Shown one piece after another: positions 1-64,000 of a stretch of DNA of 64,000 nucleotides (within the stretch, counting starts at the first letter, position 1; each line of letters begins with the position of its first letter). This DNA comes from an uncultured Actinomycetes bacterium (GTDB lineage: Bacteria; Actinomycetota; Acidimicrobiia; Acidimicrobiales; JACCXE01): NCBI GenBank assembly GCA_963718605.1, contig OY970363.1, positions 1,262,150 to 1,326,149 on the forward strand. The letters are read 5' to 3'. Position numbers and translations under genes: made by a program. The notes under the pieces are model-generated. The model did not search any database, was not told the DNA's origin, and was given only the letters and a program-made list of their open reading frames with translations.

Positions 1-662
1 GGGAAGTCCTCCAGGTTGGCCACGGCGCGACCGTTCAGTACCTGCTGCACCGCGTCGGCGTCCTTTTCGAAGGTCAGCACTTCGAGCGGCTTGCCGGACG
101 CGGCGCACTTGGTCACTTGCGGGCCGAGGATGTCGGTCTCCTGCACCGTGCCCTTCTGCACTGCGACGGTCGTGCCGCACAGGCTGTCGACCGACTCGAT
201 CTTCTTGGGGTTGCCCTTCTTCACCAGCATCGAACTGCCGGCGAGGAAGTAGTCGATGAAGTCCACGCCGTTGCCGCGCCGTTCGGACGTGTCGTTCATC
301 GCCGACATGATGATGTCGTAGCGACCCGAGTTCAGTGAGCCAATCAGACCCTTGAAGTCCGTGTCGTTCGTGAACTTGAAGGTGACGCCGAGTTCTTTGC
401 CCATGGCCTGCGCGATGTCCCAGTCGACGCCGTGAATCGTCTTGGTGCCTTCCTCGTAGAACTCGATCGGCGGATATTCGATGTCCGAGCCCACGCGGAT
501 CACGCCGCTTTTCTGGATCGAGTCCGGCAGCGTTTTGCCGAGCGCCGTGAGCTCAACCGCGGCTTTCTTGTCGCCGTCGCTATCGCTGCCGCACGCCGCG
601 CCGAGGCTCGCGAGCAACGCCACGACCACCACGAGTGTCTTCATACGAACGAGTCGCTTCAT
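1..662 (-). CDS. Polar amino-acid ABC transporter substrate-binding lipoprotein (SBP family 3); 3' end lies beyond the window start
   Basis: Manual minus-strand translation MKRLVRMKTLVVVVALLASLGAACGSDSD...IRVGSDIEYPPIEF...GVDWDIAQAMGKELG...GRYDIIMSAM; lipobox LGAAC. Not in the ORF track because it has no stop in the window. Confidence 0.9.
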   Translation of the reverse strand, partial: MKRLVRMKTLVVVVALLASLGAACGSDSDGDKKAAVELTALGKTLPDSIQKSGVIRVGSDIEYPPIEFYEEGTKTIHGVDWDIAQAMGKELGVTFKFTNDTDFKGLIGSLNSGRYDIIMSAMNDTSERRGNGVDFIDYFLAGSSMLVKKGNPKKIESVDSLCGTTVAVQKGTVQETDILGPQVTKCAASGKPLEVLTFEKDADAVQQVLNGRAVANLEDF

Positions 663-709
663 GCCGAGTAGTTGAGCACGCAGCCGCGCAACCGCGCCGG
701 AATCCCGCG

Positions 710-1108
710 TTACGGGACGACGACTTCGCAACGAATGCCGGGCGCGCGGGCCAGGCGCGCATCGACAGTGATGAGCGGAGAATCGAGCCGTTCCGCCAGC
801 GCCACATAGGACGCGTCGTATGCCGTGAGGTTGTGCCGCAGCGCCCAAACGCGATCCGCATACTCGTACATCGCCCAGTACTCAATTTCGAGTTCGAGCA
901 CGTCCGCTATCGCCTCGACGGCCCGCTCGCCCGAGATGAAGGACTGCAACTCCGCGTTCCGAAGGGCCTGGACCGTTTCGAACAAGGCCAGATGGGGAGC
1001 GTGCACATTCGCACCGTCGAGCGCGGTCGCCACTTCGATGCTGCGGTCACCGCCCACGAGCAACTCGACAAGAGCCGACGCGTCGCAGACGAGATCAGTG
1101 CGAGGCAC
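710..1108 (-). CDS. vapC: PIN-domain toxin (VapC family)
   Basis: LVCDASALVELL N-terminus, E..., TAYDASYVALAERL..LITVDARL acidic PIN motifs; 132 aa; overlaps the upstream antitoxin. Confidence 0.92.
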   Translation of the reverse strand: MPRTDLVCDASALVELLVGGDRSIEVATALDGANVHAPHLALFETVQALRNAELQSFISGERAVEAIADVLELEIEYWAMYEYADRVWALRHNLTAYDASYVALAERLDSPLITVDARLARAPGIRCEVVVP

Positions 1109-1334
1109 GGTCCTGCCGAATCAACTCGACGGTTCGCTCTCGCGAGAGACCCGGACGCGAACGGTTCCTCGCCACGATTCGCGCGAGGACGTCGTCTGAC
1201 GTTTGTCGCGATCCGATCTCGATCAACTCGCGCAGGAGGTATTGCTGCATCGATTGACCGAGTCTCGCCGCGCGGGCGGCTAACTCGTCACGGGTCTTCT
1301 CGGGAACATCGCGAACCGTTATGGCAACACCCAT
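1095..1334 (-). CDS. vapB: Ribbon-helix-helix antitoxin (FitA/VapB-like)
   Basis: AITVRDVPEKTRDELAARAARLGQSMQQYL RHH signature; 79 aa, directly upstream of and overlapping the PIN gene. Confidence 0.85.
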   Translation of the reverse strand: MGVAITVRDVPEKTRDELAARAARLGQSMQQYLLRELIEIGSRQTSDDVLARIVARNRSRPGLSRERTVELIRQDRASH

Positions 1335-1376
1335 GCCTGCATAGTAGCTGCATTTTGCAGGCGAAGTGCAGCTACT
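1335..1376 (-). promoter_or_regulatory. Toxin-antitoxin promoter/operator: -10 TACTAT six nt before the ATG (leaderless), plus two interleaved inverted repeats
   Basis: GCCTGCA 1335-1341 / TGCAGGC 1356-1362 and AGTAGCTGCA 1343-1352 / TGCAGCTACT 1367-1376. Confidence 0.55.
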
Positions 1377-2199
1377 TGCGTTTGTACTCCGGGGGGCGCT
1401 TCTGGAGGAACGCGGCGGCGGCTTCTTGTTGGTCGGACGCGTAGGACGACAGGATCTGCGTGCGGTTCTCGAGGTCGATGCCGGCCTGGAGGCTGCCCAC
1501 CTCGCGGTTGGCCCACGACACTTCCTTGGTCATCCACACACCGAACGGCGAGTTCGCCGTGATCTGGTGCGCGACGTTGAGCGCCGAGTTCACCGCCTCA
1601 CCGTCGGGCACCACTTCACTCACGAGGCCGTACTTGTCGGCCTCGGCCGCGCTGATGAGCCGGCCCGTCAACATCATCTCGGTGGCCCGCGACGCGCCGA
1701 TGAGCCGCGGCAGCAACCAGCTCACGCCGACGTCGCAGCCGGACAGACCGATGCGCACGAACGCCACGTTGAACCGAGCGCTCTCGCTGCACACGCGCAC
1801 GTCCGAGGCGAGCGCGAGCGCGAGTCCGCCGCCCGCGCACGGGCCGTTCACCGCGGCGATCACAGGCTGGCGCAGCGCCCGCAGGCGCGGGATCAGTCCC
1901 GCGATGTGTTGTTGCACGGCGAGCCCACTCGCCGGCCCGCCCCAACCCTTCTGTCGCGGCGCGGAACCAAAGCCGGTGAGGTCGAGGCCGGCGCAGAAGC
2001 CCCGTCCCGCGCCGGTGAGGACCACCACACGGCACTCCGGGTCGTCCTCGATCTCGTCGCAGCGTTCGTAGAGCCGGCCGACGAGTTCGTCGTTCATGGC
2101 GTTCAACTTGTCGGGGCGATTTAACGTGAGCTGCGTGATCTCGGGGCTGAGCTTTTCGAGCAGCACGGTGTCGGCGGAGTCGGTCGAGGCCATTGTCAT
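1372..2199 (-). CDS. Enoyl-CoA hydratase/isomerase (crotonase) family
   Basis: LTLNRPDKLNAM, GAGRGFCAGLDL, AAVNGPCAGGG, LLPRLIGASRA. Confidence 0.93.
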   Translation of the reverse strand: MTMASTDSADTVLLEKLSPEITQLTLNRPDKLNAMNDELVGRLYERCDEIEDDPECRVVVLTGAGRGFCAGLDLTGFGSAPRQKGWGGPASGLAVQQHIAGLIPRLRALRQPVIAAVNGPCAGGGLALALASDVRVCSESARFNVAFVRIGLSGCDVGVSWLLPRLIGASRATEMMLTGRLISAAEADKYGLVSEVVPDGEAVNSALNVAHQITANSPFGVWMTKEVSWANREVGSLQAGIDLENRTQILSSYASDQQEAAAAFLQKRPPEYKRK

Positions 2200-2229
2200 T
2201 TTCCTAACAGGTCGCTACGGTAAATAGCC

Positions 2230-3009
2230 GTGACACCAGCACTCACAGCCGAACAGCGGCAGGCGTATAAGACCGACGGGTTTATCAAGATCGCGGGCTT
2301 CGCGTCGCAAACTGTCTGCGACGCGATGTTGCAGAGTGTGATCGAGATCTCCGAGCGCAAGGCGGCCGACGGGTGGGACGCGGGCGCCGGGCTGCTGCTA
2401 CCCGAGGCGAATCTGCGCGGCAACGAGGGCAAGCCGGCCGAACTCGTCTCAAAAATTTTCAAGCTGCACCGCGAGCCGGTATTCAACGAGTTCGCGGTGA
2501 GCGACGCTGTCACCGCGATCGCCGCGCAATTGATCGAGGAGCGCGACATCGACTGCTTCTTGTCGCAGTTCATCTTCAAGAACCCTGGCGCGTGGGGCCA
2601 GCCCTGGCACCAGGACAGCTACTACTTCCCGTTCGATCCGCACGGCCCCGTCGTCGGAATCTGGCTGGCCGTCACGGCGGCCACGCTCGAGAACGGTTGC
2701 CTGCACGTGTTGCCCGGCAGCAACCACCAGCCCATCCACGAACACATCGAGGACCGCCGCCCCGGCGCCAACCTCGGCTACGTCGAGATCGTCGATCACG
2801 ACATGAGCGACGCGATCCCCGTCCTCATGGACCCGGGCGATCTACTCGTCTTCGACAGCCACTTGATGCACCGCTCGACCGACAACGAGTCCGCCGGGCT
2901 GCGCGCCGCGATGGTGTACCACTACGCGCAGGCGGGCACGGTCGACCGTTCGAACAACTTGGTCAACGACTGGATGCCGGCGCGACGCTCCGAATCGGTC
3001 AGCGCCTGA
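2230..3009 (+). CDS. Phytanoyl-CoA dioxygenase (PhyH)-family Fe/2OG dioxygenase
   Basis: YKTDGFIKI, FIFKNPG..PWHQD, WLAVTAATLENGCL, GDLLVFDSHLMHRS: HxD...H triad. Confidence 0.9.
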   Translation: MTPALTAEQRQAYKTDGFIKIAGFASQTVCDAMLQSVIEISERKAADGWDAGAGLLLPEANLRGNEGKPAELVSKIFKLHREPVFNEFAVSDAVTAIAAQLIEERDIDCFLSQFIFKNPGAWGQPWHQDSYYFPFDPHGPVVGIWLAVTAATLENGCLHVLPGSNHQPIHEHIEDRRPGANLGYVEIVDHDMSDAIPVLMDPGDLLVFDSHLMHRSTDNESAGLRAAMVYHYAQAGTVDRSNNLVNDWMPARRSESVSA

Positions 3010-6000
3010 CGCGGACGTTGCCGTAGCGGTGCTGCGTCTCGGACACGGTTTGTTCGCGCGTCCAGTGCAGTAGCTCGAGCCGGCCGACAGAAGTGACGGG
3101 CGCGTCGTCGATCGGAATGCCGAGTTCGTCGCCACGCGTGTACACGGCGTCGCTCGTGCGGCCGAGCACGCGCACCTTCGACGGCTTGATCTCGGCGACA
3201 CGGTCGATGAAGCCGGCTTCGTCGTCGCGCGACACCACGATCGGCACACCCGCCACCTTCGCCGCGAGCCGACATCGCTCGACGTCGTCCGCGTTCGATC
3301 CGTCGCCCACCAGCACGACCACCGGTCGATAGAAGGGTTGGTACCGGAACACGTTCGACTCCGCGGTCAGGCCCGACGGATCGTGGTCGACGGCGAAGTG
3401 TTCCGCCCACGCCGCGCTGTACTCATCGAACTGTGCGCTGGCAACCGGCTGTGAGCCGGTTGCGAGCGCACAGTTCGTCGTTGGGGTGGTCCAGCGGCCC
3501 ATGGTGAGGACGTAGTTGGGACCACCGGCTTTGGCGGCGGGACCCATGACCGAGCGCTTCCAACCACCGAAGGGTTGACGGCGCACGATGGCGCCGGTGA
3601 TCGGGCGGTTGACGTAGAGGTTGCCGGCGTCGACGCGGTCGGTCCACCGCGCCACCTCGATCGGGTCAAGCGACTGCAGCCCCACGGTGAGGCCGAACGG
3701 TGTCGCGTTCTGCAACGCGATCGCGTGCTCGAGGTCGTCGGCGCGCATGATGCCGAGGACGGGCCCGAAGCACTCGGCGAAGTGAAACCACGAGTTGGGT
3801 CGCACGCCGACTTTCACGCCCGGCGTCCAGATTCGATCGTCGATCTGCGTGGGCTCGACCAGCCAGCGTTCGCCCTCGTCGAGCGTGGTGAACGCCCGCA
3901 AGAGGTTGCCGGCGGCCGGCCCGATGAGCGGGCCCATCGTCGTGTCGAGGTCGGTCGAGTCACCGACGCGCACACTGCGCACCGCGTCGGCCAGTCGTTC
4001 GAGGAACCGCGCGTCGTCGTACACCGAAGCTTCCAAGATCGCCAGGCTGGCGGCCGAGCACTTCTGCCCGGCGTGACCGAACGCGGATCGCACGATGTCG
4101 CGTACGGCGCCGTCGAGGTCGGCCGCCGCGGTGACGACGATTGCGTTCTTGCCACTGGTCTCGGCGTGCAGCGCCAGTTGCGGTTTCCAATTACGGAACA
4201 GCCTGGCCGTGTCCGACGAACCGGTCAGCACCACCGCGTCGACGTCGTCGTGGGTGATGAGGTGTTGGCCGGCGTCATCGTCGTCGCACGGCAGGTACTG
4301 CACGACGTCGCGTGGTACGCCACCGCGGCGACACTGCTCGACGATCATCTCGGCGATCAGCCGCGTCTCTGGTGCCGGCTTGAGGATGACCGTGCTGCCC
4401 GCGGCCAACGCCGCGAGCACGCCGCCGGCCGGAATTGCGTACGGGAAGTTCCACGGCGACGCGACCACCGTGACACGATAGGGCTCGAACACTGCACCCG
4501 CAGCAGTGAGCGCGTCGATGGTGGCGTTGGACGCCGCGTAATAACGCGCGAAGTCGATCGCCTCGGATACCTCGACGTCGCCCTCGCCCACTGTCTTGCT
4601 GGCGGTGAGCGCCATCGCCGCGATCGTGTCGCCGCGGTCGTGGCTCATCTCTTCGGCCACCCGTCGCAAGACCGCGGCCCGTTCAGCGGACGGGCGCGCC
4701 CGCCAGGCGTCGGCGGCGGCGACCGCCCGCGCGACACGCCGGTCCACATCGTCAATCGTCGGCGCGGCCCGGACCGATCGGCACGGCGCCCGCCAATGTT
4801 CGAGCCGGTCCCGAATCCACCGCCGGTTCACGGCCGACGTGAAGTCCGTGTCCGCCTCGTTCTCAAATTCCCGACTTCTGGCGTGTGGGGTCGGGAGGTC
4901 CCGACCCCACACGCCAAAAGTCGGGGGATGGGGGGTGGTGCGGTCCGCGGGTGGGCCGACGCGGCGGGGGCGCGAGGGCGGCAGGTGGCGGTCGTCGACG
5001 GCGCGGAGGAACCGTTGCTTTTCGGTTTCCCACGCGTCACTGCCGACCTCCATCGTGAACAGGGAGTGCAAGAAGTTCTCGGGTGTCGCGTTCTCGTCGA
5101 GGCGACGGGCGAGATATGCGACGGCCGGTTCGAGGTCGTCATGGGGCGTGGCCGGCCCGTAGAGCAACAGCGCGCCGGCGGCGTCGGCGACCGCGGCCGA
5201 CTGTGGCGGCGCCATGCCTTCGAGCATCTCGATCTCGAGTCGCGCCTCCGCGTGAAGGTGTTGGCGCAGCGTCAACGCCCACGCGATGTCGAACAGGTTG
5301 TGCGACGCGACGCCCACCCGCACCGCGTCGGCGAAGCGGGCGTCGAGCACCGCGTCGAGCATGCGCTTGTAGTTCGCATCGACGGCGGCCTTGTTGTCGA
5401 AGGGCGCCGCCGGCCATCGGTGCATCTCGGCGTCGACGTGTTCCATGGCCAAATTCGCGCCCTTGACGATGCGGATCTTGATGCGACCACCACCGGCGGA
5501 CCGGCGGGCGGCGGCCCACTCGCATAGGTCGACCAACGCCGCGTACGAGTCAGGCAGATACGCCTGCAACACGATGCCGGCGTCGAGGCCGATGAACTCG
5601 TCCTCGCACAGCGCCTGCTTGAACGCGGCGATCGTGAGATGCAGATCGCGGTACTCCTCCATGTCGAGGTTCACGAACTTCGGCGGGTCGGCCTTCGCCG
5701 CGGCGCGGTACAGCTCGCGCAGCCGCGCCACGATGCGCTCTACCGACGCATCGAATGCCAGCACGTCGAGCTGGCTGCAGATCGCGGAGATCTTCACCGA
5801 CACGTAGTCGACGTGGGGCCGCTCGAGCAGCGCGATCACATCGGCGACGCGCCGACGCGCCTCGTCTTCGCCCAGGATCGCCTCGCCGAGCAGGTTCACG
5901 TTGAAGTGCACGTGCTCGGACCGCGTCACCCGGCTACGCAAGTCGGGCTCTTCCGCCGGCAGCAGCACCGTCGCGGTTTCTTTGCGCACCCGCGCCGCCA

Positions 6001-6325
6001 CCATCGGCATCACAACGTTCGGCACGAACCGCGACGCCAAGCCGCCGGCGTGCAACAGCACACGGTCGAGCGGGCCGAGGAACGGGGGCAAACCTTCGCC
6101 GACGAGTTCACGGAAACGCGCCGCGGCCCGTGCGTGATCGTCGATGCGCAACACCTCGTCGGCGAGCTCGAGCGTGAACAGCCGGCTGCGGTCGTCGCCC
6201 AGCATCCGGGCCAGGCGGCGCCGATGACGACGCTGGCTCCGGGTTTCGATTTTCGACGCGGCCCGCAGCAACTCGGCGGCCAGTTCGACCGCTTCTGCCG
6301 CCAGGACCTCGTCGCGCGTACTCAC
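2999..6325 (-). CDS. putA: Bifunctional proline dehydrogenase / P5C dehydrogenase
   Basis: NVNLLGE, FVNLDMEEY, IRIVKGANL, YLARRLDEN (PRODH); SPWNFP, HAETSGKN, GQKCSA, ECFGP (ALDH); 1108 aa. Confidence 0.96.
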   Translation of the reverse strand: MSTRDEVLAAEAVELAAELLRAASKIETRSQRRHRRRLARMLGDDRSRLFTLELADEVLRIDDHARAAARFRELVGEGLPPFLGPLDRVLLHAGGLASRFVPNVVMPMVAARVRKETATVLLPAEEPDLRSRVTRSEHVHFNVNLLGEAILGEDEARRRVADVIALLERPHVDYVSVKISAICSQLDVLAFDASVERIVARLRELYRAAAKADPPKFVNLDMEEYRDLHLTIAAFKQALCEDEFIGLDAGIVLQAYLPDSYAALVDLCEWAAARRSAGGGRIKIRIVKGANLAMEHVDAEMHRWPAAPFDNKAAVDANYKRMLDAVLDARFADAVRVGVASHNLFDIAWALTLRQHLHAEARLEIEMLEGMAPPQSAAVADAAGALLLYGPATPHDDLEPAVAYLARRLDENATPENFLHSLFTMEVGSDAWETEKQRFLRAVDDRHLPPSRPRRVGPPADRTTPHPPTFGVWGRDLPTPHARSREFENEADTDFTSAVNRRWIRDRLEHWRAPCRSVRAAPTIDDVDRRVARAVAAADAWRARPSAERAAVLRRVAEEMSHDRGDTIAAMALTASKTVGEGDVEVSEAIDFARYYAASNATIDALTAAGAVFEPYRVTVVASPWNFPYAIPAGGVLAALAAGSTVILKPAPETRLIAEMIVEQCRRGGVPRDVVQYLPCDDDDAGQHLITHDDVDAVVLTGSSDTARLFRNWKPQLALHAETSGKNAIVVTAAADLDGAVRDIVRSAFGHAGQKCSAASLAILEASVYDDARFLERLADAVRSVRVGDSTDLDTTMGPLIGPAAGNLLRAFTTLDEGERWLVEPTQIDDRIWTPGVKVGVRPNSWFHFAECFGPVLGIMRADDLEHAIALQNATPFGLTVGLQSLDPIEVARWTDRVDAGNLYVNRPITGAIVRRQPFGGWKRSVMGPAAKAGGPNYVLTMGRWTTPTTNCALATGSQPVASAQFDEYSAAWAEHFAVDHDPSGLTAESNVFRYQPFYRPVVVLVGDGSNADDVERCRLAAKVAGVPIVVSRDDEAGFIDRVAEIKPSKVRVLGRTSDAVYTRGDELGIPIDDAPVTSVGRLELLHWTREQTVSETQHRYGNVRVRR
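4870..4925. repeat. Near-perfect 27-bp-arm palindrome (REP-like) within the putA coding sequence
   Basis: CCCGACTTCTGGCGTGTGGGGTCGGGA 4870-4896 versus TCCCGACCCCACACGCCAAAAGTCGGG 4899-4925; 26/27 match, and the mismatch is a G-U pair in the mRNA. Confidence 0.9.
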
Positions 6326-7536
6326 GTCTGTAGCGCGTGAACGCTTTCGACGACGCGATCAATTCCCCACTGCAGATCGACGTCGCTGATCGTCAGTGGC
6401 GGCGACAGGCGCAGCGTCTGGCCGTGCGTGTCTTTGGACAGCAGGCCGCGGGTCATCAGGTCTTCGGCCATGGCGCGAGCCGTACCCACTTCGGGGGACA
6501 GGTCGACACCGGCCCACAGGCCCCGGGTGCGCACGGCTTCAACGCCGAGGCCACGCAAGTCGAGCAACGCGTCGCGCAGCATCGGCTCGAGCGCGGCGGC
6601 GCGCGCGAACAGCGAACCGTCGCGGACTAGTTCGATTACGGCCATACCGACGGCGCACGCCAGCGGGTTGCCGCCGAAGGTCGAGCCGTGCGAGCCCGGC
6701 GTGAGCACGTCCATGACGTCCCAGTTCGCCACGCACGCGGAAAGCGGCATGATGCCGCCGCCGAGCGCCTTGCCCAGGATGTAGATGTCGGGCACGACGG
6801 CGTCGTGGTCGCAGGCGAACAGCGAACCGGTGCGACCGAAGCCGCTCTGGACCTCGTCGGCCACGAGCAACACGTTGTATGCCGCGCACATGTCGCGCAG
6901 GCCGGTCATGAAGCCGGGCGGCGGGATCAGCACGCCGGCCTCGCCCTGAATCGGCTCGACCAGCACCGCGGCGACCGTGTCATCCATGGCGCGCTGCACG
7001 GCGGCGAGATCGCCGTAGGGCACGCGCCGAAAACCCGGAGTGAACGGGCCGAAGCCGTCCTTCGAGTCGTCATCGCTCGAGAAGCCGACGATCGTGGTGG
7101 TGCGCCCGTGGAAGTTGCCGTCGAACACGATGACCGTGGCCGCGTTGGGCGCGATGCCTTTGCGTTCGTAGCCCCAACGCCGCGCGATCTTCAACGCGGT
7201 CTCGACCGCTTCCGCGCCGGTGTTCATCAACACCGCGGCCTCTTTGCCGCAGAGTTCGGTGAGCGCCGCGGAGTACGGGCCGAGGACGTCGTTGGAGAAC
7301 GCGCGCGAGGTCAGCGTCAACTTGTCGAGCTGCGCGTGCGCGGCCGCGACGAGAGCGGGATGACGATGCCCGAAGTTCATCGCCGAATACGCACACAGCA
7401 TGTCGAGATAGCGGTGGCCGTCGACGTCGGTGACCCACGAACCTTCGCCGGTTGTAAGCGTCACCGGCAACGGCTTGTAGTTGTGCGCGGCGTGGCGCCA
7501 TTCGAGGTCAACCGGCGTGGCCAACAGATCGGTCAT
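6322..7536 (-). CDS. rocD: Ornithine--oxo-acid aminotransferase
   Basis: AAHNYKPLPV, YLDMLCAYSAMNFGH, NTGAEAVETALK, NFHGRT, ADEVQSGFGRTG, LGKALGGG. True start taken as MTDLL at 7536 (ATGA overlap with the upstream stop); the longer ORF-track start is spurious. Confidence 0.93.
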   Translation of the reverse strand: MTDLLATPVDLEWRHAAHNYKPLPVTLTTGEGSWVTDVDGHRYLDMLCAYSAMNFGHRHPALVAAAHAQLDKLTLTSRAFSNDVLGPYSAALTELCGKEAAVLMNTGAEAVETALKIARRWGYERKGIAPNAATVIVFDGNFHGRTTTIVGFSSDDDSKDGFGPFTPGFRRVPYGDLAAVQRAMDDTVAAVLVEPIQGEAGVLIPPPGFMTGLRDMCAAYNVLLVADEVQSGFGRTGSLFACDHDAVVPDIYILGKALGGGIMPLSACVANWDVMDVLTPGSHGSTFGGNPLACAVGMAVIELVRDGSLFARAAALEPMLRDALLDLRGLGVEAVRTRGLWAGVDLSPEVGTARAMAEDLMTRGLLSKDTHGQTLRLSPPLTISDVDLQWGIDRVVESVHALQT

Positions 7537-8387
7537 CGAACGCCTCCCCGTAGTTCGAGCGTGCAGCACTTCACGCTGCCGCCCGACTTGCGAAATTCCG
7601 ACAGGTCCACGGGCACTGGCTCGTAACCGCGGGCGCGCAATGCCGACGCGAAGTTCGTCGCGCCCGCGGACATCACCACGTGGTGACCGTCGGAGAACGC
7701 GTTGCAACCGAACTCGGCCGCGTCGGCATCGTCCACCAACACCGCGTGCGGGAAGCGGGCGCGCAACCACTCGCGCGACCCGTCGTCAAAGGCCGATGGG
7801 TTGTACGCCACGTTGTCCTCCGACAGCACCGCCAGCGCGGTATCGAGGTGGTAGTAGCGCGGGTCGACGAGACGCAACGACACGACGTCGATACCGAGAC
7901 GGGCCCGAACCTCTTCGTGCGACGCGATGTCGGTGCGAAAGCCGAACCCGGCGAGCACTTCGTCGCCGACCGTCGCGAAGTCGCCCTCGCCTTCGTTCAC
8001 GAACGCCGCCTCGCCGTGGGACACGAACCCATTGGCCGCGAACCATTTCGCGTACGGATCCTCTTCGCCCTGGCGCTCCGCGAACTTGAAGCGGGCGGGA
8101 TACACCTGACCGTCGATCACGAGCCCGCTGTTCGCGGCAAACACCATGTCGGGTAGGCCGCGCACCGGCTCGATGAACTCGATCGCGTGGCCGAGCTCTT
8201 CGTAGACGCGCACGAGCCGGTCCCACTGCTTGAGCGCCCGCCGATGATCAACCGGGATCGTCGTGTGCATCCACGGATTGATCTCGTAGGACACCGCGAA
8301 ATACTCGGGGCGACACATCAACAAATGACGGGGGCGGTATGCGTCACCCGCCGTTTCACCGTGGCGGACAAGCGCATCAACAGACAT
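7533..8387 (-). CDS. Amidinotransferase/DDAH-fold enzyme (arginine dihydrolase-like or dimethylargininase-like)
   Basis: LMCRPEYFAVSYEINPWM, LPDMVFAAN, EGEGD, YYHLDT, KSGGSVKCCT with the catalytic Cys. Confidence 0.88.
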   Translation of the reverse strand: MSVDALVRHGETAGDAYRPRHLLMCRPEYFAVSYEINPWMHTTIPVDHRRALKQWDRLVRVYEELGHAIEFIEPVRGLPDMVFAANSGLVIDGQVYPARFKFAERQGEEDPYAKWFAANGFVSHGEAAFVNEGEGDFATVGDEVLAGFGFRTDIASHEEVRARLGIDVVSLRLVDPRYYHLDTALAVLSEDNVAYNPSAFDDGSREWLRARFPHAVLVDDADAAEFGCNAFSDGHHVVMSAGATNFASALRARGYEPVPVDLSEFRKSGGSVKCCTLELRGGVR

Positions 8388-8497
8388 ACCTCGACGGTAC
8401 GGTCGGGGTTCGACGCGAACAACCCGTCAACGCTGCGTTCTATGCTCGTTCTAGTGTGCGAACGTGCCTATTCAAGCAAGAACGTTGCGTCTGAACG

Positions 8498-8938
8498 ATG
8501 GCTGACGCAATTGATCGGAACATCATCTCCCTCCTCGTCGAAGACGCCCGGCGCTCGTTCAACGACATCGGAGCGCGGGTGGGCCTCTCGGCGCCGGCGG
8601 TCAAGCGACGGGTCGACCGCCTCGAACAGGACGGCGTGATCCGCGGGTACGCCGCCATCATCGACCGGTCGATCGACGGCACCACGATGGAGACCCTCGT
8701 CGAGCTGTACTGCGGGGGCCGCACCGCGCCCGGCGACATCCGCTCGATCGTCGAGCAGTTCGACCAGGTGGTCGAGGCGTTCACGGTGAGCGGCGACGCC
8801 GACGCGGTATTGATGTTGCGCACGCGTGACATCGCGGAACTCGAAGACACGCTCGAACGCATCCGCGCCCACAAGGCGGTCGACCGCACCAATTCCACGA
8901 TCGTGCTCTCGCGGCTCTTGGACCGACCGCACGCGTAG
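8498..8938 (+). CDS. Lrp/AsnC family transcriptional regulator
   Basis: DAIDRNIISLLVEDARRSFNDIGARVGLSAPAVKRRVDRL HTH plus RAM domain; divergent from the amidinotransferase operon. Confidence 0.93.
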   Translation: MADAIDRNIISLLVEDARRSFNDIGARVGLSAPAVKRRVDRLEQDGVIRGYAAIIDRSIDGTTMETLVELYCGGRTAPGDIRSIVEQFDQVVEAFTVSGDADAVLMLRTRDIAELEDTLERIRAHKAVDRTNSTIVLSRLLDRPHA

Positions 8939-8962
8939 CGTGCGCGCGGCTTCGGCGAACAC

Positions 8963-9011
8963 CTTCTGTGTTGGTTTTTGCACCGTATAGGTGCAAAAAC
9001 CATCACAGAAG
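8963..9011. repeat. 22-bp-arm hairpin (REP-like, probable bidirectional terminator) between convergent genes
   Basis: CTTCTGTGTTGGTTTTTGCACC-GTATA-GGTGCAAAAACCATCACAGAAG, 21/22 pairs. Confidence 0.85.
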
Positions 9012-9025
9012 AGGCGGACGGATCG

Positions 9026-9874
9026 TTACGGCGTCGACTTCAGCGTTGACGTGACGTCGCCGTTGATCGGCCGGTTGAACGCCGTGCCCGAAAACGTCTG
9101 GTGACTGGTGCGCGGCACCCGCAATGAGATGGCCCACTGCTCCACGTCGTGCAGGTTCACGTTGATGCTGCCCGATGCGTTCTTCGCGTTCACGGTCGAG
9201 TCGATGCCGACGTTGTCGCCGCTGCGCGATGTGATCCGGCCGTTGAGCGTGGCTGTCAGCTGACCAATCGGCGTCGAACACGTCCCGTTGCCGCTGAACG
9301 TTTTGCCCGGCGTTGGCGGCCACGGCGGCACCGGGACGCCGTTGCCGAACGTGCAACTCGCCGTCGCGCCGTTAAAGACAATGTTGGCGGCCGTGATGTA
9401 CGGCCCGTCGCCGCGGAACGCGTAGGTCAACACGAGCGGCGATTTATTCGGGTCGTAGTACCGCTTGAAGGACTGCGTCGATCCGCCGCTCACCACCAGC
9501 GTGCCGTTGGCGGGCACGTTTCCGTCGGGCGTCGTGCCGCTCTGGGCGTACCCGTAGGTGCCTTCCTTGGCCGGGCCGGGCACCGCGTTCGGATCCGCCA
9601 CCGGCTTGGCGGTTGTCGGGGCAGCCGCCACCGGCTTGGCGGTAGTCACCGACACGGCGCCTTTCTTCGTGGTCGCGGTCGCGCCGCTGACCGCGCTCGT
9701 CGACGTCGTGTCAGATCCGACGTCGAGGGTCGAGTCAGAGGACTCGGCCGTCGTCGTCGACTTGTCCGACGAGACCTTGTTGTCGTCCTTGCCGCCCCCG
9801 CCGCACGCGCCGGCGACGAGGGCCAGGGAGAACAGGAGCGCGCCGAAGCGGAGTCGGTTTCGCGTAAACGCCAT
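9026..9874 (-). CDS. Putative lipoprotein of unknown function with a Thr/Ser-rich linker
   Basis: MAFTRNRLRFGALLFSLALVAGACGGGG lipobox, a T/S/A-rich tether, then a beta-rich domain with two Cys. Confidence 0.8.
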   Translation of the reverse strand: MAFTRNRLRFGALLFSLALVAGACGGGGKDDNKVSSDKSTTTAESSDSTLDVGSDTTSTSAVSGATATTKKGAVSVTTAKPVAAAPTTAKPVADPNAVPGPAKEGTYGYAQSGTTPDGNVPANGTLVVSGGSTQSFKRYYDPNKSPLVLTYAFRGDGPYITAANIVFNGATASCTFGNGVPVPPWPPTPGKTFSGNGTCSTPIGQLTATLNGRITSRSGDNVGIDSTVNAKNASGSINVNLHDVEQWAISLRVPRTSHQTFSGTAFNRPINGDVTSTLKSTP

Positions 9875-9944
9875 GCGGCCAGCTTGCCAGTCCGCGCCCT
9901 CCAGCGGGCACCGCGGCGCCAGATGTGCGAAAGGATGCAGTTTG

Positions 9945-10773
9945 ATGACCGACTCGATCGTGCGCCGCCGCGCCACCGACGTCCGCTTGTTCGGGGCCGC
10001 CGGCTATGCGCTCCTCCTCCAGGTCGGCCACCCCACCATCGCGGCCGGCGTGCGCGATCACTCGAACTACGCGATCGATCCGTGGGGTCGTTTCTTCGGC
10101 ACGGCCGACTTCGTCAACCTGATGCTGTACGGCGACAGCGGCGCCGTCGACGAAGCGGTCGCCCATTTGCGCGACATGCATCGACGTATCCGCGGCACCG
10201 ACCTCGACGGCACGAAGTACTCCGCGCTCGAACCCGGGGCGTACGCGTGGGTGCACGCCACGCTGGCCGAGGCGATCGTCCGCGGCCACCACGTGTTCGG
10301 CACCGAACTGACCAAGGCGCAGAAAGACGAGTTCTGGCAAGAGTGGTTGAGCATGGGATTGCGCATGGGCATCCGGCGCGGCGATCTGCCCGACACGTGG
10401 GACGGGTTCAGTCGTGTACCGCGACGAGATGATCGACAACGTGCTCGGCCCCAACGACGTCACCGAGGCCGTGCACACGAAGGCGGCCAGCGCCACCGGC
10501 GGTTCGCCGTTCCCGTGGCTGCCCGCACCTCTCTGGGGACTGGCGGGTCGGCCGCTCGGCCGCTACGGCACGTTCCTCGCTCACGGCACCATGGGCGCCA
10601 AGCTGCGCGACAAGTTCGACATCCCGTGGACGCCCCGCCAGCAAGCGCGCTTCGCGCGGATCGCCGCATTGCACCGCGGCGCCCGGCCGCTCATGCCCAA
10701 GTCGTTGCGGCACTTTGGTCCGCTCGCGCTCAAGATCCGCTCCCGCGAAATCGCCGCGGGGCCCTTCAGCTGA
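9945..10773 (+). CDS. Oxygenase MpaB / DUF2236 family protein (one +1 frameshift near 10410, probably a sequencing error)
   Basis: ALLLQVGHPTIAAGVRDHS, DPWGRF, LRDMHRRIRG, YSALEPGAYAWVHATL. Deleting A10410 gives WDGFVVYRDEM and joins ORF 10414..10773. Confidence 0.8.
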
Positions 10774-12169
10774 TGGACGCCACCTTCCGCGGCCCTTACG
10801 CCGACGGGCCGCCGCCGAGCGCGCTCGAGATCAACGCGCCCGACGTCACCAAGGCCGGCCCGCGCGACCTGCTGCGCATGTTCGTCGTGCAGCTCACGAT
10901 CTCGTTGTGCGTCCTGCAAGCGGTCGCGGTGTGGGTCGTCCGCCGTCGTGGTCGCAGCTTGACCCGCGCCGCGTCGGACGGCCTCGTCGACGCGTTCGAA
11001 CGCCTCGGCCCCACCTTCGTGAAGGCGGGCCAACTGATCACCTCGTCGCCTGGCGTGTTTCCCGAGCCGCTAGCCGAGGCGTGCAAGCGCTGCCTCGACG
11101 AGGTGCCGCCGTTCCCGTCGGCCGAAGTGCGCCGCGTGATCGAGGAAGACCTCGGCGCGCGCATCGAAGACATCTTCAAGTCCTTCGACGACGTGCCGCT
11201 CGCGTCGGCGTCGATCGCGCAGGTGCACGCGTGTGTGTTGCGGGACGGAACGCGAAGCGGTCTTGAAAGTGCAACGCCCGGGCGTGCGAAAGACGATCAA
11301 CAGCGACCTCAAGAACCTCTACAAGATCGCCAAGCTCGTCGGGCGCTCGAAGAAGGCGGACCGGCTGCAGCCGACCAAGCTCATCGAGGACATGCACCTC
11401 ACCGCGAACCAAGAGGTGAACTGCGCACTCGAAGCGCATCGCCAATCGCAGTACCGCAAGAACATCGACGCCTTCGGCGACAATCCCGACGTCACCGCGC
11501 CCGAGGTGTACTGGAACTACTGCGGTCCGCGCGTGGTCTGCATGGAACGCATGTACGGCGTGCACGATCGACTACTTCCCGGCGATCGCGGACCGCAACA
11601 TCGACGGCGAGACGCTCTTGCGCAAAGGCATGAAGGTCGCGTTCGAGGCGATGCTGGTGCACGGGCCGTTCCACGGCGACGTGCACGCCGGCAACATCTG
11701 GGTGCTCGACGACGGACGGGCCGCGTTCCTCGACTTCGGGCTGATGGGCGAGCTGCCACCGCAGTGGCGCAAGCTCATGACGGACCTGCTGCGCACCGTG
11801 CAGATCGACGACAACTGGGCGCGCGTCGTGCGCAACTACAAGGACGTCGGCGTGTTGCCCGAGGACATCGGCACCGACGAAGAAGTCGGCATGCGCCTCC
11901 AGATGGTGATGACACCGATGATGGAAACCGCCGCGGGCGACGTCGATCTTGCCGACGTGATGAAGCAGCAGATCGACCTGGCCGAATCGATGGGGGCAAA
12001 GGCGCCGCAAGAGTTGATGCTGGTCGCGAAGCAGGTTTTCTACTTCGAGCGCTACGTAAAGGGCCTCGCCCCGAACTACGTGATGATCAAGGACCTGTTC
12101 CTCACCAAGAACGTGATCCCGGAATCCAAGGACGTCGCCGCGGCAAAGGGCATCGCCTTCCCGCCGTAG
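10773..12169 (+). CDS. ABC1/UbiB (AarF) atypical kinase (two +1 frameshifts near 11250 and 11564)
   Basis: LGPTFVKAGQ (KxGQ), PLASASIAQVH, AVLKVQRP, FHGDVHAGN, LDFG spread over three successive frames; TGATG overlap with the upstream gene. Confidence 0.85.
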
Positions 12170-12178
12170 TCTCGGGAG

Positions 12179-13569
12179 ATGGCCAATAAGCCGCTTGTTG
12201 TAGAGAACCCCGCCACCGGGGAACCGATCGGCGAAGTCGCCACCTTCACCGTTGACGAAATTCCCGGCATTGTTTCTGCGGCCGACGCCGCGCAAAAGCA
12301 GTGGGCGAAGACGCCGCCGCGCGAGCGCGCCGAAGTGCTGCGCGCGTGTTGGGCCGCGATGCTCGCCAACCAGGACGACCTCGCGGCCACGATCACCGGC
12401 GAGAACGGCAAGCCGCTGCGCGACAGCCTCGGCGAAGTCACGTACGCCGCCGAGTTCTTCCGCTGGAACAGCGAGGAAGCAGTTCGCCTCGACGGCGACG
12501 TCGGCGACTTGCCCAACGGCAACGGTCGCAAGATCGTGTTGCGCCAGCCGATCGGCACCGTGCTCGCGATCACGCCGTGGAACTTCCCCGCCGCCATGCT
12601 GACGCGCAAGTTGGCGCCGGCGTTGGCCGCCGGGTGCGCGGTGGTAGCGAAGCCCGCGTCACCGACACCGATGACGGCGGTCGCGTTGGCCGAGCTCTTC
12701 CGCGCCGCCGGTTTACCCGACGGGTCTATTGCACGTCGTGCCGACGCTGGACACCGGCGGTGTCGTGCGGGCCGCGCTCGCGCAAGAGCCGATCCGCAAG
12801 CTGTCGTTTACGGGCTCCACCGAAGTCGGCGCGAAGCTCCTCGAGCAAGCGGCCGCCCGCGTCGTGAGCTGTGCGATGGAGTTGGGCGGCAATGCGCCGT
12901 TCATCGTTCTCGGCGACGCCAATGTCGACGACGCCATCGAAGCCGCGATGGTCGCGAAGCTGCGTCACAACAGCGAGACGTGCACGGCGGCGAACCGCTT
13001 TTACGTGGCCGAGTCGCTCGTCGATGCATTCACCGACGCATTGGTGGCGCGCTTCGAAAAGCTGGTGCTCGGCGACGGTACGGATGACGCCACCGATCAC
13101 GGTCCCCTCATCAACCCAGGCGCGGTCGAAACGGTCGCACGGCTTTGTGCGCGCCGCCGTCGACGGTGGCGCCACCGCAGTGACCGGTGGTGGACCCGTG
13201 GACCGACCCGGTTCGTTCTTCGCGCCCACGGTCCTCACCAACGTGAAGCCCGGCAACCCGATCTTGCGCGAGGAGATCTTCGGACCGGTGGCGCCCATCG
13301 TGGCCGTGCCCGATGACGACGACGCGATCTTGGCGCTCGCCAACGACTGCGAGGTCGGTCTCGCCGGCTACGTCTGCGGTGGCGACTTCGGGCGCGCCCT
13401 ATCGGTGTCGGAACGACTCGAGGTCGGCATGGTCGGACTCAACCGCGGTCTCGTGTCGGACCCGGCGACACCGTTCGGCGGCGTGAAGGAGTCCGGCATC
13501 GGACGCGAGGGCGGCCACGAAGGCGTGCTCGCCTTCACCGAAGCCAAGCTCATCGTCACTGCGTGGTGA
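12179..13569 (+). CDS. NAD(P)-dependent aldehyde dehydrogenase, succinate-semialdehyde-dehydrogenase-like (two +1 frameshifts near 12723 and 13137)
   Basis: ITPWNFP, KLSFTGSTEVG, MELGGNAP, ETCTAAN, EEIFGP, PFGGVKESGIGREGG. Confidence 0.88.
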
Positions 13570-13570
13570 A

Positions 13571-14901
13571 TTGAGTACGGAGTTCCTGACGGCTGACGAG
13601 GCCGAGCAACGCCAAGCGCAACTCGCGGGTGCACTGCAGCGACGCGGCGCTGAACGAGCGCGTCGCGCTCGTCACGTCGAACGGCGCGCTAACGGCGGAC
13701 CGGCTGTGCCTCATCGCGGCGGCAATGCGCATTGGCGTGGCGCCCGTCGTGCTGCACGCCGCGCTCACCGCCGCGAGAGCGCGACGTCCTGCTGAAGGAC
13801 GCCGAGCCGGACTTCGTGATCGACGACCGCGTGCTGGCCGAACTCGTCGACGATCACCACGGGCCCGCAGCCGACCTGGCACCCGCCCCGCTCTGCCGGC
13901 CGTTGCTCTACACGTCGGGCACCACGGGCGAACCCAAGGGCGTGTGGTCAGGCGTGCTCGACGAAGCCGACGCGCTCGCGCTGGCTAACGAGGAGCGCGA
14001 CCTGTGGGCCTTCGATGCGCAGGATCGCCACCTCGTCTGCGGCACCGCCCACCATTCCGCGCCCCTGCGCTTCTCCATCGGGACGCTGCTCGCGGGCGGG
14101 TCCGTGATCTTGCCCGGCAAGTTCGACGCGCCGACCCAACTGATGGCCATCGATCAGTTCGAGCCGACCTCGAGCTTCATGGCGCCCGTCCACCTCCACC
14201 GCCTGCTCGATCTCGCCCACGACGACCCGGACTCGTTCACGTCGTTTCGTCTCGTTGCGCACGCGGGCGCGCCTACGAGCGACGCCGTGAAGCGGCGTGC
14301 GATCGCCGCGTTTCCGACCGACACCGTGTGGGAGTTCTACGGCGCGACGGAAGGGCAGTTCACTGCGTGCGCCCCGCACGAGTGGCTCGAACGCCCGGGC
14401 ACGCTCGGGCGCGCCCGGCCCGGGCGCGCCATGCGCGCCGATGCGGAGGGCACGCTGTGGTGCCGTCCACCGAGCTACGCGCGGTTCACCTATTGGAACG
14501 ACAAGGCGAAGACCGCGGCGGCCTGGCAGGGCGACGAGTTCACCGTGTTCGATCTCGGTCGCGTCGATGAAGACGGCTACGTCTATCTGGATGGCCGCCG
14601 CGACGATCTCATCCTCAGTGGCGGCGTGAACGTCTACCCGGCCGAGGTGGAACGCGTGCTGCTCGAAACGCCCGGCGTGACCGACGCCGCCGTGTTCCCC
14701 CGCACCGACGACGGCTGGGGTCAACGGGTCTGTGCCGCGTACGTCGGTGACGCGCCGTCCGCGGCGGTTACCGCCGCGTTGCGCGCTGCGCTCGCCGGCT
14801 ACAAGCAGCCGAAAGAACTGCACCAGGTTGGTGAGATCCCGCGGACCGCGAACGGCAAGGTGCGCCGGTCCCTACTGTCCACCGAACTCGGGCTCGACTG
14901 A
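13571..14901 (+). CDS. Acyl-CoA synthetase / AMP-binding protein (two +1 frameshifts near 13645 and 13770)
   Basis: LLYTSGTTGEPKG, WEFYGATEG, FDLGRVDEDGY, GRRDDLILSGGVNVYPAEVE, PRTANGKV. Confidence 0.85.
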
Positions 14902-14948
14902 TGTAGGAAGAAGGTTACGAGAACGGAAGGACGGGTAGGCAGACACCG

Positions 14949-15074
14949 ATGACGCTTCTAGCGATGTGGTTCCTCTCGTCCGTGCTCGCAGCCATGGTGC
15001 TGTCGTGGGTCATGGGCGACAGCTACGAACTCGACCTCAAGGCGCTCGCTAATTCGGCGGCGCTAGGCGCGTAA
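14949..15074 (+). CDS. Possible 41-aa small membrane protein
   Basis: Manual translation MTLLAMWFLSSVLAAMVLSWVMGDSYELDLKALANSAALGA*; hydrophobic N-terminal 22 aa, purine-rich upstream region; below the ORF-track size cutoff. Confidence 0.45.
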   Translation: MTLLAMWFLSSVLAAMVLSWVMGDSYELDLKALANSAALGA

Positions 15075-15669
15075 CGCCCGACGCCTCGAAGGCGTCGGCC
15101 ACCAGTGACGTGAGGTGACCCACCAGTGTCTTGCGCGGCATCGACCGCGTCGACGCCCACCAGTCCACCGCGGCGAACACTGCGCCCGGTAACGCATGAC
15201 CCCACGTCTCGCCCATCGCGGGATCCCGCCCCACCGCGAACAACGACGCGGAGAACGAAGACGCGAACATGGCGCCGAGGGCCGTGTTCATCACGCCGGG
15301 CTCGGGCCCGCTGGCTTCGAGGAAGAAGCGAAACAACTCGGGCTCCTTCTCCACGAACACGCAGAAGATGTTGATGCCTTTTGCGACGGCTTCCCTGAGC
15401 GGGACCGACTCAACGAACACGCTGCTGATCGAGGGCACCAAGTCCGCGGCGTAACGCGCCACCAGCGCGGAGGCCACGCCGGCCTTGTCGCCGAAGTGGT
15501 CGTACAAAATCGGCCGCGATACTCCGGCGGACTCGGCCAGTTCGGACATCGACACATCGGGGCCGTGCTTACGGATTGCGAGCACGGCGGCGTCGAGCAA
15601 CTCCTCGCGGCGCTCAGCCGGGTCCACCCGCGGCCCGCGGGGCCGTCCGACGCGTCGTGCCTCAGTCAT
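15049..15669 (-). CDS. TetR/AcrR family transcriptional regulator
   Basis: RREELLDAAVLAIRKHGPDVSMSELAESAGVSRPILYDHFGDK HTH; start taken at MTEARR. Confidence 0.93.
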   Translation of the reverse strand: MTEARRVGRPRGPRVDPAERREELLDAAVLAIRKHGPDVSMSELAESAGVSRPILYDHFGDKAGVASALVARYAADLVPSISSVFVESVPLREAVAKGINIFCVFVEKEPELFRFFLEASGPEPGVMNTALGAMFASSFSASLFAVGRDPAMGETWGHALPGAVFAAVDWWASTRSMPRKTLVGHLTSLVADAFEASGVTRLAPPN

Positions 15670-15688
15670 CGGAATCCAGGGTACCCCG

Positions 15689-15728
15689 TTGACCAATAAA
15701 GCGACAGTGTGTAACTTACACAGTGTCG
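15689..15728 (+). promoter_or_regulatory. Sigma-A-type promoter (TTGACC-N17-TAACTT) overlapped by a palindromic TetR-type operator
   Basis: -35 at 15689-15694, -10 at 15712-15717; CGACAGTGTGTAA-C-TTACACAGTGTCG at 15702-15728, 12/13 symmetric. Confidence 0.75.
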
Positions 15729-15746
15729 GATAAGTGGAGGACACCA

Positions 15747-16898
15747 GTGAGCACAGACATGTCGAGCGACGCCGAGATTCTCGGCCGCGACGAAATGAAC
15801 GACCTTGACGCGATCTTGGCGGTCAAGCCCGACTGGGACGCGACGATTCGCGAGGTCCAGAACAACGCCGACACGATCTTCACGTGGGACTACGAGCGGT
15901 CCCGCACGCCGCTTTCCAAGCTGTACGAGAAGGCGAAGACCGCGCAGTGGAATGGCACGACCGATCTGCCGTGGGAACTCGACGTCGACCAAGAGAAGCT
16001 CGCGGCGATGTCGCCCGACGCCAATCCCGAAATGCTCGCGGCGATGGGCATCGATCTCACCGGCACGCCGATGGAGAAGTGGACCAAGAAAGAGTGGACC
16101 GAGATCGGTATCCACCAGCAGAACTTCATGCTGAGCCAGTTCATGCACGGCGAGCAGGGCGCGCTGATCTGCACCGCCAAGATCGTCGAGACCGTGCCGT
16201 GGATCGACGCCAAGTACTACGCGGCTACGCAGGTCATGGACGAGGCCCGACACGTCGAAGTGTTCGCCCGTTACCTCGACGAGAAGCTCGACGGCCACTT
16301 TCCCCTAAACCCGCACCTCGGGATGCTGCTTGACGACATCATCAGCGACTCGCGCTGGGACTTCACCTACCTCGGCATGCAGATCATGGTCGAAGGCTTG
16401 GCGCTCGCGGCGTTCGGTCTCGTGCAAGCGATCACACCCGAGCCGCTGCTCAAGCAACTGCTCCGCTACGTCATGAGCGACGAGGCTCGCCACGTCGCGT
16501 TCGGCGTGTTGTCGCTGAAGGAGTTGTACGCCGGGATGACCTCGGCCGAGCTCGCTGAGCGCCAAGAGTTCGCGTTCGAAGCGGCGGTGCGGCTGCGTGA
16601 CCGGCTCGTCGCCGGTGAAGTCTGGGAACGCATGGGCGTCGATCCGAAGGTCGCGATCACCGCGATGAACCCGCCCGGCTCGAACAAGAACGACGACCCG
16701 TTCCAGCAGATGCTGTTCTCGAAAATCGTGCCGAACCTGTCGAAATTGGGCCTGCTCGACGCGAACGACGGTTGGCTGCGCAAGAAGTTCGACGCGATCG
16801 ACCTCACACAATTCGAGTCGTGGACCGACACCGAAATCGAATACGAACTGCTCGACGCCGTCACGCAGGATCGCGAAGCCGCAGCCGAATCCGCATAA
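15747..16898 (+). CDS. Ferritin-like diiron-carboxylate protein (AurF / aldehyde-decarbonylase-like)
   Basis: EQGA...QVMDEARH...MVEGLA...SDEARH: two E...DExxH pairs; GGAGG SD before GTG at 15747. Confidence 0.85.
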   Translation: MSTDMSSDAEILGRDEMNDLDAILAVKPDWDATIREVQNNADTIFTWDYERSRTPLSKLYEKAKTAQWNGTTDLPWELDVDQEKLAAMSPDANPEMLAAMGIDLTGTPMEKWTKKEWTEIGIHQQNFMLSQFMHGEQGALICTAKIVETVPWIDAKYYAATQVMDEARHVEVFARYLDEKLDGHFPLNPHLGMLLDDIISDSRWDFTYLGMQIMVEGLALAAFGLVQAITPEPLLKQLLRYVMSDEARHVAFGVLSLKELYAGMTSAELAERQEFAFEAAVRLRDRLVAGEVWERMGVDPKVAITAMNPPGSNKNDDPFQQMLFSKIVPNLSKLGLLDANDGWLRKKFDAIDLTQFESWTDTEIEYELLDAVTQDREAAAESA

Positions 16899-16907
16899 GT
16901 TAGGGGC

Positions 16908-17552
16908 GTGAGGGCGCGGAAGAGGGCCATCGATCTAGCTCTCGGCATTGTCCTAGCCGTCGTCGCCCTGCCGATCGTCCTTGTGATGGCGGTTTGTCTG
17001 ATTGTGGTATTTCGTCAGAGCCCGTTCTTCATGCAAGAGCGGATCGGCTACCAGGGCAGCAAGCTCCGCTTCCCGAAGCTGCGCACCATGCCGCGGTCGT
17101 CACCGGCGTATGCGCTGAAGACCGAGTTGTCGCTCGAGGACCTGCCTCGCTCGGCCAAGTTGTTTCGCAACCTGCACATCGACGAGCTGCCCCAGCTACT
17201 GCTCGTGATTACCGGCCAACTCAGCCTGGTCGGCCCCCGGCCCAAGATGCCTGACGACGTCGAGCCTTGTGGCGAGGAGTACGGCCGACTCCGCGTCACG
17301 GTGCCGCAGGGCTGCACGGGCCTGTGGCAGATCAGCGTCGACAAAGAAGGCATACCCGATCGGACGCCGCAGTACGACCTTTTCTACGTGGCGCACCGGT
17401 CGAACCGTTTCGATCTTTGGATTCTGTGGCAGACGCTGTTGCACGGCCTGCACCTGGGCAAGCTCATCACGCTCGAAGACGTGCCCACTTGGGTCTACCG
17501 CACCGGCCGGGTGCCGGCGGCGCCCGCGGCGGTTCCGGCCGAGGCGCCTTAG
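16908..17552 (+). CDS. Bacterial sugar transferase (polyprenyl-phosphate glycosylphosphotransferase catalytic domain)
   Basis: KRAIDLAL, QERIG, KLRTM, IDELPQL, LSLVGPRP, GCTGLWQ, YDLFYV. Confidence 0.88.
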   Translation: MRARKRAIDLALGIVLAVVALPIVLVMAVCLIVVFRQSPFFMQERIGYQGSKLRFPKLRTMPRSSPAYALKTELSLEDLPRSAKLFRNLHIDELPQLLLVITGQLSLVGPRPKMPDDVEPCGEEYGRLRVTVPQGCTGLWQISVDKEGIPDRTPQYDLFYVAHRSNRFDLWILWQTLLHGLHLGKLITLEDVPTWVYRTGRVPAAPAAVPAEAP

Positions 17553-17564
17553 CGCTTTCGCGGT

Positions 17565-18671
17565 ATGACGACCCCGCGCAAACTCACCTTCATCCCAGCG
17601 CTGGACGGCGTGCGCGCGATCGCGATCGCCATGGTGGTGTTGCACCACACGTTCCGACAGTTCGAGGGTGGCCGCGCCGGCGTCGACGTGTTCTTCGTAC
17701 TCAGCGGATTTCTGATCACGTCGCTCATCGTCAACGAGTTCGACGCGAAGCAAAGGATCAGCCTCAAGGGCTTTTATCGCCGCCGCGCATATCGGCTGTT
17801 TCCTGCGGCCGCTTTCCTGCTCGTCGTCGTGCTCGGCTACGCCACGGTCACGAACCTCGCGTCGGGCGACGGGTTGCCCAAGAGCGTCATCAAGTCGGCG
17901 ATCTTCGCGGTGCTCTACATCACGAACTGGGGCTGGGCCTTCGGCGCACACCTCGCGGCGCCGCTCGTGCACCTATGGAGCTTGGCCGTCGAGGAACAGT
18001 TCTATTTGTTGGCCCCGATCGCGCTGTTGCTCGCACTGCCCCGCTTCTCGCGCCACGCCATCATCCGCGGCCTTTTCGCCGTCGGCCTAGTCGGCGCGGC
18101 CTGGCGCGCCTTGCTGTTCGCACACGACGCCACCCTTTCCCGGTTGCGCTTCGGCCTCGACACCCACGCCGACGGTCTGATCGTCGGCAGCATGCTCGGC
18201 CTCGCGTTCGCGTCGGGCCTGGCGCCGCGCCTGTTCAACCAGGCCAAGGCGAAGGAATGGGCCGGCCTAGCCGCGCTGGTTGGCCTCGGAGCGCTCAGCC
18301 TCAGTTGGTACGCGCGGTGGGCCGGGCTCGAAGCGTGGGGGCCGACGATGTGGGCGGTGCTGAGCGCAGTCGTGCTGTGTTGCGTGGTTGGCCAGTCCAC
18401 CGGTTTGCACCTGAAGTTCCTGAACCTGCCCCCCGTGCGCCGCCTCGGCAAGGTCTCCTACGCGCTGTACCTGTGGCACCTGCCCGTCCTGTTTTACGGA
18501 GTGCGCGCTCTCGGAGCCGACCGGTCGCTGTGGGTCACCGTGCCGATTTGCTGGACGTTGTCGTACGCGATGGCGGAGATTTCGTTCCGTTTCGTCGAGA
18601 CAACCGCCCACCGGGTTCGGGACAGGCGTACCCTGAGTGCGTCTACTGACGAAAGCAAGGTGGCGGGGTGA
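17565..18671 (+). CDS. Acyltransferase 3 (OafA-like) membrane O-acyltransferase
   Basis: IPALDGVRAIAI, GVDVFFVLSGFLIT, FYRRRAYRLFP, HLWSLAVEEQFY, LGKVSYALYLWH. Confidence 0.93.
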   Translation: MTTPRKLTFIPALDGVRAIAIAMVVLHHTFRQFEGGRAGVDVFFVLSGFLITSLIVNEFDAKQRISLKGFYRRRAYRLFPAAAFLLVVVLGYATVTNLASGDGLPKSVIKSAIFAVLYITNWGWAFGAHLAAPLVHLWSLAVEEQFYLLAPIALLLALPRFSRHAIIRGLFAVGLVGAAWRALLFAHDATLSRLRFGLDTHADGLIVGSMLGLAFASGLAPRLFNQAKAKEWAGLAALVGLGALSLSWYARWAGLEAWGPTMWAVLSAVVLCCVVGQSTGLHLKFLNLPPVRRLGKVSYALYLWHLPVLFYGVRALGADRSLWVTVPICWTLSYAMAEISFRFVETTAHRVRDRRTLSASTDESKVAG

Positions 18672-19735
18672 CGGCACGGGGCGCAGTTCGAGCCGGCAGG
18701 CGCGGAGCAGTGGTATTGCTCGCCGTCACGGCAGTGTTGGTGGCAATGGCCTCACCCGCGTACGCCGCGGACACGACGCCGCCGACGATCACGGCTTCGG
18801 TCAACCCGGCGCCGAACGGTGCGGGCTGGAACAACGGTCCGGTCACCGTCCACTTCGCGTGCAACGACGCAGGCTCCGGCATCGCCAGTTGTACCCCCGA
18901 CCAGGGCGTGTCCGATGAAGGCATCACCGTCATCACGGGCCAAGCCGTCGACAACGACGGCAATACCGCGCAGGCTGCGGTCACCGTGAAGATCGACACC
19001 GTGGGCCCGATCATCCAGCTCACGACCAACCCGCCCGCCAGCACCAATTACGCGAACGGGCCGGTCACCGTGCACGCGACGTGCGGCGACGCGCTGTCGG
19101 GTATCGCGGTCTGCCCGCCGGACGTGGTGGTGAACGCCGAAGGCTCCACGCTGGTGAACCGGGTCGCCACCGATAAGGCCGGCAACAACTCGAATGCCGC
19201 GGTCACGGTGAAGATCGACACGGTCGGCCCGACGATCACCCCCTCGTTTGCCGGCACCCTCGGCGACAACGGCTTCTACACGAGCGCCCTGACGGTGTCC
19301 TACACCTGCAACGACGCCGGTAGCGGAGTGCGCAGCTGTCAATCGCCGAAGACCCTGTCGACGGATGGAGTGGTCACGCTCAAGGCGGTTGCGGCCGACA
19401 ATGTCGGGCACACCACCACGATCGACGTGCCGGTCAAGGTGGACAAGACCAAGCCGAAGGGTTCGATCAGCGCCCCGAGCCGGGGTCGCCTCGCACCGGG
19501 CGGAACCCTGCGGGGCAGTGCGTCCGATGGCATGTCCGGCGTGCAGTCGGTCACGGTCACCTATGACACCGGCCCCGCGGCCGCGGTCGCGCTCGTCTGT
19601 TACTCGTCCAACCGCGTGTGCACGTGGTCGGTAGCCGGGCCAGCCACGCTCGGCGCCCGCACCGCGACGGTCACGGTCAAAGACTTCGCGGGCAACGTGT
19701 TCGTGTCGCCGCTTACCCGCTTCACCGTCGCGTAG
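18668..19735 (+). CDS. Secreted protein with three to four tandem Ig-like repeats
   Basis: Signal peptide ending AYA-A; repeated unit DTxxP...PVTV...CxDAxSGxxxC...AxDxxGN...VKID. Confidence 0.8.
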   Translation: MTARGAVRAGRRGAVVLLAVTAVLVAMASPAYAADTTPPTITASVNPAPNGAGWNNGPVTVHFACNDAGSGIASCTPDQGVSDEGITVITGQAVDNDGNTAQAAVTVKIDTVGPIIQLTTNPPASTNYANGPVTVHATCGDALSGIAVCPPDVVVNAEGSTLVNRVATDKAGNNSNAAVTVKIDTVGPTITPSFAGTLGDNGFYTSALTVSYTCNDAGSGVRSCQSPKTLSTDGVVTLKAVAADNVGHTTTIDVPVKVDKTKPKGSISAPSRGRLAPGGTLRGSASDGMSGVQSVTVTYDTGPAAAVALVCYSSNRVCTWSVAGPATLGARTATVTVKDFAGNVFVSPLTRFTVA

Positions 19736-19737
19736 CG

Positions 19738-21153
19738 CTACCAGTCGGTCGGGGCGTAGTCCTTCAGGAACTGGCCGTGTACGTGGTGGCCGGTGTTGAA
19801 CCCCGAAATGATCGGGTCGCAGATCCGTGCGGCGCCGTCCACGATGTCGAGGGGCGGGTGGAACCGGTGTTCGGCTCGCTTCTGCTCGGCGATGGGGACC
19901 GGGTCCTCGTCGCTGACCCAGCCGGTGTCAACGCTGTTCATGTGGATGCCGTCCGCGAAGTAATCCGTCGCTGAGGTCCGGGTCATCATGTTCAGCGCGG
20001 CCTTGGCCATGTTGGTGTGCGGATGCTTGGTCGTTTTGAACTTCCGGTAGAACTGGCCTTCGACCGCTGACACGTTCACGATGTGCTTGTCGCGTTCGGG
20101 AGTGCGCAACATCAACGGCTTGAGCCGGGCGTTGAGCACGAAGGGCGCTACCGCGTTGACCAGTTGCGTCTCGAGCAGCTCGACGCTGGACACCTCGTGC
20201 AGCTGCAAGCGCCAACTGTTGCGGTCCCGCAGGTCGACTTGCTGCAGGTCTTGATCGAGCACGCCCTCGGGGAACAAGTGCGCGTCGGCCGACACCACGT
20301 CCATCTGGGCGAGCGCCGGCAGCAACGCCGAGGTCGCGGCGGGCAGCGCCGTGGCCCGTTCGTGGTCGAGCATGTGCGCATAGAACTCGGGCGGGCGGCG
20401 CACGGTTTGGCAGGCGTTGTTGATGATGAAGTCGAGGCGAGCTCGCGTGTCGAACAGGTAGTCGGCGAACGCTTCGACGCTCGGGGTATGCCGCAGGTCG
20501 AGGCCGTAGATCTCTAAGCGGCCCGACCAGTCCGCAAAGTCGGACTCGGCGGCGTAACGGGCGGCGGCGTCGCGGGGAAAGCGCGTGCTGACGATGAGGG
20601 ACGCGCCGGCGCGGAGCAACTTGATGCCCGCCTGGTAGCCGATCTTCACCCGACCTCCGGTGAGCAGGGCGACGCGGCCGCGCAGGTCGGCGGTTTCGGT
20701 GCGCTTGGCGAAGTTCAGCGTGGCGCAGGGCGGACACATCTGGTCGTAGAAGTGGTGAACCTCGACGAAGTCCTTCTTGCACACGTAGCAGTGGTGCGGC
20801 TCGTGTAGGTCGCTGAACTCGTCCGTGTCGACATCGGCTTGTTCGAAGCTCTCGGGTGCGAACACGTTCGGCGTCGTGAAAACGGGCTTGGCTCGCAGCC
20901 GCCGAATTCCGGTTTCGTTCTTGACCGCCTCGTCGCGCGCGATTTTGGCCCGTTTCTCGCTACGCTTTCGGGCTCGGAAGTACTGCCGACGTTCCTCCGG
21001 ATCGGGGTTGAACAGGGCACCAGCAGCATTAATTAGTTGTGCTCTGTCCGATTCGGGTAAATCAAAGAGCGGTCCCGGATCTCGCACCAGTTGCTCGAGG
21101 AGCGCCGTCAGGCGGCGAAGGGCCTCGGGACCTGGGGTTTCGTCCTGGGACAC
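19738..21153 (-). CDS. Atypical SDR-family oxidoreductase with an N-terminal CxxC...CxxC module
   Basis: CYVC...CPPC, ALLTGGRVKIG, IINNA, VNVSAVEG, HTNMAKAALNMMT; start taken at GTG 21153 (upstream of it the ORF is AT-rich and non-protein-like). Confidence 0.85.
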   Translation of the reverse strand: MSQDETPGPEALRRLTALLEQLVRDPGPLFDLPESDRAQLINAAGALFNPDPEERRQYFRARKRSEKRAKIARDEAVKNETGIRRLRAKPVFTTPNVFAPESFEQADVDTDEFSDLHEPHHCYVCKKDFVEVHHFYDQMCPPCATLNFAKRTETADLRGRVALLTGGRVKIGYQAGIKLLRAGASLIVSTRFPRDAAARYAAESDFADWSGRLEIYGLDLRHTPSVEAFADYLFDTRARLDFIINNACQTVRRPPEFYAHMLDHERATALPAATSALLPALAQMDVVSADAHLFPEGVLDQDLQQVDLRDRNSWRLQLHEVSSVELLETQLVNAVAPFVLNARLKPLMLRTPERDKHIVNVSAVEGQFYRKFKTTKHPHTNMAKAALNMMTRTSATDYFADGIHMNSVDTGWVSDEDPVPIAEQKRAEHRFHPPLDIVDGAARICDPIISGFNTGHHVHGQFLKDYAPTDW

Positions 21154-21392
21154 CGCAACAGGATACGTGCGAAAAAAATCTTGCCTGATTAAGTAAGAAA
21201 GGCAGGCATACACCGTTTCCGTAACGAACAATTCAGTTCTACGTCGCAGGAAGTACGTCAGAACGAGATGACTTGGAATGTTCGAGTCACATACAATCTC
21301 GTTTCGCAGCACCGGTACGGGGGCAGGCGGTACGTGTTCGGGTTCGGGTGTGTGCAGCTGGGTGCGCATGTTGAGTCGTGGGGTTACGCGCT

Positions 21393-22076
21393 ATGAGTAC
21401 AGAAAACATGACATTCGTCAGCCACAGGGCCTCCCCGGCATCGGTGCGCTTGGCGCGCCTGCAGCCCACGTCGTCCACGGCCAAGCGAGTGTTCGACGTT
21501 GTCGTCGCTTCTGTCGCGTTGTTGGTGCTGCTACCCGTCCTGCTCCTCATCGCCCTGGCCATCTTCATCACGTCGCCGGGCCGGGTCTCGTTCCGCCAAA
21601 CCCGGGTCGGCCTGCACGGCGAAGACTTCCGCATCTTCAAGTTCCGCACGATGGTGCGCGACGCCGAGCGCCGTCTCGTTACCGACGCCAAGCTGCGTGA
21701 GATCTACCTCGCCAATGACCACAAGGTTCCCGCCGCGCTCGACACTCGTGTTACGCGCCTCGGTCGTTTCCTCCGCAAGACCAGCCTTGACGAGCTGCCT
21801 CAGCTGCTCAACGTGCTGCGCGGACACATGAGCCTCGTCGGCCCCCGCCCGGTCGTGCCGGGTGAGCTGTTCCGCTACGGCCGCTACACCAGCCTCTACG
21901 AATCGGTGCGGCCCGGTGTGACCGGTCTCTGGCAGGCCAGCGGACGCTCGAACGTGCGGTACGACGAGCGCGTCAAGCTCGACGCCGAATACGTGCAGAA
22001 CTGGTCGTTTGGCCGCGACCTCAAGATCATCTTGAAGACGGTGCCTGCCGTGCTCAAGAGCCACGGCGCCCACTGA
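21393..22076 (+). CDS. Bacterial sugar transferase (second copy)
   Basis: AKRVFDVV, QTRVG, FKFRTM, DTRVTRLGRFLRKTSLDELPQLLNV, GVTGLWQ. Confidence 0.93.
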   Translation: MSTENMTFVSHRASPASVRLARLQPTSSTAKRVFDVVVASVALLVLLPVLLLIALAIFITSPGRVSFRQTRVGLHGEDFRIFKFRTMVRDAERRLVTDAKLREIYLANDHKVPAALDTRVTRLGRFLRKTSLDELPQLLNVLRGHMSLVGPRPVVPGELFRYGRYTSLYESVRPGVTGLWQASGRSNVRYDERVKLDAEYVQNWSFGRDLKIILKTVPAVLKSHGAH

Positions 22077-22080
22077 GCCG

Positions 22081-22959
22081 TTAACTCAGTAGCCGGCCCA
22101 GATCCTGGGCGGCCCAGGCTGCTCCGGCCACTGCGCCCCGCCACCCCCGCTCGCCACCGCCGCGCCGCGTCACCACGCGCGCCGTATTGCCGAGCAGCGA
22201 GCGCGCCGCCGACGCCTTAGTCCCTGCCGTGCCTGCGATCGCGTCACTGCGCCCACCCGCGTACGCCCGTCGCAACACGAAGCCGAGGCGGTCGCGCCCC
22301 GGCACCACGGTGTGGGCCACCACCGCGTCGGGGACGTAGCGCACGCGGTGGCTTTGCCGCAGGCGGGCGAAGAACTCCGTCTCTTCGTTCGAGATGAGGC
22401 TCGTGCCGCTGCGACCCAACGCCTCGTTGAATCCGCCCAGCTCCAGCGCCGTCGACCGGCGCACGGCCATGTTGGCGCCGAAGGGGCCCGTGCCCGGTTC
22501 AAAGTCGCGCGCGGTCGGGCCGAGATCGAGCCCCGCGAACAACCCGTCCAAAGCGGACGGCATCCACCGGGGACGGGCTGACGGCCACACGAGCGTGATC
22601 AGGCCGCCGGTCGCACCAACGCCGGCGTCGGCGAACGCGGTGGCGTGGTGCTGGGCCCAGCCGTCGGCGGCCACGGCGTCGTCATCGAGAAAAGCGACGA
22701 TTTCGCCAGTCGAATCCGTGAGAGCCCGGTTGCGGGCGTGGGACAACCCGAGGCGCGCCTCGAACGCGTAGACCACTCCGGGGCAGGCTGCTACAACGCG
22801 CTTGGTGGCGTCGGTCGACGCGTTGTCGATCACGATCACTTCGACAGGTGCACCGTCGACTACTTGGTCTTTCACGCTGCGAAGCGCCGCCTCCAGGTAA
22901 TCGGCCCGGTTATGCGTACATATCGCCACCGTCACCCGCACGCACCGCATTCTTGTCAT
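22081..22959 (-). CDS. Glycosyltransferase family 2
   Basis: VAICTHNR, VIDNASTD, GLSHARN, AFLDDDA, GANMAVRR. Confidence 0.92.
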   Translation of the reverse strand: MTRMRCVRVTVAICTHNRADYLEAALRSVKDQVVDGAPVEVIVIDNASTDATKRVVAACPGVVYAFEARLGLSHARNRALTDSTGEIVAFLDDDAVAADGWAQHHATAFADAGVGATGGLITLVWPSARPRWMPSALDGLFAGLDLGPTARDFEPGTGPFGANMAVRRSTALELGGFNEALGRSGTSLISNEETEFFARLRQSHRVRYVPDAVVAHTVVPGRDRLGFVLRRAYAGGRSDAIAGTAGTKASAARSLLGNTARVVTRRGGGERGWRGAVAGAAWAAQDLGRLLS

Positions 22960-23086
22960 CCTCAGTCGCCTATACGGCTACTCACGGTTACAAGAATGAA
23001 AGAAGCAGCCGGTTACGGGGCTGTTGCGGGTTCCTGACTTGACCGGCAGGCTGGATGCGAGTTCAATTTCTCGACCTGCTTCGGGC

Positions 23087-23145
23087 CAGCGTCGTCCCGT
23101 CCGCAGGAGCTTGTTCCAACACAGCTCCCACGGAGACGACAACTG
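23087..23145 (+). promoter_or_regulatory. Structured 5' leader that pairs the gltB Shine-Dalgarno sequence
   Basis: GTCGTC 23091-96 / GACGAC 23135-40, CCGT / ACGG, inner GGAGCT / AGCTCC stem; the GGAGA SD lies in the 3' arm. Confidence 0.45.
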
Positions 23146-26100
23146 ATGCTGCGCTTGCCCGCCCGCCCACCCGCGCCATATGGGCCCGCCTTCGGCGGGC
23201 CACCTGGCCCCCAGGGCCTTTACGACCCTCGCTTCGAGCACGACGCCTGCGGCGTCGCGTTCGTCGTCGACGTGCACGGCCGGCGCTCGCACGAGATGGT
23301 GCAGCTGGGCCTGAAGTCGCTCTGCAACTTGGATCACCGCGGGGCCACGGGCGCCGAGGCCAACGTGGGTGACGGCGCGGGCATCCTCATTCAGGTCCCG
23401 GACAAATTTTTCCGGGCCGTCGTCGACTTCGAGCTCCCCGCCCCCGGCACCTACGCCGTGGGCACCGCGTTCTTGCCCCGCGACGAAGGCGCGTGTGCCG
23501 CCGCGGTCGACCACGTCGAGAAGCTCGTCGCGGACGAAGGCCTGCGGGTGGTGGGCTGGCGCGACGTGCCGATCGACAACTCGATGATCGGAACGTTCGC
23601 GTCCGACGTCGAGCCGACGTTCCGGCAGCTGTTCGTCGCCGGCGCCGATCTGTCGGGGCTCGACCTCGAACGGCGAGTGTTCCTGTTGCGCAAGCGCCTC
23701 GAGCACGAAGCCGACGTGTACTTCGCGTCGCTGTCGGGCCGCACGCTCGTCTACAAGGGCATGCTCACTTCGCTCCAGCTTCAGGAGTTCTACGCCGACC
23801 TGCACGACGAGCGCATGGACACCGCGCTGGCGCTCGTGCACTCACGCTTCTCGACCAACACGTTCCCGTCTTGGCCTCTCGCTCACCCGTACCGCTACAT
23901 CGCGCACAACGGCGAGATCAACACGGTGCAGGGCAACCGCAACTGGATGCGCGCCCGTGAGGCGCTGCTGCAGAGCGATTTGTTCGCGGGCGACATGAGC
24001 CGGGCGTTCCCCATTTGCACGCCCGGAGCGTCGGACACGGCGAGCTTCGACGAAACGCTTGAACTCCTGCACCTCGGCGGCCGGTCGCTACCGCACGCGG
24101 TGCTCATGATGATCCCCGAAGCATGGGAACGCCACGAGTCGATGCCGGCGTGGAAGCGCAACTTCTACGAGTTCCACGCGTCGGTAATGGAGCCCTGGGA
24201 CGGGCCGGCGTCGATCGCGTTCACCGACGGCACGATCATCGGATCAGTGCTCGACCGCAACGGCCTGCGCCCGGGGCGTTACTGGGTTACCGAAGACGGC
24301 CTGGTGGTAATGGCGAGCGAAGCCGGAGTACTGCCGATCGATCCCGCGACGGTGATCGAGAAGGGTCGCATGCAGCCGGGCAAGATGTTCCTGGTCGACA
24401 CGGCGCAAGGCCGCATCATCCGCGACGAAGAGATCAAGCAGCAGCTGGCCGACGAGCTGCCCTACGGGGACTGGATCCGCGACGGCCTCGTGCACCTGGC
24501 CGATTTGCCCGACCGGTTCATGCTCACGCCGCAACACACGACGGTCGTGTTGCATCAGCGCGAGTTCGGCTACACGACCGAAGAGCTGAAGATCCTGTTG
24601 CAGCCCATGGCCAAAACCGGCGGTGAAGCGCTCGGCTCGATGGGCACCGACACGCCGATCGCGGTGTTGAGCGAACGTCCGCGTCTGCTGTTCGACTACT
24701 TCTCGCAACTGTTCGCGCAGGTGACGAACCCGCCGCTCGACGCGATCCGCGAGGAGATGGTCACGTCGATGGCGCGCACGATCGGCCGCGAGTCAAACCT
24801 GCTCGCGCCCGGGCCCGACTCGTGCAAACAGATCGTGCTGCCGTCGCCGATCCTGTCGAACGAAGACCTCGCCAAGATCCTTTACATCCACGAAGAGGGC
24901 GGAGTCGAAGGCTTCATTCCCTTCGCGATCGACGGTCTGTACGACGTCGCGCTCGGTGGCGAGGGCATCCGCGCCGCGCTCGACGATGTTCGCACCCAGG
25001 TGTCGGCCGCGATCGCGGCAGGTGCCAACGTGATCGTGCTCAGCGACCGGCACTCGAACGTGGAACAGGCGCCGATCCCGTCGCTACTCCTGACCAGCGC
25101 GGTGCATCACCATCTGATCCGCGAGAAGACCCGGACGCGCGTTGCCCTGGTGGTCGAAACCGGCGACGCCCGCGAGGTGCACCACATGGCGCTGCTGATC
25201 GGCTTCGGCGCCGCCGCGATCAACCCGTACCTGGCCTTCGAGACGATCGAAGACATGATCGCCCACGGCGAACTCACCGGTATCTCGCCGCACAAGGCGA
25301 TCTACAACTACATCAAGGCGTGCACCAAGGGCGTGCTGAAGGTGATGTCGAAGATGGGCATCTCGACGGTCGCGTCCTACACCGGTGCGCAGGTCTTCGA
25401 AGCGGTCGGGCTCGCGGCGGACTTCGTGGACGAGTACTTCACGGGTGTCACATCCAAGCTCGGGGGCATCGGCCTCGACGAAGTCGCGGCCGAAGTGGCG
25501 CTGCGCCATCGCTACGCGCACTACGACCGTCCGAGCGAACAGGCCGACCGCGACCTGTGGGTAGGCGGCGAGTACCAGTGGCGCCGCGAAGGTGAGTACC
25601 ACCTGTTCAACCCCGACACCGTGTTCAAGTTGCAGCACTCGACGCGATCGGGTCGCTACGACATTTTCAAGCAGTACAGCCAAGCGGTCGACAACCAGTC
25701 GAAGCGACTCGCCACGCTGCGCGGCCTGTTCAAGTTCAAGGAAGGCCAACGCGCGCCGGTCCCCATCGACGAGGTGCAGCCGATCGCCGACATCGTGAAG
25801 CGGTTCTCGACCGGCGCGATGAGCTACGGGTCGATCTCGCAAGAGGCGCACGAGACCCTCGCCATCGCGATGAACCGCATCGGGGGCAGGAGCAACACCG
25901 GCGAAGGCGGCGAGGACTCGAATCGCTACACGCCTGACGACAACGGCGACTTACGTCGATCCGCCGTCAAGCAGGTGGCGTCAGGCCGCTTTGGCGTGAC
26001 CAGCGAATACCTCACGAACGCCGACGACTTGCAGATCAAGATGGCGCAGGGTGCGAAGCCGGGCGAGGGCGGTCAGCTGCCGGGCAGCAAGGTGTACCCG

Positions 26101-27726
26101 TGGATCGCAGCCACGCGGCAGTCGACGCCGGGGGTGGGTCTCATCTCGCCGCCGCCGCACCACGACATTTATTCGATCGAGGACCTCAAGCAGCTCATCC
26201 ACGACTTGAAGAACGCGAATCCAGCGGCGCGCGTGCACGTGAAGCTCGTGGCCGAGGTCGGCGTCGGCACGGTCGCGGCCGGCGTGGCCAAGGCAAAGGC
26301 GGACGTGGTCCTGATCAGCGGGCACGACGGTGGCACCGCGGCGGCGCCGCAGACCTCGCTCAAGCATGCGGGCGCGCCGTGGGAACTCGGCTTGGCCGAG
26401 ACCCAACAAACGTTGTTGCTCAACGGTTTGCGCGACCGGATCGTCGTGCAGGTCGACGGCCAATTGAAGACCGGACGCGACGTGATGATCGCGGCATTGC
26501 TCGGCGGTGAAGAGTTCGGCTTCGCGACGGCGCCGCTCGTGGTGAGCGGCTGCATCATGATGCGCGTCTGCCACCTCGATACCTGCCCGGTTGGCGTGGC
26601 CACGCAGAACCCCGAACTACGGGCCCGGTTCACCGGCAAGCCCGAGTTTGTCGTCAACTTCATGGAGTTCATCGCCGAGGAAGTGCGCGAGCACCTGGCC
26701 ATGCTCGGGTTCCGCACGCTCGAGGAAGCGATCGGTCACGTCGAGATGCTCGACGCGACAGAAGCCATCGAACAGTGGAAGGCCCAGAAGCTGTCGCTGG
26801 ACCCGATCCTGTTCCAGCCGACGTCGCCGTGGGAGCAGGATCTGTACCAAACCAAAACGCAGGACCATGGCCTCGAGCGTGCGCTCGACGTCGAGTTGAT
26901 CGCGCACGCGCAACCGGCCCTCGCTGACGGATCCGTCGTGCAACTGGCGATGCCGATCGGCAATATCAATCGCACCGTGGGCACGATGCTCGGCCACGAG
27001 GTGACCAAGAAGTACGGCGCCGCTGGTCTGCCCAACGACACCATCGACGTCACGTTCACGGGGTCGGCCGGGCAGAGCTTCGGGGCGTTCGTGCCTAGCG
27101 GCATCACGCTGCGCCTGTACGGCGACGCCAACGACTACGTGGGCAAGGGCCTGAGTGGCGGTCGCGTCGTGGTGCGGCCACCGGAGGACACGGCTGAGGG
27201 CTTCGTCGCCGAAGACAACGTGATCGCGGGCAACGTGATCCTTTACGGCGCGACGAGCGGCGAGATGTACCTGCGCGGGGTCGTCGGCGAGCGCTTCTGC
27301 GTGCGCAACTCGGGCGCCACCGCCGTGGTCGAGGGCGTCGGTGATCACGGCTGTGAGTACATGACCGGTGGACGGGCGGTCGTGCTCGGTCCGACCGGCC
27401 GCAACTTCGGCGCCGGCATGTCAGGCGGCATCGCCTACGTGTATGACGGCGACGACAAGTTCGTGCAGCGCCTCAACTTTGAAATGGTCGACCTCGAGCG
27501 CATCGACGAGGAAGACGTCACATGGCTGCGCAACACCATCCGCACGCATCAGGCCGAGACCGGTTCACCGGTGGCCGAGCGGATTTTGAAGAACTGGCAC
27601 GACGAAGTGCGCCAGTTCCGCAAGGTCATGCCGAAGGACTACCGCCGCGTGCTCGACGCGATGGCGGAAGCCGAATCACAAGGAAGAGATCCAGTGGAAG
27701 CAGTTATGGCGTCGGCACGCGGATGA
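23146..27726 (+). CDS. gltB: Glutamate synthase large subunit
   Basis: EHDACGV N-terminal Ntn Cys, [40 protein letters not shown], [13 protein letters not shown]; 1526 aa. Confidence 0.98.
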
Positions 27727-27848
27727 ACGTGAACCGACGAACAATGTGCGGCAACCGGACGGCCGGTGTGGGGCGAGCGAAGCGAGGGGCCCCACACTTC
27801 GGAGGAGGCCGGGCCTGCGGGCGCCCGGCCGGGGAAAATAATGGGTGA
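27723..27848 (+). other. REP-containing 41-codon mini-ORF linking the gltB stop to the gltD start
   Basis: ATGA overlap with the gltB stop; its TGA lies in ATGGGTGA at the gltD start; contains hairpins 27766-27797 and 27807-27830. Confidence 0.55.
27766..27830. repeat. Two REP-like hairpins in the gltB-gltD spacer
   Basis: GTGTGGGGC...GCCCCACAC around GAGCGAAGCGAG; GGCCGGGC...GCCCGGCC. Confidence 0.75.
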
Positions 27849-29292
27849 CGTTCGCGGGTTCATGAAGCATGACCGGGCGACGCCGACGCGGCGGTCGGTG
27901 CCGGTGCGGCTGCGCGACTGGAAAGAGGTGTACGAGCCGTTCCCGACGGACGCGCTGGCCGTGCAGGCGAGTCGATGCATGGACTGCGGCATCCCGTTCT
28001 GTAATCAGGGCTGCCCGCTCGGCAACCTCATCCCGGACTGGAACGACCTCGTGTACCGCGATCAGTGGCGCCAGGCCATCGCGCGGCTGCACGCCACGAA
28101 TAACTTTCCTGAGTTCACGGGCCGCCTCTGCCCGGCGCCGTGCGAGGCCGCGTGTGTGCTCGGCATCAACCAGAACCCGGTCACGATCAAGCAGGTCGAA
28201 GTCACCATCGTCGACCGGGCGTGGGATGAAGGCTGGATCACACCGGTCATGCCGAGCGTGCAGACCGGCAAGAAGGTTGCAGTAGTCGGCTCCGGGCCCG
28301 CCGGCCTCGCCGCCGCGCAGCAACTCACGCGCGCCGGCCACGCGGTGACGGTCTTCGAGCGGGCCGATCGCATCGGCGGCCTACTCCGTTACGGCATCCC
28401 GGAATTCAAAATGGAGAAGCGCCACCTCAACCGCCGCATCGAACAGATGGAGGCCGAAGGCACGGTGTTCCGCACCAGCGTGAACGTCGGCGTCGACCTC
28501 AGCCACGACGAGTTGCGCGCGCAGTTCGACGCCATCGTGTTGGCCGGCGGCGCGACGAATTGGCGGGACCTGCCGATTCCGGGTCGCGAACTCAACGGCA
28601 TCTATCAGGCGATGGAGTACCTGCCGGGCGCGAACCGGGTGCAGGAAGGTGACCTCACCGAGCCGCCCGTCACGTCCGAGGGCAAGCACGTGATCATCAT
28701 CGGCGGCGGCGACACGGGCGCCGACTGCCTCGGCACCGCGCACCGTCAGGGTGCGGCGTCGATTCACCAGTTCGAGATCATGGCCCGCCCTCCAGAAGAG
28801 CGGCCGGCGGAGAATCCGTGGCCGACCTGGCCGTTCATCATGCGGGTCTCGTCGGCCCACGAAGAAGGCGGCGAGCGCGTGTTCTCCGTCAACACCGAGT
28901 GCTTCTTGGGCGACGACGACGGCAACGTCCGAGCGCTGCGCGCGCATGAGGTCGAGATGAAGGACGGGCGCTTCGAAAAGATCGAAGGGTCAGATTTCGA
29001 GTTGCCCGCCGAGCGCGTGTACCTCGCGATGGGCTTCCTCGGCCCCCAGGTGGAGGGCCTACTGGAAGGCCTCGGGGTCGAACTCGACGAGCGCTCGAAC
29101 GTTCGCAGGCGTGACGACTGGATGTCATCGGTCGACGGCGTGTTCGTGGCCGGCGACATGGGCCGAGGGCAGAGCCTGATTGTGTGGGCTATCGCGGAGG
29201 GCCGCTCGTGCGCGTCCGCCGTCGATCAGTGGCTGATGGGCGACACCGCGCTGCCAGCGCCGCTCAAGCCCACCGACCGCCCCCTGATGTAG
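27841..29292 (+). CDS. gltD: Glutamate synthase small subunit
   Basis: SRCMDCGIPFC, NNFPEFTGRLCPAPCE, VVGSGPAGL, IGGGDTGADC; start MGDVRGF at 27841. Confidence 0.97.
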   Translation: MGDVRGFMKHDRATPTRRSVPVRLRDWKEVYEPFPTDALAVQASRCMDCGIPFCNQGCPLGNLIPDWNDLVYRDQWRQAIARLHATNNFPEFTGRLCPAPCEAACVLGINQNPVTIKQVEVTIVDRAWDEGWITPVMPSVQTGKKVAVVGSGPAGLAAAQQLTRAGHAVTVFERADRIGGLLRYGIPEFKMEKRHLNRRIEQMEAEGTVFRTSVNVGVDLSHDELRAQFDAIVLAGGATNWRDLPIPGRELNGIYQAMEYLPGANRVQEGDLTEPPVTSEGKHVIIIGGGDTGADCLGTAHRQGAASIHQFEIMARPPEERPAENPWPTWPFIMRVSSAHEEGGERVFSVNTECFLGDDDGNVRALRAHEVEMKDGRFEKIEGSDFELPAERVYLAMGFLGPQVEGLLEGLGVELDERSNVRRRDDWMSSVDGVFVAGDMGRGQSLIVWAIAEGRSCASAVDQWLMGDTALPAPLKPTDRPLM

Positions 29293-29300
29293 CCGCCCTC

Positions 29301-30461
29301 ATGGAGTCGGTTAGAAGCAGGTTCCCGGGAGCGCAGGACGGCTGGGCTCGCTTCGACGGGCCCGGTGGTACGCAGATGGTCGACGTCGCGATCGACGCGA
29401 TGCGTGACTATCTGCGGTCGGGACACAACGCGAACAGCCATGGTGAGTTCGCGGCGAGCGCGGCCACCGACGCGATGGTCGCCGCGTCGCGCGCCTCCGT
29501 GGGACGTCTGCTCGGCGCGGATCCGAACACCGTGGTCTTCGGCCCGAACATGACCAGTCTCATGTTCGCGTTCACGCGAGCCATCGCGCGCACGTTGGAA
29601 CCCGGAGACGAGATCGTGTGCACGCGTCTCGACCACGACGCCAACGTCACGCCGTGGGTGCTTGCGGCCCAAGACGCCGGCGCCCGCGTCGTGTTCGCCG
29701 ACTTCGACGCGGCGACCGGTCGCTTGCCAGTAGACGCGGTGGCGTCGGTGCTCACCGACCGCACGCGCTGGGTCGCGGTGAGCGGCGCGTCGAATGCGAT
29801 CGGGACGATGCCCGATGTCGCTGCCATCGCTACCGCGGCGCACGCCGCGGGCGCGCGCCTACTGGTGGACGCGGTGCACCTGGCGCCGCATTGCCGCATC
29901 GACGTCGGCGCGATGGGCTGTGACGTACTCATGTGCTCGCCGTACAAGTGGTACGGGCCGCACGCCGGGGTGCTGTGCGGGAACCCGGACGTGCTCGCTT
30001 CGATTACGCCCTACAAGGTGCGACCAGCGTCGGACGCGGCGCCGAACCGGTTCGAGACGGGCACGCCGTCATTCGAAGCCATCGCCGCGACCGGAGCCGC
30101 CGCGGCGTTCCTCCTCGAATTGGGCATGGACAACGTGCGCGCATACGAGGCCGCGCTGTTCGAACCGTTGCTCGGCGGGCTACTCGCCAATGAACGGGTC
30201 CACGTGCACGGTCCGCGTGACCTCGTCGACCGTACGCCGACCGTTTCGTTCACGGTCGACGGTCACTCGCCCGACGAAGTGGCGCGGCGATTGGCCGCCG
30301 ACGGTGTCGCCGTGTGGAGCGGCGACTACTACGCCGTCGAGGTCATGGCCGCGCTCGGGCTCGCGGCGAGCGGGGGCGCCGTGCGCGCCGGCTTGTCGGT
30401 GTACAGCGACGCCGATGACGTGGACCGATTGTTAGCGGTGGTCGCGACGTTGACCGGTTAG
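29301..30461 (+). CDS. Cysteine desulfurase-like class V PLP enzyme (subfamily lacking the catalytic Cys)
   Basis: FDGPGGTQ, LDHDAN, VDAVH, CSPYKWYGPH, FETGT; SGDYYA where SufS/IscS have the Cys loop. Confidence 0.85.
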   Translation: MESVRSRFPGAQDGWARFDGPGGTQMVDVAIDAMRDYLRSGHNANSHGEFAASAATDAMVAASRASVGRLLGADPNTVVFGPNMTSLMFAFTRAIARTLEPGDEIVCTRLDHDANVTPWVLAAQDAGARVVFADFDAATGRLPVDAVASVLTDRTRWVAVSGASNAIGTMPDVAAIATAAHAAGARLLVDAVHLAPHCRIDVGAMGCDVLMCSPYKWYGPHAGVLCGNPDVLASITPYKVRPASDAAPNRFETGTPSFEAIAATGAAAAFLLELGMDNVRAYEAALFEPLLGGLLANERVHVHGPRDLVDRTPTVSFTVDGHSPDEVARRLAADGVAVWSGDYYAVEVMAALGLAASGGAVRAGLSVYSDADDVDRLLAVVATLTG

Positions 30462-30763
30462 GACTCGATCGTGAGCGACGGGATGGTCACGATCTCGAAC
30501 ACGAGACGCACCGCCGGCCGCAGATTCCGCAGCGTGAGCTTGGCCCCGAGACGGATGGCTTCGATCAAGGCCCGGAGCCCACTGGAATCCATGAAGGTCA
30601 CTTCGGCGAGGTCTACGACCAGGTCGATGGCGCCGTCCGTGACCAGGCCGACGAGCGCGTCACGCAACACCGCTTCGGTGCTGACGTCGATTTCGCCGGC
30701 AACGGCCAGCTCGGCGTGTTGGCCGTTCACTGATCGCACGGCGACGGTCAGGGTCTCAAGCAT
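30458..30763 (-). CDS. STAS-domain anti-anti-sigma factor
   Basis: VAGEIDVST, VVDLAEVTFMDSSGL with the phosphorylatable Ser. Confidence 0.9.
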   Translation of the reverse strand: MLETLTVAVRSVNGQHAELAVAGEIDVSTEAVLRDALVGLVTDGAIDLVVDLAEVTFMDSSGLRALIEAIRLGAKLTLRNLRPAVRLVFEIVTIPSLTIES

Positions 30764-30784
30764 CGGTCCATATTCGCACGGCGC

Positions 30785-31556
30785 TCACGCGTTTCGGATC
30801 ACCACCACCGCGATGTCGTCGCGGGCGTGGCTGACCTGGAATGCCATCACCTCGTCCGCGGCTCGCTCGGCCAGATCACCAGCCGAATCCGCCGGCCGGG
30901 TCAGCGACTCCATCAGCCTCGGCTCGCCGTAGAACTCGCCGGCGTCGTTGCGTCCCTCGACCATGCCGTCCGTGTAGAGCACCAAAGTGTCGCCCCGCGC
31001 CAGCTTGATCGACACGTCGTGGAACTCGACCTCGTCGAAGAGGCCGAGCAAGGAACCGGGCTTGCCCAGGTTCGTGGCCGCGCCGTGTCGAGTCAGCACC
31101 GGATACGGATGGCCGCCGGTGCTCATGGCTGCGATCCACGCCCCGTCGGCATAGCGGAGCCGCACGATCACCACGGTGCAGAACCGGTTCGTCGGGTGCT
31201 CCACGAGCGCCGCGTTCAGCACCCGCAGCAACGCGCTCGGGTTCCGGGTGGCGTAGCGCGTTGCTGCGCACGACGTGGCGGGCGGTGGATGTGACGATGG
31301 CGGCGTCGGTGCCCTTGCCGCTGACGTCGCCGAGCGCAACGCACCAGTCCCCCTCCGCCACTTCGAACACGTCGTAGAAATCGCCGCCGACGTCGCCGCT
31401 CGCCGGCCGGTAGACGGCTGCGACATCTAGGCCCGGCACCCGAGGGGGCGTCGGTGGGATCAGCGTCTGCTGCAGCGCATGGATGAGCGCCGCGGCGCGC
31501 GCCTCGCTTTCCTCCGCGCGCCGAAGTAGTTCGTCGGTGTCGGGCCGTGTCGCCAT
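30785..31556 (-). CDS. PP2C/SpoIIE (RsbU-like) Ser phosphatase (one +1 frameshift near 31245)
   Basis: LQQTLIP, YRPA..VGGDFYD, LGDVSGKG in the first frame; GGHP, LVLYTDG, DDIA in the second frame. Confidence 0.85.
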
Positions 31557-31602
31557 GTCCACCCGCAGACTAGAAGGCGGCGCAACGGTAGATACTGGCG
31601 CG

Positions 31603-32136
31603 ATGAGCCCAGCCAAATCCTCGTCGGCGGCGTGTCCCGCGTGTGCCGTTGTCGACGCAGCCGATGGACTGGCGGACGGCAACATGTTTTCCGTCACCAG
31701 CAAACACATCGGTCACGAGAACCGGATCATCGAGAGCCTGAAACGCAAGGAGGACCGGATAGCCGATGGCATTACGACCTTCGCCGGCTCGCTGAACTTC
31801 GTCTACATCCACACGGTGTGGTTCGCGATTTGGATCGCGCTGAACGTCGGCCTCGTCGGCGCCGGTTTGAAGTTCGACAAGTTCCCGTTCGGGCTGCTCA
31901 CGATGATCGTCAGCCTCGAAGCGATCTTCCTGTCGACCTTCGTGATGGTCAGCCAGAACCGGCAGGCGGCGCGGGCCGACATCCGCGCCGAGCTCGACTT
32001 CGAGACGAACCTGCGATCAGAGATCTGGGCAGTCCACATCGGCCAGGCGCTCGGCGTCGACCCCGAGCATGTCGAGTCCGTGGTGCGGATCGCGATCGAC
32101 GGCTCGCGTAAGAGCCTGGCGTCGCCGAGTACGTGA
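31603..32136 (+). CDS. DUF1003 family membrane protein
   Basis: RIADGITTFAGS, FDKFPFGLLTMIVSLEAIFLSTFVMVSQNRQA. Confidence 0.88.
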   Translation: MSPAKSSSAACPACAVVDAADGLADGNMFSVTSKHIGHENRIIESLKRKEDRIADGITTFAGSLNFVYIHTVWFAIWIALNVGLVGAGLKFDKFPFGLLTMIVSLEAIFLSTFVMVSQNRQAARADIRAELDFETNLRSEIWAVHIGQALGVDPEHVESVVRIAIDGSRKSLASPST

Positions 32137-33182
32137 GCGCGGATGGAATCGACGTCACGTTTCTCGACGACGGCGGCCAGCAACCGTCCGACGTGTTGGA
32201 CCAGTTGGTTGCCTTCATCGCCGCCGCGACCCAAACCCTCGACCTCGCCGTCTACGACGCGCACCTATCGGATGACAGCGCCAACCGGTTGATCGCGGCG
32301 CTTGACGCGGCAGAAGCGCGTGGCGTGCGCGTGCGCGCCGTCTACAACGACGAGTCGCGTGGCGCCGCCGCCGTACCGCCGCCCGCGGGGCCGTCGTCGC
32401 TGGCGCGCCTCGCCGCGGCTATCCCATCCACCGCTATCCCAGGCGTGCCCGACCTGATGCATCACAAGTACATGGTGCGCGACGCCACCGACGTGTGGAC
32501 CGGCTCGACCAACTGGACCGACGACGCGTGGTCGCACATGGAGAACGTGATCGTCACGGTGGCCTCCGCCGATCTCGCGGCGGCCTTTACGAGCGATTTC
32601 GACGAACTCTGGAACGGCAAGCGGGTCGAGACCAGCGGCACGGTGATCGACCAACCCGCGTTGGTCGGCGGCGCCCGCGTGCGCGCGTTCTTCTCGCCCG
32701 GACGCGGCCGGCAGCTGGGCCTGACGATTGCTACTGCAGTTGCACGGGCGACCGAGCGCGTCCGCATCTGTTCGCCCGTGCTCACCAGCGGACCCATCCT
32801 GTCCACGCTCGCCGAACTCCTCGACGAGAAGCGGTGCGGGGTGACGGTCACCGTCGACGGACCGCAGATGGAACACGCGCTCAAGCAATGGGCCGCGGAC
32901 GGTCGGGCCCGCTGGAAGGGCCCGTTGTTCGAGCGCGTGCGCTCGGCAGGCGTGCTCGCCGAGAAAGTGTCGCGGCCCTGGGAAGCGGGCCCGCCCCACA
33001 ACTACATGCACGCAAAGATCGTGGTCGCCGATGACGTCGTGTTCACCGGCTCGTACAACTGCAGCCACTCCGGCGAACGCAACGCCGAGAACGTCCTGGA
33101 GATTCGCGACGCGGCACTGGCGGATCGATTCGTCGCGTACTGCGACTCCGTGCATTCGAAGTACGGGAAGCCCGCGCCGTAG
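32133..33182 (+). CDS. Phospholipase D superfamily protein (two HKD motifs)
   Basis: MHHKYMVRD...WTGSTN and MHAKIVVAD...FTGSYN; no signal peptide. Confidence 0.9.
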   Translation: MSADGIDVTFLDDGGQQPSDVLDQLVAFIAAATQTLDLAVYDAHLSDDSANRLIAALDAAEARGVRVRAVYNDESRGAAAVPPPAGPSSLARLAAAIPSTAIPGVPDLMHHKYMVRDATDVWTGSTNWTDDAWSHMENVIVTVASADLAAAFTSDFDELWNGKRVETSGTVIDQPALVGGARVRAFFSPGRGRQLGLTIATAVARATERVRICSPVLTSGPILSTLAELLDEKRCGVTVTVDGPQMEHALKQWAADGRARWKGPLFERVRSAGVLAEKVSRPWEAGPPHNYMHAKIVVADDVVFTGSYNCSHSGERNAENVLEIRDAALADRFVAYCDSVHSKYGKPAP

Positions 33183-33191
33183 ATTCGCGTC

Positions 33192-33716
33192 GTGACGCTC
33201 GTTCCGGACGACAAGGACTGGACGTGGGTACTCGAGAAGCGCTGCGAAGAATGCGGCTTCGACGCAGCGCAGGTAGCCGCCACCGACGTCGCCCAGATGA
33301 CCCGGGACGCGAGCGCCAGCTGGGTCGAGGTGCTGACCACGCGCGAAGACGTCGGCATCCGCCCGCGACCCAACACATGGTCGCCGCTCGAGTACGGCTG
33401 CCACGTGCGCGACGTGTACCGCGTCTACACCGGACGGTTGCGGCGCATGTTGAACGAGGACGGTCCGCACTACGACAACTGGGACCAGGACGCGACCGCG
33501 CTCGAGGAGCGTTACGGCGAGCAGGTGCCGACGGCCGTCGCCGCGGAACTGCGCGACGAGGGCACCACAATCGCCAACCTGTTCGACAGCGTCGACGGCG
33601 ACCAGTGGCAGCGCGCGGGGTACCGCAGCGACGGCGCCGCGTTCACGCTTGACTCGATCTCGCGTTACTTCATCCACGACATCATCCATCACCTGCACGA
33701 CGTGGGCGCGGCGTGA
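33192..33716 (+). CDS. DinB-like protein
   Basis: WSPLEYGCHVRD...HDIIHHLHD metal-binding His set. Confidence 0.85.
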   Translation: MTLVPDDKDWTWVLEKRCEECGFDAAQVAATDVAQMTRDASASWVEVLTTREDVGIRPRPNTWSPLEYGCHVRDVYRVYTGRLRRMLNEDGPHYDNWDQDATALEERYGEQVPTAVAAELRDEGTTIANLFDSVDGDQWQRAGYRSDGAAFTLDSISRYFIHDIIHHLHDVGAA

Positions 33717-35029
33717 CAGGGATCCCGGGGCCGGGTCTGTTCGGCAACGCGGCGATCGGTCTCGGCATGCTGCGGCGGCCGACGAGCACGCTCGTCACGC
33801 TGCAGAAGAAGTACGGCAACGTGTTCAGGTTCGGCGCTGGGCCAACGGCCTTCACCGTGATGCTCGGCCCGGACGCGAACCGCTACATCCTTTCTGAGAA
33901 CCCGGAGAACTTCACGTGGCGCGAGGCGTTGAAGAACCTGATCATCGTGGACGGCGACACCGCGCTCGTCGTCAGCGACGGCCCCGAGCACCAACGCCGT
34001 CGTCGTCTGGTGCAACCCGCGTTCGCGACGCGCGCAATCAACGGATACGTCGACGTGATGGTCGACGAGGCGACGCGCACGATCGACCAATGGACCGTCG
34101 GCAGCGAGGTGAACGTGTACGACGAATTGCGTCGCGCTATCCGCCGTATCGCGATGCGCACGTTGTTCGGCGACACGCTGGGCGACCGTTCCGAAGAGTT
34201 TGGCGATTCACTCGCGACCGCGATCGACTACGTGAACAGTCCGAAACAGGTGATCGCGCAGCTGCCGTTGCCGTTCACCGGTTACTTCGGCGCGGTGAAG
34301 GGCCGCAAGCGCGCCGATCAGATCGTGCAGGCAGAAATTGACCGCCGCCGCGCCCTGCCGCCGACCGACAACGACCTGCTCGACCGCCTCATCAACGCGA
34401 CCGATGACGAAGGGGGCGCCGCGCTGTCCGACACCGAAGTGCTCGATCAGGTCGTGTCGTTGGTTGTCGCCGGTTATGACACCACGAGCGCCGCGGCGGG
34501 TTGGACCCTGCACGAACTGCTGCACAACGACGGTGAGTGGAAGCGCGCCGCAGTCGAGGTGCACGAGGTCGTAGGCGACGACCGGCTTACCGTCGACCAC
34601 CTCGCGCGCCTGCCGCATCTCGACCGCGTGGTCAACGAGTCGTTGCGCCTGTGGCCGCCCGGCTTCATAAGCGCCCGCAAAGCCAAGGACGACTTCGTCT
34701 TCGACGGGCACTCGATCAAGGCGGGCACGATGGTCCTGTACTCGCCCTACGTCACCCAGCGCATGCCCGACTTCTGGACCGAGCCCGACCGCTTCAATCC
34801 CGATCGGTGGCTCGACCTGGAGGTCGACCCGTACGCGTTCGTGCCCTTCGGTGGGGGCTATCGCCGCTGCATCGGCTTCGCGTTCGCAACGCAGGAGCTC
34901 AAGGTTCTGGTGGCCGAAGTGCTGCGGCGGGTTGAGGCGCGGGGGCTGCGCCCGTCCGTTCAGCCTACGGGTATCGCTTCGCTAGGTCCGAAGGGCGGCG
35001 TGCCCGTCAGGATTCTTTCGGTTTCCTGA
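33713..35029 (+). CDS. Cytochrome P450
   Basis: AGYDTT (I-helix), ESLR (ExxR), FNPDRW, FGGGYRRCIG heme-Cys. Confidence 0.95.
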   Translation: MTGIPGPGLFGNAAIGLGMLRRPTSTLVTLQKKYGNVFRFGAGPTAFTVMLGPDANRYILSENPENFTWREALKNLIIVDGDTALVVSDGPEHQRRRRLVQPAFATRAINGYVDVMVDEATRTIDQWTVGSEVNVYDELRRAIRRIAMRTLFGDTLGDRSEEFGDSLATAIDYVNSPKQVIAQLPLPFTGYFGAVKGRKRADQIVQAEIDRRRALPPTDNDLLDRLINATDDEGGAALSDTEVLDQVVSLVVAGYDTTSAAAGWTLHELLHNDGEWKRAAVEVHEVVGDDRLTVDHLARLPHLDRVVNESLRLWPPGFISARKAKDDFVFDGHSIKAGTMVLYSPYVTQRMPDFWTEPDRFNPDRWLDLEVDPYAFVPFGGGYRRCIGFAFATQELKVLVAEVLRRVEARGLRPSVQPTGIASLGPKGGVPVRILSVS

Positions 35030-35055
35030 TTCCGCCGGCATGTAAGTTCGCCGGC

Positions 35056-35904
35056 ATGAAGACACTCGCGGGACGGGTCGGCGTCGTCACCGGTGCGGCC
35101 GGTGGAATCGGCAAGGGCATCGCGCAGGAACTCGCGGCCAACGGCGTGCATTTGATGTTGGCCGATGTGGAAGAAGCCACGCTGGCCCAGACCGTGGCTG
35201 ATCTGGCCGCGGACGGCGCCACCGTCGCGGGGCACGTGACCGACGTGTCCGACGCCGCGAGCGTGCAAGCACTGGCCGATGCGACCGTCGCCCGTTTCGG
35301 CGCCGCGCACATCGTGTGCAACAACGCGGGCGTTTCGGGCTTGGTGAACCGCTCGTGGACCGCCCCGACGCAGGACTGGCAGTGGGTGTTCGGCGTGAAC
35401 GTGTGGGGGGTGATCCACGGCATCCAGTCCTTCCTCCCCATCCTGCTCGAACAGGAGGAGGGCCACGTGGTGAACACCGGGTCCGCCGCGTGCTTCGAGT
35501 CGCTTCCCGGCATGGCCGCGTACGGCGCGAGCAAGCACGCCGTGCTTGCCATCAGCGAGGCGTTGTTCCGCGAGATGGCCGCCATGCAGGCGAAGGTCGG
35601 TGTCACCGTGTTGATCCCGGGCGGCACGGTGAACACCGCGATCATGAATTCGGAACGCAACTGGCCCGCAGCGTTCGGGCCGGTGCCCGCCGCCGATCCC
35701 GACCCCGTGAGCCAAATCATCAAAGCGGGCTTCGCGCATGCGATGGCCGCGGGCAACGACCCGCGCATCACCGCTGCGCCGCTCATCGATGCGATCACGA
35801 ACGACCGGTTCATGGTGTGCGATGAACCGGACATGCTCGTCCAATGGGCCCACCACCCGACCAAATTGGGTCAGGGCGAAAACCCGTCATGGCCGCCGGC
35901 GTAA
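35056..35904 (+). CDS. Classical SDR oxidoreductase
   Basis: TGAAGGIG, NNAG, YGASK. Confidence 0.92.
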   Translation: MKTLAGRVGVVTGAAGGIGKGIAQELAANGVHLMLADVEEATLAQTVADLAADGATVAGHVTDVSDAASVQALADATVARFGAAHIVCNNAGVSGLVNRSWTAPTQDWQWVFGVNVWGVIHGIQSFLPILLEQEEGHVVNTGSAACFESLPGMAAYGASKHAVLAISEALFREMAAMQAKVGVTVLIPGGTVNTAIMNSERNWPAAFGPVPAADPDPVSQIIKAGFAHAMAAGNDPRITAAPLIDAITNDRFMVCDEPDMLVQWAHHPTKLGQGENPSWPPA

Positions 35905-35917
35905 CTACGGTGCGCAG

Positions 35918-36901
35918 GTGCGCCGCGTCCTTTGTGCTGAGTACGGCCCGCCCGCGTCCCTAAAGGTGGTCGACGAGCCCGACCTCGTCGCCGAGCCCGG
36001 GCACATCGTCGTGAACATTGCCGCCGCGGGCGTCGACTACGTCGACGCTCTGATCATCGCCGGTCAGTACCAAATCAAACTGGCGTTGCCCTTCACGCCG
36101 GGCACCGAGTTGGCCGGCACGGTGTCATCAGTCGGCGAAGGCGTTACCGAGTTCGCCGTGGGTGATCGCGTGCTCGCCACGAACTGGGCGGGGTTCGCCT
36201 CGCAGGCCGCGTTGAACCTCGGCCCCGATCGCGCGATCAATGAAGCGGTGACGAAGATTCCCGACTCACTCGACTTCGACCGGGCCGCCGCCCTCACGCA
36301 GAGCTACTGCACGATGTGGTTCGCGTTCACGCAACGCATGCAACTTCGACCCGAGCATCGTTTGCTGGTGTTGGGCGCGGGCGGCGGCATCGGGCTCGCC
36401 GCCATCGACATCGCGCGCAGCATGGGCCTGACCACGATCGTGGCCGCGGCCTCGACCGACGAGAAACTCGACGCGGCGCGCGCGGAAGGCGCGACGCACA
36501 CGATCAATTACACAACCGAAGACTTGAAGGCGCGGGCCAAAGAGATCGGGGTGGATGTCGTGGTCGACCCGATCGGCGGCGAACTCGCTGAGGCCGCGCT
36601 GCGGGCGTCGGGCTGGATGAGCACCTACGTCGTGATCGGCTTTGCCAGCGGCGGCATTCCCCGGCTTCCCGCGAACCTCGTGCTGCTGAACAACCGAACG
36701 GTCGTCGGCGTCGACTGGGGGGCGTGGAGCGGCGGCGCGCCCGGCGAGCAGGCCGCGGTGCTCGCCGAGGTCTTGGCCGAGGTCGCCGATGGGCGGCTCA
36801 ACCCGCAGGCACCGCACCGCCGGTCTCTCGACGAAACCGCGGACGTGTTGCAAGACGCGCTCGACCGCAAATTGGTCGGCAAGACGGTGCTGATCCCCTG
36901 A
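35918..36901 (+). CDS. NADPH:quinone oxidoreductase (MDR/zeta-crystallin) family
   Basis: GVDYVD, PFTPGTE, LGAGGGIG, GVDVVVDPIGG, IGFASG. Confidence 0.9.
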   Translation: MRRVLCAEYGPPASLKVVDEPDLVAEPGHIVVNIAAAGVDYVDALIIAGQYQIKLALPFTPGTELAGTVSSVGEGVTEFAVGDRVLATNWAGFASQAALNLGPDRAINEAVTKIPDSLDFDRAAALTQSYCTMWFAFTQRMQLRPEHRLLVLGAGGGIGLAAIDIARSMGLTTIVAAASTDEKLDAARAEGATHTINYTTEDLKARAKEIGVDVVVDPIGGELAEAALRASGWMSTYVVIGFASGGIPRLPANLVLLNNRTVVGVDWGAWSGGAPGEQAAVLAEVLAEVADGRLNPQAPHRRSLDETADVLQDALDRKLVGKTVLIP

Positions 36902-36918
36902 GCCGATAAAAATACGCG

Positions 36919-37755
36919 ATGGAGCAATTCACGAACGACGGGTTCACCTTCGAGGTCACCGACGCCGGTTCGTCGAGCGACGACCTCATCGTCTTGTTGC
37001 ACGGGTTCCCCGAATCGCGGTCGGCGTGGACCCACGTCACGCCCCACCTGGTGAAGGCCGGCTACCGCGTGCTCGCACCTAACCAGCGCGGCTACTCGCG
37101 CGGGGCCCGTCCTAAGGCCCGCGGCGCGTACACACTTACCAAGCTCGGCGGCGACATCCTCGCGATGGCGGACCAGGCAGGTGTCGACCGGTTCCACGTG
37201 GTCGGCCACGACTGGGGTGGCGGCGTGGCGTGGGAACTCGCGGCGAACCACCCCGAACGGATCAAGACCGTGACGTCTTTGGCGACGCCGCACCCGCTCG
37301 CGATGGTGAAGGCGATAACCCGCGGCACGCAGCTGTTCAAGAGCTACTACATGGTGATGTTCCAGCTGCCCGTGATACCCGAGGCGGCCTTCGCCGGACG
37401 CATGAGCAAGCGCACGTGGGCGTCGCTGGGCAAGTCGGGTCTTCCCGACGAATACATCGCCGAGTACAGCCAGTTGATGCGCGAGCCCGGCGCCGCGCGC
37501 GGCGCGCTCAACTGGTACCGCGCGCTCCCCGTAGGTTCGCCGACCGGCGTGGGCGCGGTGAACATCCCCGCGATGTACATCTATGGCACGAAGGACCTGG
37601 CGCTCGGCCGCAAGGCGGCCGACCTCACCGGTGACTACGTGAAGGGCCCGTACCGCTACGAGATCCTCGATGGTGTGAGTCATTGGATCCCCGAAGAGGC
37701 TCCCGACACGACGGCCGAGTTGGTGCTCGACTTCGTCGGCTCGGTCAAGCCTTAA
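36919..37755 (+). CDS. Alpha/beta hydrolase (epoxide-hydrolase-like)
   Basis: LLHGFPE, PNQRGY, VVGHDWGG, SHWIPEE. Confidence 0.92.
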   Translation: MEQFTNDGFTFEVTDAGSSSDDLIVLLHGFPESRSAWTHVTPHLVKAGYRVLAPNQRGYSRGARPKARGAYTLTKLGGDILAMADQAGVDRFHVVGHDWGGGVAWELAANHPERIKTVTSLATPHPLAMVKAITRGTQLFKSYYMVMFQLPVIPEAAFAGRMSKRTWASLGKSGLPDEYIAEYSQLMREPGAARGALNWYRALPVGSPTGVGAVNIPAMYIYGTKDLALGRKAADLTGDYVKGPYRYEILDGVSHWIPEEAPDTTAELVLDFVGSVKP

Positions 37756-37760
37756 GCGCG

Positions 37761-38504
37761 TTACTTCTTCTTCGAGGGCGCGGCCATGCGTTCGCGCATG
37801 TCCTCAGGCAGGCCGAAGGGCAGCGTCCGCTCGAACAGCAGCGCCTCCTCGCGGGTCTGGCGTGCTTGCGCGGCGATGAGCGCTTTGTCGATGCGGTTGG
37901 TGCCGGCCGAGTTGCGCGCGATCTCGGTGGCGAGCGAGTGGACGAACACATCGAGTTCCAGATCGGGCACCGCGTGGTCGACGAGGCCGATCGCTGCGGC
38001 CTGATCACCGCTGATTCGCCGCGACGTGAACATCAACTCCTTCGCCCGCGACCGGCCAACGCGCTCGGGCAGCCGTACCGACATTCCCCACACCGGCACC
38101 AGCCCCCATTGACCGTGCGTGTCACCCAACTGCGCGGACTCCGCCGCGACGAGCAGGTCGCAACCCAGCGCCAACTCGAGGCCACCCGTGAAACAGTGAC
38201 CCTTGATCTTCGCGATCGTCGGCTTCGGCAGCGCCTCAAGCGCGTCGACGGTTTCCGACTCGTAGTGCCGCGACGGCGCGTGTTCGCCCTCGGAGATCGC
38301 GGTGAGATCGTGACCGGCGCAGAACGAGCGCCCGGCCCCGGTGAGCACAACGCAACGCACCGAGTCGTCGGTCGCCAGCGCGTCGAGATGGGTGCGCAGC
38401 GCCACGAACACGCTGGGCGTCAACGCGTTGAGTTTGTCGGGCCGATTGAGCGTGAGGGTAGCCACGCCATCTGCGTCGTCGCGCAGCACCAATTCGTCAA
38501 CCAT
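37761..38504 (-). CDS. Enoyl-CoA hydratase/isomerase family
   Basis: LTLNRPDKLNAL, FCAGHDL, GHCFTGGLEL. Confidence 0.92.
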   Translation of the reverse strand: MVDELVLRDDADGVATLTLNRPDKLNALTPSVFVALRTHLDALATDDSVRCVVLTGAGRSFCAGHDLTAISEGEHAPSRHYESETVDALEALPKPTIAKIKGHCFTGGLELALGCDLLVAAESAQLGDTHGQWGLVPVWGMSVRLPERVGRSRAKELMFTSRRISGDQAAAIGLVDHAVPDLELDVFVHSLATEIARNSAGTNRIDKALIAAQARQTREEALLFERTLPFGLPEDMRERMAAPSKKK

Positions 38505-38534
38505 GGCCGCACGTTAGGGGCAGACTTCGCCGCC

Positions 38535-39077
38535 ATGCCTCTACGCGCGCTCACGGTCTATTGCGGGTCGAGCATGGGCGCCGACGCCCGTCACCGCGAC
38601 ACCGCGGCTGTGCTCGGGGCGGCGCTCGCGTTCAACGACATCGAACTCGTCTACGGCGGCGGACACGTCGGCTTGATGGGTGTCGTCGCCGACGCGGCAC
38701 TGGCGAACGGCGGACGGGTCACCGGCGTGATCACGCAGTCGCTGCTGTACGCCGAGGTCGGCCACGGCAACGTCACCGAACTGATCACGGTCGACACGAT
38801 GCACGAGCGCAAGCTGCTGATGAGCGAGCGCGCCGACGCATTCGTAATGCTTCCCGGCGGTTACGGGACGCTCGACGAATTCTTCGAAGCGGTCACGTGG
38901 ACGCAACTCGGCATCCACGCCAAGCCGTGCACCGTGCTCGATCCGACCGGTTACTACGACGGGCTCATGGAGTTCGTCGACCGGTCCGTCGACGCCGGAT
39001 TCGTCAGCGCGAAAAACCGCGCGTTGATTACGCGCTTCGCGTCCGTCGACGAACTACTTGGCGCGCTTCAAGCCTGA
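38535..39077 (+). CDS. LOG family (Rossmann-fold, TIGR00730-like) protein
   Basis: VYCGSS, YGGGHVGLMG, MHERK, PGGYGTLDE. Confidence 0.92.
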   Translation: MPLRALTVYCGSSMGADARHRDTAAVLGAALAFNDIELVYGGGHVGLMGVVADAALANGGRVTGVITQSLLYAEVGHGNVTELITVDTMHERKLLMSERADAFVMLPGGYGTLDEFFEAVTWTQLGIHAKPCTVLDPTGYYDGLMEFVDRSVDAGFVSAKNRALITRFASVDELLGALQA

Positions 39078-40538
39078 GAGGTCGCGCTTGACGACCACGT
39101 TGCGGTCCGAGGCGTTGCCGAACGAGTAGGTGGGCCACGTGCCGAAAACCTCGGGGCGGCTGCGTTCGGTCCATTCTTGCGCCGCGAGATCCCGGTATTT
39201 GTAGAAGTTCATCGCATAACCGCCCTCGTGAATACGCACGAGCGAGAAGCCGCCCGGATACTCCTTGGCTGCCGCGACCTCCTGGAACATCACGCGCGGC
39301 GCCGCCAGAGACACGGCGCGCTTGTTGCGGTGCGTGTGCCCGGCGTGATGCAAGAACACGCCCGCCGCCTGCTTGTACCAAGCGGTGAGTTGCTTGGCCT
39401 GTGCCGGCTTCATGCCATACGCCACCGGCGGTACAGCATTCGACGTTGCGTCGAGCACCACGGGATGATGGCCGAACACGAGGGTCGGCCGGTCTTTGTC
39501 CTTGAACAGCTCGCGGCCGATGAAGGTCATTTGGGCGCCGCTGAGCTTGCTGTCTCGGCCGGCGCCCGTCGTGTCGTACGTGTCGATGCCGATGATGCGC
39601 ATGCCGAACTTCTCGGTGGCGAACCATGCGGGCGCGCCCGGGTCGAACGTGTCGTGAAAACAGTCGTGGAGCGTGTCGCTATGCGGATAGCGCGAACACC
39701 CCTTCGTCGTGTCGCCCGCGTGGGGGCGATCATGGTTGCCGCGCGCCACGAAGTAGTCGCTGCGATGGGTGCCGAACTGGTCGAGGAAGTGCTTCGCGCT
39801 GTGCACGTCGACTTGGGCGGCCTCGCTCGATATGTCACCGGCGGCCAGCAAGACGTTGGCGCCGCGCTCGCGGGTTTCGCGTGCCAGCGCCGCCGCCATG
39901 ATCTCGGGATACGGACGCTTGCCGGGCTCTTGCTCGATGCCCGGCGGGAGGCCAATGCCCTGCTGCGTGGTGATCAGTCCGGCGGTTTTCTCACCGAGGT
40001 GCAGGTCGTTGCACAACGCGATCGTGAACAGGTGACGACCCTCGGGTGGCTGCGGCGTCGTGAACACGAGCGACGACGGCCCCACGTGCAACGCCGACGT
40101 TCCGACCGGTCCGCTCACGCTCGAGATAGTGGGCAGTGCAACCACACCATTGGACTTCGCCACGCATACGTAGGTCTGGCCCGGCTCAAGCCCGCGGATC
40201 TCGACGTAGTGATACGGCGAGGCCTTCGTGTCGTGATGGATCGGGCGGGGTGCGCTACCGAGCGGGGACAACAGCACCTCGGTATCGGCGGGCATCGGGG
40301 CAAGGCGGCCGAACTGATCGGGGCGCGTCGGGTCGCCGGTGAACCACGTGATGATCGCGGACGTCTCGGTCACCGTGACCAGCTCGAGGTTGATCGGCAA
40401 CGCCGGGTTGCCGGCGACGCTGCGCGTCAACCCGTACGCCCGCGGCACGTCCACCAAGTTCGCGACGACCGGTGTCGCGGCCACGAGCGCGCTCCACTGC
40501 AAGAGCTGGCGACGCGTGAAGTGACAGCAGGGGCGCAT
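39054..40538 (-). CDS. Tat-exported metallophosphoesterase with an N-terminal Fn3/purple-acid-phosphatase-like domain
   Basis: TRRQLL twin-arginine signal; NDLH, AGDI, RGNHD, HHP, GHTH. Confidence 0.85.
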   Translation of the reverse strand: MRPCCHFTRRQLLQWSALVAATPVVANLVDVPRAYGLTRSVAGNPALPINLELVTVTETSAIITWFTGDPTRPDQFGRLAPMPADTEVLLSPLGSAPRPIHHDTKASPYHYVEIRGLEPGQTYVCVAKSNGVVALPTISSVSGPVGTSALHVGPSSLVFTTPQPPEGRHLFTIALCNDLHLGEKTAGLITTQQGIGLPPGIEQEPGKRPYPEIMAAALARETRERGANVLLAAGDISSEAAQVDVHSAKHFLDQFGTHRSDYFVARGNHDRPHAGDTTKGCSRYPHSDTLHDCFHDTFDPGAPAWFATEKFGMRIIGIDTYDTTGAGRDSKLSGAQMTFIGRELFKDKDRPTLVFGHHPVVLDATSNAVPPVAYGMKPAQAKQLTAWYKQAAGVFLHHAGHTHRNKRAVSLAAPRVMFQEVAAAKEYPGGFSLVRIHEGGYAMNFYKYRDLAAQEWTERSRPEVFGTWPTYSFGNASDRNVVVKRDLSGLKRAK

Positions 40539-40551
40539 AGGGGAAGGAGAG

Positions 40552-41400
40552 TTAGACCGGGACCCCGCCGCGCAGCACAGGAAACTGGCGATCGGGGTTG
40601 TCACATTCTTCGCTGCCGGTCGGCTCTGCACCTGCCTGCCAGTCGCCCAGCACGCGCTGCATGCCCACTCGCCCGTATTGCACGATGTACGCCTTGCGCG
40701 GCTCGTCGGTCAGGTTGGGCCCGGTCTGATGGGGCGTAAGGGACGAGAACACCACCGCCCCACCCGCGGGCACTTCGGCCGGGACTGCGCCCTCGACCTC
40801 GTCGAGGCATTGCCAGCCGATCGGGTCAACCCAGCGGTGCAGCATCGTGCCGTGCCGGAAGGCGCCGGGCAGCACCCACGGGCAGCCGTTGTCAACGGTC
40901 GCGCCGTTCAATGACACCCAGCACGTGAGGTAGTGCTGCGGGTTCGTGAACGTGTAGCCGGTGTCCTGATGCCACGGAAACGCGCGCGGCTTCTCGGGCT
41001 TCTTGTAGACCGCCTGGTCCCAATAGAGGTTCACGTCGGGTCCCAACAGTTCGTTGCACAGGCCGACGAGCTTGGGGTGCTTCACAAACTGCTTGGCGGC
41101 GTCGCTCCGCATCACGCAGTGCGCCGTGAAGGTGATCGCGCCGGATTCGGCGATGTTGAAGCGACCGTCCTCCTGCTTCTGAAGGAAACGGTCCATCTTG
41201 GCCTCGAGGGCGTCGAGCTCGGCGACGACGGGTGCCAGTTCGGCGGCGGTCGCGATGTCAGGCACCACCACGAAGCCGTCGCGCGCGAAGTGTGCGCGCT
41301 GCGCGTCAGTGAGTACCGAAGGCGCGGCCGCGGGCAACTCGAACGAGAACCCGTCGTTCCATGGATGAATTTCGGCCCCAGCCGGCAGCGTCGCTGTCAC
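40552..41400 (-). CDS. PhyH-family Fe/2OG dioxygenase (second copy)
   Basis: FARDGFVV, YKKP..FPWHQD, WVSL..NGC, TPHQTGPN; start taken at GTG 41400. Confidence 0.88.
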   Translation of the reverse strand: MTATLPAGAEIHPWNDGFSFELPAAAPSVLTDAQRAHFARDGFVVVPDIATAAELAPVVAELDALEAKMDRFLQKQEDGRFNIAESGAITFTAHCVMRSDAAKQFVKHPKLVGLCNELLGPDVNLYWDQAVYKKPEKPRAFPWHQDTGYTFTNPQHYLTCWVSLNGATVDNGCPWVLPGAFRHGTMLHRWVDPIGWQCLDEVEGAVPAEVPAGGAVVFSSLTPHQTGPNLTDEPRKAYIVQYGRVGMQRVLGDWQAGAEPTGSEECDNPDRQFPVLRGGVPV

Positions 41401-41414
41401 AGATACCCAGGGTA

Positions 41415-42230
41415 TTAGACGGCCCAGTGCGAACGCAGGTGGCCCACGACCCACTCGCAGATGTCGTCGAGATCGGCGGTGCCCGCGGGTGCGTACGGCG
41501 GCGGACCGAACTCGGGCACGACCGTCAACACGTCGGCCTCGCTCGCGCTCCTGATCTGGTCCCAGAAACCGACGAACGCGTTGAGTGCGGGCTCGGCTTC
41601 GGCCGCGCGCGGGTCGGCGACCTGGGGCATCTCGGGCGTGCCGATGCGCGCGTCGATATGCAAGGTGCGCGGCGCGCACCGTTCGAGGATGTCGCCTTCC
41701 CACTCGAGATAACGCTCAGCGACCAACACGTAATGGCTGTAGTCCGACGCGAGCCAGATGTCGGGGAAGCGATCGAGCACGCGGGCTGCCACCCAGGGGC
41801 TGTAAAGGATGCAACCGCGATGCGATTCGTGTGCGAAGCGAAGACCCGAGTCGGCTTCGAGACTCGCGCTGGCATTGAAGTACTCGTCGATCTGGGCGTC
41901 GGTGAAGTTGTCGGCGCCGCTCTGCACGATCACGTGTGGCGTGGCGAAGGCGTGGCTGAGGTCGACGGTGCGCTTGACGAAGTCGAGGTGCGCGTCAACG
42001 GTGCGCCCGAACGTGTGGGCCCGCGCCAGGAACTTCAACCCATGGTCTTCGATGACCGAACGAGCTTCGTCGACGCGGTCGCCGAACATGAGCGGATTGG
42101 TCTCGACGCCGACGTAGCCGCGGCGAACCGTTTCGGCGCAGATCTCGGGCAGCGTCGACACGTCGCCGGTGAACGGGCCCCACAGCGAGCGAAAGAAGTC
42201 GACCCGTCCCCCAGAACTCATGAGCGGCAT
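41415..42230 (-). CDS. Xylose-isomerase-like TIM-barrel (sugar phosphate isomerase/epimerase family)
   Basis: GYVGVE, HESHR, DYSHY, HIDARIG, PQVADP, PEFGPPPY. Confidence 0.8.
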   Translation of the reverse strand: MPLMSSGGRVDFFRSLWGPFTGDVSTLPEICAETVRRGYVGVETNPLMFGDRVDEARSVIEDHGLKFLARAHTFGRTVDAHLDFVKRTVDLSHAFATPHVIVQSGADNFTDAQIDEYFNASASLEADSGLRFAHESHRGCILYSPWVAARVLDRFPDIWLASDYSHYVLVAERYLEWEGDILERCAPRTLHIDARIGTPEMPQVADPRAAEAEPALNAFVGFWDQIRSASEADVLTVVPEFGPPPYAPAGTADLDDICEWVVGHLRSHWAV

Positions 42231-42242
42231 CTTGCCGGAAAA

Positions 42243-42275
42243 TGAAAAAGGGCTGCGGCTTGCGCCGCAGCCCTT
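42243..42275 (-). terminator. Rho-independent terminator after the downstream VTLPT-repeat gene (42294..42728)
   Basis: 12-bp stem AAGGGCTGCGGC / GCCGCAGCCCTT with a GCAA loop on the minus strand, followed by a U-run. Confidence 0.85.
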
Positions 42276-42293
42276 CTCAAAATCGGTGTGCTG

Positions 42294-42728
42294 TTACGGA
42301 CAGAAGACGAGGGCCGACTGCGACTCGGTGGTGCAGCTCTGCCAAGACGTGCTGGTCGTCGGGTAACCCGGGAACCCGATGGCCGGGATCGGCGGGATCA
42401 CGATGGTGGGCAGCGTCACCGTCGGAAGGGTCACCGTCGGCAGCGTGACCGTCGGCAGCGTGATCGGCGGGAGCGTGACGTTCGGCAGGGTCGGTACCGG
42501 GATGCACGGAATCGAGAGATTCGGGGCCGGGATCGAGGGCAGCGTCGGCAAGTTCGGGATGAACTTGGCGCGGACCGAGTCGTCGTTGAACGTGCTCGTG
42601 GTCGAACAGAAGGTCTTGGCCTTGACCGACTTCGCCGGAGCGCCGTTAAACGGAGCGGCCCCGCTGGCGATCAGAAAGGCCGCGCTGGCGGCCCCAACCG
42701 TGACAAGAACTGGCTTTAGAAAACGCAT
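42294..42728 (-). CDS. Secreted Pro/Thr-rich xTLPx pentapeptide-repeat protein, paralog A (144 aa)
   Basis: Signal peptide MRFLKPVLVTVGAASAAFLIA; 6 xTLPx units (42405-42494); 4 Cys; TAGCTT -10 six nt upstream of the ATG; own terminator. Confidence 0.85.
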   Translation of the reverse strand: MRFLKPVLVTVGAASAAFLIASGAAPFNGAPAKSVKAKTFCSTTSTFNDDSVRAKFIPNLPTLPSIPAPNLSIPCIPVPTLPNVTLPPITLPTVTLPTVTLPTVTLPTIVIPPIPAIGFPGYPTTSTSWQSCTTESQSALVFCP

Positions 42729-42769
42729 GCGGGGAAGCTAGCAGCGGCACGCGCCTTTTCGCCGAACCC

Positions 42770-42810
42770 AAAACGAAAACGAAAAGAGCCCCGGCCGAAG
42801 CCGGGGCTCT
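42770..42810 (-). terminator. Rho-independent terminator between the two repeat-protein paralogs
   Basis: 11-bp stem AGAGCCCCGGC / GCCGGGGCTCT with a UUCG loop on the minus strand, followed by TTTCGTTTT. Confidence 0.88.
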
Positions 42811-42828
42811 CTCGAAAGATCAGCCTGG

Positions 42829-43230
42829 CTAGCAGACAGCGGCAGATTGGCCGACGCAGGGATCCGGTTCGGGGTATCCGGGGAATCCGATCGCCGGGAT
42901 CGGCGGGATCACGATGGTGGGCAGCGTGACGGTCGGCAGGGTCACCGTCGGCAGCGTCACGGTCGGCAGCGTGACCGTGGGCAGCGTGACGCTCGGCAGC
43001 GTGGGCGCCGGGATGCAAGGAATGGTCGGCAGCACGGGAACCGGAATCGTCGGCAGGGTCGGCAGGGAAAGATTTGCCTTCGGCTTCGCCGCCGCCGCAG
43101 GAGTAGGGCAGAACGTCTTGGCGGTTGACTTGGCGGGCGTCGGGTTCAGTGGCGCACCCGGGTTCGCAATGATGAAGGCCGCAGCCGCGGCACCAACGGT
43201 CACCAGGACCGGCTTAAAGAAACGACGCAT
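42829..43230 (-). CDS. Secreted Pro/Thr-rich xTLPx pentapeptide-repeat protein, paralog B (133 aa)
   Basis: MRRFFKPVLVTVGAAAAAFIIA signal; PTLPS plus 5x VTLPT (42916-43005); 4 Cys; GGGGAG SD. Confidence 0.85.
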   Translation of the reverse strand: MRRFFKPVLVTVGAAAAAFIIANPGAPLNPTPAKSTAKTFCPTPAAAAKPKANLSLPTLPTIPVPVLPTIPCIPAPTLPSVTLPTVTLPTVTLPTVTLPTVTLPTIVIPPIPAIGFPGYPEPDPCVGQSAAVC

Positions 43231-43326
43231 GTGTAGAAATCTCCCCGAAGTAAGCAAGCAAGCTTGAATTGCGGCGGAACCATAGCAACGCGGTTCAAAA
43301 AACCCAAGAAGTGCGTTCGGGCGACT

Positions 43327-43348
43327 CGTCACACCCCCTGGGCATACT
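43327..43348 (+). promoter_or_regulatory. Degenerate RecA-NDp (PafBC-type) promoter upstream of rpsF-ssb
   Basis: CGTCAC-ACCCCCTGGG-CATACT, 10-nt spacer. Confidence 0.4.
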
Positions 43349-43505
43349 CGTCGAGGTGCGGTTGTGCCTCGCGTCGAGTACCATCGCCTGTCCCCTGAAG
43401 GAGGCCTCACGGCCGACTTGGGGGGCTAACTGAATATCCCACCTGCTCCACCAACTCGGTGGGGCCCCGCGCCGAAGGGCCGGGTCCAGAGGAGGTAAAC
43501 CGCGT

Positions 43506-43901
43506 ATGCGGGCTTACGAAGTAGTTGTCATTTTCGACGCCACACTTGAGGAAGAGGCCATCCGGCCCGTTCTCGACCGTGCCACGGCGCCGATTACGAA
43601 AGACGGCGCCAAGGTGACCACCGATCGGTGGGGCAAGCGGCGCTTCGCGTACGAGTTGAAGCATCGCTGGGAGGGCAATTACGTCCTGCTCGCGTTCAAC
43701 TCCGAGCCGGGGCCTGTGGCCGAGCTCGACCGGGTCCTCTACCTCGCCGACGAAGTCCTGCGTCACAAGGTGATGCGGATTCCGGAGAAGGTGGCCAGCC
43801 GTCAACAGCGGCCCAGCCGTCCCGTGGAAACCGCTCCCGCCGAAGAGGCGCCGGCAACTACAGGCGCTCCTGCCGGAGCCGCCACAGGAGCAGAGTCATG
43901 A
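43506..43901 (+). CDS. rpsF: 30S ribosomal protein S6
   Basis: [38 protein letters not shown]; GGAGGT SD. Confidence 0.97.
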
Positions 43902-44374
43902 CCGATAACAGCGTCACCCTCGTAGGCAACATCACCCGCGACCCCGAGTTGCGCTTCACGCCCGCCGGCGCGGCCAACGCCACGTTCGGCTTGGCCGTGA
44001 ACCGTCGCTGGCAGAACCGTCAGACCAACGAGTGGGAAGAGAAGGTTTCCTTCTTCAACGTCGTGGTCTGGCGCGAGATGGCCGAGAATGCGGCCGAGTC
44101 GCTCACCAAGGGCATGCGCGTGGTCGTCACGGGCCGCCTCGAGCAGCGCTCGTGGGAAACCCAAGAGGGCGAGAAGCGCACGGTCGTCGAAATCGCGGCC
44201 GACGAGATCGGCCCGAGCCTGCGGTGGGCCTCGGCGCAGGTCACGCGCAACGAGCGTCGCCAGGCCGGCGACGGTGGGGACTTCGGCGGTGGCGGTAACA
44301 GCCGTCCTGCCGCCAACGAAGACTTCGGTGGCAGTGGCACCGGCGGATTTAGCAACGACGAGGAGCCCTTCTAA
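43898..44374 (+). CDS. ssb: Single-stranded DNA-binding protein
   Basis: [30 protein letters not shown], acidic tail DEEPF. Confidence 0.97.
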
Positions 44375-44835
44375 TGGCACGTGAACAGCGCGATCGCGAC
44401 CGGAAGCGCAACCCGAAAGACGCCGGCCGCCGCATCAAGAAGAAGGTCTGTCAGTTCTGCAAAGACCAGGTCGTCTGGGTGGACTACAAGGACGTGCACG
44501 TCCTGCGGAAGTTCATGAGCGACCGCGGCAAGATCCGCACCCGTCGCGTCAGCGGCAACTGCGTGCAGCATCAGCGTGACGTCGCGATCGCGATCAAGAC
44601 GTCGCGTGAGCTCGCCCTGCTGCCCTACGCCCAGCGCACGCTCAGCGAGCGCGGCGGCGGTCGTGGTGGCGGCGGCGGACGCGGCGGTCCTCGTCGCGAC
44701 GGTCCTCGTCGCGACGATGCGGACGCAGTTGAGCCCACCCTCGCCGACGCGGTCGAGCCCGATGTGCTCGGTTCGTTGCTCGAAGACGCCGAGAACGTGC
44801 CTGACGCAGTTGAGGCCGAGGAGGGCGACGAATGA
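44374..44835 (+). CDS. rpsR: 30S ribosomal protein S18 (Zn-binding C+ type) with a long C-terminal extension
   Basis: [38 protein letters not shown]. Confidence 0.96.
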
Positions 44836-45278
44836 AAGTCGTCCTACGTGAAGACCTCGAAAGCGTCGGCAAGCGCGGCGACATGGTCGAGGTGGCGGAC
44901 GGTTACGCCCGCAACCTGCTGATCCCGAGCGGCAAGGCCATCGCGGCCACCGCCGGCATCCAGGCCCAGGCCGAGTCGATGCGTCGCAAGCGCGACCTGT
45001 CGGACGCGAAGGACCGCGAGGCCGCCGAAGTAGTGGCGCGCACCCTGGTGCCTGCGGTGATCAAGATCACGGCGAAAGCCGGAGCGGAAGGCAAGCTCTT
45101 CGGCTCCGTCACGCCCGCCGACATCGTCGGTGCCGTGCACGAGCAGACCGGTGTGGAGCTGGATCGCCGCAAGCTGGCGCACCACGATCCGATCAAAACC
45201 GTTGGTACCCACGAGATCCCGGTGCAGCTGCACAGCGACGTGAAGTTCCAAATCACGCTCGAGGTCACCAGCGCGTAA
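44832..45278 (+). CDS. rplI: 50S ribosomal protein L9
   Basis: [31 protein letters not shown]. Confidence 0.97.
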
Positions 45279-45298
45279 GCACCACCGACAGACGTACT

Positions 45299-45331
45299 GA
45301 AAGTGCCCGGCGGGCGTCGCCGGGCACTTTC
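45299..45331 (+). terminator. Terminator-like hairpin after rplI
   Basis: 14-bp perfect stem GAAAGTGCCCGGCG / CGCCGGGCACTTTC. Confidence 0.8.
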
Positions 45332-45347
45332 GCGTCCATCCCAAGGG

Positions 45348-45370
45348 TTGTCACACCGTCTCCGTACGGT
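45348..45370 (+). promoter_or_regulatory. RecA-NDp (PafBC-type) DNA-damage promoter upstream of dnaB
   Basis: TTGTCAC-ACCGTCTCCG-TACGGT: TTGTCR core and TANNNT at the exact consensus spacing. Confidence 0.7.
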
Positions 45371-45384
45371 GGCCACATGAAGCC

Positions 45385-45456
45385 TGTGGACGAGGTCGGC
45401 AGTTACCCACGGTTCTCCACAACGAAATCCCCTTGTTTCCGCACTAACGGTCCACA
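45385..45456. promoter_or_regulatory. Cluster of degenerate DnaA-box-like 9-mers upstream of dnaB
   Basis: TGTGGACGA 45385-93, TTACCCACG 45403-11, TTCTCCACA 45413-21, CGGTCCACA 45448-56 versus TT(G/A)TCCACA. Confidence 0.5.
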
Positions 45457-45484
45457 GGGCGAATAGCGGAGGATCGCACTCCCA

Positions 45485-46849
45485 ATGGTTCAGTCACTTG
45501 ACGATGCGCGCCGTAACCGCGGCACCGGTACGCGCGTACCGCCACATGACTTAGCGGCCGAGGCGTCGCTGCTCGGCGCCATGTTGCTGTCGCCCAACGC
45601 CATCGGCGCCGCCGCCGAGGTGAAGCTCACCGCCGCGGACTTCTACAAGCCCGCGCACGGCCACATCTACGAAGCGATCGAGGCGCTGTACCACCGGGGC
45701 GAACCGGCGGACCCTGTCACCGTCGCCGACGAGCTGCACCGCGACGGGCTGCTCGAAGCGATCGGTGGCGCGCCTGCGCTCATCTCGTTGCAGTCGGGCA
45801 CTCCGGCGATCTCCAACGCCAGCCGCTACGCCCGCATCGTCGAAGAGTTCGCGTTGCTGCGCCGCCTCATCGGTGTCGCCGGTGAAATCGCCGACCTCGG
45901 CTACTCGCTGCCCGACGACGTGTCCGTGGTCATCGACCGCGCCGAGACGCTCGTATTCGAGGTCAACCAACGCCGGTTGACCGATGACGTCATGCCGGTG
46001 AAGGACTTGCTGGCAGAGGCCCTCGACAAGCTCGAGGCGCTCTACGAGCGGGGTGAGGCCGTCACCGGCGTGCCGACGGGCTTCACCGACCTCGACGAGC
46101 GCCTGGCGGGCCTGCAACCGAACAACCTGATCGTGGTGGGCGCACGCCCGGCCATGGGTAAGACCGCCTTCGCCCTGAACATCCTCGCTCATGCGGCGAT
46201 GGAGGCCCAAGTGCCCACGCTGCTGTTCAGCCTCGAAATGGGGCGCGACGAAATTACGCAGCGCCTGCTGTGCTCCGAGGCCCGGGTCGACGCGCAGAAG
46301 CTGAAGACGGGCAACTTCGACGACAAGGACTGGCAGAAGGTCACCAACGCGGTTGGTCGCCTCGCCGAGGCGCCGATCTTCATCGACGACAACGCGAACG
46401 TCACCGTGATGGACATCCGGGCCAAGGCTCGCCGGCTCAAGGCCCGTGAAGGCCTCGGCCTGATAATCATCGACTACATGCAGCTGATGAGCGGACGCGT
46501 CCGCGCCGAGAGCCGCCAAGTCGAGGTGGCCGAGATGAGCCGCTCGCTCAAGATCCTCGCCCGCGAACTGCAGATCCCGGTGATGGCGTTGTCGCAGCTC
46601 TCCCGAGGGCTCGAGTCACGCCAAGACAAGCGGCCGCTGCTGTCGGACCTTCGCGAATCTGGGTCGCTCGAACAGGATGCGGACGTCGTGATGTTTCTGT
46701 ACCGCGATGAGATGTACAACCCGGACTCGCCCGACAAGGGTGCGGCCGAAGTGATCGTGGCCAAGCACCGCAACGGGCCGACCGGCATCACGAACCTCGC
46801 CTTCCTCAGTCACTACACCCGCTTCGCGAACATGGCCCGCCACGTCTAA
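45485..46849 (+). CDS. dnaB: Replicative DNA helicase (no intein)
   Basis: PPHDLAAE, GARPAMGKT, IIDYMQL, LSQLSR, DLRESGSLEQDAD, KHRNGPTG; 454 aa. Confidence 0.98.
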   Translation: MVQSLDDARRNRGTGTRVPPHDLAAEASLLGAMLLSPNAIGAAAEVKLTAADFYKPAHGHIYEAIEALYHRGEPADPVTVADELHRDGLLEAIGGAPALISLQSGTPAISNASRYARIVEEFALLRRLIGVAGEIADLGYSLPDDVSVVIDRAETLVFEVNQRRLTDDVMPVKDLLAEALDKLEALYERGEAVTGVPTGFTDLDERLAGLQPNNLIVVGARPAMGKTAFALNILAHAAMEAQVPTLLFSLEMGRDEITQRLLCSEARVDAQKLKTGNFDDKDWQKVTNAVGRLAEAPIFIDDNANVTVMDIRAKARRLKAREGLGLIIIDYMQLMSGRVRAESRQVEVAEMSRSLKILARELQIPVMALSQLSRGLESRQDKRPLLSDLRESGSLEQDADVVMFLYRDEMYNPDSPDKGAAEVIVAKHRNGPTGITNLAFLSHYTRFANMARHV

Positions 46850-47014
46850 CTGATTTGGGCGGCGGCTTACCGCCTGAACGATCGGCCGCGACGTGCCGTT
46901 CCAGCCTGTCGGCTCAATTACTGCACCATCGAAGCAGCAGCCGCACGCGAGGAAGGTCTTCGGGCGCGGGTAGCGGTCGAACACTCGGTAAAGGTTGTCG
47001 AGCGCTGTCGGCAT
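46850..47014 (-). pseudogene. Probable truncated 5' remnant of a hypothetical gene
   Basis: MPTALDNLYRVFDRYPRPKTFLACGCCFD looks protein-like, but the frame runs into the antisense of dnaB after about 55 codons. Confidence 0.35.
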
Positions 47015-47078
47015 GAAGCGAGGGTACGAGCGCCGCGACACGTTCGCAGCGAAAGAAGCGACTTCGGTCGGCGTAGTC

Positions 47079-47127
47079 CACTTCTGGTCAAAACGAGTTG
47101 CTGGACGACGGAAAGTGACCAGAAGTG
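47079..47127. repeat. REP-like inverted repeat, 12-bp perfect arms
   Basis: CACTTCTGGTCA 47079-90 / TGACCAGAAGTG 47116-27. Confidence 0.8.
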
Positions 47128-47165
47128 CGCGCCGGGACCTAGGCGGGTGGGCTTCGGCGGGCGCT

Positions 47166-47927
47166 CTAGCCGAGTTGCGATGCTGCTTCGTCGCGCGCGG
47201 CCAACGCTTCGTCGCGCGCGGCGTTCGCTTCTTCGACGGCCTGGCGCGCGACGTCGAGACGTTGCTCGGCCCGCCGCAGGCGGTGCGTTGCCTTCTCGAG
47301 CGCGGCTTCGCGCCCGGCGAGCCGCTTGACCGCGGCCTCGTCCACCACAGGTGCCGGTTCGGCTGGCGCGGGCTCGTCGGCAACCGCAACGGGCTCCGGC
47401 TCGAAGTGCTCGCGGGGGGCGCGCTCGGGTGGGTCCGGCATGCCGGCCAGGCCGAAGCCGCTCGGCTCGATCGCGGCGACGAGCCGCCCGGCCTTGAGCA
47501 CCTCCGCCAGTCCCCCGTCCGCGCTGGCCGCTTCGAACGTTGCCGCCGCGTCATCGCGGTACTGATCGCCGGCAAGCCGCGCCGCCGCAGTGGCTAGGGA
47601 CTGAATGCGCGCTCGCCAGTCGCGCGCGGCGGTGCGCAGCCCGCCGTCGTCCTTGCCCTGCACGGCTTTGGCTTGCGCGTCGCGGGCGGCCTGTCCCGCG
47701 GTGATCAACGCAGTGACGTCATCGGGTTCGCGTCGCACGACTTGGTTCACCGCCCACGCCACCGCGCTCGGCTTGCGCAAGGCTTTCACCGCCGCGGCCC
47801 CGGCCTTGTCGCCTGCTTTCTTCAACTCCTTCACGAGCGCGTCGCGGCGCGCAACGAACTCGGCTAGTTCGACGGCGAAGAGGTCATCGACGCCCGGCAA
47901 CGCGAAGACGTCCATCTCGTCGGTCAT
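47166..47927 (-). CDS. Actinobacterial-type helical hypothetical protein
   Basis: DDLFAVELAEFVARRDALVKELKKAG...LRKPSAVAWAVN...; C-terminal coiled coil; overlaps the copCD stop. Confidence 0.8.
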   Translation of the reverse strand: MTDEMDVFALPGVDDLFAVELAEFVARRDALVKELKKAGDKAGAAAVKALRKPSAVAWAVNQVVRREPDDVTALITAGQAARDAQAKAVQGKDDGGLRTAARDWRARIQSLATAAARLAGDQYRDDAAATFEAASADGGLAEVLKAGRLVAAIEPSGFGLAGMPDPPERAPREHFEPEPVAVADEPAPAEPAPVVDEAAVKRLAGREAALEKATHRLRRAEQRLDVARQAVEEANAARDEALAARDEAASQLG

Positions 47928-49570
47928 CGAATGTCGACCGTGCCTTCGAACACCTCTTCGTCGATCTCGCTGGTGCGCGCCGTCACGTCCATACGCCAGC
48001 GGCCTTTGATCGGCAGCACGAAGCTGAGCGACTGGTAATGACCGGGCCCCGCGTTCTCGAGCGTCACGGGGATCGGCGCGATTGCCTTGTCCGGCAGGCT
48101 CAGCTTGAGCGTCATCTCCTCGATCACTTTGGGCTGGCCCGCTTTCGTCAGCGTGTAGAGGTGAATCTCGTTCGCACCGGCTCGTCCGGGCGACACCGTG
48201 TAATCCACGAGCAGCGCCGTGCCGGTGAGTTCACCACTCTGGGGCGCAGCCGCCAGCACCTTCGCCGGCACGGCGTTCACGAGCAGGCCGGTGACGCTCA
48301 GCACTGCGACCGCGATCACCACCTCGAGACCGACCGACCGGCGAATCCGCGGCGCCGTGTCGGCCACCCACTTGGCCTGCGCGGCGCGGCGGCTGAACCA
48401 CGCCACGGCGAGCATCAGCGCGACCAGACCGGACTTGACGAGCAACAACTTCCCGTAGTCCGTGGACGTCAACGCGTCGCGCGTGCCGACCTGGCGGTAG
48501 CCCTGAAACAGGCCGGTGGCGACGAGCACGGTGATCGCCCAGAACGCCACCCGGGAGTACCGGCGCACGATGACCTTCACGATCTCGGAGCTGCCGTGCG
48601 GCAACACGAACAACACGAGAAAGACCAGTCCGCCGATCCACGTGGCCGCGGCGCCGACATGCACAACGTCAGCGATCAACGCGTAGGGCTCGTCCGAACC
48701 AATCGCGGCGTGCCCGGAGAAGCCCGGCGTGGCGGCGATTGCTCCGCCGACCATCAGCGCGATCCAGCGGAACCCCGGCGGCAGCGACGGTTGGCGCATC
48801 CAGAACAGCAGCGGCACGGCGAGCGCGAGCAACGCGAGGCGAATCAGATAGATCCGTCCGAAGCGCGTGTGCAGCACGCTGCTGAACACCGACGACTTGA
48901 ACGCGTCGGCCAGCCCGAGGCCACCCCCGTACGCACCTTGCAGACCGATGTTGAGCAGCGTCAGCAGCGCGAGCACGATGAGCGCGCCGAACAGCGTCCG
49001 CCCAACCGCCCGTGCGGTGGCCCCGTCGGGCCAGCACAGCAATACGAACGCGGCGCCTCCGAGCAGCACGAGCATCGCGGCGAAGGCGAGGGACCGGCCT
49101 GCGCCGTACAACACGCCGACGGTGTGCGAACCGCCGCGGCTCGCCAGGACACTCGCGACCTCCGTGTCCTTGACGGCCTTGGCCGCGCCAACCGTGAACG
49201 TGAATGCACCCTGGACCGGATGGCTGTCAGCAGAGATGACGCGCCACGTGACGACGTAGGCACCGTCGCGAAGTTTGGGCAGCTGCACCGACACCGCGGA
49301 GCCGGCGCCGGACGGATGGGTGATGGCGCCGGTGACGAGTCGCTTGCCGCTGGCGTTGAACACCCGCACCGCGCCCAGCGACACCTCGACGCTTTCACTG
49401 AATTGCAGCGTCACCTCGCGGGGCGCGGCATCGAGATGCGCGCCGTTCCGCGGCGTCGAGTCCTTCAGCGTCGCGTGGGCGGATGCAGCCGAAGCGAAAC
49501 CAAACAGCGCGCCGAGCGCGAGCGCGCACGCGACGACGAAGCGCAGCACGGTCGCTCGGCTCGGGCGCAC
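47924..49570 (-). CDS. CopC-CopD copper uptake fusion protein with a C-terminal YtkA-like domain
   Basis: ASA-HATL mature N-terminal His, WRVISADSHP, HAAIG, HVGAAATWIGG, YGKLLLVK. Confidence 0.9.
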   Translation of the reverse strand: MRPSRATVLRFVVACALALGALFGFASAASAHATLKDSTPRNGAHLDAAPREVTLQFSESVEVSLGAVRVFNASGKRLVTGAITHPSGAGSAVSVQLPKLRDGAYVVTWRVISADSHPVQGAFTFTVGAAKAVKDTEVASVLASRGGSHTVGVLYGAGRSLAFAAMLVLLGGAAFVLLCWPDGATARAVGRTLFGALIVLALLTLLNIGLQGAYGGGLGLADAFKSSVFSSVLHTRFGRIYLIRLALLALAVPLLFWMRQPSLPPGFRWIALMVGGAIAATPGFSGHAAIGSDEPYALIADVVHVGAAATWIGGLVFLVLFVLPHGSSEIVKVIVRRYSRVAFWAITVLVATGLFQGYRQVGTRDALTSTDYGKLLLVKSGLVALMLAVAWFSRRAAQAKWVADTAPRIRRSVGLEVVIAVAVLSVTGLLVNAVPAKVLAAAPQSGELTGTALLVDYTVSPGRAGANEIHLYTLTKAGQPKVIEEMTLKLSLPDKAIAPIPVTLENAGPGHYQSLSFVLPIKGRWRMDVTARTSEIDEEVFEGTVDIR

Positions 49571-49579
49571 CCCGTTGGT

Positions 49580-50257
49580 CTAGCTGGTCGTTGTGCCCGT
49601 CTTGTTGCGGCGCAGGCCCAACGCGATGGCAACCGCACCGAGCGCTATGCCGACGGCGCCAAGGGCTCGGCCGATACCGTCGCTCGAGTTGGCGTCGGTC
49701 GGCTCCTCCGCGGCACTCGCGTCATGCGAATCGCCGGTCGCCGCAGTCAGCGTGAGCACCGGCGCCGGGTGTTCCGGCTCCTCACCACTCGCAGGAGTCG
49801 CGTCGATCCACCGCACGACGTCACCGTTGTCATAGGTCTGGATCGCCTTGAACACCATGGAGTCGGCGGACTCAGGCAGCGGTCCGGCCGAGACGTCGAA
49901 CTCCTGGAATTCGCCGGGGCCGATCTTGCCGCCCGACCACGTGATCTTGCTGACCGCCTCGGTGACCTCGCCATCATCCGATGAGATCGGCTTAGCCAAC
50001 TTGGCCTTCTCCACCGCGACGGTCCAACCTGGAACGGGCTTCACCGAGGCGAAGGCGAGCGGCTCGTCGACCGGGAAGTTCACTTCGACCTTTACCGTGC
50101 TCGCCGTATCGGACTCTGTGGGCACGCGGAAGGTCAGCTTCGCAAACGAACCCTTGGCCGCCGAGGACGGGTTGACCGTGACGTGGGCAAAGGCCGGGAC
50201 GGACAGGACGAGCAACGCCAGTACGGCGCCACCAATGAGAACCAAACGATTACGCAT
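49580..50257 (-). CDS. YcnI (DUF1775) copper-binding membrane protein
   Basis: AFA-HVTV, FRVPTE, VKPVPGW, ITWSGG, FKAIQTY, PAPVL, C-terminal TM helix. Confidence 0.9.
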   Translation of the reverse strand: MRNRLVLIGGAVLALLVLSVPAFAHVTVNPSSAAKGSFAKLTFRVPTESDTASTVKVEVNFPVDEPLAFASVKPVPGWTVAVEKAKLAKPISSDDGEVTEAVSKITWSGGKIGPGEFQEFDVSAGPLPESADSMVFKAIQTYDNGDVVRWIDATPASGEEPEHPAPVLTLTAATGDSHDASAAEEPTDANSSDGIGRALGAVGIALGAVAIALGLRRNKTGTTTS

Positions 50258-50292
50258 GCGCCCGTAGTCCCGTCGGCGCGGCGAAAAGTTCC

Positions 50293-51447
50293 CTAGGACG
50301 TCGAAAAACGGGCGCGCAGCCATTCGATGATCGGTTCCATGGCTTCACGTTGGCGCCCCGTGAAGTAGTGCACCGCGCCCGCAATTTCGACGTACTCCTT
50401 GTCGGTCGCTCCGCTCGCCTCGTACGCGCCCCGAGCCTGGTGCAGTCGGATCTCGGTGTCCGCGGTCGGATGTACGAATAGCGACGGGATGGTGACCGCG
50501 GGCAGCGTCTCAGCCAGCGCCGCGTGCGAGCTCAAGCCCGACCAGGTGGACAGCCACCCGCGCGCGGTCATCACGCGGGCCAGGCCGCCGTAGCCGTAGT
50601 TGGCGTCGAGCGGGTCGGGAAACGCGAAGACCGAGCCCAGGGGCCGATCGTCGGGATCGATCGAGAGATCGAGATACGCGGGGTCCGCGAGCGTGCGGTA
50701 CGTGGTGATGTAGCGCGCGTGCACGGCGCGGCGGCGATCCGTCGCGGCTTCACGGTCGGCCAAGGCCTGCCGGGCGATCGCGTCGACGCGGGCTACGCGG
50801 TCGCGCTGCGCGGCGCGATATCGGCTCAGCCATGCCGCGTCGTAGGTGCACGGGTTCGGCCACGGGCGCCATCCGTTGTCGGCGCTGTACATGTCGAGTT
50901 CGGGGTCGAGCGAGAACGGGTCGCTCTCGTCGGTGACCGACGGGTCGATCACTTGCAGCATGAACACGCCTTCGCCCGGGTGCGCGGCCAGCGCGACGTA
51001 CGCATCACCGAGGTGTTCGCCGCGCCCGTCCATCGCCGTTTTCTCGGCCAACGCCATCAGCGATCCGCCGCCGGAGTTGCCGAGAAGCACGATGCGCTGT
51101 GCACCGCGTTCGCGCGCCTCGCCGACGAGGGTCTCGACATCGGTCACGCAGTTCTCATGCAGGCAGTCGATGTCGTTGTTGACATACCGGGTCGAGCCAC
51201 CGAGCACCGCGTAGCCGGCGGCGGCGAGCTGCGGCGCGGCGTAGTGCACCGAGAAGTCGCCGCGCGGGTGGGTGAGCACCACCGCCGTGTCCCACTGCTG
51301 TCCACCGGGCGGCGTCCAAAAGATGCCGCGCACCACGGCGCCGCCGGGACTGACGCCGAAAACTGGTTCGCGGCCGGGTTCCTTGGCCGGCGCTTCTGCG
51401 GGATCAGGCCAGTAGCCGAGGAACGGCTTCGGGCCAGATGGACTCAC
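50293..51447 (-). CDS. Alpha/beta hydrolase
   Basis: LLGNSGGG nucleophile elbow, DTE, HYF. Confidence 0.82.
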
Positions 51448-51986
51448 GCGTTGTTGTACGCGGCCGCCATGTGGAACTCGACCTTCGGGTCGGGGTCGAA
51501 CGTCGGGTTCGTCTCGAGCAACCGCTTCTGCGCTTCGGCCCGGTCGTTGTCGTCGAACTCGCGGGTGGTGCAGCAGAACTCGACGAGGATCCCGTTTGGA
51601 TCGTCGGTGTAGATCGACACGCAGAACTCATGGTCGATCTCGACCACGTCGTAGCCGTTGGCCAACCAGCGGTCACGCGCCACGGCAATGTCATCGAGCG
51701 TCGGCGCGTCGAAGGCCAGGTGGTTGACCCACGCGGGCAGATTCAGGTCCTTCGAGATCGCCGTCTTCACGTCGAGCTTCGCGTCCGACGCGTCGTGCAG
51801 CTCCCAGAACGCGATCATCGCGTTGTCGCTGCCGCGACCAGTGTCGTAGAAGAAGTGCTTGGCCCACCCGCCCTCAGGCGAAGCGCCGACCACGACCTTC
51901 GCGAGCGAGAACCCCATCGCGTCGGTGTAGAAGCGGTGAGTGGCCTCGGTGTCCTTGCTGGCAAACGCAACGTGATGAAAACCCAT
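51444..51986 (-). CDS. VOC/glyoxalase family protein
   Basis: [25 protein letters not shown]. Confidence 0.88.
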
Positions 51987-52017
51987 GCCTACAGGTTCGC
52001 AGATTTAGGTTGGGCAA

Positions 52018-52917
52018 GTGCAGCGACTCTCGCGTCAGCAGGCCACTGTGGCCTTGGCGCTCACCTGCACGGCCTGGGGGACGGTGCCGCTCATCGTTCG
52101 CAGCGTCCACTTGCCCGCCGCGGCGATTGTCGCCGCCCGGTTCTGGTGTGGCGCGTTGTTCCTCACCGCGGTGATCGCGCAGGAGCGGAGGACGGATCGA
52201 CCGACGGGCCCACCGGTGTGGTCGGTGCAGCGCGGCCGTGCCGGCGCCGTGTGCCTGGTGCTGCTCGCGCACTGGTTGTGCGAGATCGCGGCGTACCAAC
52301 ACGCGCCGGTCGGTACCGCGCTGTTCATTATTTTCTTGGCGCCGATCGGCGTCGCCGCGCTCGCGCCGCGGATACTCGGCGAGCGGCTCGACGCCCGCAC
52401 GGTGGCCGCGCTGGCGCTCGCCGTCGCCGGTTTCGCGTTGATGTCGCGCAACGCCTTGAAAGCGAGTGGTGCCGACGGCCTGCTGCTGTCGCTCGCAGCC
52501 GCAATCACGTTCGTCGCCCTCATTCTGTTGAACAAGCCTTTGGCCGATACGTACGGCGGCATCCGCGCCGCGCAAATGCAGATGACCGGGGCCGGACTGA
52601 TGATCATCCCGATCGTCGCGTTCAGCGTGCACTTCCCGTCGCCCGAAGTGTCGTGGCTTTGGCTGATCGTGTTGGGAGTGGTGCACACCGGGATCGCGAT
52701 CGCGGTGTACCTGACCGCCCTGTCGATCGTCGGGGCGACGAGGACCGGCGTGCTGGGTTATCTCGAGCCGGCGACAGCCGTAGGGTGGGCGTGGCTCGTG
52801 CTGGGCGAGAAGCCGGCGCTGGTCACCCTGATTGGCGGCGCGGCGATTCTCGGCGCAGGCTTGCTAGTCGTGAAGAACGAAACACCGGAACTGGAGGTTG
52901 CGGGTGTTACTGGCTGA
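52018..52917 (+). CDS. EamA/DMT family transporter
   Basis: About 10 TM helices; ILGER, LGYLEP, VLGEKP. Confidence 0.9.
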   Translation: MQRLSRQQATVALALTCTAWGTVPLIVRSVHLPAAAIVAARFWCGALFLTAVIAQERRTDRPTGPPVWSVQRGRAGAVCLVLLAHWLCEIAAYQHAPVGTALFIIFLAPIGVAALAPRILGERLDARTVAALALAVAGFALMSRNALKASGADGLLLSLAAAITFVALILLNKPLADTYGGIRAAQMQMTGAGLMIIPIVAFSVHFPSPEVSWLWLIVLGVVHTGIAIAVYLTALSIVGATRTGVLGYLEPATAVGWAWLVLGEKPALVTLIGGAAILGAGLLVVKNETPELEVAGVTG

Positions 52918-53131
52918 CAGCGGATTCCTACTGGGCGACAACCTCTTGCCCCTGCTCGTGCTCGCGCTCGGAGGCGCGATGGCCTTCGGCAACATCCTGG
53001 CAATCGTGCGCCCGCCGGCGAATCCGAAAGCGGGCGACTTGGCCGCTGCGCCCAAAGGGCGCAGCATCGCGATGGCGTCGATCGGCTTGCTCGCCGCCCT
53101 GTGGGCTGTCGCGTCCCTACTTAAGGGCTGA
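52898..53131 (+). CDS. Small two-TM hypothetical membrane protein
   Basis: Two hydrophobic segments; overlaps the EamA stop. Confidence 0.6.
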   Translation: MRVLLADSGFLLGDNLLPLLVLALGGAMAFGNILAIVRPPANPKAGDLAAAPKGRSIAMASIGLLAALWAVASLLKG

Positions 53132-53135
53132 CGCC

Positions 53136-53327
53136 CTACGCCCCGCCCTTCGGGGCGGCGGAGGAACCGTGGGGCTGGGCCGGAGATGTGAGCCACGCCC
53201 ACGCCTCCGCGAGGTTGACCAGTTGGGCAGACGTGGCGCCTTCGGCGCGCGCCCGAATCGTCTCGAAAAGCGCTACACGCGCCTCGAAACCGGCGCGGTT
53301 TAGTGCCTCTGACTGCTGCTCATCCAC
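53136..53327 (-). CDS. Small hypothetical protein (63 aa)
   Basis: Amphipathic helices ending LAEAWAWLTSPAQPHG; GGAGG SD upstream. Confidence 0.7.
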   Translation of the reverse strand: MDEQQSEALNRAGFEARVALFETIRARAEGATSAQLVNLAEAWAWLTSPAQPHGSSAAPKGGA

Positions 53328-53409
53328 TTCGTGATCCTCCGTAACTCCCGCTGCCGTCGACCAGGTTGGGCCTACCGGTCAGGAGTGAGCGAACGACTTT
53401 ACCGGTCCG

Positions 53410-53820
53410 TCAAGCAGCTGGCACCTCAGATGTGCAATGCGCGCACTTGCTCGCGGCCAAGGGGATGGCACTGAGGCAATACGGGCAGTCTTTTGTCGAC
53501 GGATCGGCATCGGAGACTTCTCCCCGGTTGCGCCGCGCCGTAAACGCATTGAGCGGCTTCACCACGAGGAAGAACACCGCGGCAGCGACGATCACGAAGG
53601 TTATGACGGCATCGATAACGAGGCCGTAATAGAACTGGCTGTGACGGATCGCAAACGACCACTCCGAGAAGTGGCTCTTGCCGGGGATCGTCACGAGCGG
53701 CGTGATGAGGTTCGTGACTAGCGAGTCGATGACCTTCGCGAACGCGCTGCCGATGACCACGGCTACCGCGAGGTCAACGACGTTGCCTTTCGAGATGAAC
53801 GCTTTGAAGTCTTTCAACAC
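53410..53820 (-). CDS. mscL: Large-conductance mechanosensitive channel with a C-terminal CxxC...CxxC ribbon
   Basis: LKDFKAFISKGNVVDLAVAVVIG; CPYC...CAHC. Confidence 0.95.
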   Translation of the reverse strand: MLKDFKAFISKGNVVDLAVAVVIGSAFAKVIDSLVTNLITPLVTIPGKSHFSEWSFAIRHSQFYYGLVIDAVITFVIVAAAVFFLVVKPLNAFTARRNRGEVSDADPSTKDCPYCLSAIPLAASKCAHCTSEVPAA

Positions 53821-53859
53821 GCGCGGCTCCTTTTCTAGGGCAGGCCGTTAGCTTCGCGC

Positions 53860-55230
53860 CTAGGCCCAGACGGCGGCATGGCTGCCGAGCGGTGCCACCG
53901 GAAGGCGCCACCGACCGGGAGTCTTCGATAGCTGCGCGACTGGCGTCATGTGTGACAACTCACCGAACCCAGTCCGGGTCGTCGTTAGCCACGGCGAGGT
54001 ATCACCGAGGCCCGTCGCGGCCGACGGGTCCATGCTCGGCCCGTCCTCGGCGATCCACATGGCGGTCTGACACAGGGATGCGCGCACGTGGTACGAGCCC
54101 CCTTCGATGGAGCGCCGGCGCAGCGCGGCCATGGTGCCAAGCGCGGCGAGATACCCGGTGGTGTAGTCCGCGGCCGCCGCAGCCAACAGCCGGGGCGCGC
54201 CAGGCGAACCCTCCGCCGCGGCGATGCCGGTGACGGTTTGGGCCAACTGCTCCCAACCGGGACGCAGCCGCCACGGGCCGACGTCGCCGTAACAATTGAT
54301 GGTGACCGCAACGATTCCGGGATTGATGCCGACGAGGTCTTCGGGGCTGAAGCCGCGCTGGGCGAGCGCGTCGCCGCGGTAGCCCTGAGAGAACACGTCC
54401 GCATCGGCGACCAACTGGCGGAGTCGGTCCGCATCGGCCGGCGCGTTCAGATCCAGAGACGCCGCACGTTTGCCGTGGCCGGTGTCCATCACGAACGCCG
54501 GCACGTTGTCGAGGTGGTCGCCGTTGATGTGCAGGACATCGGCACCGTGCTCGGCCAGTATGCGGGCGTTGGTCGGCCCCGCCAACACACGCGTGAGGTC
54601 GAGCACGCGCAAGCCGCCCAGCGGCGACGACGCGTCGCCGGCGGGCACGACCGGACCGTCAGCAATCTTTTCGACCGCCACGCGACCGAGGGGTGCGATC
54701 GCGTCGCGCTGAGGATGCGCGGCCCACTCGTCGGCGGAGCGGACCATCGCACCGCAAGCGCCGACCGACGCGAGCGCGTCCTCGAGGTCCGGCGCAGTGA
54801 AGCGCTTGACGCGTGAAGCGATCGACTCGGCGTCTTGATCGACCTCCCCGCCGATCACGTCCACGGTTCGCTGTGCGAGACGCGGAAACGCGCCGTGCAG
54901 GTGCACCCACCGCCCGTCACCGCACTCGTACAGCGCCACCAAGGGCAGGCCCGCAGCCGTGCGCAGCGGCGTGTCGCCGTCGAGCTTCTGCAGCAGGAAG
55001 CTGATGAGCGACGCCTCGGCACGGCGCTGCTCGACGAATACCTCCTGGGCTTCACCGGTCCGGTCTCGCCAGAGCGTGGCGGCCGCGACACCGCACGCCC
55101 CGAGCGCCGCCGCTGCGCGTGCACCGATGGGGAACTTGGCGGGCAGCACTGCGGGCCCGTCCTCGATTGTCAGAGCCGCCGCGTCGGTGGGAAGTCCCAC
55201 CTCCTGCAACAACTCCGATGCGCCGCGCAT
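53860..55230 (-). CDS. CaiB/BaiF family III CoA-transferase
   Basis: RVLDLTRVLAGP, LAEHGADV, DTGHGKRA, ADVFSQGYR, DYTTGY; start MRGASE, TGATG overlap. Confidence 0.9.
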   Translation of the reverse strand: MRGASELLQEVGLPTDAAALTIEDGPAVLPAKFPIGARAAAALGACGVAAATLWRDRTGEAQEVFVEQRRAEASLISFLLQKLDGDTPLRTAAGLPLVALYECGDGRWVHLHGAFPRLAQRTVDVIGGEVDQDAESIASRVKRFTAPDLEDALASVGACGAMVRSADEWAAHPQRDAIAPLGRVAVEKIADGPVVPAGDASSPLGGLRVLDLTRVLAGPTNARILAEHGADVLHINGDHLDNVPAFVMDTGHGKRAASLDLNAPADADRLRQLVADADVFSQGYRGDALAQRGFSPEDLVGINPGIVAVTINCYGDVGPWRLRPGWEQLAQTVTGIAAAEGSPGAPRLLAAAAADYTTGYLAALGTMAALRRRSIEGGSYHVRASLCQTAMWIAEDGPSMDPSAATGLGDTSPWLTTTRTGFGELSHMTPVAQLSKTPGRWRLPVAPLGSHAAVWA

Positions 55231-55853
55231 CAGAACAGCCCGCCGACGACGTTGATGAGCACTGCGATGAACGCCGTCGCGAACACGAAGGACAGAATCG
55301 CGTGGCGCAGCACGGCGCGGCGGACCGGTCGGCTCGTGATGTTCGTGTCCGACACTTGGTAGGTCATGCCGACCGTGAAAGCGAGATACGCGAAGTCGAG
55401 GTAGTCCGGCGCGTCGTCGCTGTTGAAGTCGATGCCGACCGGCGTCTGCACGTCGTAGTACAGCCGCGCGTACCGCAGCGTGTAGATCGTCTGCACCACC
55501 GTCCACGCGAACGCCACGCTGAGCACCCCGAGCACGGTGAACAGGAATTTCGAGACGCCGTCCGTGCCGCTCGCCTTCTGCAACACCATCGCCACGCCGA
55601 CCAGGCTGGCGCCCGCCGCCACGATCAGCGTCACGTCGGCGGCCAACAGCGACGGATCCTCGCGGCGCGCCAATTCCTGCGTCTGTTTCGCGTCGAGTGA
55701 CGCGGCGCGCGATGCGAAGCCGAGGAAGGTGATCGCGGCACCGACCCAACCGAGTAACGCCGCGGCTTGCCACGGCACGAGGAACGACGCCACGGCTCCG
55801 ACGACCGCGCCGACTATCCCGGCCACGAGCAGTCGGAGGTTCGCGCCGAGCAT
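55230..55853 (-). CDS. DUF1345 family membrane protein
   Basis: YARLYY, PDYLDFAYLAFTVGMTYQVSD, VLRHAILSF. Confidence 0.9.
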   Translation of the reverse strand: MLGANLRLLVAGIVGAVVGAVASFLVPWQAAALLGWVGAAITFLGFASRAASLDAKQTQELARREDPSLLAADVTLIVAAGASLVGVAMVLQKASGTDGVSKFLFTVLGVLSVAFAWTVVQTIYTLRYARLYYDVQTPVGIDFNSDDAPDYLDFAYLAFTVGMTYQVSDTNITSRPVRRAVLRHAILSFVFATAFIAVLINVVGGLF

Positions 55854-55862
55854 CGGCCGAGC

Positions 55863-56567
55863 CTAGGAGCCTGTTTGCTCCGCCAGACGGGCGGACCCGA
55901 GATCGGCCCGGTCCGCGGCGGCGTGGCCTGACAGCAACCCGCCCCGGTGGCTCAGCGTGGGGCGCTTCGTGCGCAGCGAGGCCCACGTTTCGTCCACGAA
56001 CGCGTCGACGTCCTCGCTGCGTTGTTCCATCACGGGCACGAGCGCGGTGCCGTAGACGTTCTCGGCTTCGTCAGTCGTGGCCCGACGCGCTTCGTCGAGT
56101 CGGGCACCGATGCGCGAGCCATACGCGACGAAGAACGCATGACGGAAGGCGCGCAGGCGGCCGTCCGTTATCCGGGTCGCGGCGAGGTGCATTTCACGCG
56201 TGGCCTGCACCAGCAACGACGCGAACAACACCTCGGTGACATCTATGTCCGAGGTGAAGCCGACGAGGGTCACGTCGTCGCGGCCCGTAACAACGCGCAC
56301 GTCATTCGCAGCCGCGACCGCCGCGAGCAGTGACACCTTCGCGCTCTTGTACGGGTCAGGAATCGTGACCGGCCGCAGAACGGGTCTGTCGCCCCGGTGG
56401 CGAGGCCCGGCGGTGGCCATCGCCTCGTCGATCGCGTGGCGGGTCATCAGTTCTTGCGCCTTCGCGATGAACGCGGCGGCTTCTTCGGGGAAGGGCGTTG
56501 ACTCGGCCTTGGCGAGCAGCGCCTGGACCTTGGCCAACATTTTCTGATTGTTGGGTGGCAAGGACAT
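55863..56567 (-). CDS. DUF2786 domain protein
   Basis: KMLAKVQALLAKAEST.FPEEA..F.AKAQELM.RHAI. Confidence 0.88.
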   Translation of the reverse strand: MSLPPNNQKMLAKVQALLAKAESTPFPEEAAAFIAKAQELMTRHAIDEAMATAGPRHRGDRPVLRPVTIPDPYKSAKVSLLAAVAAANDVRVVTGRDDVTLVGFTSDIDVTEVLFASLLVQATREMHLAATRITDGRLRAFRHAFFVAYGSRIGARLDEARRATTDEAENVYGTALVPVMEQRSEDVDAFVDETWASLRTKRPTLSHRGGLLSGHAAADRADLGSARLAEQTGS

Positions 56568-56573
56568 GCGGTG

Positions 56574-56595
56574 AACCTAACCAGAGGGTGTTACG
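56574..56595 (-). promoter_or_regulatory. Degenerate RecA-NDp-like leaderless promoter of the DUF2786 gene
   Basis: CGTAAC-ACCCTCTGGT-TAGGTT, six nt before the ATG. Confidence 0.4.
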
Positions 56596-57112
56596 AGCAA
56601 CTCCCGCCGAGATGCACGACCGACCCAGAACTCGCGAGGCCGAGCGCGCTCAGCCCGCCCAGCGGCGTCTCGATCGCATAGCGATACGGATCCTTCGACG
56701 CGTACGTCGGGCAGTCGACGCCCTCGGGGCACGCGTCCATGGTGGTGGTGTCCACGAGTCGGCCCTGGGCGTCATACCAACCGATGGCCAGGTCGATCGG
56801 CACGAAGTGATTCGTGAACTGCGTCGTCACGTCCGATCCGAACGCGAACACCATGGCGTCGTAGCCGCCCAGGTCGGTCCGCTGCTGCATCCCCTGCTGT
56901 TGTGCATCTTGGGTCGCGGCCAGCAGCGCGCAATAGAGGTCCGGGTTATCGCCAACCCGGAATCGCACCGAGCTGAACGGTGGGACCACGGGGCGCTGGA
57001 CCACCGCGGTAGGTAGATCGTCCGGGTCGTCGTTCAGCGACCGGTAAATCACCACGCCCGTGCCGATCACGGCCGGCAATACCAACGCGAGCGCGACCAC
57101 AATCGCGATCAC
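56591..57112 (-). CDS. DUF192 family membrane-anchored protein
   Basis: LLAAT...QQGMQ.R, MVFAF, FTNHFVPIDLAI, YAIE. Confidence 0.85.
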   Translation of the reverse strand: MIAIVVALALVLPAVIGTGVVIYRSLNDDPDDLPTAVVQRPVVPPFSSVRFRVGDNPDLYCALLAATQDAQQQGMQQRTDLGGYDAMVFAFGSDVTTQFTNHFVPIDLAIGWYDAQGRLVDTTTMDACPEGVDCPTYASKDPYRYAIETPLGGLSALGLASSGSVVHLGGSCS

Positions 57113-57175
57113 CTTGAGGTGCAGCCGCGAAGGCAGCGGCTCGTCGTCGTCGAAGTCGAAGTCGCTGATCGCGCG

Positions 57176-57373
57176 TTAGCCCGCGGTGCGGTGAACTACG
57201 AGCGACAGAAACCCGAGCGCGGTACCGCTAACGACGGGGTCGATCGGACGGTTGGCGCCGAGGATGAACCACTCGAGCATCCCGAGCGCGAACAGCGTCC
57301 AGGTGATCACCCAAAGAACGCGATGCGCAGTGTGCGGAATCGGCGCGTCGGCGGGGTATTCGCTGTCTCTCAC
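57176..57373 (-). CDS. Small two-TM hypothetical protein
   Basis: Two hydrophobic helices; GTGA overlap with the panB stop. Confidence 0.6.
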   Translation of the reverse strand: MRDSEYPADAPIPHTAHRVLWVITWTLFALGMLEWFILGANRPIDPVVSGTALGFLSLVVHRTAG

Positions 57374-58239
57374 GCCGACATGCTGGCACGCCCGGAGCCG
57401 CCGTACAGCCCGAGCTCTTCCGCGGCGTCGCCCGGCAAGCGATATCCCTCATTGGGGCCGGGGAAAGTGCGGGCCCGGACGTCAGCGGCGTAGCGCGCCA
57501 CGGCCTCGACGCCATCGGACTTCATCTCGGCGTAGCGGCGGACGAAGCGCGGCGTAACCCTGTCCTCAAGACCGAGCAGGTCGTGCATCACCAACACCTG
57601 GCCGTCGCAGGTGGAGCCGGCGCCGATACCGATCGTGGGGACCGACACGGCTTCGGTAACGAGCGTGGCGACGTCGTCGGGAACGCACTCGAGCACGATC
57701 GCGAAAACGCCTGCTTCGACCAGAGCCTGCGCGTCCTGGATCAACAGGCGAGCGGCCTCAGCCGTTCGCCCCTGCACCTTGAAGCCACCCAGCGCGTGGA
57801 CAGATTGCGGTGTGAGGCCGAGGTGTCCCATCACGGGGATTTCGGCGTCGACGATCGCTTCAATCACCGGTACGCGCTTGGCGCCGCCTTCGAGTTTCAC
57901 GGACTTCGCGCCGGCACGGATCAACTTGGCGGCGTTGCCGACCGCGTCGTTTGCGCCTTGGTGGTAGCTCATCCACGGCAGATCGCCGACGATCAGGGCC
58001 CGCGGGTTGGTGCGAGCGACGGCCGCCGTGTGGTGGGCCATGTCGTCGATAGTCACTTGGAGGGTGTCGTCGTAGCCGAGCACGACCATGGCGACCGAGT
58101 CCCCCACGAGGATCAGGTCGACGCCGGCGTCGTCGGCGATACGCGCGGTCGGCGCGTCGTACGCAGTGACCATCACCAACGGTGTTTGGCCCTTCGCGGC
58201 GCGCACGTCAGGAACAGTGACTGGTTTGAGACCAGACAT
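57370..58239 (-). CDS. panB: 3-methyl-2-oxobutanoate hydroxymethyltransferase
   Basis: MVTAYD, ILVGDS, VKLEGG, MGHLGLTPQS, GIGAG..CDGQVLV. Confidence 0.97.
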   Translation of the reverse strand: MSGLKPVTVPDVRAAKGQTPLVMVTAYDAPTARIADDAGVDLILVGDSVAMVVLGYDDTLQVTIDDMAHHTAAVARTNPRALIVGDLPWMSYHQGANDAVGNAAKLIRAGAKSVKLEGGAKRVPVIEAIVDAEIPVMGHLGLTPQSVHALGGFKVQGRTAEAARLLIQDAQALVEAGVFAIVLECVPDDVATLVTEAVSVPTIGIGAGSTCDGQVLVMHDLLGLEDRVTPRFVRRYAEMKSDGVEAVARYAADVRARTFPGPNEGYRLPGDAAEELGLYGGSGRASMSA

Positions 58240-58295
58240 GGCTTTCCTCCTTCAAACCTCGTCTCGCGCCGGGTGGCTGCAAGCGAGGTCGCCCA

Positions 58296-58505
58296 GTGTA
58301 CTTTCGGCGGGTGTCCGATGCATCCGCGTGCGAGAACTGCGCTCGTTCCGAAGCCGACGAGGCCAATCTGGTCCCGGTCCACCGTGTGTACCTGCAAATC
58401 GACGAGTGGGGCGAGGAAGAGCCCAAGGCCACGGTGGTCGACGAAGTCGAGCGCTGGTGCCGGTCGTGCCGGTCGATCTACCCGCACGAGGTCGTAGCGA
58501 CCTAA
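58296..58505 (+). CDS. Small CxxC...CxxC zinc-ribbon-like protein
   Basis: CENC ... ERWCRSCRSIYPH; GAGG SD before the GTG. Confidence 0.7.
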   Translation: MYFRRVSDASACENCARSEADEANLVPVHRVYLQIDEWGEEEPKATVVDEVERWCRSCRSIYPHEVVAT

Positions 58506-60664
58506 GGCGGCGGCGATCCCGAAGCGGACTCCTGCATCCCGGCGGACTCGGTGGTCGGGGTCTGCGAGACCGACGTTGTGGTCGGGCCGTACGGCGGGGC
58601 GGTCGTCGATGCATGCCCGCCGCGAGTCGTGACCTTCGGCGTGCTCGTTCCCGATCCGCTCGCATCGCCGACCGACGTCGTCGGCGCGGGCGCAGGCCGA
58701 TAGGACGAGCGGCTGGTGCCGAGCACCTTGCCTGGGAATCGCGTGACGGTCGGGAACGCGTCGAGCGTTTGTCCCTTGGTCACCGCGCTCATGAAGCGTC
58801 GCCAGATGTCGGCGGGCACCGAACCTCCGGTGACAGGCCTACCGCCGCGGAACTTCGCCAGGGTGCGCGCGTTGCCTTCGGGATAGCCCATCCACACCGC
58901 GGTCGTCAGCTTGGTGGTCGAGCCCACGAACCACGCGTCGCCGTAGTCCTGCGTTGTGCCGGTCTTGCCCATGAGCGTGCCGGGGCCTGCGGTCTTCAAA
59001 CGTGCGCCCACGCCGGTGCCGCGTTCGATTACCTGGGTCAAGGCGGTGTTGACGGTGTCGGCCTGCTCGCGCGACAGCACGCGCACGTGCGCCGGTTCTG
59101 AGCGGAACAGCACGGCGCCGTCGGCGGTCTCGATTTTGCTGATGAACTGCGGAGCGATCCGCTCGCCGCGACGGGCCAGGGTCGAATACGCCGACGCAAT
59201 GTCGAGCGGCGACACCTCCACGGTGCCGAGCACGAGTGACGCCACCGACCGCAATGGCGCGGTGATGCCGAGGTCTTTGGCCGTCGCCGCGAGGTGATCG
59301 GCGCCGACTGCGACCTCGGCCTGCGCGTACACCGTGTTGATCGAGTTACGCGTGGCGTCGATGAGGTTGACGCTGCCGCCAAACGCGGCGTCGTCGTAGT
59401 TGTGCACGGGCCAGTCCTTGCCCGCGTCTGCCTTGGGCAGCACGATCTCGGCCGGCGCCGGGAACGCCGATTCAAGCGAATAGCCCTCTTTGACGATGTC
59501 GGCCAGCAGAAACGGCTTGAACGTCGAGCCGGGCTGGCGGCCTTTGCCGCCACCCTCCCGCCCGACTGCGAGGTTCACGTTCGAGGTGGCGAAGTCGCGG
59601 CCGCCGACCATGGCGCGCACGCGGCCCGCGTCATCGATCGCGACGAGCGCGCCCGAGGGGTCGCTGCCTCGGTTGAGGAGGCCGTACACCGCGTTGTATG
59701 CGGCGCGCTGCGCGCCGATGTCGATGTTCGTGGTGACGCGTAGCCCGCCGCCGAGCGCGACCTTCTCGCCGTAGTCGCGCACGAGGATGCGCCGCACGTA
59801 GTCGACGACGTATTCGGTACCGGCCTCCGCGGCGACCACACGCGGGGCGGCGTTGCGCTTGGTCACGACGTAGCTCGCGATGGGTTGGGTCTCGACCTCG
59901 GCGAGGTCAGCGCGGGTGATGTCGTGCGTGTCGACCATCGACGACAACGTGCGGTGCCGGCGCGCCGTCGCGGTCACGGGGTCGCGGGCGACGTCGGCCG
60001 ATTCCGGAGAACGGATGAGCCCCGCCAGGTAGGACGCCTCGCGCAGGCCGAGTTGGGTGACGTCGCGACCGAACCACGCCTGGGACGCGGCCTGCACGCC
60101 GTACGCGCCCCGTCCGAAGTACACGGTGTTGAGGTAGCGCTCGAGCAGCTCGTTCTTGGTCAGCTCCCGCTCGAGCTTCACCGCGAGCACCGCTTCTTTC
60201 AGCTTGCGCCAGACCGTGCGCTCCCGACCGACGTAGGTGTTCTTTACGTACTGCTGCGTGATCGTCGAGCCGCCTTGGAGATGACCACCGCGTAGGTCGT
60301 TCACAGTCGCGCGGGCCAGGCCGATCGGGTCGACGCCACCGTGTTCGTAGTAGTGCCGGTCCTCCGTGGCCAGCACGGCTCGGATCACCACTTTGGGGAC
60401 GGCCTTCAGCGAAACAGATACGCGGTTCTCCGTGCCGCTCAGCGTGGCGAGCCGGCTCCCATCAGCAGAAAACAGGAAGGTGGTCTGCGCGGGCGGCCCC
60501 GTGTCGGGCAACGGCACCCGCGACAGCACGAACAGCACGCCGGCGGCCGCGGTGAAGGCCAGCAGCCCAAACAGGAACAGCACGCGGCGGTAACGCCAGA
60601 CCCAACTGCGCTTCTTGCGGCGCGATGCGGGGCGGCGTTTAGCTGATTGCGGTCGCCCGGGCAT
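58502..60664 (-). CDS. ponA: Class A penicillin-binding protein (transglycosylase/transpeptidase)
   Basis: ATEDRHYYEHGGVD, GGSTITQQYVKN, RKLKE, YLNTVYFG (TG); QPGSTFK, SIN, GKTG (TP). Confidence 0.93.
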   Translation of the reverse strand: MPGRPQSAKRRPASRRKKRSWVWRYRRVLFLFGLLAFTAAAGVLFVLSRVPLPDTGPPAQTTFLFSADGSRLATLSGTENRVSVSLKAVPKVVIRAVLATEDRHYYEHGGVDPIGLARATVNDLRGGHLQGGSTITQQYVKNTYVGRERTVWRKLKEAVLAVKLERELTKNELLERYLNTVYFGRGAYGVQAASQAWFGRDVTQLGLREASYLAGLIRSPESADVARDPVTATARRHRTLSSMVDTHDITRADLAEVETQPIASYVVTKRNAAPRVVAAEAGTEYVVDYVRRILVRDYGEKVALGGGLRVTTNIDIGAQRAAYNAVYGLLNRGSDPSGALVAIDDAGRVRAMVGGRDFATSNVNLAVGREGGGKGRQPGSTFKPFLLADIVKEGYSLESAFPAPAEIVLPKADAGKDWPVHNYDDAAFGGSVNLIDATRNSINTVYAQAEVAVGADHLAATAKDLGITAPLRSVASLVLGTVEVSPLDIASAYSTLARRGERIAPQFISKIETADGAVLFRSEPAHVRVLSREQADTVNTALTQVIERGTGVGARLKTAGPGTLMGKTGTTQDYGDAWFVGSTTKLTTAVWMGYPEGNARTLAKFRGGRPVTGGSVPADIWRRFMSAVTKGQTLDAFPTVTRFPGKVLGTSRSSYRPAPAPTTSVGDASGSGTSTPKVTTRGGHASTTAPPYGPTTTSVSQTPTTESAGMQESASGSPPP

Positions 60665-60701
60665 GGGGTGTTGACGCTATGAGATTTTCGGGCCCAACGA
60701 C

Positions 60702-61355
60702 CTATCGCGACGCCGCGAGCGAACGGCGCGAGCGGACCACTTCAATCAGACAAATCACCGCAAATACCGCCACCCCGGCAGCTAGGCCACGGCCCGCCGT
60801 ATCGACCTCGGGCGGAAGTTCTCCGAGAAACGTCAGGCGGGCCGGCGCCAGGGCGATCCCGACCCCGGCGGCGACGCCGAGGTAGGAGGCGACCGTCGGT
60901 GGCCCCGGCGTGTGAACGTGGCGCGGTCCGCGCCACCACGTACCGACCAACAGCACGGCCGCGGCGCCCGCGACGAACGCGCCGCGCGTGCTCGGCTGAG
61001 CCGCCGCAACGCTGGCCAGGCCGGCAACCGCGGGCAGCCCGACGATTGCGTCGACGATCTCGGGCCAGTGCGCGAGCCGCCGGTCCACGAGAGACGGCCG
61101 GGCGCCGATTACGACGCCGGCGGCCACCAGCAGTGGGCCCAGACCCGCCGGCGCCGCGAACGCGGCAGTAGCGCCGACGCCCAGGGACGCCACCGCGAGC
61201 CCGCGCTCGCGCAGGACGGTGGCGACCACCACCATCGCCACGGCCGTGAAGACCACGACCGGCGCGTGCTCGGTGTTATGCCGAGCGATAACCACGCCGA
61301 GCCCACCGAAGGCCGCGATAGCGACCGGACGAATCAGAGCGATGCGGCGTAACAC
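60702..61355 (-). CDS. Hypothetical multi-pass membrane protein
   Basis: Six to seven hydrophobic segments; collinear with ponA. Confidence 0.7.
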   Translation of the reverse strand: MLRRIALIRPVAIAAFGGLGVVIARHNTEHAPVVVFTAVAMVVVATVLRERGLAVASLGVGATAAFAAPAGLGPLLVAAGVVIGARPSLVDRRLAHWPEIVDAIVGLPAVAGLASVAAAQPSTRGAFVAGAAAVLLVGTWWRGPRHVHTPGPPTVASYLGVAAGVGIALAPARLTFLGELPPEVDTAGRGLAAGVAVFAVICLIEVVRSRRSLAASR

Positions 61356-61365
61356 GCGTGCATCG

Positions 61366-61872
61366 TTACAGAGACGAGACGCCCACTCCGCCTCGTGTCG
61401 CGCCGCCGTAGTGCGCGATTTCCTTCGGCAGATCGAGCGGGAGCAACTCGCTACGACGCTGCAATGTTTCGTCGTTCAGGAGCGCTGCCGGCACCACCCA
61501 GGCGACTTCGAACTCGAGCCCATCGGGATCACGCCCGTACAAGCTCTTGGTGACCGAGTGATTGGTCGCGCCACCGAGCGATCCGACCTTCGACAACGCG
61601 TCCGCGATACGGGCAAGCTCGTCCAGCGTGTCGACTTCCCAGGCGAGGTGGTACATCCCGACCGTGGCGCGACCAGCGAGCGACGGCCCGGCCTCGGCAC
61701 CGATCTGGAAGAGGCCGAGGTCGTGGTCGTTGGTGGACGCCGACGCCTGCAGGAACGCGGCGCCCGGAAACTGGCTAACTACCCGGAACCCGAGTACATC
61801 GCTGTAGAACGCCACGCTGACGTCCACGTCACGGACATAGAGCACGGCGTGGTTGAGGCGAGTGATCGGCAC
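61366..61872 (-). CDS. VOC family protein (CatE-like)
   Basis: LNHAVLYVRD, NDHDLGL, MYHLAWEV, SLYGRDPDGLEFE. Confidence 0.9.
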   Translation of the reverse strand: MPITRLNHAVLYVRDVDVSVAFYSDVLGFRVVSQFPGAAFLQASASTNDHDLGLFQIGAEAGPSLAGRATVGMYHLAWEVDTLDELARIADALSKVGSLGGATNHSVTKSLYGRDPDGLEFEVAWVVPAALLNDETLQRRSELLPLDLPKEIAHYGGATRGGVGVSSL

Positions 61873-61875
61873 GAG

Positions 61876-62457
61876 TCAACGGTACCCAGTCGTGATACCG
61901 AGACCGACCGCGCCGAGCGCGACCGCGACCGCGATCCACGGTTGCCAACGCTCGCGGCGTTCGTTGGCCGCGCACACCCACCCCAAGGCGCCACCGACTA
62001 CGACTCCGGCGCCCCACACGACAACGCTCTTGGCCCCGCCGGCGAGCGAGGGTCCGGCGACGAGGGTGCCCCCGAGCGCGCCGAGCACCGCGCCAGTCCA
62101 GCGGTCACGCGACGCCAGGACGAGGCACGCGGCACTGGCCCACGCGGCGCCGACCGCAAGGCCGGACCCGGTGAAGCCGGCGGCGCCGAGCACCGCCTGT
62201 CCGCCGGCGATGTCGGCCAGGGCCGCGGTGCCAGTGCGGGCGATCGTCGCGACGCCCACCAGCGCCACCACCAGGGCGGTGAGCGCCGACGCGTCCGACA
62301 CGCCCGCCGCGACCGCGAGAGTCCAGATGTCGCCGCGCCCGGCCGCGGTCAGTACCGCGGCGGCGGCCAACGCGGCGTCGCGTACGGCGACGGGCAGCGT
62401 GGTGCGGGCCGGCGCCGCCAGCGGCGCGCGAACTACGGGACGGGTCCCCGTTTGCAT
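61876..62457 (-). CDS. Hypothetical Ala/Gly-rich membrane protein
   Basis: Multiple TM segments; start MQTG at 62457, TAATG overlap with DUF5318. Confidence 0.65.
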   Translation of the reverse strand: MQTGTRPVVRAPLAAPARTTLPVAVRDAALAAAAVLTAAGRGDIWTLAVAAGVSDASALTALVVALVGVATIARTGTAALADIAGGQAVLGAAGFTGSGLAVGAAWASAACLVLASRDRWTGAVLGALGGTLVAGPSLAGGAKSVVVWGAGVVVGGALGWVCAANERRERWQPWIAVAVALGAVGLGITTGYR

Positions 62458-62858
62458 TAGGCGCGACGTTGCCGGCCGCCGAGCGGTACCCGGCGCACGA
62501 GGTGGTTCCACGAGCAGGTGGGACAGACCTCGACGATGTAGCAGCTCAACTCTTCACCGGAACGATCGAGCCGGCGCATTTCGGCGGCGCTGTCCACGCA
62601 CCGGCCACGCGCCGGAAGCCGCGGCCCGAACGCGTAGGTGACGTGCACGAGGTCGTCGTCGGCGCACACCGGACACTCCTCGGTGGTGAGCACGCCAGCT
62701 TTGGCCGCCCGCATCAGCTCAGGATGCGCATCGCAGATGTCCTCACGCGTCACCTTGTTGGCGCGGAACTCGGCGAGCACGGCGTTGCGGGCCAGGCGGA
62801 AGTCGACTGCGGCGCTTCGGTCGTCCTCGGTGCGACGGCGCAGCGATTCGCTTCCCAC
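62457..62858 (-). CDS. DUF5318 family protein
   Basis: VDFRLARNAVL, DICDAHPELMRAA, CPVC, YIVEVCPTCSWNHL. Confidence 0.9.
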   Translation of the reverse strand: MGSESLRRRTEDDRSAAVDFRLARNAVLAEFRANKVTREDICDAHPELMRAAKAGVLTTEECPVCADDDLVHVTYAFGPRLPARGRCVDSAAEMRRLDRSGEELSCYIVEVCPTCSWNHLVRRVPLGGRQRRA

Positions 62859-62915
62859 GGGCGGAGACGGTACCGCTCCACGCGGACCCGGATGTCACAC
62901 CCGGTGTAGCTGCGA

Positions 62916-62962
62916 CGGCGGGGTTGGGGTCCCCGCCGGGAGCGATGAGCGCAGCGAAGAGC
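62916..62962. repeat. REP-like hairpin in the divergent DUF5318 / ECF spacer
   Basis: CGGCGGGG / CCCCGCCG stem followed by GAGCGCAGCGAAGAGC, resembling the gltBD spacer element. Confidence 0.5.
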
Positions 62963-63022
62963 CAAAGGCACCCGAAGGATGCCGCCGGTAACGGCGGGAT
63001 CCTTACGGACAAGAATCCGTCT

Positions 63023-63577
63023 GTGGACCGATCCGCCCGCTTCGGCGCGCTCTTCGCGGAGTTGTACGCGCCCCTACGGCGCTGGGCCCATCACCGCAAC
63101 ATCACAGGTCCTGACGCCGACGACTTGGTCGCGGAGGTCTTCACGATTGCGTGGCGCCGGTTCGACGACATCCCCGCCGACGCCGCCGTTCCTTGGCTCT
63201 ACGGCGTAGCGCGGAACGTGGCTCGCAACCATCGGCGCGGCGTCGCCCGCCGCGCCGCGTTGCAGCTCGTAGTGCCACCCGCGCCCAACGCGGCGCCGCC
63301 CGCCGAACCGGCCGACCCGGACTTCGCCGCGTTGCGACAGGCCCTCGACTCTCTCGGCGATGACGACAGAGAGATTCTGCAACTCGTCGCGTGGGACGGC
63401 CTGGAGCCCGCCGAAGCCGCGATCGCCCTGGGGTGCTCGGCGCCAACGGCACGGGTGCGCCTGTATCGCGCTCGGAAACGCTTCGCCGAAGCCCTTGACG
63501 CGGTAACGGCCGCATCCCACTCGACACGTAGCGAACGAGAACGATCACGTTCGCTTCAGGAGGTGCCCGATGTCTGA
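63023..63577 (+). CDS. ECF sigma-70 factor
   Basis: ADDLVAEVFTIAWRR, PWLYGVARN (region 2); DDREILQLVAWDGL..AEAA..LG...RVRLYRARKR (region 4). Confidence 0.92.
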   Translation: MDRSARFGALFAELYAPLRRWAHHRNITGPDADDLVAEVFTIAWRRFDDIPADAAVPWLYGVARNVARNHRRGVARRAALQLVVPPAPNAAPPAEPADPDFAALRQALDSLGDDDREILQLVAWDGLEPAEAAIALGCSAPTARVRLYRARKRFAEALDAVTAASHSTRSERERSRSLQEVPDV

Positions 63578-64000
63578 CGAATTGCTGGATCGATTGGCGG
63601 CGGCCCGTCCGCAGCCACCCGCAGATCTTCTCGAACCCAACCACGAACTGCTCGAGGAGATCTTGATGAATCAGGAAACGAAACCAAAGCGGGCGCGGTT
63701 TGCGTTCGCGGCCGCAGCGGCCGCAGCCGCGGTGATCGGTATCGCGATCGCGGTGCCGACCCACGACAGCCCGAAAGTGACCCCAACCGTCGCCGTGAAC
63801 ATGCGCACGATCGCTGAGTCCACCTCGGCGGCGCTCAGCTCAGGCCGCGCCCACCTCACCTACAGCGCGACGAACGACGGACACGGCCAAGACGGCGGAG
63901 AACTCACGATCGACTTCAGCGGCGAGAACCGGTCCACGGTCGGCACGATCTCGGCCCGCGACGCCACTTCCTTCGAGATCGCGAACAAGGTCGTCGACGG
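63570..64000 (+). CDS. Probable anti-sigma-like membrane protein (partial, runs off the window)
   Basis: Manual translation MSDELLDRLAAARPQPP...RARFAFAAAAAAAAVIGIAIAVP...; GGAGG SD, overlaps the sigma stop, single TM helix. Confidence 0.75.
   Translation, partial: MSDELLDRLAAARPQPPADLLEPNHELLEEILMNQETKPKRARFAFAAAAAAAAVIGIAIAVPTHDSPKVTPTVAVNMRTIAESTSAALSSGRAHLTYSATNDGHGQDGGELTIDFSGENRSTVGTISARDATSFEIANKVVD

Follow-up and report, generated by a model that had tools for sequence, protein, structure and literature searches.

The window analysed here is a stretch of 64,000 nucleotides from an uncultured soil actinobacterium, and positions 9945-14901 of its + strand hold four co-oriented genes (Table 1). 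Pfam identified their products as, in order, an MpaB/Lcp-type oxygenase, an ABC1/UbiB protein, an aldehyde dehydrogenase (ALDH) and an acyl-CoA ligase, with matches to PF09995, PF03109, PF00171 and AMP-binding plus AMP-binding_C, respectively. The MpaB stop codon TGA (10771-10773) and the ABC1 start codon ATG (10773-10775) have one base in common, giving a -1 nt junction; the ABC1 stop at 12169 and the ALDH ATG at 12179 are separated by 9 nt, and the ALDH stop at 13569 and the TTG start of the ligase gene at 13571 by 1 nt. In relatives, the stop of the ALDH gene overlaps the start of the ligase gene, and the alignment revealed that this overlap was lost here through five extra bases at 13567-13571. 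The gene row, its three junctions and the four family assignments had been proposed in a first-pass annotation, and all of them were reproduced. Just upstream of the operon, we observed an amino-acid catabolic block comprising PutA, a class-III aminotransferase, an amidinotransferase and AsnC.

Table 1. Features of the MpaB-ABC1-ALDH-ligase locus (positions within the window).
Feature	Position	Strand	Basis or remark
Lipoprotein gene, start Met codon	~9874	-	From translation
Divergent intergenic region, 70 nt	9875..9944		Separates mpaB from the lipoprotein gene (- strand)
MpaB/Lcp-family (DUF2236) putative b-haem C=C-cleaving oxygenase, ~276 aa	9945..10773	+	Pfam, model, Foldseek
ABC1/UbiB-family atypical kinase-like ATPase, ~465 aa	10773..12169	+	Pfam, motifs
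NAD(P)-dependent aldehyde dehydrogenase, 462 aa, succinate-semialdehyde-dehydrogenase-like clade	12179..13569	+	Pfam, TIGR01780, PDB match
Short AMP-forming acyl-CoA ligase, ~443 aa	13571..14901	+	Pfam, PDB matches
TetR-family regulator	15049..15627	-	tblastn to G009 orthologue
AurF-like ferritin-fold diiron oxygenase, 391 aa	15723..16898	+	Pfam PF11583, identity to fusion

The MpaB protein matched PF09995 (MPAB_Lcp_cat, DUF2236) over profile positions 10-230 of 231 (1.5e-55, 189 bits against a cut-off of 23). An AF2 model of its orthologue from the same-genus genome G009 (pLDDT 89.3, pTM 0.88) was compared with the PDB using Foldseek, which revealed LcpK30 (5O1L/5O1M) as the sole real match, with a probability of 1.0 and TM-scores of 0.57-0.60; the model has the globin-like, all-helical fold of the Lcp catalytic domain. 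Residues D55, R76, H79 and H104 were invariant in 18 MpaB orthologues, and all four are present in the window protein. The HMM alignment of MpaB to Lcp begins two residues past H104, the candidate haem residue. In the Gordonia MpaB-family rubber oxygenase Nro1, the proposed haem histidine, also H104, is reported to superpose on H198 of Lcp (PMC12724181). The exclusive match to LcpK30 and the invariant histidine thus uphold the earlier placement of MpaB with the Lcp haem oxygenases, and family, fold and conserved active-site residues together suggest that this putative enzyme binds haem and cleaves C=C bonds. Membership of Lcp sensu stricto was rejected, as the protein has 276 residues and no Tat signal and Lcp chains have 371-407 residues. 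The N-terminal RRR and the hydrophobic stretch that follows form a conserved core helix (residues 13-27, pLDDT 84-95) rather than a signal, and the protein, having no N-terminal extension that could hold one, is predicted to be cytoplasmic.

The ABC1 protein, which matched PF03109 (9.6e-63, 212 bits), starts with an N-terminal hydrophobic helix (LLRMFVVQLTISLCVLQAVAVWVV), and its translations contained the complete ABC1 motifs FVKAGQ (KxGQ), ASASIAQVH (Ala-rich loop), VLKVQRPG, HGDVHAGN and LDFG. Its closest PDB entries were the mycobacterial ABC1/MABP-1 proteins and COQ8. The label ABC1(UbiB) used in the first-pass annotation has to be loosened, since the protein is not a UbiB equivalog (TIGR01982, 295 bits against a cut-off of 487.55; PRK04750, 247 against 667). 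Orthologues with 45-54% identity were found in 13 other Acidimicrobiia genomes. As no MpaB gene lay within 1.5 kb of any of these and the genes around them differ, the window ABC1 may have a housekeeping role.

The ALDH matched PF00171 over profile positions 9-460 of 461 (2.2e-145, 485 bits) and carries the catalytic and cofactor motifs ELGGNAP, ETCTAANR and GSTEVG (GxTxxG type). Its best PDB match was E. coli GabD (3JZ4, 1.2e-120). It fell below the cut-off for a succinate-semialdehyde dehydrogenase (SSADH) sensu TIGR01780/GabD (498 against 646 bits), and these matches place it in the wider succinate-semialdehyde-dehydrogenase-like clade. The ligase matched both AMP-binding (PF00501, 1.6e-25) and AMP-binding_C (PF13193, 4.8e-13); with both domains and the core motifs YTSGTTGEPKG, FYGATEG, DGRRDD and NGKVRR, it is classified as an ANL adenylate-forming acyl-CoA ligase. 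No NCBIfam equivalog was reached for it (best 224 bits against 701), and the nearest PDB entries were malonyl-CoA synthetase (4FUQ), FadD5 and FadD13, at approximately 1e-37. Judged by their relatives, the two enzymes look like those acting on short oxo-acids and dicarboxylates; an SSADH-like ALDH and a malonyl-CoA-synthetase-like ligase suit short oxo-acids better than long lipid aldehydes.

Downstream of the operon lies a TetR/diiron pair that the first-pass annotation did not mention. The TetR gene is transcribed towards the ligase gene and away from the diiron gene, and its product was 86% identical by tblastn to the G009 orthologue, on which Pfam found TetR_N and TetR_C_32. In most same-genus genomes, another TetR gene lies upstream of mpaB and overlaps its start (tblastn synteny; ORFs of locus L014); tblastn synteny found this gene absent in the present genome and in sister G002, so that the downstream TetR is the sole one remaining at the locus here. 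The diiron protein matched PF11583 just below the 29.6-bit cut-off (6e-07, 29.3 bits). Elsewhere in the same genome, we found a 782-residue fusion of ABC1 and an AurF-like diiron oxygenase; its ABC1 part is paralogous to the operon ABC1, and its C-terminal domain is paralogous to the stand-alone diiron oxygenase, with 52% identity (genome positions 1768497-1769348). More than 100 homologous fusion clusters occur in Acidimicrobiales. Because of this paralogy, the stand-alone diiron oxygenase probably belongs to the same functional island as the operon.

None of the four operon genes is an intact ORF in the deposited sequence. Exactly seven single extra bases were located in three-way alignments of the DNA against two genomes of the same genus: one in mpaB (10410) and two each in the ABC1 gene (11252 and 11563), the ALDH gene (12721 and 13138) and the ligase gene (13652 and 13774), all positions being approximate. 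The +1 errors that had been suspected at first pass are therefore present as seven +1 insertions, to be read through as errors; there were no deletions, and the same alignments contained no in-frame stops in the four genes. If the breaks were real, the operon would be a dead pseudogene cluster in this lineage. Nowhere else in the genome are strong frame switches packed as densely as at the operon (five within a single 10-kb bin), none of the seven insertions lies in a homopolymer, and the upstream TetR was lost in the window lineage, all of which suit decay. Substitution counts argue against it: the window branch carried 171 synonymous, 41 non-synonymous and 0 stop substitutions (N/S 0.24), and the branch of intact sister G002 carried 187 synonymous and 53 non-synonymous ones (N/S 0.28). 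Moreover, approximately 100 strong frame switches were found across the genome, 89 of them in the +1 class, and comparable +1 breaks affect asd, a DEAD-box/Helicase_C helicase and transporter genes. In six of eight sampled read-throughs, one Pfam domain spanned the break, and in a seventh, asd, the two domains flanked it. The named relatives retrieved are long-read metagenome bins, which also weighs against decay. With N/S close to that of the sister, no stops, a uniform +1 type and so many such switches genome-wide, we read the seven breaks as assembly errors, probably insertions of long-read assembly rather than biology, and consider a dead operon very unlikely.

Four genomes of the genus, G002, G003, G005 and G009, retain the four-gene order at 65-86% protein identity, together with the overlapping MpaB/ABC1 and ALDH/ligase junctions, and G001 and G007 retain it as far as their short contigs extend. 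The gene row is thus more than chance co-orientation, as the order and the MpaB-ABC1 overlap persist in the genus wherever the contigs reach. Genes unrelated to the operon lie between ABC1 and ALDH in G003 (AbiEi-like) and in G005. Beyond the same-genus genomes, tblastn synteny found the full four-gene set only in metagenome contig L021, which has all four genes in order. Among 80 MpaB-orthologue loci, TetR adjoined MpaB in 45. ABC1 lay within 6 kb of MpaB in 14, the chance expectation from five ABC1 genes in 4.1 Mb being approximately 1.6%. Nine of the 14 are outside the genus and represent at least five distinct arrangements (L061, L069, L076/L092, L077 and L104). L022 and L061 have the order TetR-MpaB-MpaB-ABC1 without an ALDH-ligase pair, and L104 has TetR, an acyl-CoA dehydrogenase, ABC1 and MpaB followed by an Mce lipid transporter. 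Additionally, in Solirubrobacterales, MpaB or MpaB-TetR is immediately followed by an unrelated ALDH of 530 residues, and ligases adjoin MpaB in L069 and L092. Neighbourhood conservation, which the first-pass annotation had set as a check, gave a mixed outcome: the full set was kept in the genus and in L021, and MpaB-ABC1 recurred in nine further loci in other arrangements, but the full set is limited to one genus and its nearest relatives, and ABC1 orthologues of approximately 50% identity occur in other Acidimicrobiia families without MpaB beside them.

Among the closest described systems is Lcp-based degradation of natural rubber in Actinobacteria (LcpK30, Lcp1VH2; LcpR), which likewise uses a DUF2236 dioxygenase with b-haem, a cofactor predicted here (PMC5522427, PMC8235351). 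Lcp enzymes cleave C=C bonds to aldehyde and ketone ends, the chemistry proposed for the operon MpaB, and both systems are under TetR-family regulators. In the Lcp pathway, aldehyde dehydrogenases or OxiAB oxidise the aldehydes, whose acids then enter beta-oxidation, much as we propose here, and Mce-type uptake takes part; in L104, MpaB-ABC1 adjoins an Mce operon. The two differ in that Lcp is a protein of approximately 400 residues that carries additional domains at both termini plus a Tat signal and acts extracellularly on the polymer, whereas the operon MpaB is small and signal-less. Their identity is 16-19%, and the position of the distal Lcp Lys167 appears to be taken by the invariant H79 in the operon protein. 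The Lcp pathway has scattered loci and no ABC1 partner, in contrast to the single tight operon found here. A model in which TetR-controlled Lcp is followed by aldehyde dehydrogenase and then beta-oxidation has been published for rubber degradation (PMC8235351), so the first-pass statement that no described pathway pairs these genes stands only for the ABC1 partner and the cytoplasmic setting, which are what is new here.

Fungal MpaB/MpaB' of mycophenolic acid biosynthesis also belong to PF09995, and their route of oxidative farnesyl C=C cleavage, CoA activation and beta-oxidative shortening resembles the operon scheme (PMC12724181). The fungal enzyme is bound to the ER membrane, biosynthetic and active on an aromatic meroterpenoid, without ABC1 or a separate ALDH; unlike in that system, no genes of a prenylated aromatic pathway are present at the operon. 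Nro1 of Gordonia sp. J1A and the class of Purwani et al. 2024 are small (approximately 300 residues) and signal-less like the operon MpaB, membrane-associated and aldehyde-producing, with the proposed proximal histidine at H104 (PMC12724181). Their substrates are synthetic rubber or aryl-alkenes, and no operon with ABC1, ALDH and ligase is known for them.

As for the ABC1 partner, it shares PF03109, KxGQ, the Ala-rich loop, the catalytic motifs and membrane association with UbiB/COQ8 of ubiquinone biosynthesis. UbiB is tied to Ubi hydroxylases, and COQ8 to COQ6 and the diiron COQ7, which are oxygenases acting on membrane-embedded isoprenoid lipids; we liken the operon ABC1 to this functional tie. 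The oxygenase partners differ, being flavin or COQ7 hydroxylases for UbiB/COQ8 and a haem dioxygenase plus an AurF-like diiron protein here. Actinobacteria are known to make menaquinone rather than ubiquinone. ATPase activity activated by lipids and phenols has been reported for the UbiB/COQ8 ABC1 family (bioRxiv 10.1101/149823).

The four-gene operon is real; with confidence evenly balanced, we consider it to be intact in nature and under TetR-type control, and to degrade or turn over a hydrophobic unsaturated molecule. At the cytoplasmic or membrane surface, the membrane-anchored ABC1/UbiB-type ATPase would extract or present a lipid-soluble substrate, and the translationally coupled MpaB/Lcp-type b-haem dioxygenase would cleave its C=C bond with O2 to an aldehyde and a ketone or second aldehyde. 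By family and context, the ALDH would turn the aldehyde into an acid, and the ligase would form a CoA thioester for beta-oxidation; the AurF-like diiron oxygenase, with its own TetR, probably acts in the same ABC1-served system. The general scheme from C=C cleavage through aldehyde and acid to CoA ester, with ABC1 serving the oxygenase, is supported: its oxygenase-ALDH-ligase logic is backed by other lineages in which MpaB independently adjoins an ALDH or a ligase, and the ABC1-oxygenase link by the recurrent MpaB-ABC1 arrangements and the natural fusion. Points against this reading are the confinement of the ALDH-ligase pair with MpaB-ABC1 to this genus, the missing upstream TetR and the fall of the densest frame-break cluster on the operon. 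Nothing in our analysis identified the substrate as the prenyl chain or quinone proposed at first pass; to an isoprenoid chain (quinone, polyprenol, carotenoid or imported oligo-isoprenoid) as candidate substrate, we give roughly a quarter of our belief.

The operon could instead be two unrelated modules, brought side by side by chance in this genus: a non-catabolic module of MpaB-ABC1, TetR and the diiron oxygenase that modifies or preserves one of the cell's own membrane lipids, and a generic ALDH-ligase pair for short oxo-acids or dicarboxylates that would convert, for example, succinate semialdehyde or malonate semialdehyde first into the acid and then into its CoA ester. We regard this as somewhat improbable. 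It would explain why the two pairs meet only in the genus and L021 while L022 and L061 lack the second, why foreign genes intrude between ABC1 and ALDH, why the nearest matches are GabD-type SSADH and malonyl-CoA synthetase, and why a catabolic block lies next door. Set against it, co-transcription is implied by the 9-nt spacing of ABC1 and ALDH and by the overlapping ALDH and ligase genes of relatives, the ALDH scored under the SSADH cut-off, and MpaB-ALDH and MpaB-ligase adjacencies occur independently in other classes and families.

Alternatively, the same chemistry could serve to degrade a non-lipid substrate, a small aryl-alkene or other soluble alkene (phenylpropene or stilbene type), with ABC1 as bystander or regulator. 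An aromatic aldehyde dehydrogenase is the partner of trans-anethole oxygenase, and TetR control and a soluble, signal-less enzyme suit small-molecule catabolism. Alkene-cleaving bacterial haem oxygenases of the MpaB class have been reported by Purwani et al. 2024 (cited in PMC12724181). We nevertheless judge this reading unlikely, as no aromatic-ring catabolic genes were found near the operon, ABC1, which has a membrane helix, is coupled to MpaB in translation, and ABC1 recurs near MpaB in several arrangements, in L104 with the Mce lipid transporter.

The source genome, a single contig of 4.10 Mb with 66% G+C, carries four co-oriented genes in the window (C1:1262150-1326149), and both the families (by Pfam) and the junctions of -1, 9 and 1 nt proposed in the first-pass annotation were found in the sequence. 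In particular, one A is common to the TGA of mpaB (10771-10773) and the ATG of abc1 (10773-10775), nine bases lie between the abc1 stop at 12169 and the aldh ATG at 12179, and one base lies between the aldh stop at 13569 and the TTG of the ligase gene at 13571. A promoter and terminator scan revealed no signal above shuffles.

Coordinates of the operon and associated features (window positions unless prefixed with C1, the source contig)
Feature	Position	Strand	Pfam
PutA, class-III aminotransferase, amidinotransferase, AsnC regulator (directly upstream of operon)	2999-8938		
MpaB/Lcp-family oxygenase	first of four genes in 9945-14901	+	PF09995
ABC1/UbiB atypical kinase-like protein	second gene in 9945-14901	+	PF03109
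Aldehyde dehydrogenase (ALDH)	third gene in 9945-14901	+	PF00171
AMP-forming acyl-CoA ligase	fourth gene in 9945-14901	+	PF00501, PF13193
TetR of stand-alone diiron gene	15049-15627	-	
Stand-alone diiron protein (just downstream of operon)	15723-16898		
ABC1 domain fused to AurF-like diiron domain	C1:1768437-1770785		

As deposited, none of the four genes is an intact open reading frame (0/4). The operon was aligned at the DNA level with those of an intact sister genome (G002) and a same-genus outgroup (G009), both of which carry unbroken copies of all four. The alignment placed exactly seven single-base insertions in the window operon, at approximately 10410, 11252, 11563, 12721, 13138, 13652 and 13774, with no in-frame stops, no deletions and no insertions in homopolymers. 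When codon changes were polarised with G009 as the outgroup, the window branch showed 171 synonymous, 41 non-synonymous and no stop changes (N/S 0.24), and the branch of the intact sister showed 187 synonymous and 53 non-synonymous changes (N/S 0.28). Seven neutral indels would be expected to bring many non-synonymous and nonsense changes; as no such excess was seen, we read the seven breaks as assembly errors. Given this pattern of codon changes, we consider a truly dead operon very unlikely.

The same kind of break was found throughout the genome. A codon-position Viterbi frame tracker detected about 100 strong same-strand frame switches, 89 of them in the +1 class; after a +1 shift the previous frame remains open for longer, so part of this bias comes from detection, and an approximately threefold excess was left after correction. 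Eight sampled events were read through with X at the break and submitted to Pfam, and in six a single domain spanned the break, with examples including DEAD and Helicase_C (one helicase), BPD_transp_2, ABC_membrane, HI0933_like, SBP_bac_5 and Nitrate_red_gam. A seventh lay in the essential gene asd, whose NAD-binding and dimerisation domains fell in different frames. One sampled strong switch resembled a pair of neighbouring genes more than a frameshift. Another call, at window 58714, fell in the Pro/Thr/Ser-rich tail at the C-terminus of a large exported protein and was not frameshift-like. Taken with the codon changes, these results bear out the +1 errors suspected in the operon, and we regard the seven breaks as very probably an assembly artefact. 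Programmed frameshifting or alternative decoding was rejected, as the seven sites have no common motif and the extra base is found in none of the relatives. The operon is nonetheless the genome's densest cluster of frame breaks.

Across the assembly, single-base breaks of the +1 class number roughly 100-250 and occur in patches (for example, at C1:312809, 313229, 759548, 1737208, 1828211, 3335907, 3464436 and 3499180), and they interrupt asd, several transporter genes and, twice within 420 nt, a DEAD-box/Helicase_C helicase gene. What look like pseudogenes in the source genome are mostly assembly errors, and users of the assembly should not take them at face value. Many of the named relatives retrieved are long-read metagenome bins of the 'MFD....bin' type. 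Metagenome contigs scanned for the MpaB break site, either carrying or lacking the extra base, gave no match, so the scanned contigs hold no independent copy of the species, and the best of 120 database homologues searched for a near-identical intact MpaB was 85% identical. Additionally, window 13567-13571, at the aldh/ligase junction, contains five extra bases compared with both relatives, which swap a GTGGTGA start/stop overlap for the 1-nt gap and TTG start; this difference may be genuine or a further assembly artefact.

Within the genus, the gene order was conserved. It runs from an ornithine-type aminotransferase through an amidinotransferase, AsnC, a lipoprotein and an optional TetR to MpaB, ABC1, ALDH and ligase, followed by a minus-strand TetR and the diiron protein, and it was kept to the contig limits in G001, G002, G003, G005, G006, G007 and G009 and on a metagenome contig (L021), with protein identities to G009 of 65-86%. 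MpaB and ABC1 abut or overlap in every same-genus case. The upstream TetR overlaps the start of MpaB in most of these genomes and is missing in the window and G002. Compared with the G009 locus (L014:3765-4403), it is cleanly absent from window 9875-9944, where there are only 70 nt between the lipoprotein gene and mpaB. Unrelated genes lie between ABC1 and ALDH in G003 and G005; that of G003 (L013:5959-6924) encodes 321 residues that weakly match AbiEi-family antitoxins, and G003 is also without the downstream TetR/diiron pair. The block directly upstream of the operon likewise showed genus-wide synteny.

For the G009 MpaB, AF2 gave a confident, all-helical model (pLDDT 89.3, pTM 0.88), and its sole meaningful PDB matches were the open and closed states of LcpK30, with a probability of 1.0, TM scores of 0.57-0.60 and sequence identities of 16-19%. 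D55, R76, H79 and H104 were invariant among 18 orthologues and are present in the window protein, 5' of its frame break. The profile alignment of MpaB to Lcp starts two residues past H104; in Nro1, an MpaB-family nitrile-rubber oxygenase from Gordonia, H104 reportedly overlays H198, the haem ligand of Lcp (PMC12724181; Lcp residue assignments from PMC5522427). We infer that MpaB binds haem and cleaves C=C bonds. The Arg-rich segment at its N-terminus forms a core helix instead of a Tat signal, which makes the enzyme intracellular. A secreted, Lcp-like rubber oxygenase was ruled out, as the protein has no signal peptide and is too small. The operon ABC1 contained a hydrophobic N-terminal helix and the complete set of UbiB-family motifs, scored well below the UbiB equivalog cut-off, and had mycobacterial ABC1 proteins and COQ8 as its nearest solved relatives. 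The ALDH, previously described as SSADH-type, was indeed nearest to GabD-type succinate-semialdehyde dehydrogenases but fell below the subfamily cut-off. The ligase is short and generic, with malonyl-CoA synthetase, FadD5 and FadD13 as its nearest relatives.

To look further afield, we compared 80 loci of MpaB orthologues in named genomes, most of which are MAGs of Solirubrobacterales and Acidimicrobiales. TetR adjoined MpaB in 45 of these, ALDH was present in 16 and ligase in 13. ABC1 lay within 6 kb of MpaB in 14 loci, against a chance expectation of about 1.6% (five ABC1 genes per 4.1 Mb). Nine of these 14 DUF2236-ABC1 neighbourhoods lie outside the genus, with at least five different arrangements, whereas the full four-gene set was never found there. 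Two loci (L022 and L061) had the order TetR-MpaB-MpaB-ABC1, and another (L069) had ligase-MpaB-TetR-ABC1. In Solirubrobacterales, a different ALDH of about 530 residues follows MpaB or MpaB-TetR as a conserved block. The clearest lipid-uptake context for the pair is L104:2335-12624, from a Solirubrobacteraceae MAG, where TetR, acyl-CoA dehydrogenase, ABC1, MpaB, two MlaE and three MlaD genes are co-oriented, the Mla genes encoding an Mce-type lipid transporter. MpaB therefore has recurrent, independent ties to TetR, ABC1, ALDH, CoA ligases and lipid uptake, and in the loci examined these partners never occurred all at once outside the genus. Starting from ABC1 orthologues (45-54% identity), MpaB was found within 1.5 kb in none of 13 other Acidimicrobiia genomes, and no constant neighbour was found in other families, where TetR, CtaG, F420H2-dependent quinone reductase, LigD, MerR and SDR genes appeared.

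The second-closest ABC1 paralogue in the source genome is a 782-residue ABC1::diiron fusion. The TetR gene before it overlaps it by 4 nt, and the region (C1:1768437-1771489) lies about 442 kb past the window end. More than 100 clusters of proteins of about 780 residues with PF03109, PF27536 and PF11583 were found in Acidimicrobiales, including one such fusion in the cultured Actinospongicola halichondriae, and these clusters are annotated merely as 'AarF/UbiB family protein'. The stand-alone diiron protein downstream of the operon was 52% identical to the fused domain, and in another locus (L042) an ABC1 gene faces a TetR and has a diiron gene after it. Our literature search found no paper on such a fusion. 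In silico, the fusion argues strongly that the ABC1 proteins of Acidimicrobiales work with oxygenases, and with a natural fusion of this kind the MpaB-ABC1 coupling looks functional rather than accidental.

The analyses show the families, fold, conserved residues, synteny, recurrent associations and fusion, and for the operon as a whole we give an even chance to a TetR-controlled intracellular module acting on a hydrophobic unsaturated substrate. ABC1 would present this substrate to MpaB, a putative haem dioxygenase that would cleave a C=C bond to yield an aldehyde; the ALDH would oxidise the aldehyde, and the ligase would activate the acid for beta-oxidation. Side-chain shortening in mycophenolic acid biosynthesis follows the same logic. 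The published model of Lcp-based rubber catabolism (PMC8235351) likewise runs from oxygenase through aldehyde oxidation to beta-oxidation, and the proposed scheme differs from it in being moved inside the cell and in its ABC1 partner. What would be new here is Lcp/MpaB oxygenase catabolism with a UbiB-family partner; the catabolic logic is already known. Of the prenyl side-chain cleavage pathway suggested earlier, the oxygenase-ALDH-ligase logic with an ABC1 partner was supported, but the prenyl substrate was not: an isoprenoid chain is a reasonable candidate, yet nothing in the locus points to one, and the SSADH-like ALDH and MatB-like ligase hint, by sequence similarity, at short oxo-acid fragments.

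It is possible, if somewhat unlikely, that two unrelated modules stand side by side, in which case the SSADH-like ALDH may really belong with the amino-acid catabolic block upstream; the recurrence of ALDH and ligase at other MpaB loci is more easily accommodated by a single module. A small aryl-alkene substrate appears improbable, and the lipid-transporter context outside the genus sits better with a lipid. To our knowledge, the characterisation of bacterial MpaB-type haem oxygenases has barely begun, with rubber and alkene substrates. A broader proposal, that ABC1/UbiB ATPases are dedicated helpers of lipid oxygenases in Acidimicrobiia and Thermoleophilia and that the operon is a prenyl-lipid shortening pathway, is doubtful as a whole; its helper part draws on the translational coupling of ABC1 to MpaB here and on its fusion to a diiron oxygenase in the order-wide paralogue. 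If this proposal were true, the locus would be a natural minimal system showing a general role of UbiB proteins, which would hand a membrane-embedded isoprenoid or other lipid, such as the menaquinone side chain, to an oxygenase, and the operon would represent the first pathway in bacteria by which a membrane prenyl lipid is shortened oxidatively.

The biochemical role of the UbiB/COQ8 family is, as far as we know, a long-standing open question. By joining a conserved MpaB-UbiB pair, coupled in translation, to enzymes that would process the aldehyde and the acid, the locus offers a compact, direct test of whether UbiB proteins serve oxygenases with hydrophobic substrates, and its genome also holds a natural UbiB::diiron-oxygenase fusion. 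The general ABC1-oxygenase association is probably the most valuable element, rather than the prenyl-cleavage idea.

Some ABC1 proteins at the distant loci showed further differences. In two Acidimicrobiia MAGs (L076:2910-5701 and L092:2919-5851), a tandem ABC1 pair, one orthologous and one divergent, is divergently transcribed from MpaB-TetR. The ABC1 of L061 (6904-8727) is a 607-residue protein with an N-terminal pair of CBS domains, which suggests nucleotide or ligand sensing.

What the first reader, a model, noticed from the sequence alone, without database searches (positions are those of the whole stretch)
42294..43230. Tandem paralogous secreted proteins made of a Pro-periodic xTLPx pentapeptide rod clamped by four cysteines
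Seen: two genes of 133 and 144 aa, each a separate transcription unit with its own strong terminator (UUCG and GCAA tetraloops). One has an SD; the other looks leaderless. Both share the signal peptide KPVLVTVGAA, KTFC, IPC, exactly six xTLPx units, the invariant IVIPPIPAIGFPGYP and two C-terminal Cys. Third codon positions vary between repeats (GTC/GTG, ACG/ACC, CCC/CCG), so selection acts on the peptide and not on a DNA repeat. Unit number is conserved between paralogs while the flanks diverge, implying a fixed rod length. I do not recognise the family. Inference: an undescribed secreted structural or surface protein pair, possibly a polyproline-II or self-assembling hydrophobin/chaplin-like coat, with a regular Thr array suited to actinobacterial O-mannosylation or to ice/mineral binding. 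The position beside the rpsF operon and the dedicated terminators suggest high expression.
Basis: partly seen in the sequence, partly recalled or inferred. Interest (0 to 1): 0.7.

Follow-up and report, generated by a model that had tools for sequence, protein, structure and literature searches.

The report
Orphan secreted proline-repeat protein pair
Two neighbouring genes of an uncultured actinobacterium encode small exported proteins built from a stiff, proline-punctuated five-residue repeat. They belong to a tiny, unnamed, fast-changing family found only in this genus, so they are real but most likely an ordinary, dispensable surface or cell-wall protein rather than a precisely built rod.

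Summary
Two minus-strand genes (42294..42728, 144 aa; 42829..43230, 133 aa) are 70% identical. Each has an export signal, four Cys, six contiguous xTLPx units and IVIPPIPAIGFPGYP. Each has its own strong terminator and a conserved extended -10 element, and the downstream gene looks leaderless. Orthologue dN/dS is about 0.15, and 0.04-0.09 in the repeat block, so both are real, selected genes.

No Pfam, NCBIfam or PDB family matches. About 25 relatives exist in billions of proteins, none annotated. Wherever their context could be read, the relatives lie divergent from rpsF. Only 3 of 401 genomes of the order carry the family, all in one genus.

The "fixed rod clamped by four cysteines" reading fails:
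- Unit number ranges from about 1 to 16.
- Some members carry acidic IEIPE units or no repeats at all.
- Copy number is 0-3, and the closest relatives lack the genes.
- Only the first Cys pair is family-wide.

AlphaFold2 gives an extended chain with no tertiary fold, so a beta-solenoid is unlikely.

Best reading: a Sec-exported, disulfide-looped, extended Pro/Thr-rich envelope or surface protein that evolves quickly. Its function is untested. Interest is modest.

The parts
42829..43230 (-). Gene B, 133 aa. Layout: signal peptide residues 1-33 (43132..43230); basic stretch with Cys41; Pro-rich loop to Cys72 (IPC); six xTLPx units; IVIPPIPAIGFPGYP; then Cys125-x7-Cys133.
   Evidence: dN/dS against its orthologue in L015 is 0.15.
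42294..42728 (-). Gene A, 144 aa, paralogue of B at 70% identity. Signal peptide is residues 1-32 (42633..42728). Cys at 41, 75, 132 and 143.
   Evidence: dN/dS against its orthologue in L015 is 0.16.
42916..43005 (-). Six contiguous pentapeptide units of gene B (PTLPS followed by VTLPT x5), residues 76-105.
   Evidence: TRF period 15, score 120-139. Codon table shows synonymous variation among units.
42405..42494 (-). Six contiguous pentapeptide units of gene A (PTLPN, VTLPP, ITLPT, VTLPT x3), residues 79-108.
   Evidence: TRF period 15/30, score 74-105. Codon table.
42782..42813 (-). Intrinsic terminator of gene B: a 14-bp stem, UUCG loop and U-tract.
   Evidence: -28.9 kcal/mol, z -4.1. The same hairpin is conserved in L015 and L017.
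42240..42279 (-). Intrinsic terminator of gene A: GGGCUGCGGC-GCAA-GCCGCAGCCC followed by UUUUUCAUUUU.
   Evidence: -32.1 kcal/mol, z -7.2; sequence.
43279..43307 (-). Candidate promoter of gene B: -35 TTGGGT (43307..43302), a 17-nt spacer, then extended -10 TGC-TATGGT (43287..43279). The SD GGGGAG lies at 43246..43241.
   Evidence: The block GTTGCTAnnnT..CGCCGCAAT is conserved in 5 of 6 related loci. The promoter reading is an inference; the consensus scan did not call it.
42735..42743 (-). Candidate extended -10 of gene A (TGC-TAGCTT), ending 6 nt before the ATG. This would give a leaderless transcript.
   Evidence: Conserved in L015 (TGCTAACTT) and L017 (TGCTACTGT) in front of the downstream paralogue. 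No SD is present.

Best explanation
The two genes are tandem paralogues of a genus-restricted orphan family of small exported envelope or surface proteins in an uncultured actinobacterium. Earlier notes call it Acidimicrobiia-type.

Proposed architecture and steps:
- The N-terminus is a Sec-type signal: MRRF(L/F)K, then a 16-residue Ala/Val/Gly-rich hydrophobic core, then a conserved xPA site at about residue 33.
- Signal peptidase I probably removes it, leaving a mature chain of about 100 residues.
- Outside the cell, Cys1 (KTFC) and Cys2 (IPC) close a Pro-rich loop, and Cys3/Cys4 close a small C-terminal loop.
- Between the loops lies an uncharged run of V/I-T-L-P-T units. Pro at every fifth residue plus beta-branched residues keep this run extended (PPII- or beta-like) and prevent it from folding.
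- The roughly 65-residue uncharged stretch would be about 20 nm long at the textbook 0.31-0.34 nm per residue for extended chains (my own estimate, not measured on the models).
- It would therefore act as a stiff, non-globular spacer or bristle in or on the cell wall, possibly O-glycosylated on Thr next to Pro.

Length, charge and copy number are free to vary between species, and the gene is dispensable. That fits an exposed, rapidly evolving surface component rather than a molecular ruler.

Shown here: gene reality, purifying selection, family limits, architecture, and the absence of a predicted tertiary fold.
Inferred: export route, cleavage site, disulfide pairing, extended rod, envelope location.
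Unknown: the biological role.
For: Genes are real and selected:
- dN/dS is 0.15-0.16 overall and 0.04-0.09 in the repeat block.
- Unit codons differ synonymously.
- Terminators and -10 elements are conserved in related loci.

Export signal:
- Residues M1, R3, K6, A14 and A17 are invariant; R2, F4, P7, P27 and A33 are nearly invariant.
- AlphaFold2 models only residues 7-21 as a helix.

Cysteines:
- All 26 family members have an even number of Cys in the mature part (2, 4 or 6).
- Cys1 is invariant and Cys2 nearly invariant.

Extended, non-globular chain:
- Two AlphaFold2 runs gave pTM 0.13 and 0.16 and no strands.
- Local pLDDT in the repeats was 64-75 and 72-86.
- Foldseek found no PDB match.

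Fast-evolving and dispensable:
- Unit number runs from 1 to 16 and net charge from -33 to +3.
- Related loci carry 1-3 tandem copies.
- The genes are absent from the two closest species, whose RpsF is 94% and 93% identical.
- Only 3 of 401 genomes of the order carry the family.

Taxon: the host is an actinobacterium, with six WhiB genes.

Similar PhixPhiPx units occur in larger proteins outside their recognisable domains, for example beside a C-terminal SPOR domain.
Against: - No experiment or transcript data exist.
- No signal-peptide predictor was available. The conserved RRFLK resembles a Tat motif lacking one residue, and the helix could be an uncleaved anchor.
- AlphaFold2 alignments were shallow (13-16 sequences), so failure to fold is weak evidence.
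- IVIPPIPAIGFPGYP is conserved more strictly than a passive spacer needs, which hints at a specific interaction.
- Glycosylation capacity is unproven. Only a weak generic GT-C/PMT_2 hit was found.
- VKOR is absent, and DsbA/DsbB could not be checked.
Confidence: 0.6

Rival explanations
1. The N-terminal helix is an uncleaved signal-anchor. The protein then stays in the membrane and projects a Pro-rich stalk through the wall. The architecture would resemble the spacers of TonB/TolA or the N-terminally anchored MmpS proteins, with the conserved GFPGYP/Cys-loop tip as the interacting end.
For: - The n-region is unusually conserved (MRRFLKP).
- The stretch between the hydrophobic core and the putative cleavage site is long, about 11 residues.
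- A marginal profile match to the MmpS5 N-terminal TM region was found, E 0.011.
- The tip motif IVIPPIPAIGFPGYP is conserved in a subset of members.
Against: - The xPA site at about residue 33 is nearly invariant and fits the signal peptidase I -3/-1 rule.
- The MmpS5 match is not significant and covers only the hydrophobic segment.
- Many members lack the tip motif or the C-terminal Cys loop.
Confidence: 0.22
2. The pentapeptides fold into a beta-solenoid capped by disulfides. This would be either a pentapeptide-repeat (Rfr-type) quadrilateral helix or a 15-residue-per-turn triangular helix displaying T-V-T (TxT) arrays, able to bind ice, mineral or DNA-like surfaces.
For: - The family profile hits the VDLPN/ADLGN repeats of P0017 at E 2.8e-30. 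Pfam calls those repeats Pentapeptide, at 148 bits.
- V-T-L-P-T has Leu at the centre position, and T-V-T recurs every five residues (sequence).
Against: - The window proteins match no Pentapeptide model even at E <= 10.
- Both AlphaFold2 runs, including a 15-unit relative, gave no strands and pTM <= 0.16.
- Relatives have as few as 1-4 units or acidic IEIPE units.
- Pro in every unit removes a backbone NH from the ladder (inference).
Confidence: 0.05
3. The mature protein is a self-assembling hydrophobic coat, functionally like chaplins, rodlins or hydrophobins, which lowers surface tension or makes the cell surface hydrophobic.
For: - The mature proteins of the window are hydrophobic, with GRAVY +0.34 to +0.59.
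- About 65 consecutive residues carry no charge (read from the sequence).
- They are small, secreted, Cys-containing, and occur as multiple paralogues.
Against: - No chaplin or hydrophobin Pfam match.
- A 5-residue period gives no constant hydrophobic face in a beta-strand or PPII helix (inference).
- Relatives are strongly acidic or hydrophilic, with net charge down to -33 and GRAVY down to -0.28, so hydrophobicity is not a family property.
- Frequent Pro disfavours amyloid.
Confidence: 0.08
4. The ORFs are not functional genes: chance open frames in GC-rich repeat DNA, or decaying remnants.
For: - Several overlapping frames on both strands are open.
- The genes are absent from most congeners.
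Against: - Purifying selection acts in two orthologue pairs.
- The signal peptide and Cys are conserved across about 25 relatives.
- Terminators lie directly after both stops with U-tracts on the minus strand.
- The position next to rpsF is conserved.
Confidence: 0.02

Closest known systems
Pentapeptide repeat proteins (Pfam PF00805/PF13599; Rfr fold, e.g. MfpA, Qnr)
   Same: Both have a five-residue period with Leu at the central position. The family profile cross-hits a bona fide Pentapeptide-positive protein.
   Different: The window proteins match no Pentapeptide model. Every unit has Pro at i+1, and Val/Thr replace the usual Ala/Asp-Asn. No beta-helix is predicted. These proteins are exported, whereas the named examples (MfpA, Qnr) are cytoplasmic (from memory).
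Pro/Thr-rich extended segments of actinobacterial exported proteins (PT linkers of Cellulomonas/Streptomyces glycoside hydrolases; O-mannosylated Apa-type antigens of mycobacteria). Comparison from general knowledge.
   Same: Both are Sec-exported, have Thr adjacent to Pro, adopt an extended non-globular conformation, and vary in length between relatives.
   Different: Here the repeat is the whole protein rather than a linker between domains. The unit is a regular pentapeptide with two large hydrophobic residues. It is flanked by conserved Cys pairs. No clear Pmt orthologue was found.
Pro-rich periplasm-spanning spacers of TonB/TolA
   Same: Both combine an N-terminal hydrophobic helix with a stiff Pro-periodic rod of variable length.
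   Different: There is no C-terminal folded domain and no ExbBD/TolQR context. The host is presumed monoderm, as expected of the phylum (not tested here). The repeat is uncharged, unlike the (EP)n(KP)n of TonB.
Periaxin/AHNAK-type PhixPhiPx repeats of vertebrates, and similar basic KLPKxKLP repeats in bacterial SPOR-domain proteins
   Same: The abstract unit is the same: hydrophobic-x-hydrophobic-Pro-x. The profile hits a PDZ-headed 1343-aa protein at E 2e-27 and a SPOR-domain protein.
   Different: The resemblance is limited to the repeat and is most likely convergent low-complexity similarity. Calling the PDZ protein periaxin is my own recollection and was not tested.
Chaplins (PF03777) and fungal hydrophobins
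   Same: Both are small, secreted, Cys-containing, multi-paralogue proteins of Actinobacteria or fungi with hydrophobic mature parts.
   Different: There is no domain match, no amphipathic periodicity, and no 8-Cys pattern. Hydrophobicity is not conserved in the family.

Membership tests
Pentapeptide repeat family (PF00805 and relatives) | Significant match to the Pfam Pentapeptide HMMs | tested here: not met
   hmmscan at E <= 10 returned only fn2 and MotA_N noise hits for both proteins.
Pentapeptide repeat family (PF00805 and relatives) | Right-handed quadrilateral beta-helix, four units per coil | tested here: not met
   AlphaFold2 gave no strands and pTM 0.13 and 0.16, including for a 15-unit relative. 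The alignments were shallow, so this is moderate evidence.
Pentapeptide repeat family (PF00805 and relatives) | Consensus A(D/N)LXX, with a small residue at i-2 and a polar D/N at i-1 | tested here: not met
   The units read V/I-T-L-P-T/P/N/S. Only the central Leu agrees.
Sec-dependent exported proteins with a signal peptidase I site | Tripartite n/h/c signal with small residues at -3 and -1 | tested here: met
   MRRFFK, then PVLVTVGAAAAAFIIA, then NPGAPLNPTPA|K. A33 is nearly invariant and A-P-A is the commonest site across 26 members. This was judged by eye; no predictor was available and no experiment was done.
Tat substrates | Twin-arginine motif (S/T)-R-R-x-F-L-K | tested here: inconclusive
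   The family motif is M-R-R-F-L-K-P, which has RR and FLK but lacks the x residue. Gene A and P0161 have a single Arg (MRFLKP).
Bacterial lipoproteins | Lipobox L-[AS]-[GA]-C at the end of the h-region | tested here: not met
   Cys41 is preceded by K-T-F and lies about 19 residues after the hydrophobic core.
Sortase-anchored surface proteins | C-terminal LPXTG followed by a hydrophobic segment and a basic tail | tested here: not met
   The C-termini end in ...CVGQSAAVC and ...SALVFCP. The internal LPT motifs are never followed by G or a TM segment.
Chaplins / hydrophobins | Chaplin domain (PF03777) or the eight-Cys hydrophobin pattern | tested here: not met
   No Pfam match. Members have four Cys, or 2 or 6 in relatives.
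Actinobacterial O-mannosylated exported proteins | Host encodes a Pmt-type protein O-mannosyltransferase, and the protein carries hexoses on Thr/Ser | tested here: inconclusive
   Only one GT-C protein was found, with weak PMT/PMT_2 matches (35-45 bits) and no equivalog in NCBIfam. The modification itself is not testable here.
Disulfide-bonded exported proteins | Even, conserved Cys in the mature part, and an oxidising machinery in the host | tested here: inconclusive
   The Cys count is even in 26 of 26 members. VKOR is absent.

The most novel reading that the evidence does not exclude
The family is a new class of bacterial wall protein, analogous to plant extensins. It would be a disulfide-looped, glycosylated, stiff PPII rod whose length is tuned by gain and loss of pentapeptide units (1-16) and by gene copy number (0-3). 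This would set the thickness or spacing of an outer surface layer in Acidimicrobiia and vary under phage or grazer pressure. The conserved IVIPPIPAIGFPGYP tip would be the contact for a partner or for self-assembly.
Probability: 0.15. Interest if true: 0.55.

Novelty: new variant of a known kind. Interest (0 to 1): 0.3.

Why it matters
Almost nothing is known about the cell envelope of Acidimicrobiia, which are abundant in soils, waters and wastewater but rarely cultured. A family-specific, length-variable, Pro-periodic exported protein would be a handle on that surface. It is also a clean natural series, 1-16 units with neutral or acidic variants, for studying how PhixPhiPx repeats behave physically. 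Beyond that it is one of many lineage-restricted, repetitive secreted proteins. Nothing here points to a new mechanism.

Tried and rejected
- **Family and structure searches.** Pfam, NCBIfam and PDB sequence searches gave no family, with single proteins or the 26-member profile. The best PDB hits, ApoB-100 (E 0.005) and the MmpS5 N-terminal helix (E 0.011), are compositional.
- **Fold search.** Foldseek on the AlphaFold2 model found nothing.
- **Genome-contig scans.** Two scans, one with the family alignment and one with the neighbouring TIM-barrel protein, returned nothing.
- **Literature.** A motif search (VTLPT and variants) gave only unrelated hits. A keyword search gave nothing specific.
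- **Rfam.** The locus gave only sub-threshold hits on the terminator hairpins.
- **Earlier findings.** Searches by sequence and by words found nothing.
- **Gene conversion between paralogues.** dS in the repeat block between A and B (0.42) is far below the flanks (>1). With only two codons used per residue this is near the expected ceiling, so the test is inconclusive.
- **RiPP or bacteriocin precursor.** Considered, not tested: no modification genes were recognised among the four neighbours scanned, and the N-terminus looks like a Sec-type signal rather than a leader peptide.
- **Modification by the neighbouring PhyH dioxygenase (prolyl hydroxylation).** Considered. PhyH occurs without the family genes (G009). 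The family gene also occurs without the TIM barrel (L018), and strong terminators separate the units.
- **Expression.** The look-up of sequencing runs found no run.

Full report
**1. What is in the sequence**

Two ORFs lie on the minus strand at 42294..42728 (gene A, 144 aa) and 42829..43230 (gene B, 133 aa). They are 70% identical over 123 residues, E 6e-41. Both begin M(R)RF(L/F)KPVLVTVGAA. Both then carry:
- KTFC (Cys41);
- a Pro-rich stretch ending in IPC (Cys75 in A, Cys72 in B);
- six contiguous xTLPx units (A residues 79-108, B residues 76-105);
- the identical IVIPPIPAIGFPGYP;
- two C-terminal Cys.

Tandem Repeats Finder reports the 15-nt periodicity. Codon tables show that units encoding the same peptide differ at third positions. 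The stated features are therefore all present.

**2. They are real genes**

A metagenomic contig (L015) carries the same pair in the same order. Its first gene is 88% identical to B and its second is about 90% identical to A over the N-terminal part.

| Comparison | dN/dS overall | dN/dS in repeat + IVIPP block |
|---|---|---|
| A vs orthologue | 0.16 | 0.04-0.09 (range across both pairs) |
| B vs orthologue | 0.15 | 0.04-0.09 (range across both pairs) |

GC3 is 0.83, like the neighbouring genes. A tree of the non-repeat part pairs A with the second L015 gene (support 97/93) and B with the first (94/92). The duplication therefore predates the split of those two organisms. A more distant locus (L017) has three copies that cluster apart, so duplication recurs.

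**3. Transcription signals**

- The hairpin after gene B (42813..42782, UUCG loop) folds at -28.9 kcal/mol, z -4.1.
- The hairpin after gene A (about 42279..42240, GCAA loop) folds at -32.1 kcal/mol, z -7.2.
- Both are followed by U-tracts on the minus strand.
- The inter-paralogue hairpin is conserved in L015 and L017.

Upstream of gene B, the block GTTGCTAnnnT..CGCCGCAAT is conserved in five of six related loci. I read it as an extended -10 (TGC-TATGGT, 43287..43279), with TTGGGT 17 nt upstream and GGGGAG 10 nt before the ATG. In front of gene A the same kind of element (TGC-TAGCTT) ends 6 nt before the ATG. No SD is present, and the element is conserved in L015 and L017. This fits a leaderless mRNA, a class reported to be common in Actinobacteria (general knowledge). 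These are sequence inferences. The simple consensus scan called no promoter, and no RNA data could be obtained.

**4. Family and distribution**

Pfam, NCBIfam and PDB sequence searches find no family.
- A word-seeded search of 5.8 billion proteins found 12 proteins, counting the query itself. All are 133-196 aa and none is annotated beyond "hypothetical protein".
- An exhaustive profile search of 1.84 billion representatives found about 14 full-length members. Many larger proteins matched only in the repeat.
- A search seeded with a repeat-free member found only two more.
- The own genome has only these two copies.
- Among 401 genomes of the same order (215 genera), only three carry the family, all of the same genus.

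The host is an actinobacterium, with six WhiB genes. Earlier notes of this scan call it Acidimicrobiia/Acidimicrobiales. That fits, but I did not test it beyond the phylum.

**5. Conserved position, variable content**

In the eight related loci whose context I read, the genes are transcribed divergently from rpsF, upstream of one or more of a xylose-isomerase-like TIM barrel, PhyH and metallophosphoesterase genes. One of these contigs (L016) ends before rpsF, so there only the downstream side is seen. Copy number is 1, 2 or 3.

The two species with the most similar RpsF (94% and 93% identity) lack the family:
- One has rpsF directly facing PhyH.
- The other has rpsF directly facing the metallophosphoesterase gene.

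The genes are therefore dispensable, and the locus is prone to insertions and deletions.

**6. What is conserved and what is not**

Across 26 members the invariant or nearly invariant features are:
- the N-terminal MRRxxKP;
- the Ala-rich hydrophobic core;
- a (F/L)(N/D)xAPA|AK site at about residue 33;
- Cys1;
- an LPTLPxIP stretch;
- Cys2.

Everything after Cys2 varies:
- Unit count runs from about 1 to 16. The G008 protein of 206 aa has about 12 units before Cys2 and 5 after it.
- Units can be acidic, as in the IEIPE units of P0026 (net charge -33).
- Units can be replaced by a charged segment plus a Thr-rich tail, as in P0035, P0041 and P0160.
- The C-terminal Cys pair is missing in four members.
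- The Cys count in the mature part is even in all 26.

Because some members have only Cys1 and Cys2, the parsimonious pairing is C1-C2 and C3-C4. That gives two local loops flanking the repeats, not a clamp across a rod. The constant six units in this pair reflect close relationship or local constraint, not a family rule.

**7. Structure**

| Model | Units | Mean pLDDT | pTM | pLDDT in repeats |
|---|---|---|---|---|
| Gene B | 6 | 58 | 0.13 | 64-75 |
| L017 relative | 15 | 63 | 0.16 | 72-86 |

In both models only the signal helix has secondary structure, and there are no strands. Foldseek finds no PDB analogue. Moderate local confidence without tertiary contacts fits a stiff extended chain.

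The profile does cross-hit a protein (P0017) whose VDLPN/ADLGN repeats Pfam calls Pentapeptide, at 148 bits. The window proteins themselves do not match those models. I rate a solenoid at about 5%.

A period of five residues cannot give a constant face in a beta-strand (period 2) or a PPII helix (period 3). Hydrophobicity is also not conserved in the family. Both points argue against a chaplin- or hydrophobin-like amphiphile.

**8. Mechanism proposed**

The best-supported reading has these steps:
- Sec export, with cleavage near residue 33.
- Oxidation into two loops.
- An uncharged segment of about 65 residues held extended by Pro at every fifth residue and by beta-branched residues. Its length would be about 20 nm by my own estimate from 0.31-0.34 nm per residue.
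- The product sits in or on the wall as a spacer or bristle, possibly O-glycosylated.

The variable length, charge, copy number and presence are typical of exposed surface components. The main rival is an uncleaved membrane anchor with a wall-spanning stalk.

Glycosylation capacity is unproven: only a weak generic GT-C was found. VKOR is absent.

Codon usage prefers CCG, CTG and ACG, unlike the adjacent ribosomal genes, which prefer CCC, CTC and ACC. It therefore gives no support for very high expression. The sample is small.

**9. Verdict**

The family is undescribed and confined to one genus plus metagenomic relatives. The specific ideas of a fixed-length, four-Cys-clamped rod, an ice binder or a hydrophobin are not supported. 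This is a new, lineage-restricted variant of a familiar kind, the repetitive Pro/Thr-rich exported protein. Interest is modest.

Noticed in passing
window 43350-43505 (+): The rpsF 5' leader is conserved in six related loci. RNAalifold places the rpsF SD (GAGGAGG) in the outer pairs of a helix with CCACCU. Seven pairs show compensatory changes. No Rfam family matches, either at gathering threshold or at E <= 1. This is a candidate S6:S18-type autoregulatory leader for this lineage.
   Followed up: partly
window 43327-43350 (+): The block GTCACACCCC..GGCATACTC upstream of rpsF-ssb is conserved in the related loci that retain this part of the spacer. It belongs to rpsF, not to gene B.
   Followed up: partly
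window 42221-42240 (-): The TIM-barrel gene (41415..42230) starts only about 7 nt after the U-tract of gene A's strong terminator. Its expression therefore needs terminator read-through or a promoter inside the 3' end of gene A.
   Followed up: no
L020 (G009) and L021 (G002), upstream of rpsF: The interval between rpsF and the Tat-signal metallophosphoesterase is indel-prone within the genus. G009 lacks the family genes and the TIM barrel. G002 additionally lacks PhyH.
   Followed up: partly
window 39054-40631 (-): The 525-aa metallophosphoesterase carries a twin-arginine signal (TRRQLLQWSALVAATPVVA). An N-terminal beta-rich part precedes the Metallophos domain. The listed GTG start is probably too far upstream.
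   Followed up: no
proteins P0014, P0021, P0033, P0037, P0040: PhixPhiPx pentapeptide arrays (neutral, acidic or basic) occur in many unrelated large proteins, including one with a C-terminal SPOR domain. Apart from Pfam Pentapeptide matches in two of the ten proteins scanned (P0017 above threshold, P0033 below), no Pfam model captures the repeat.
   Followed up: partly
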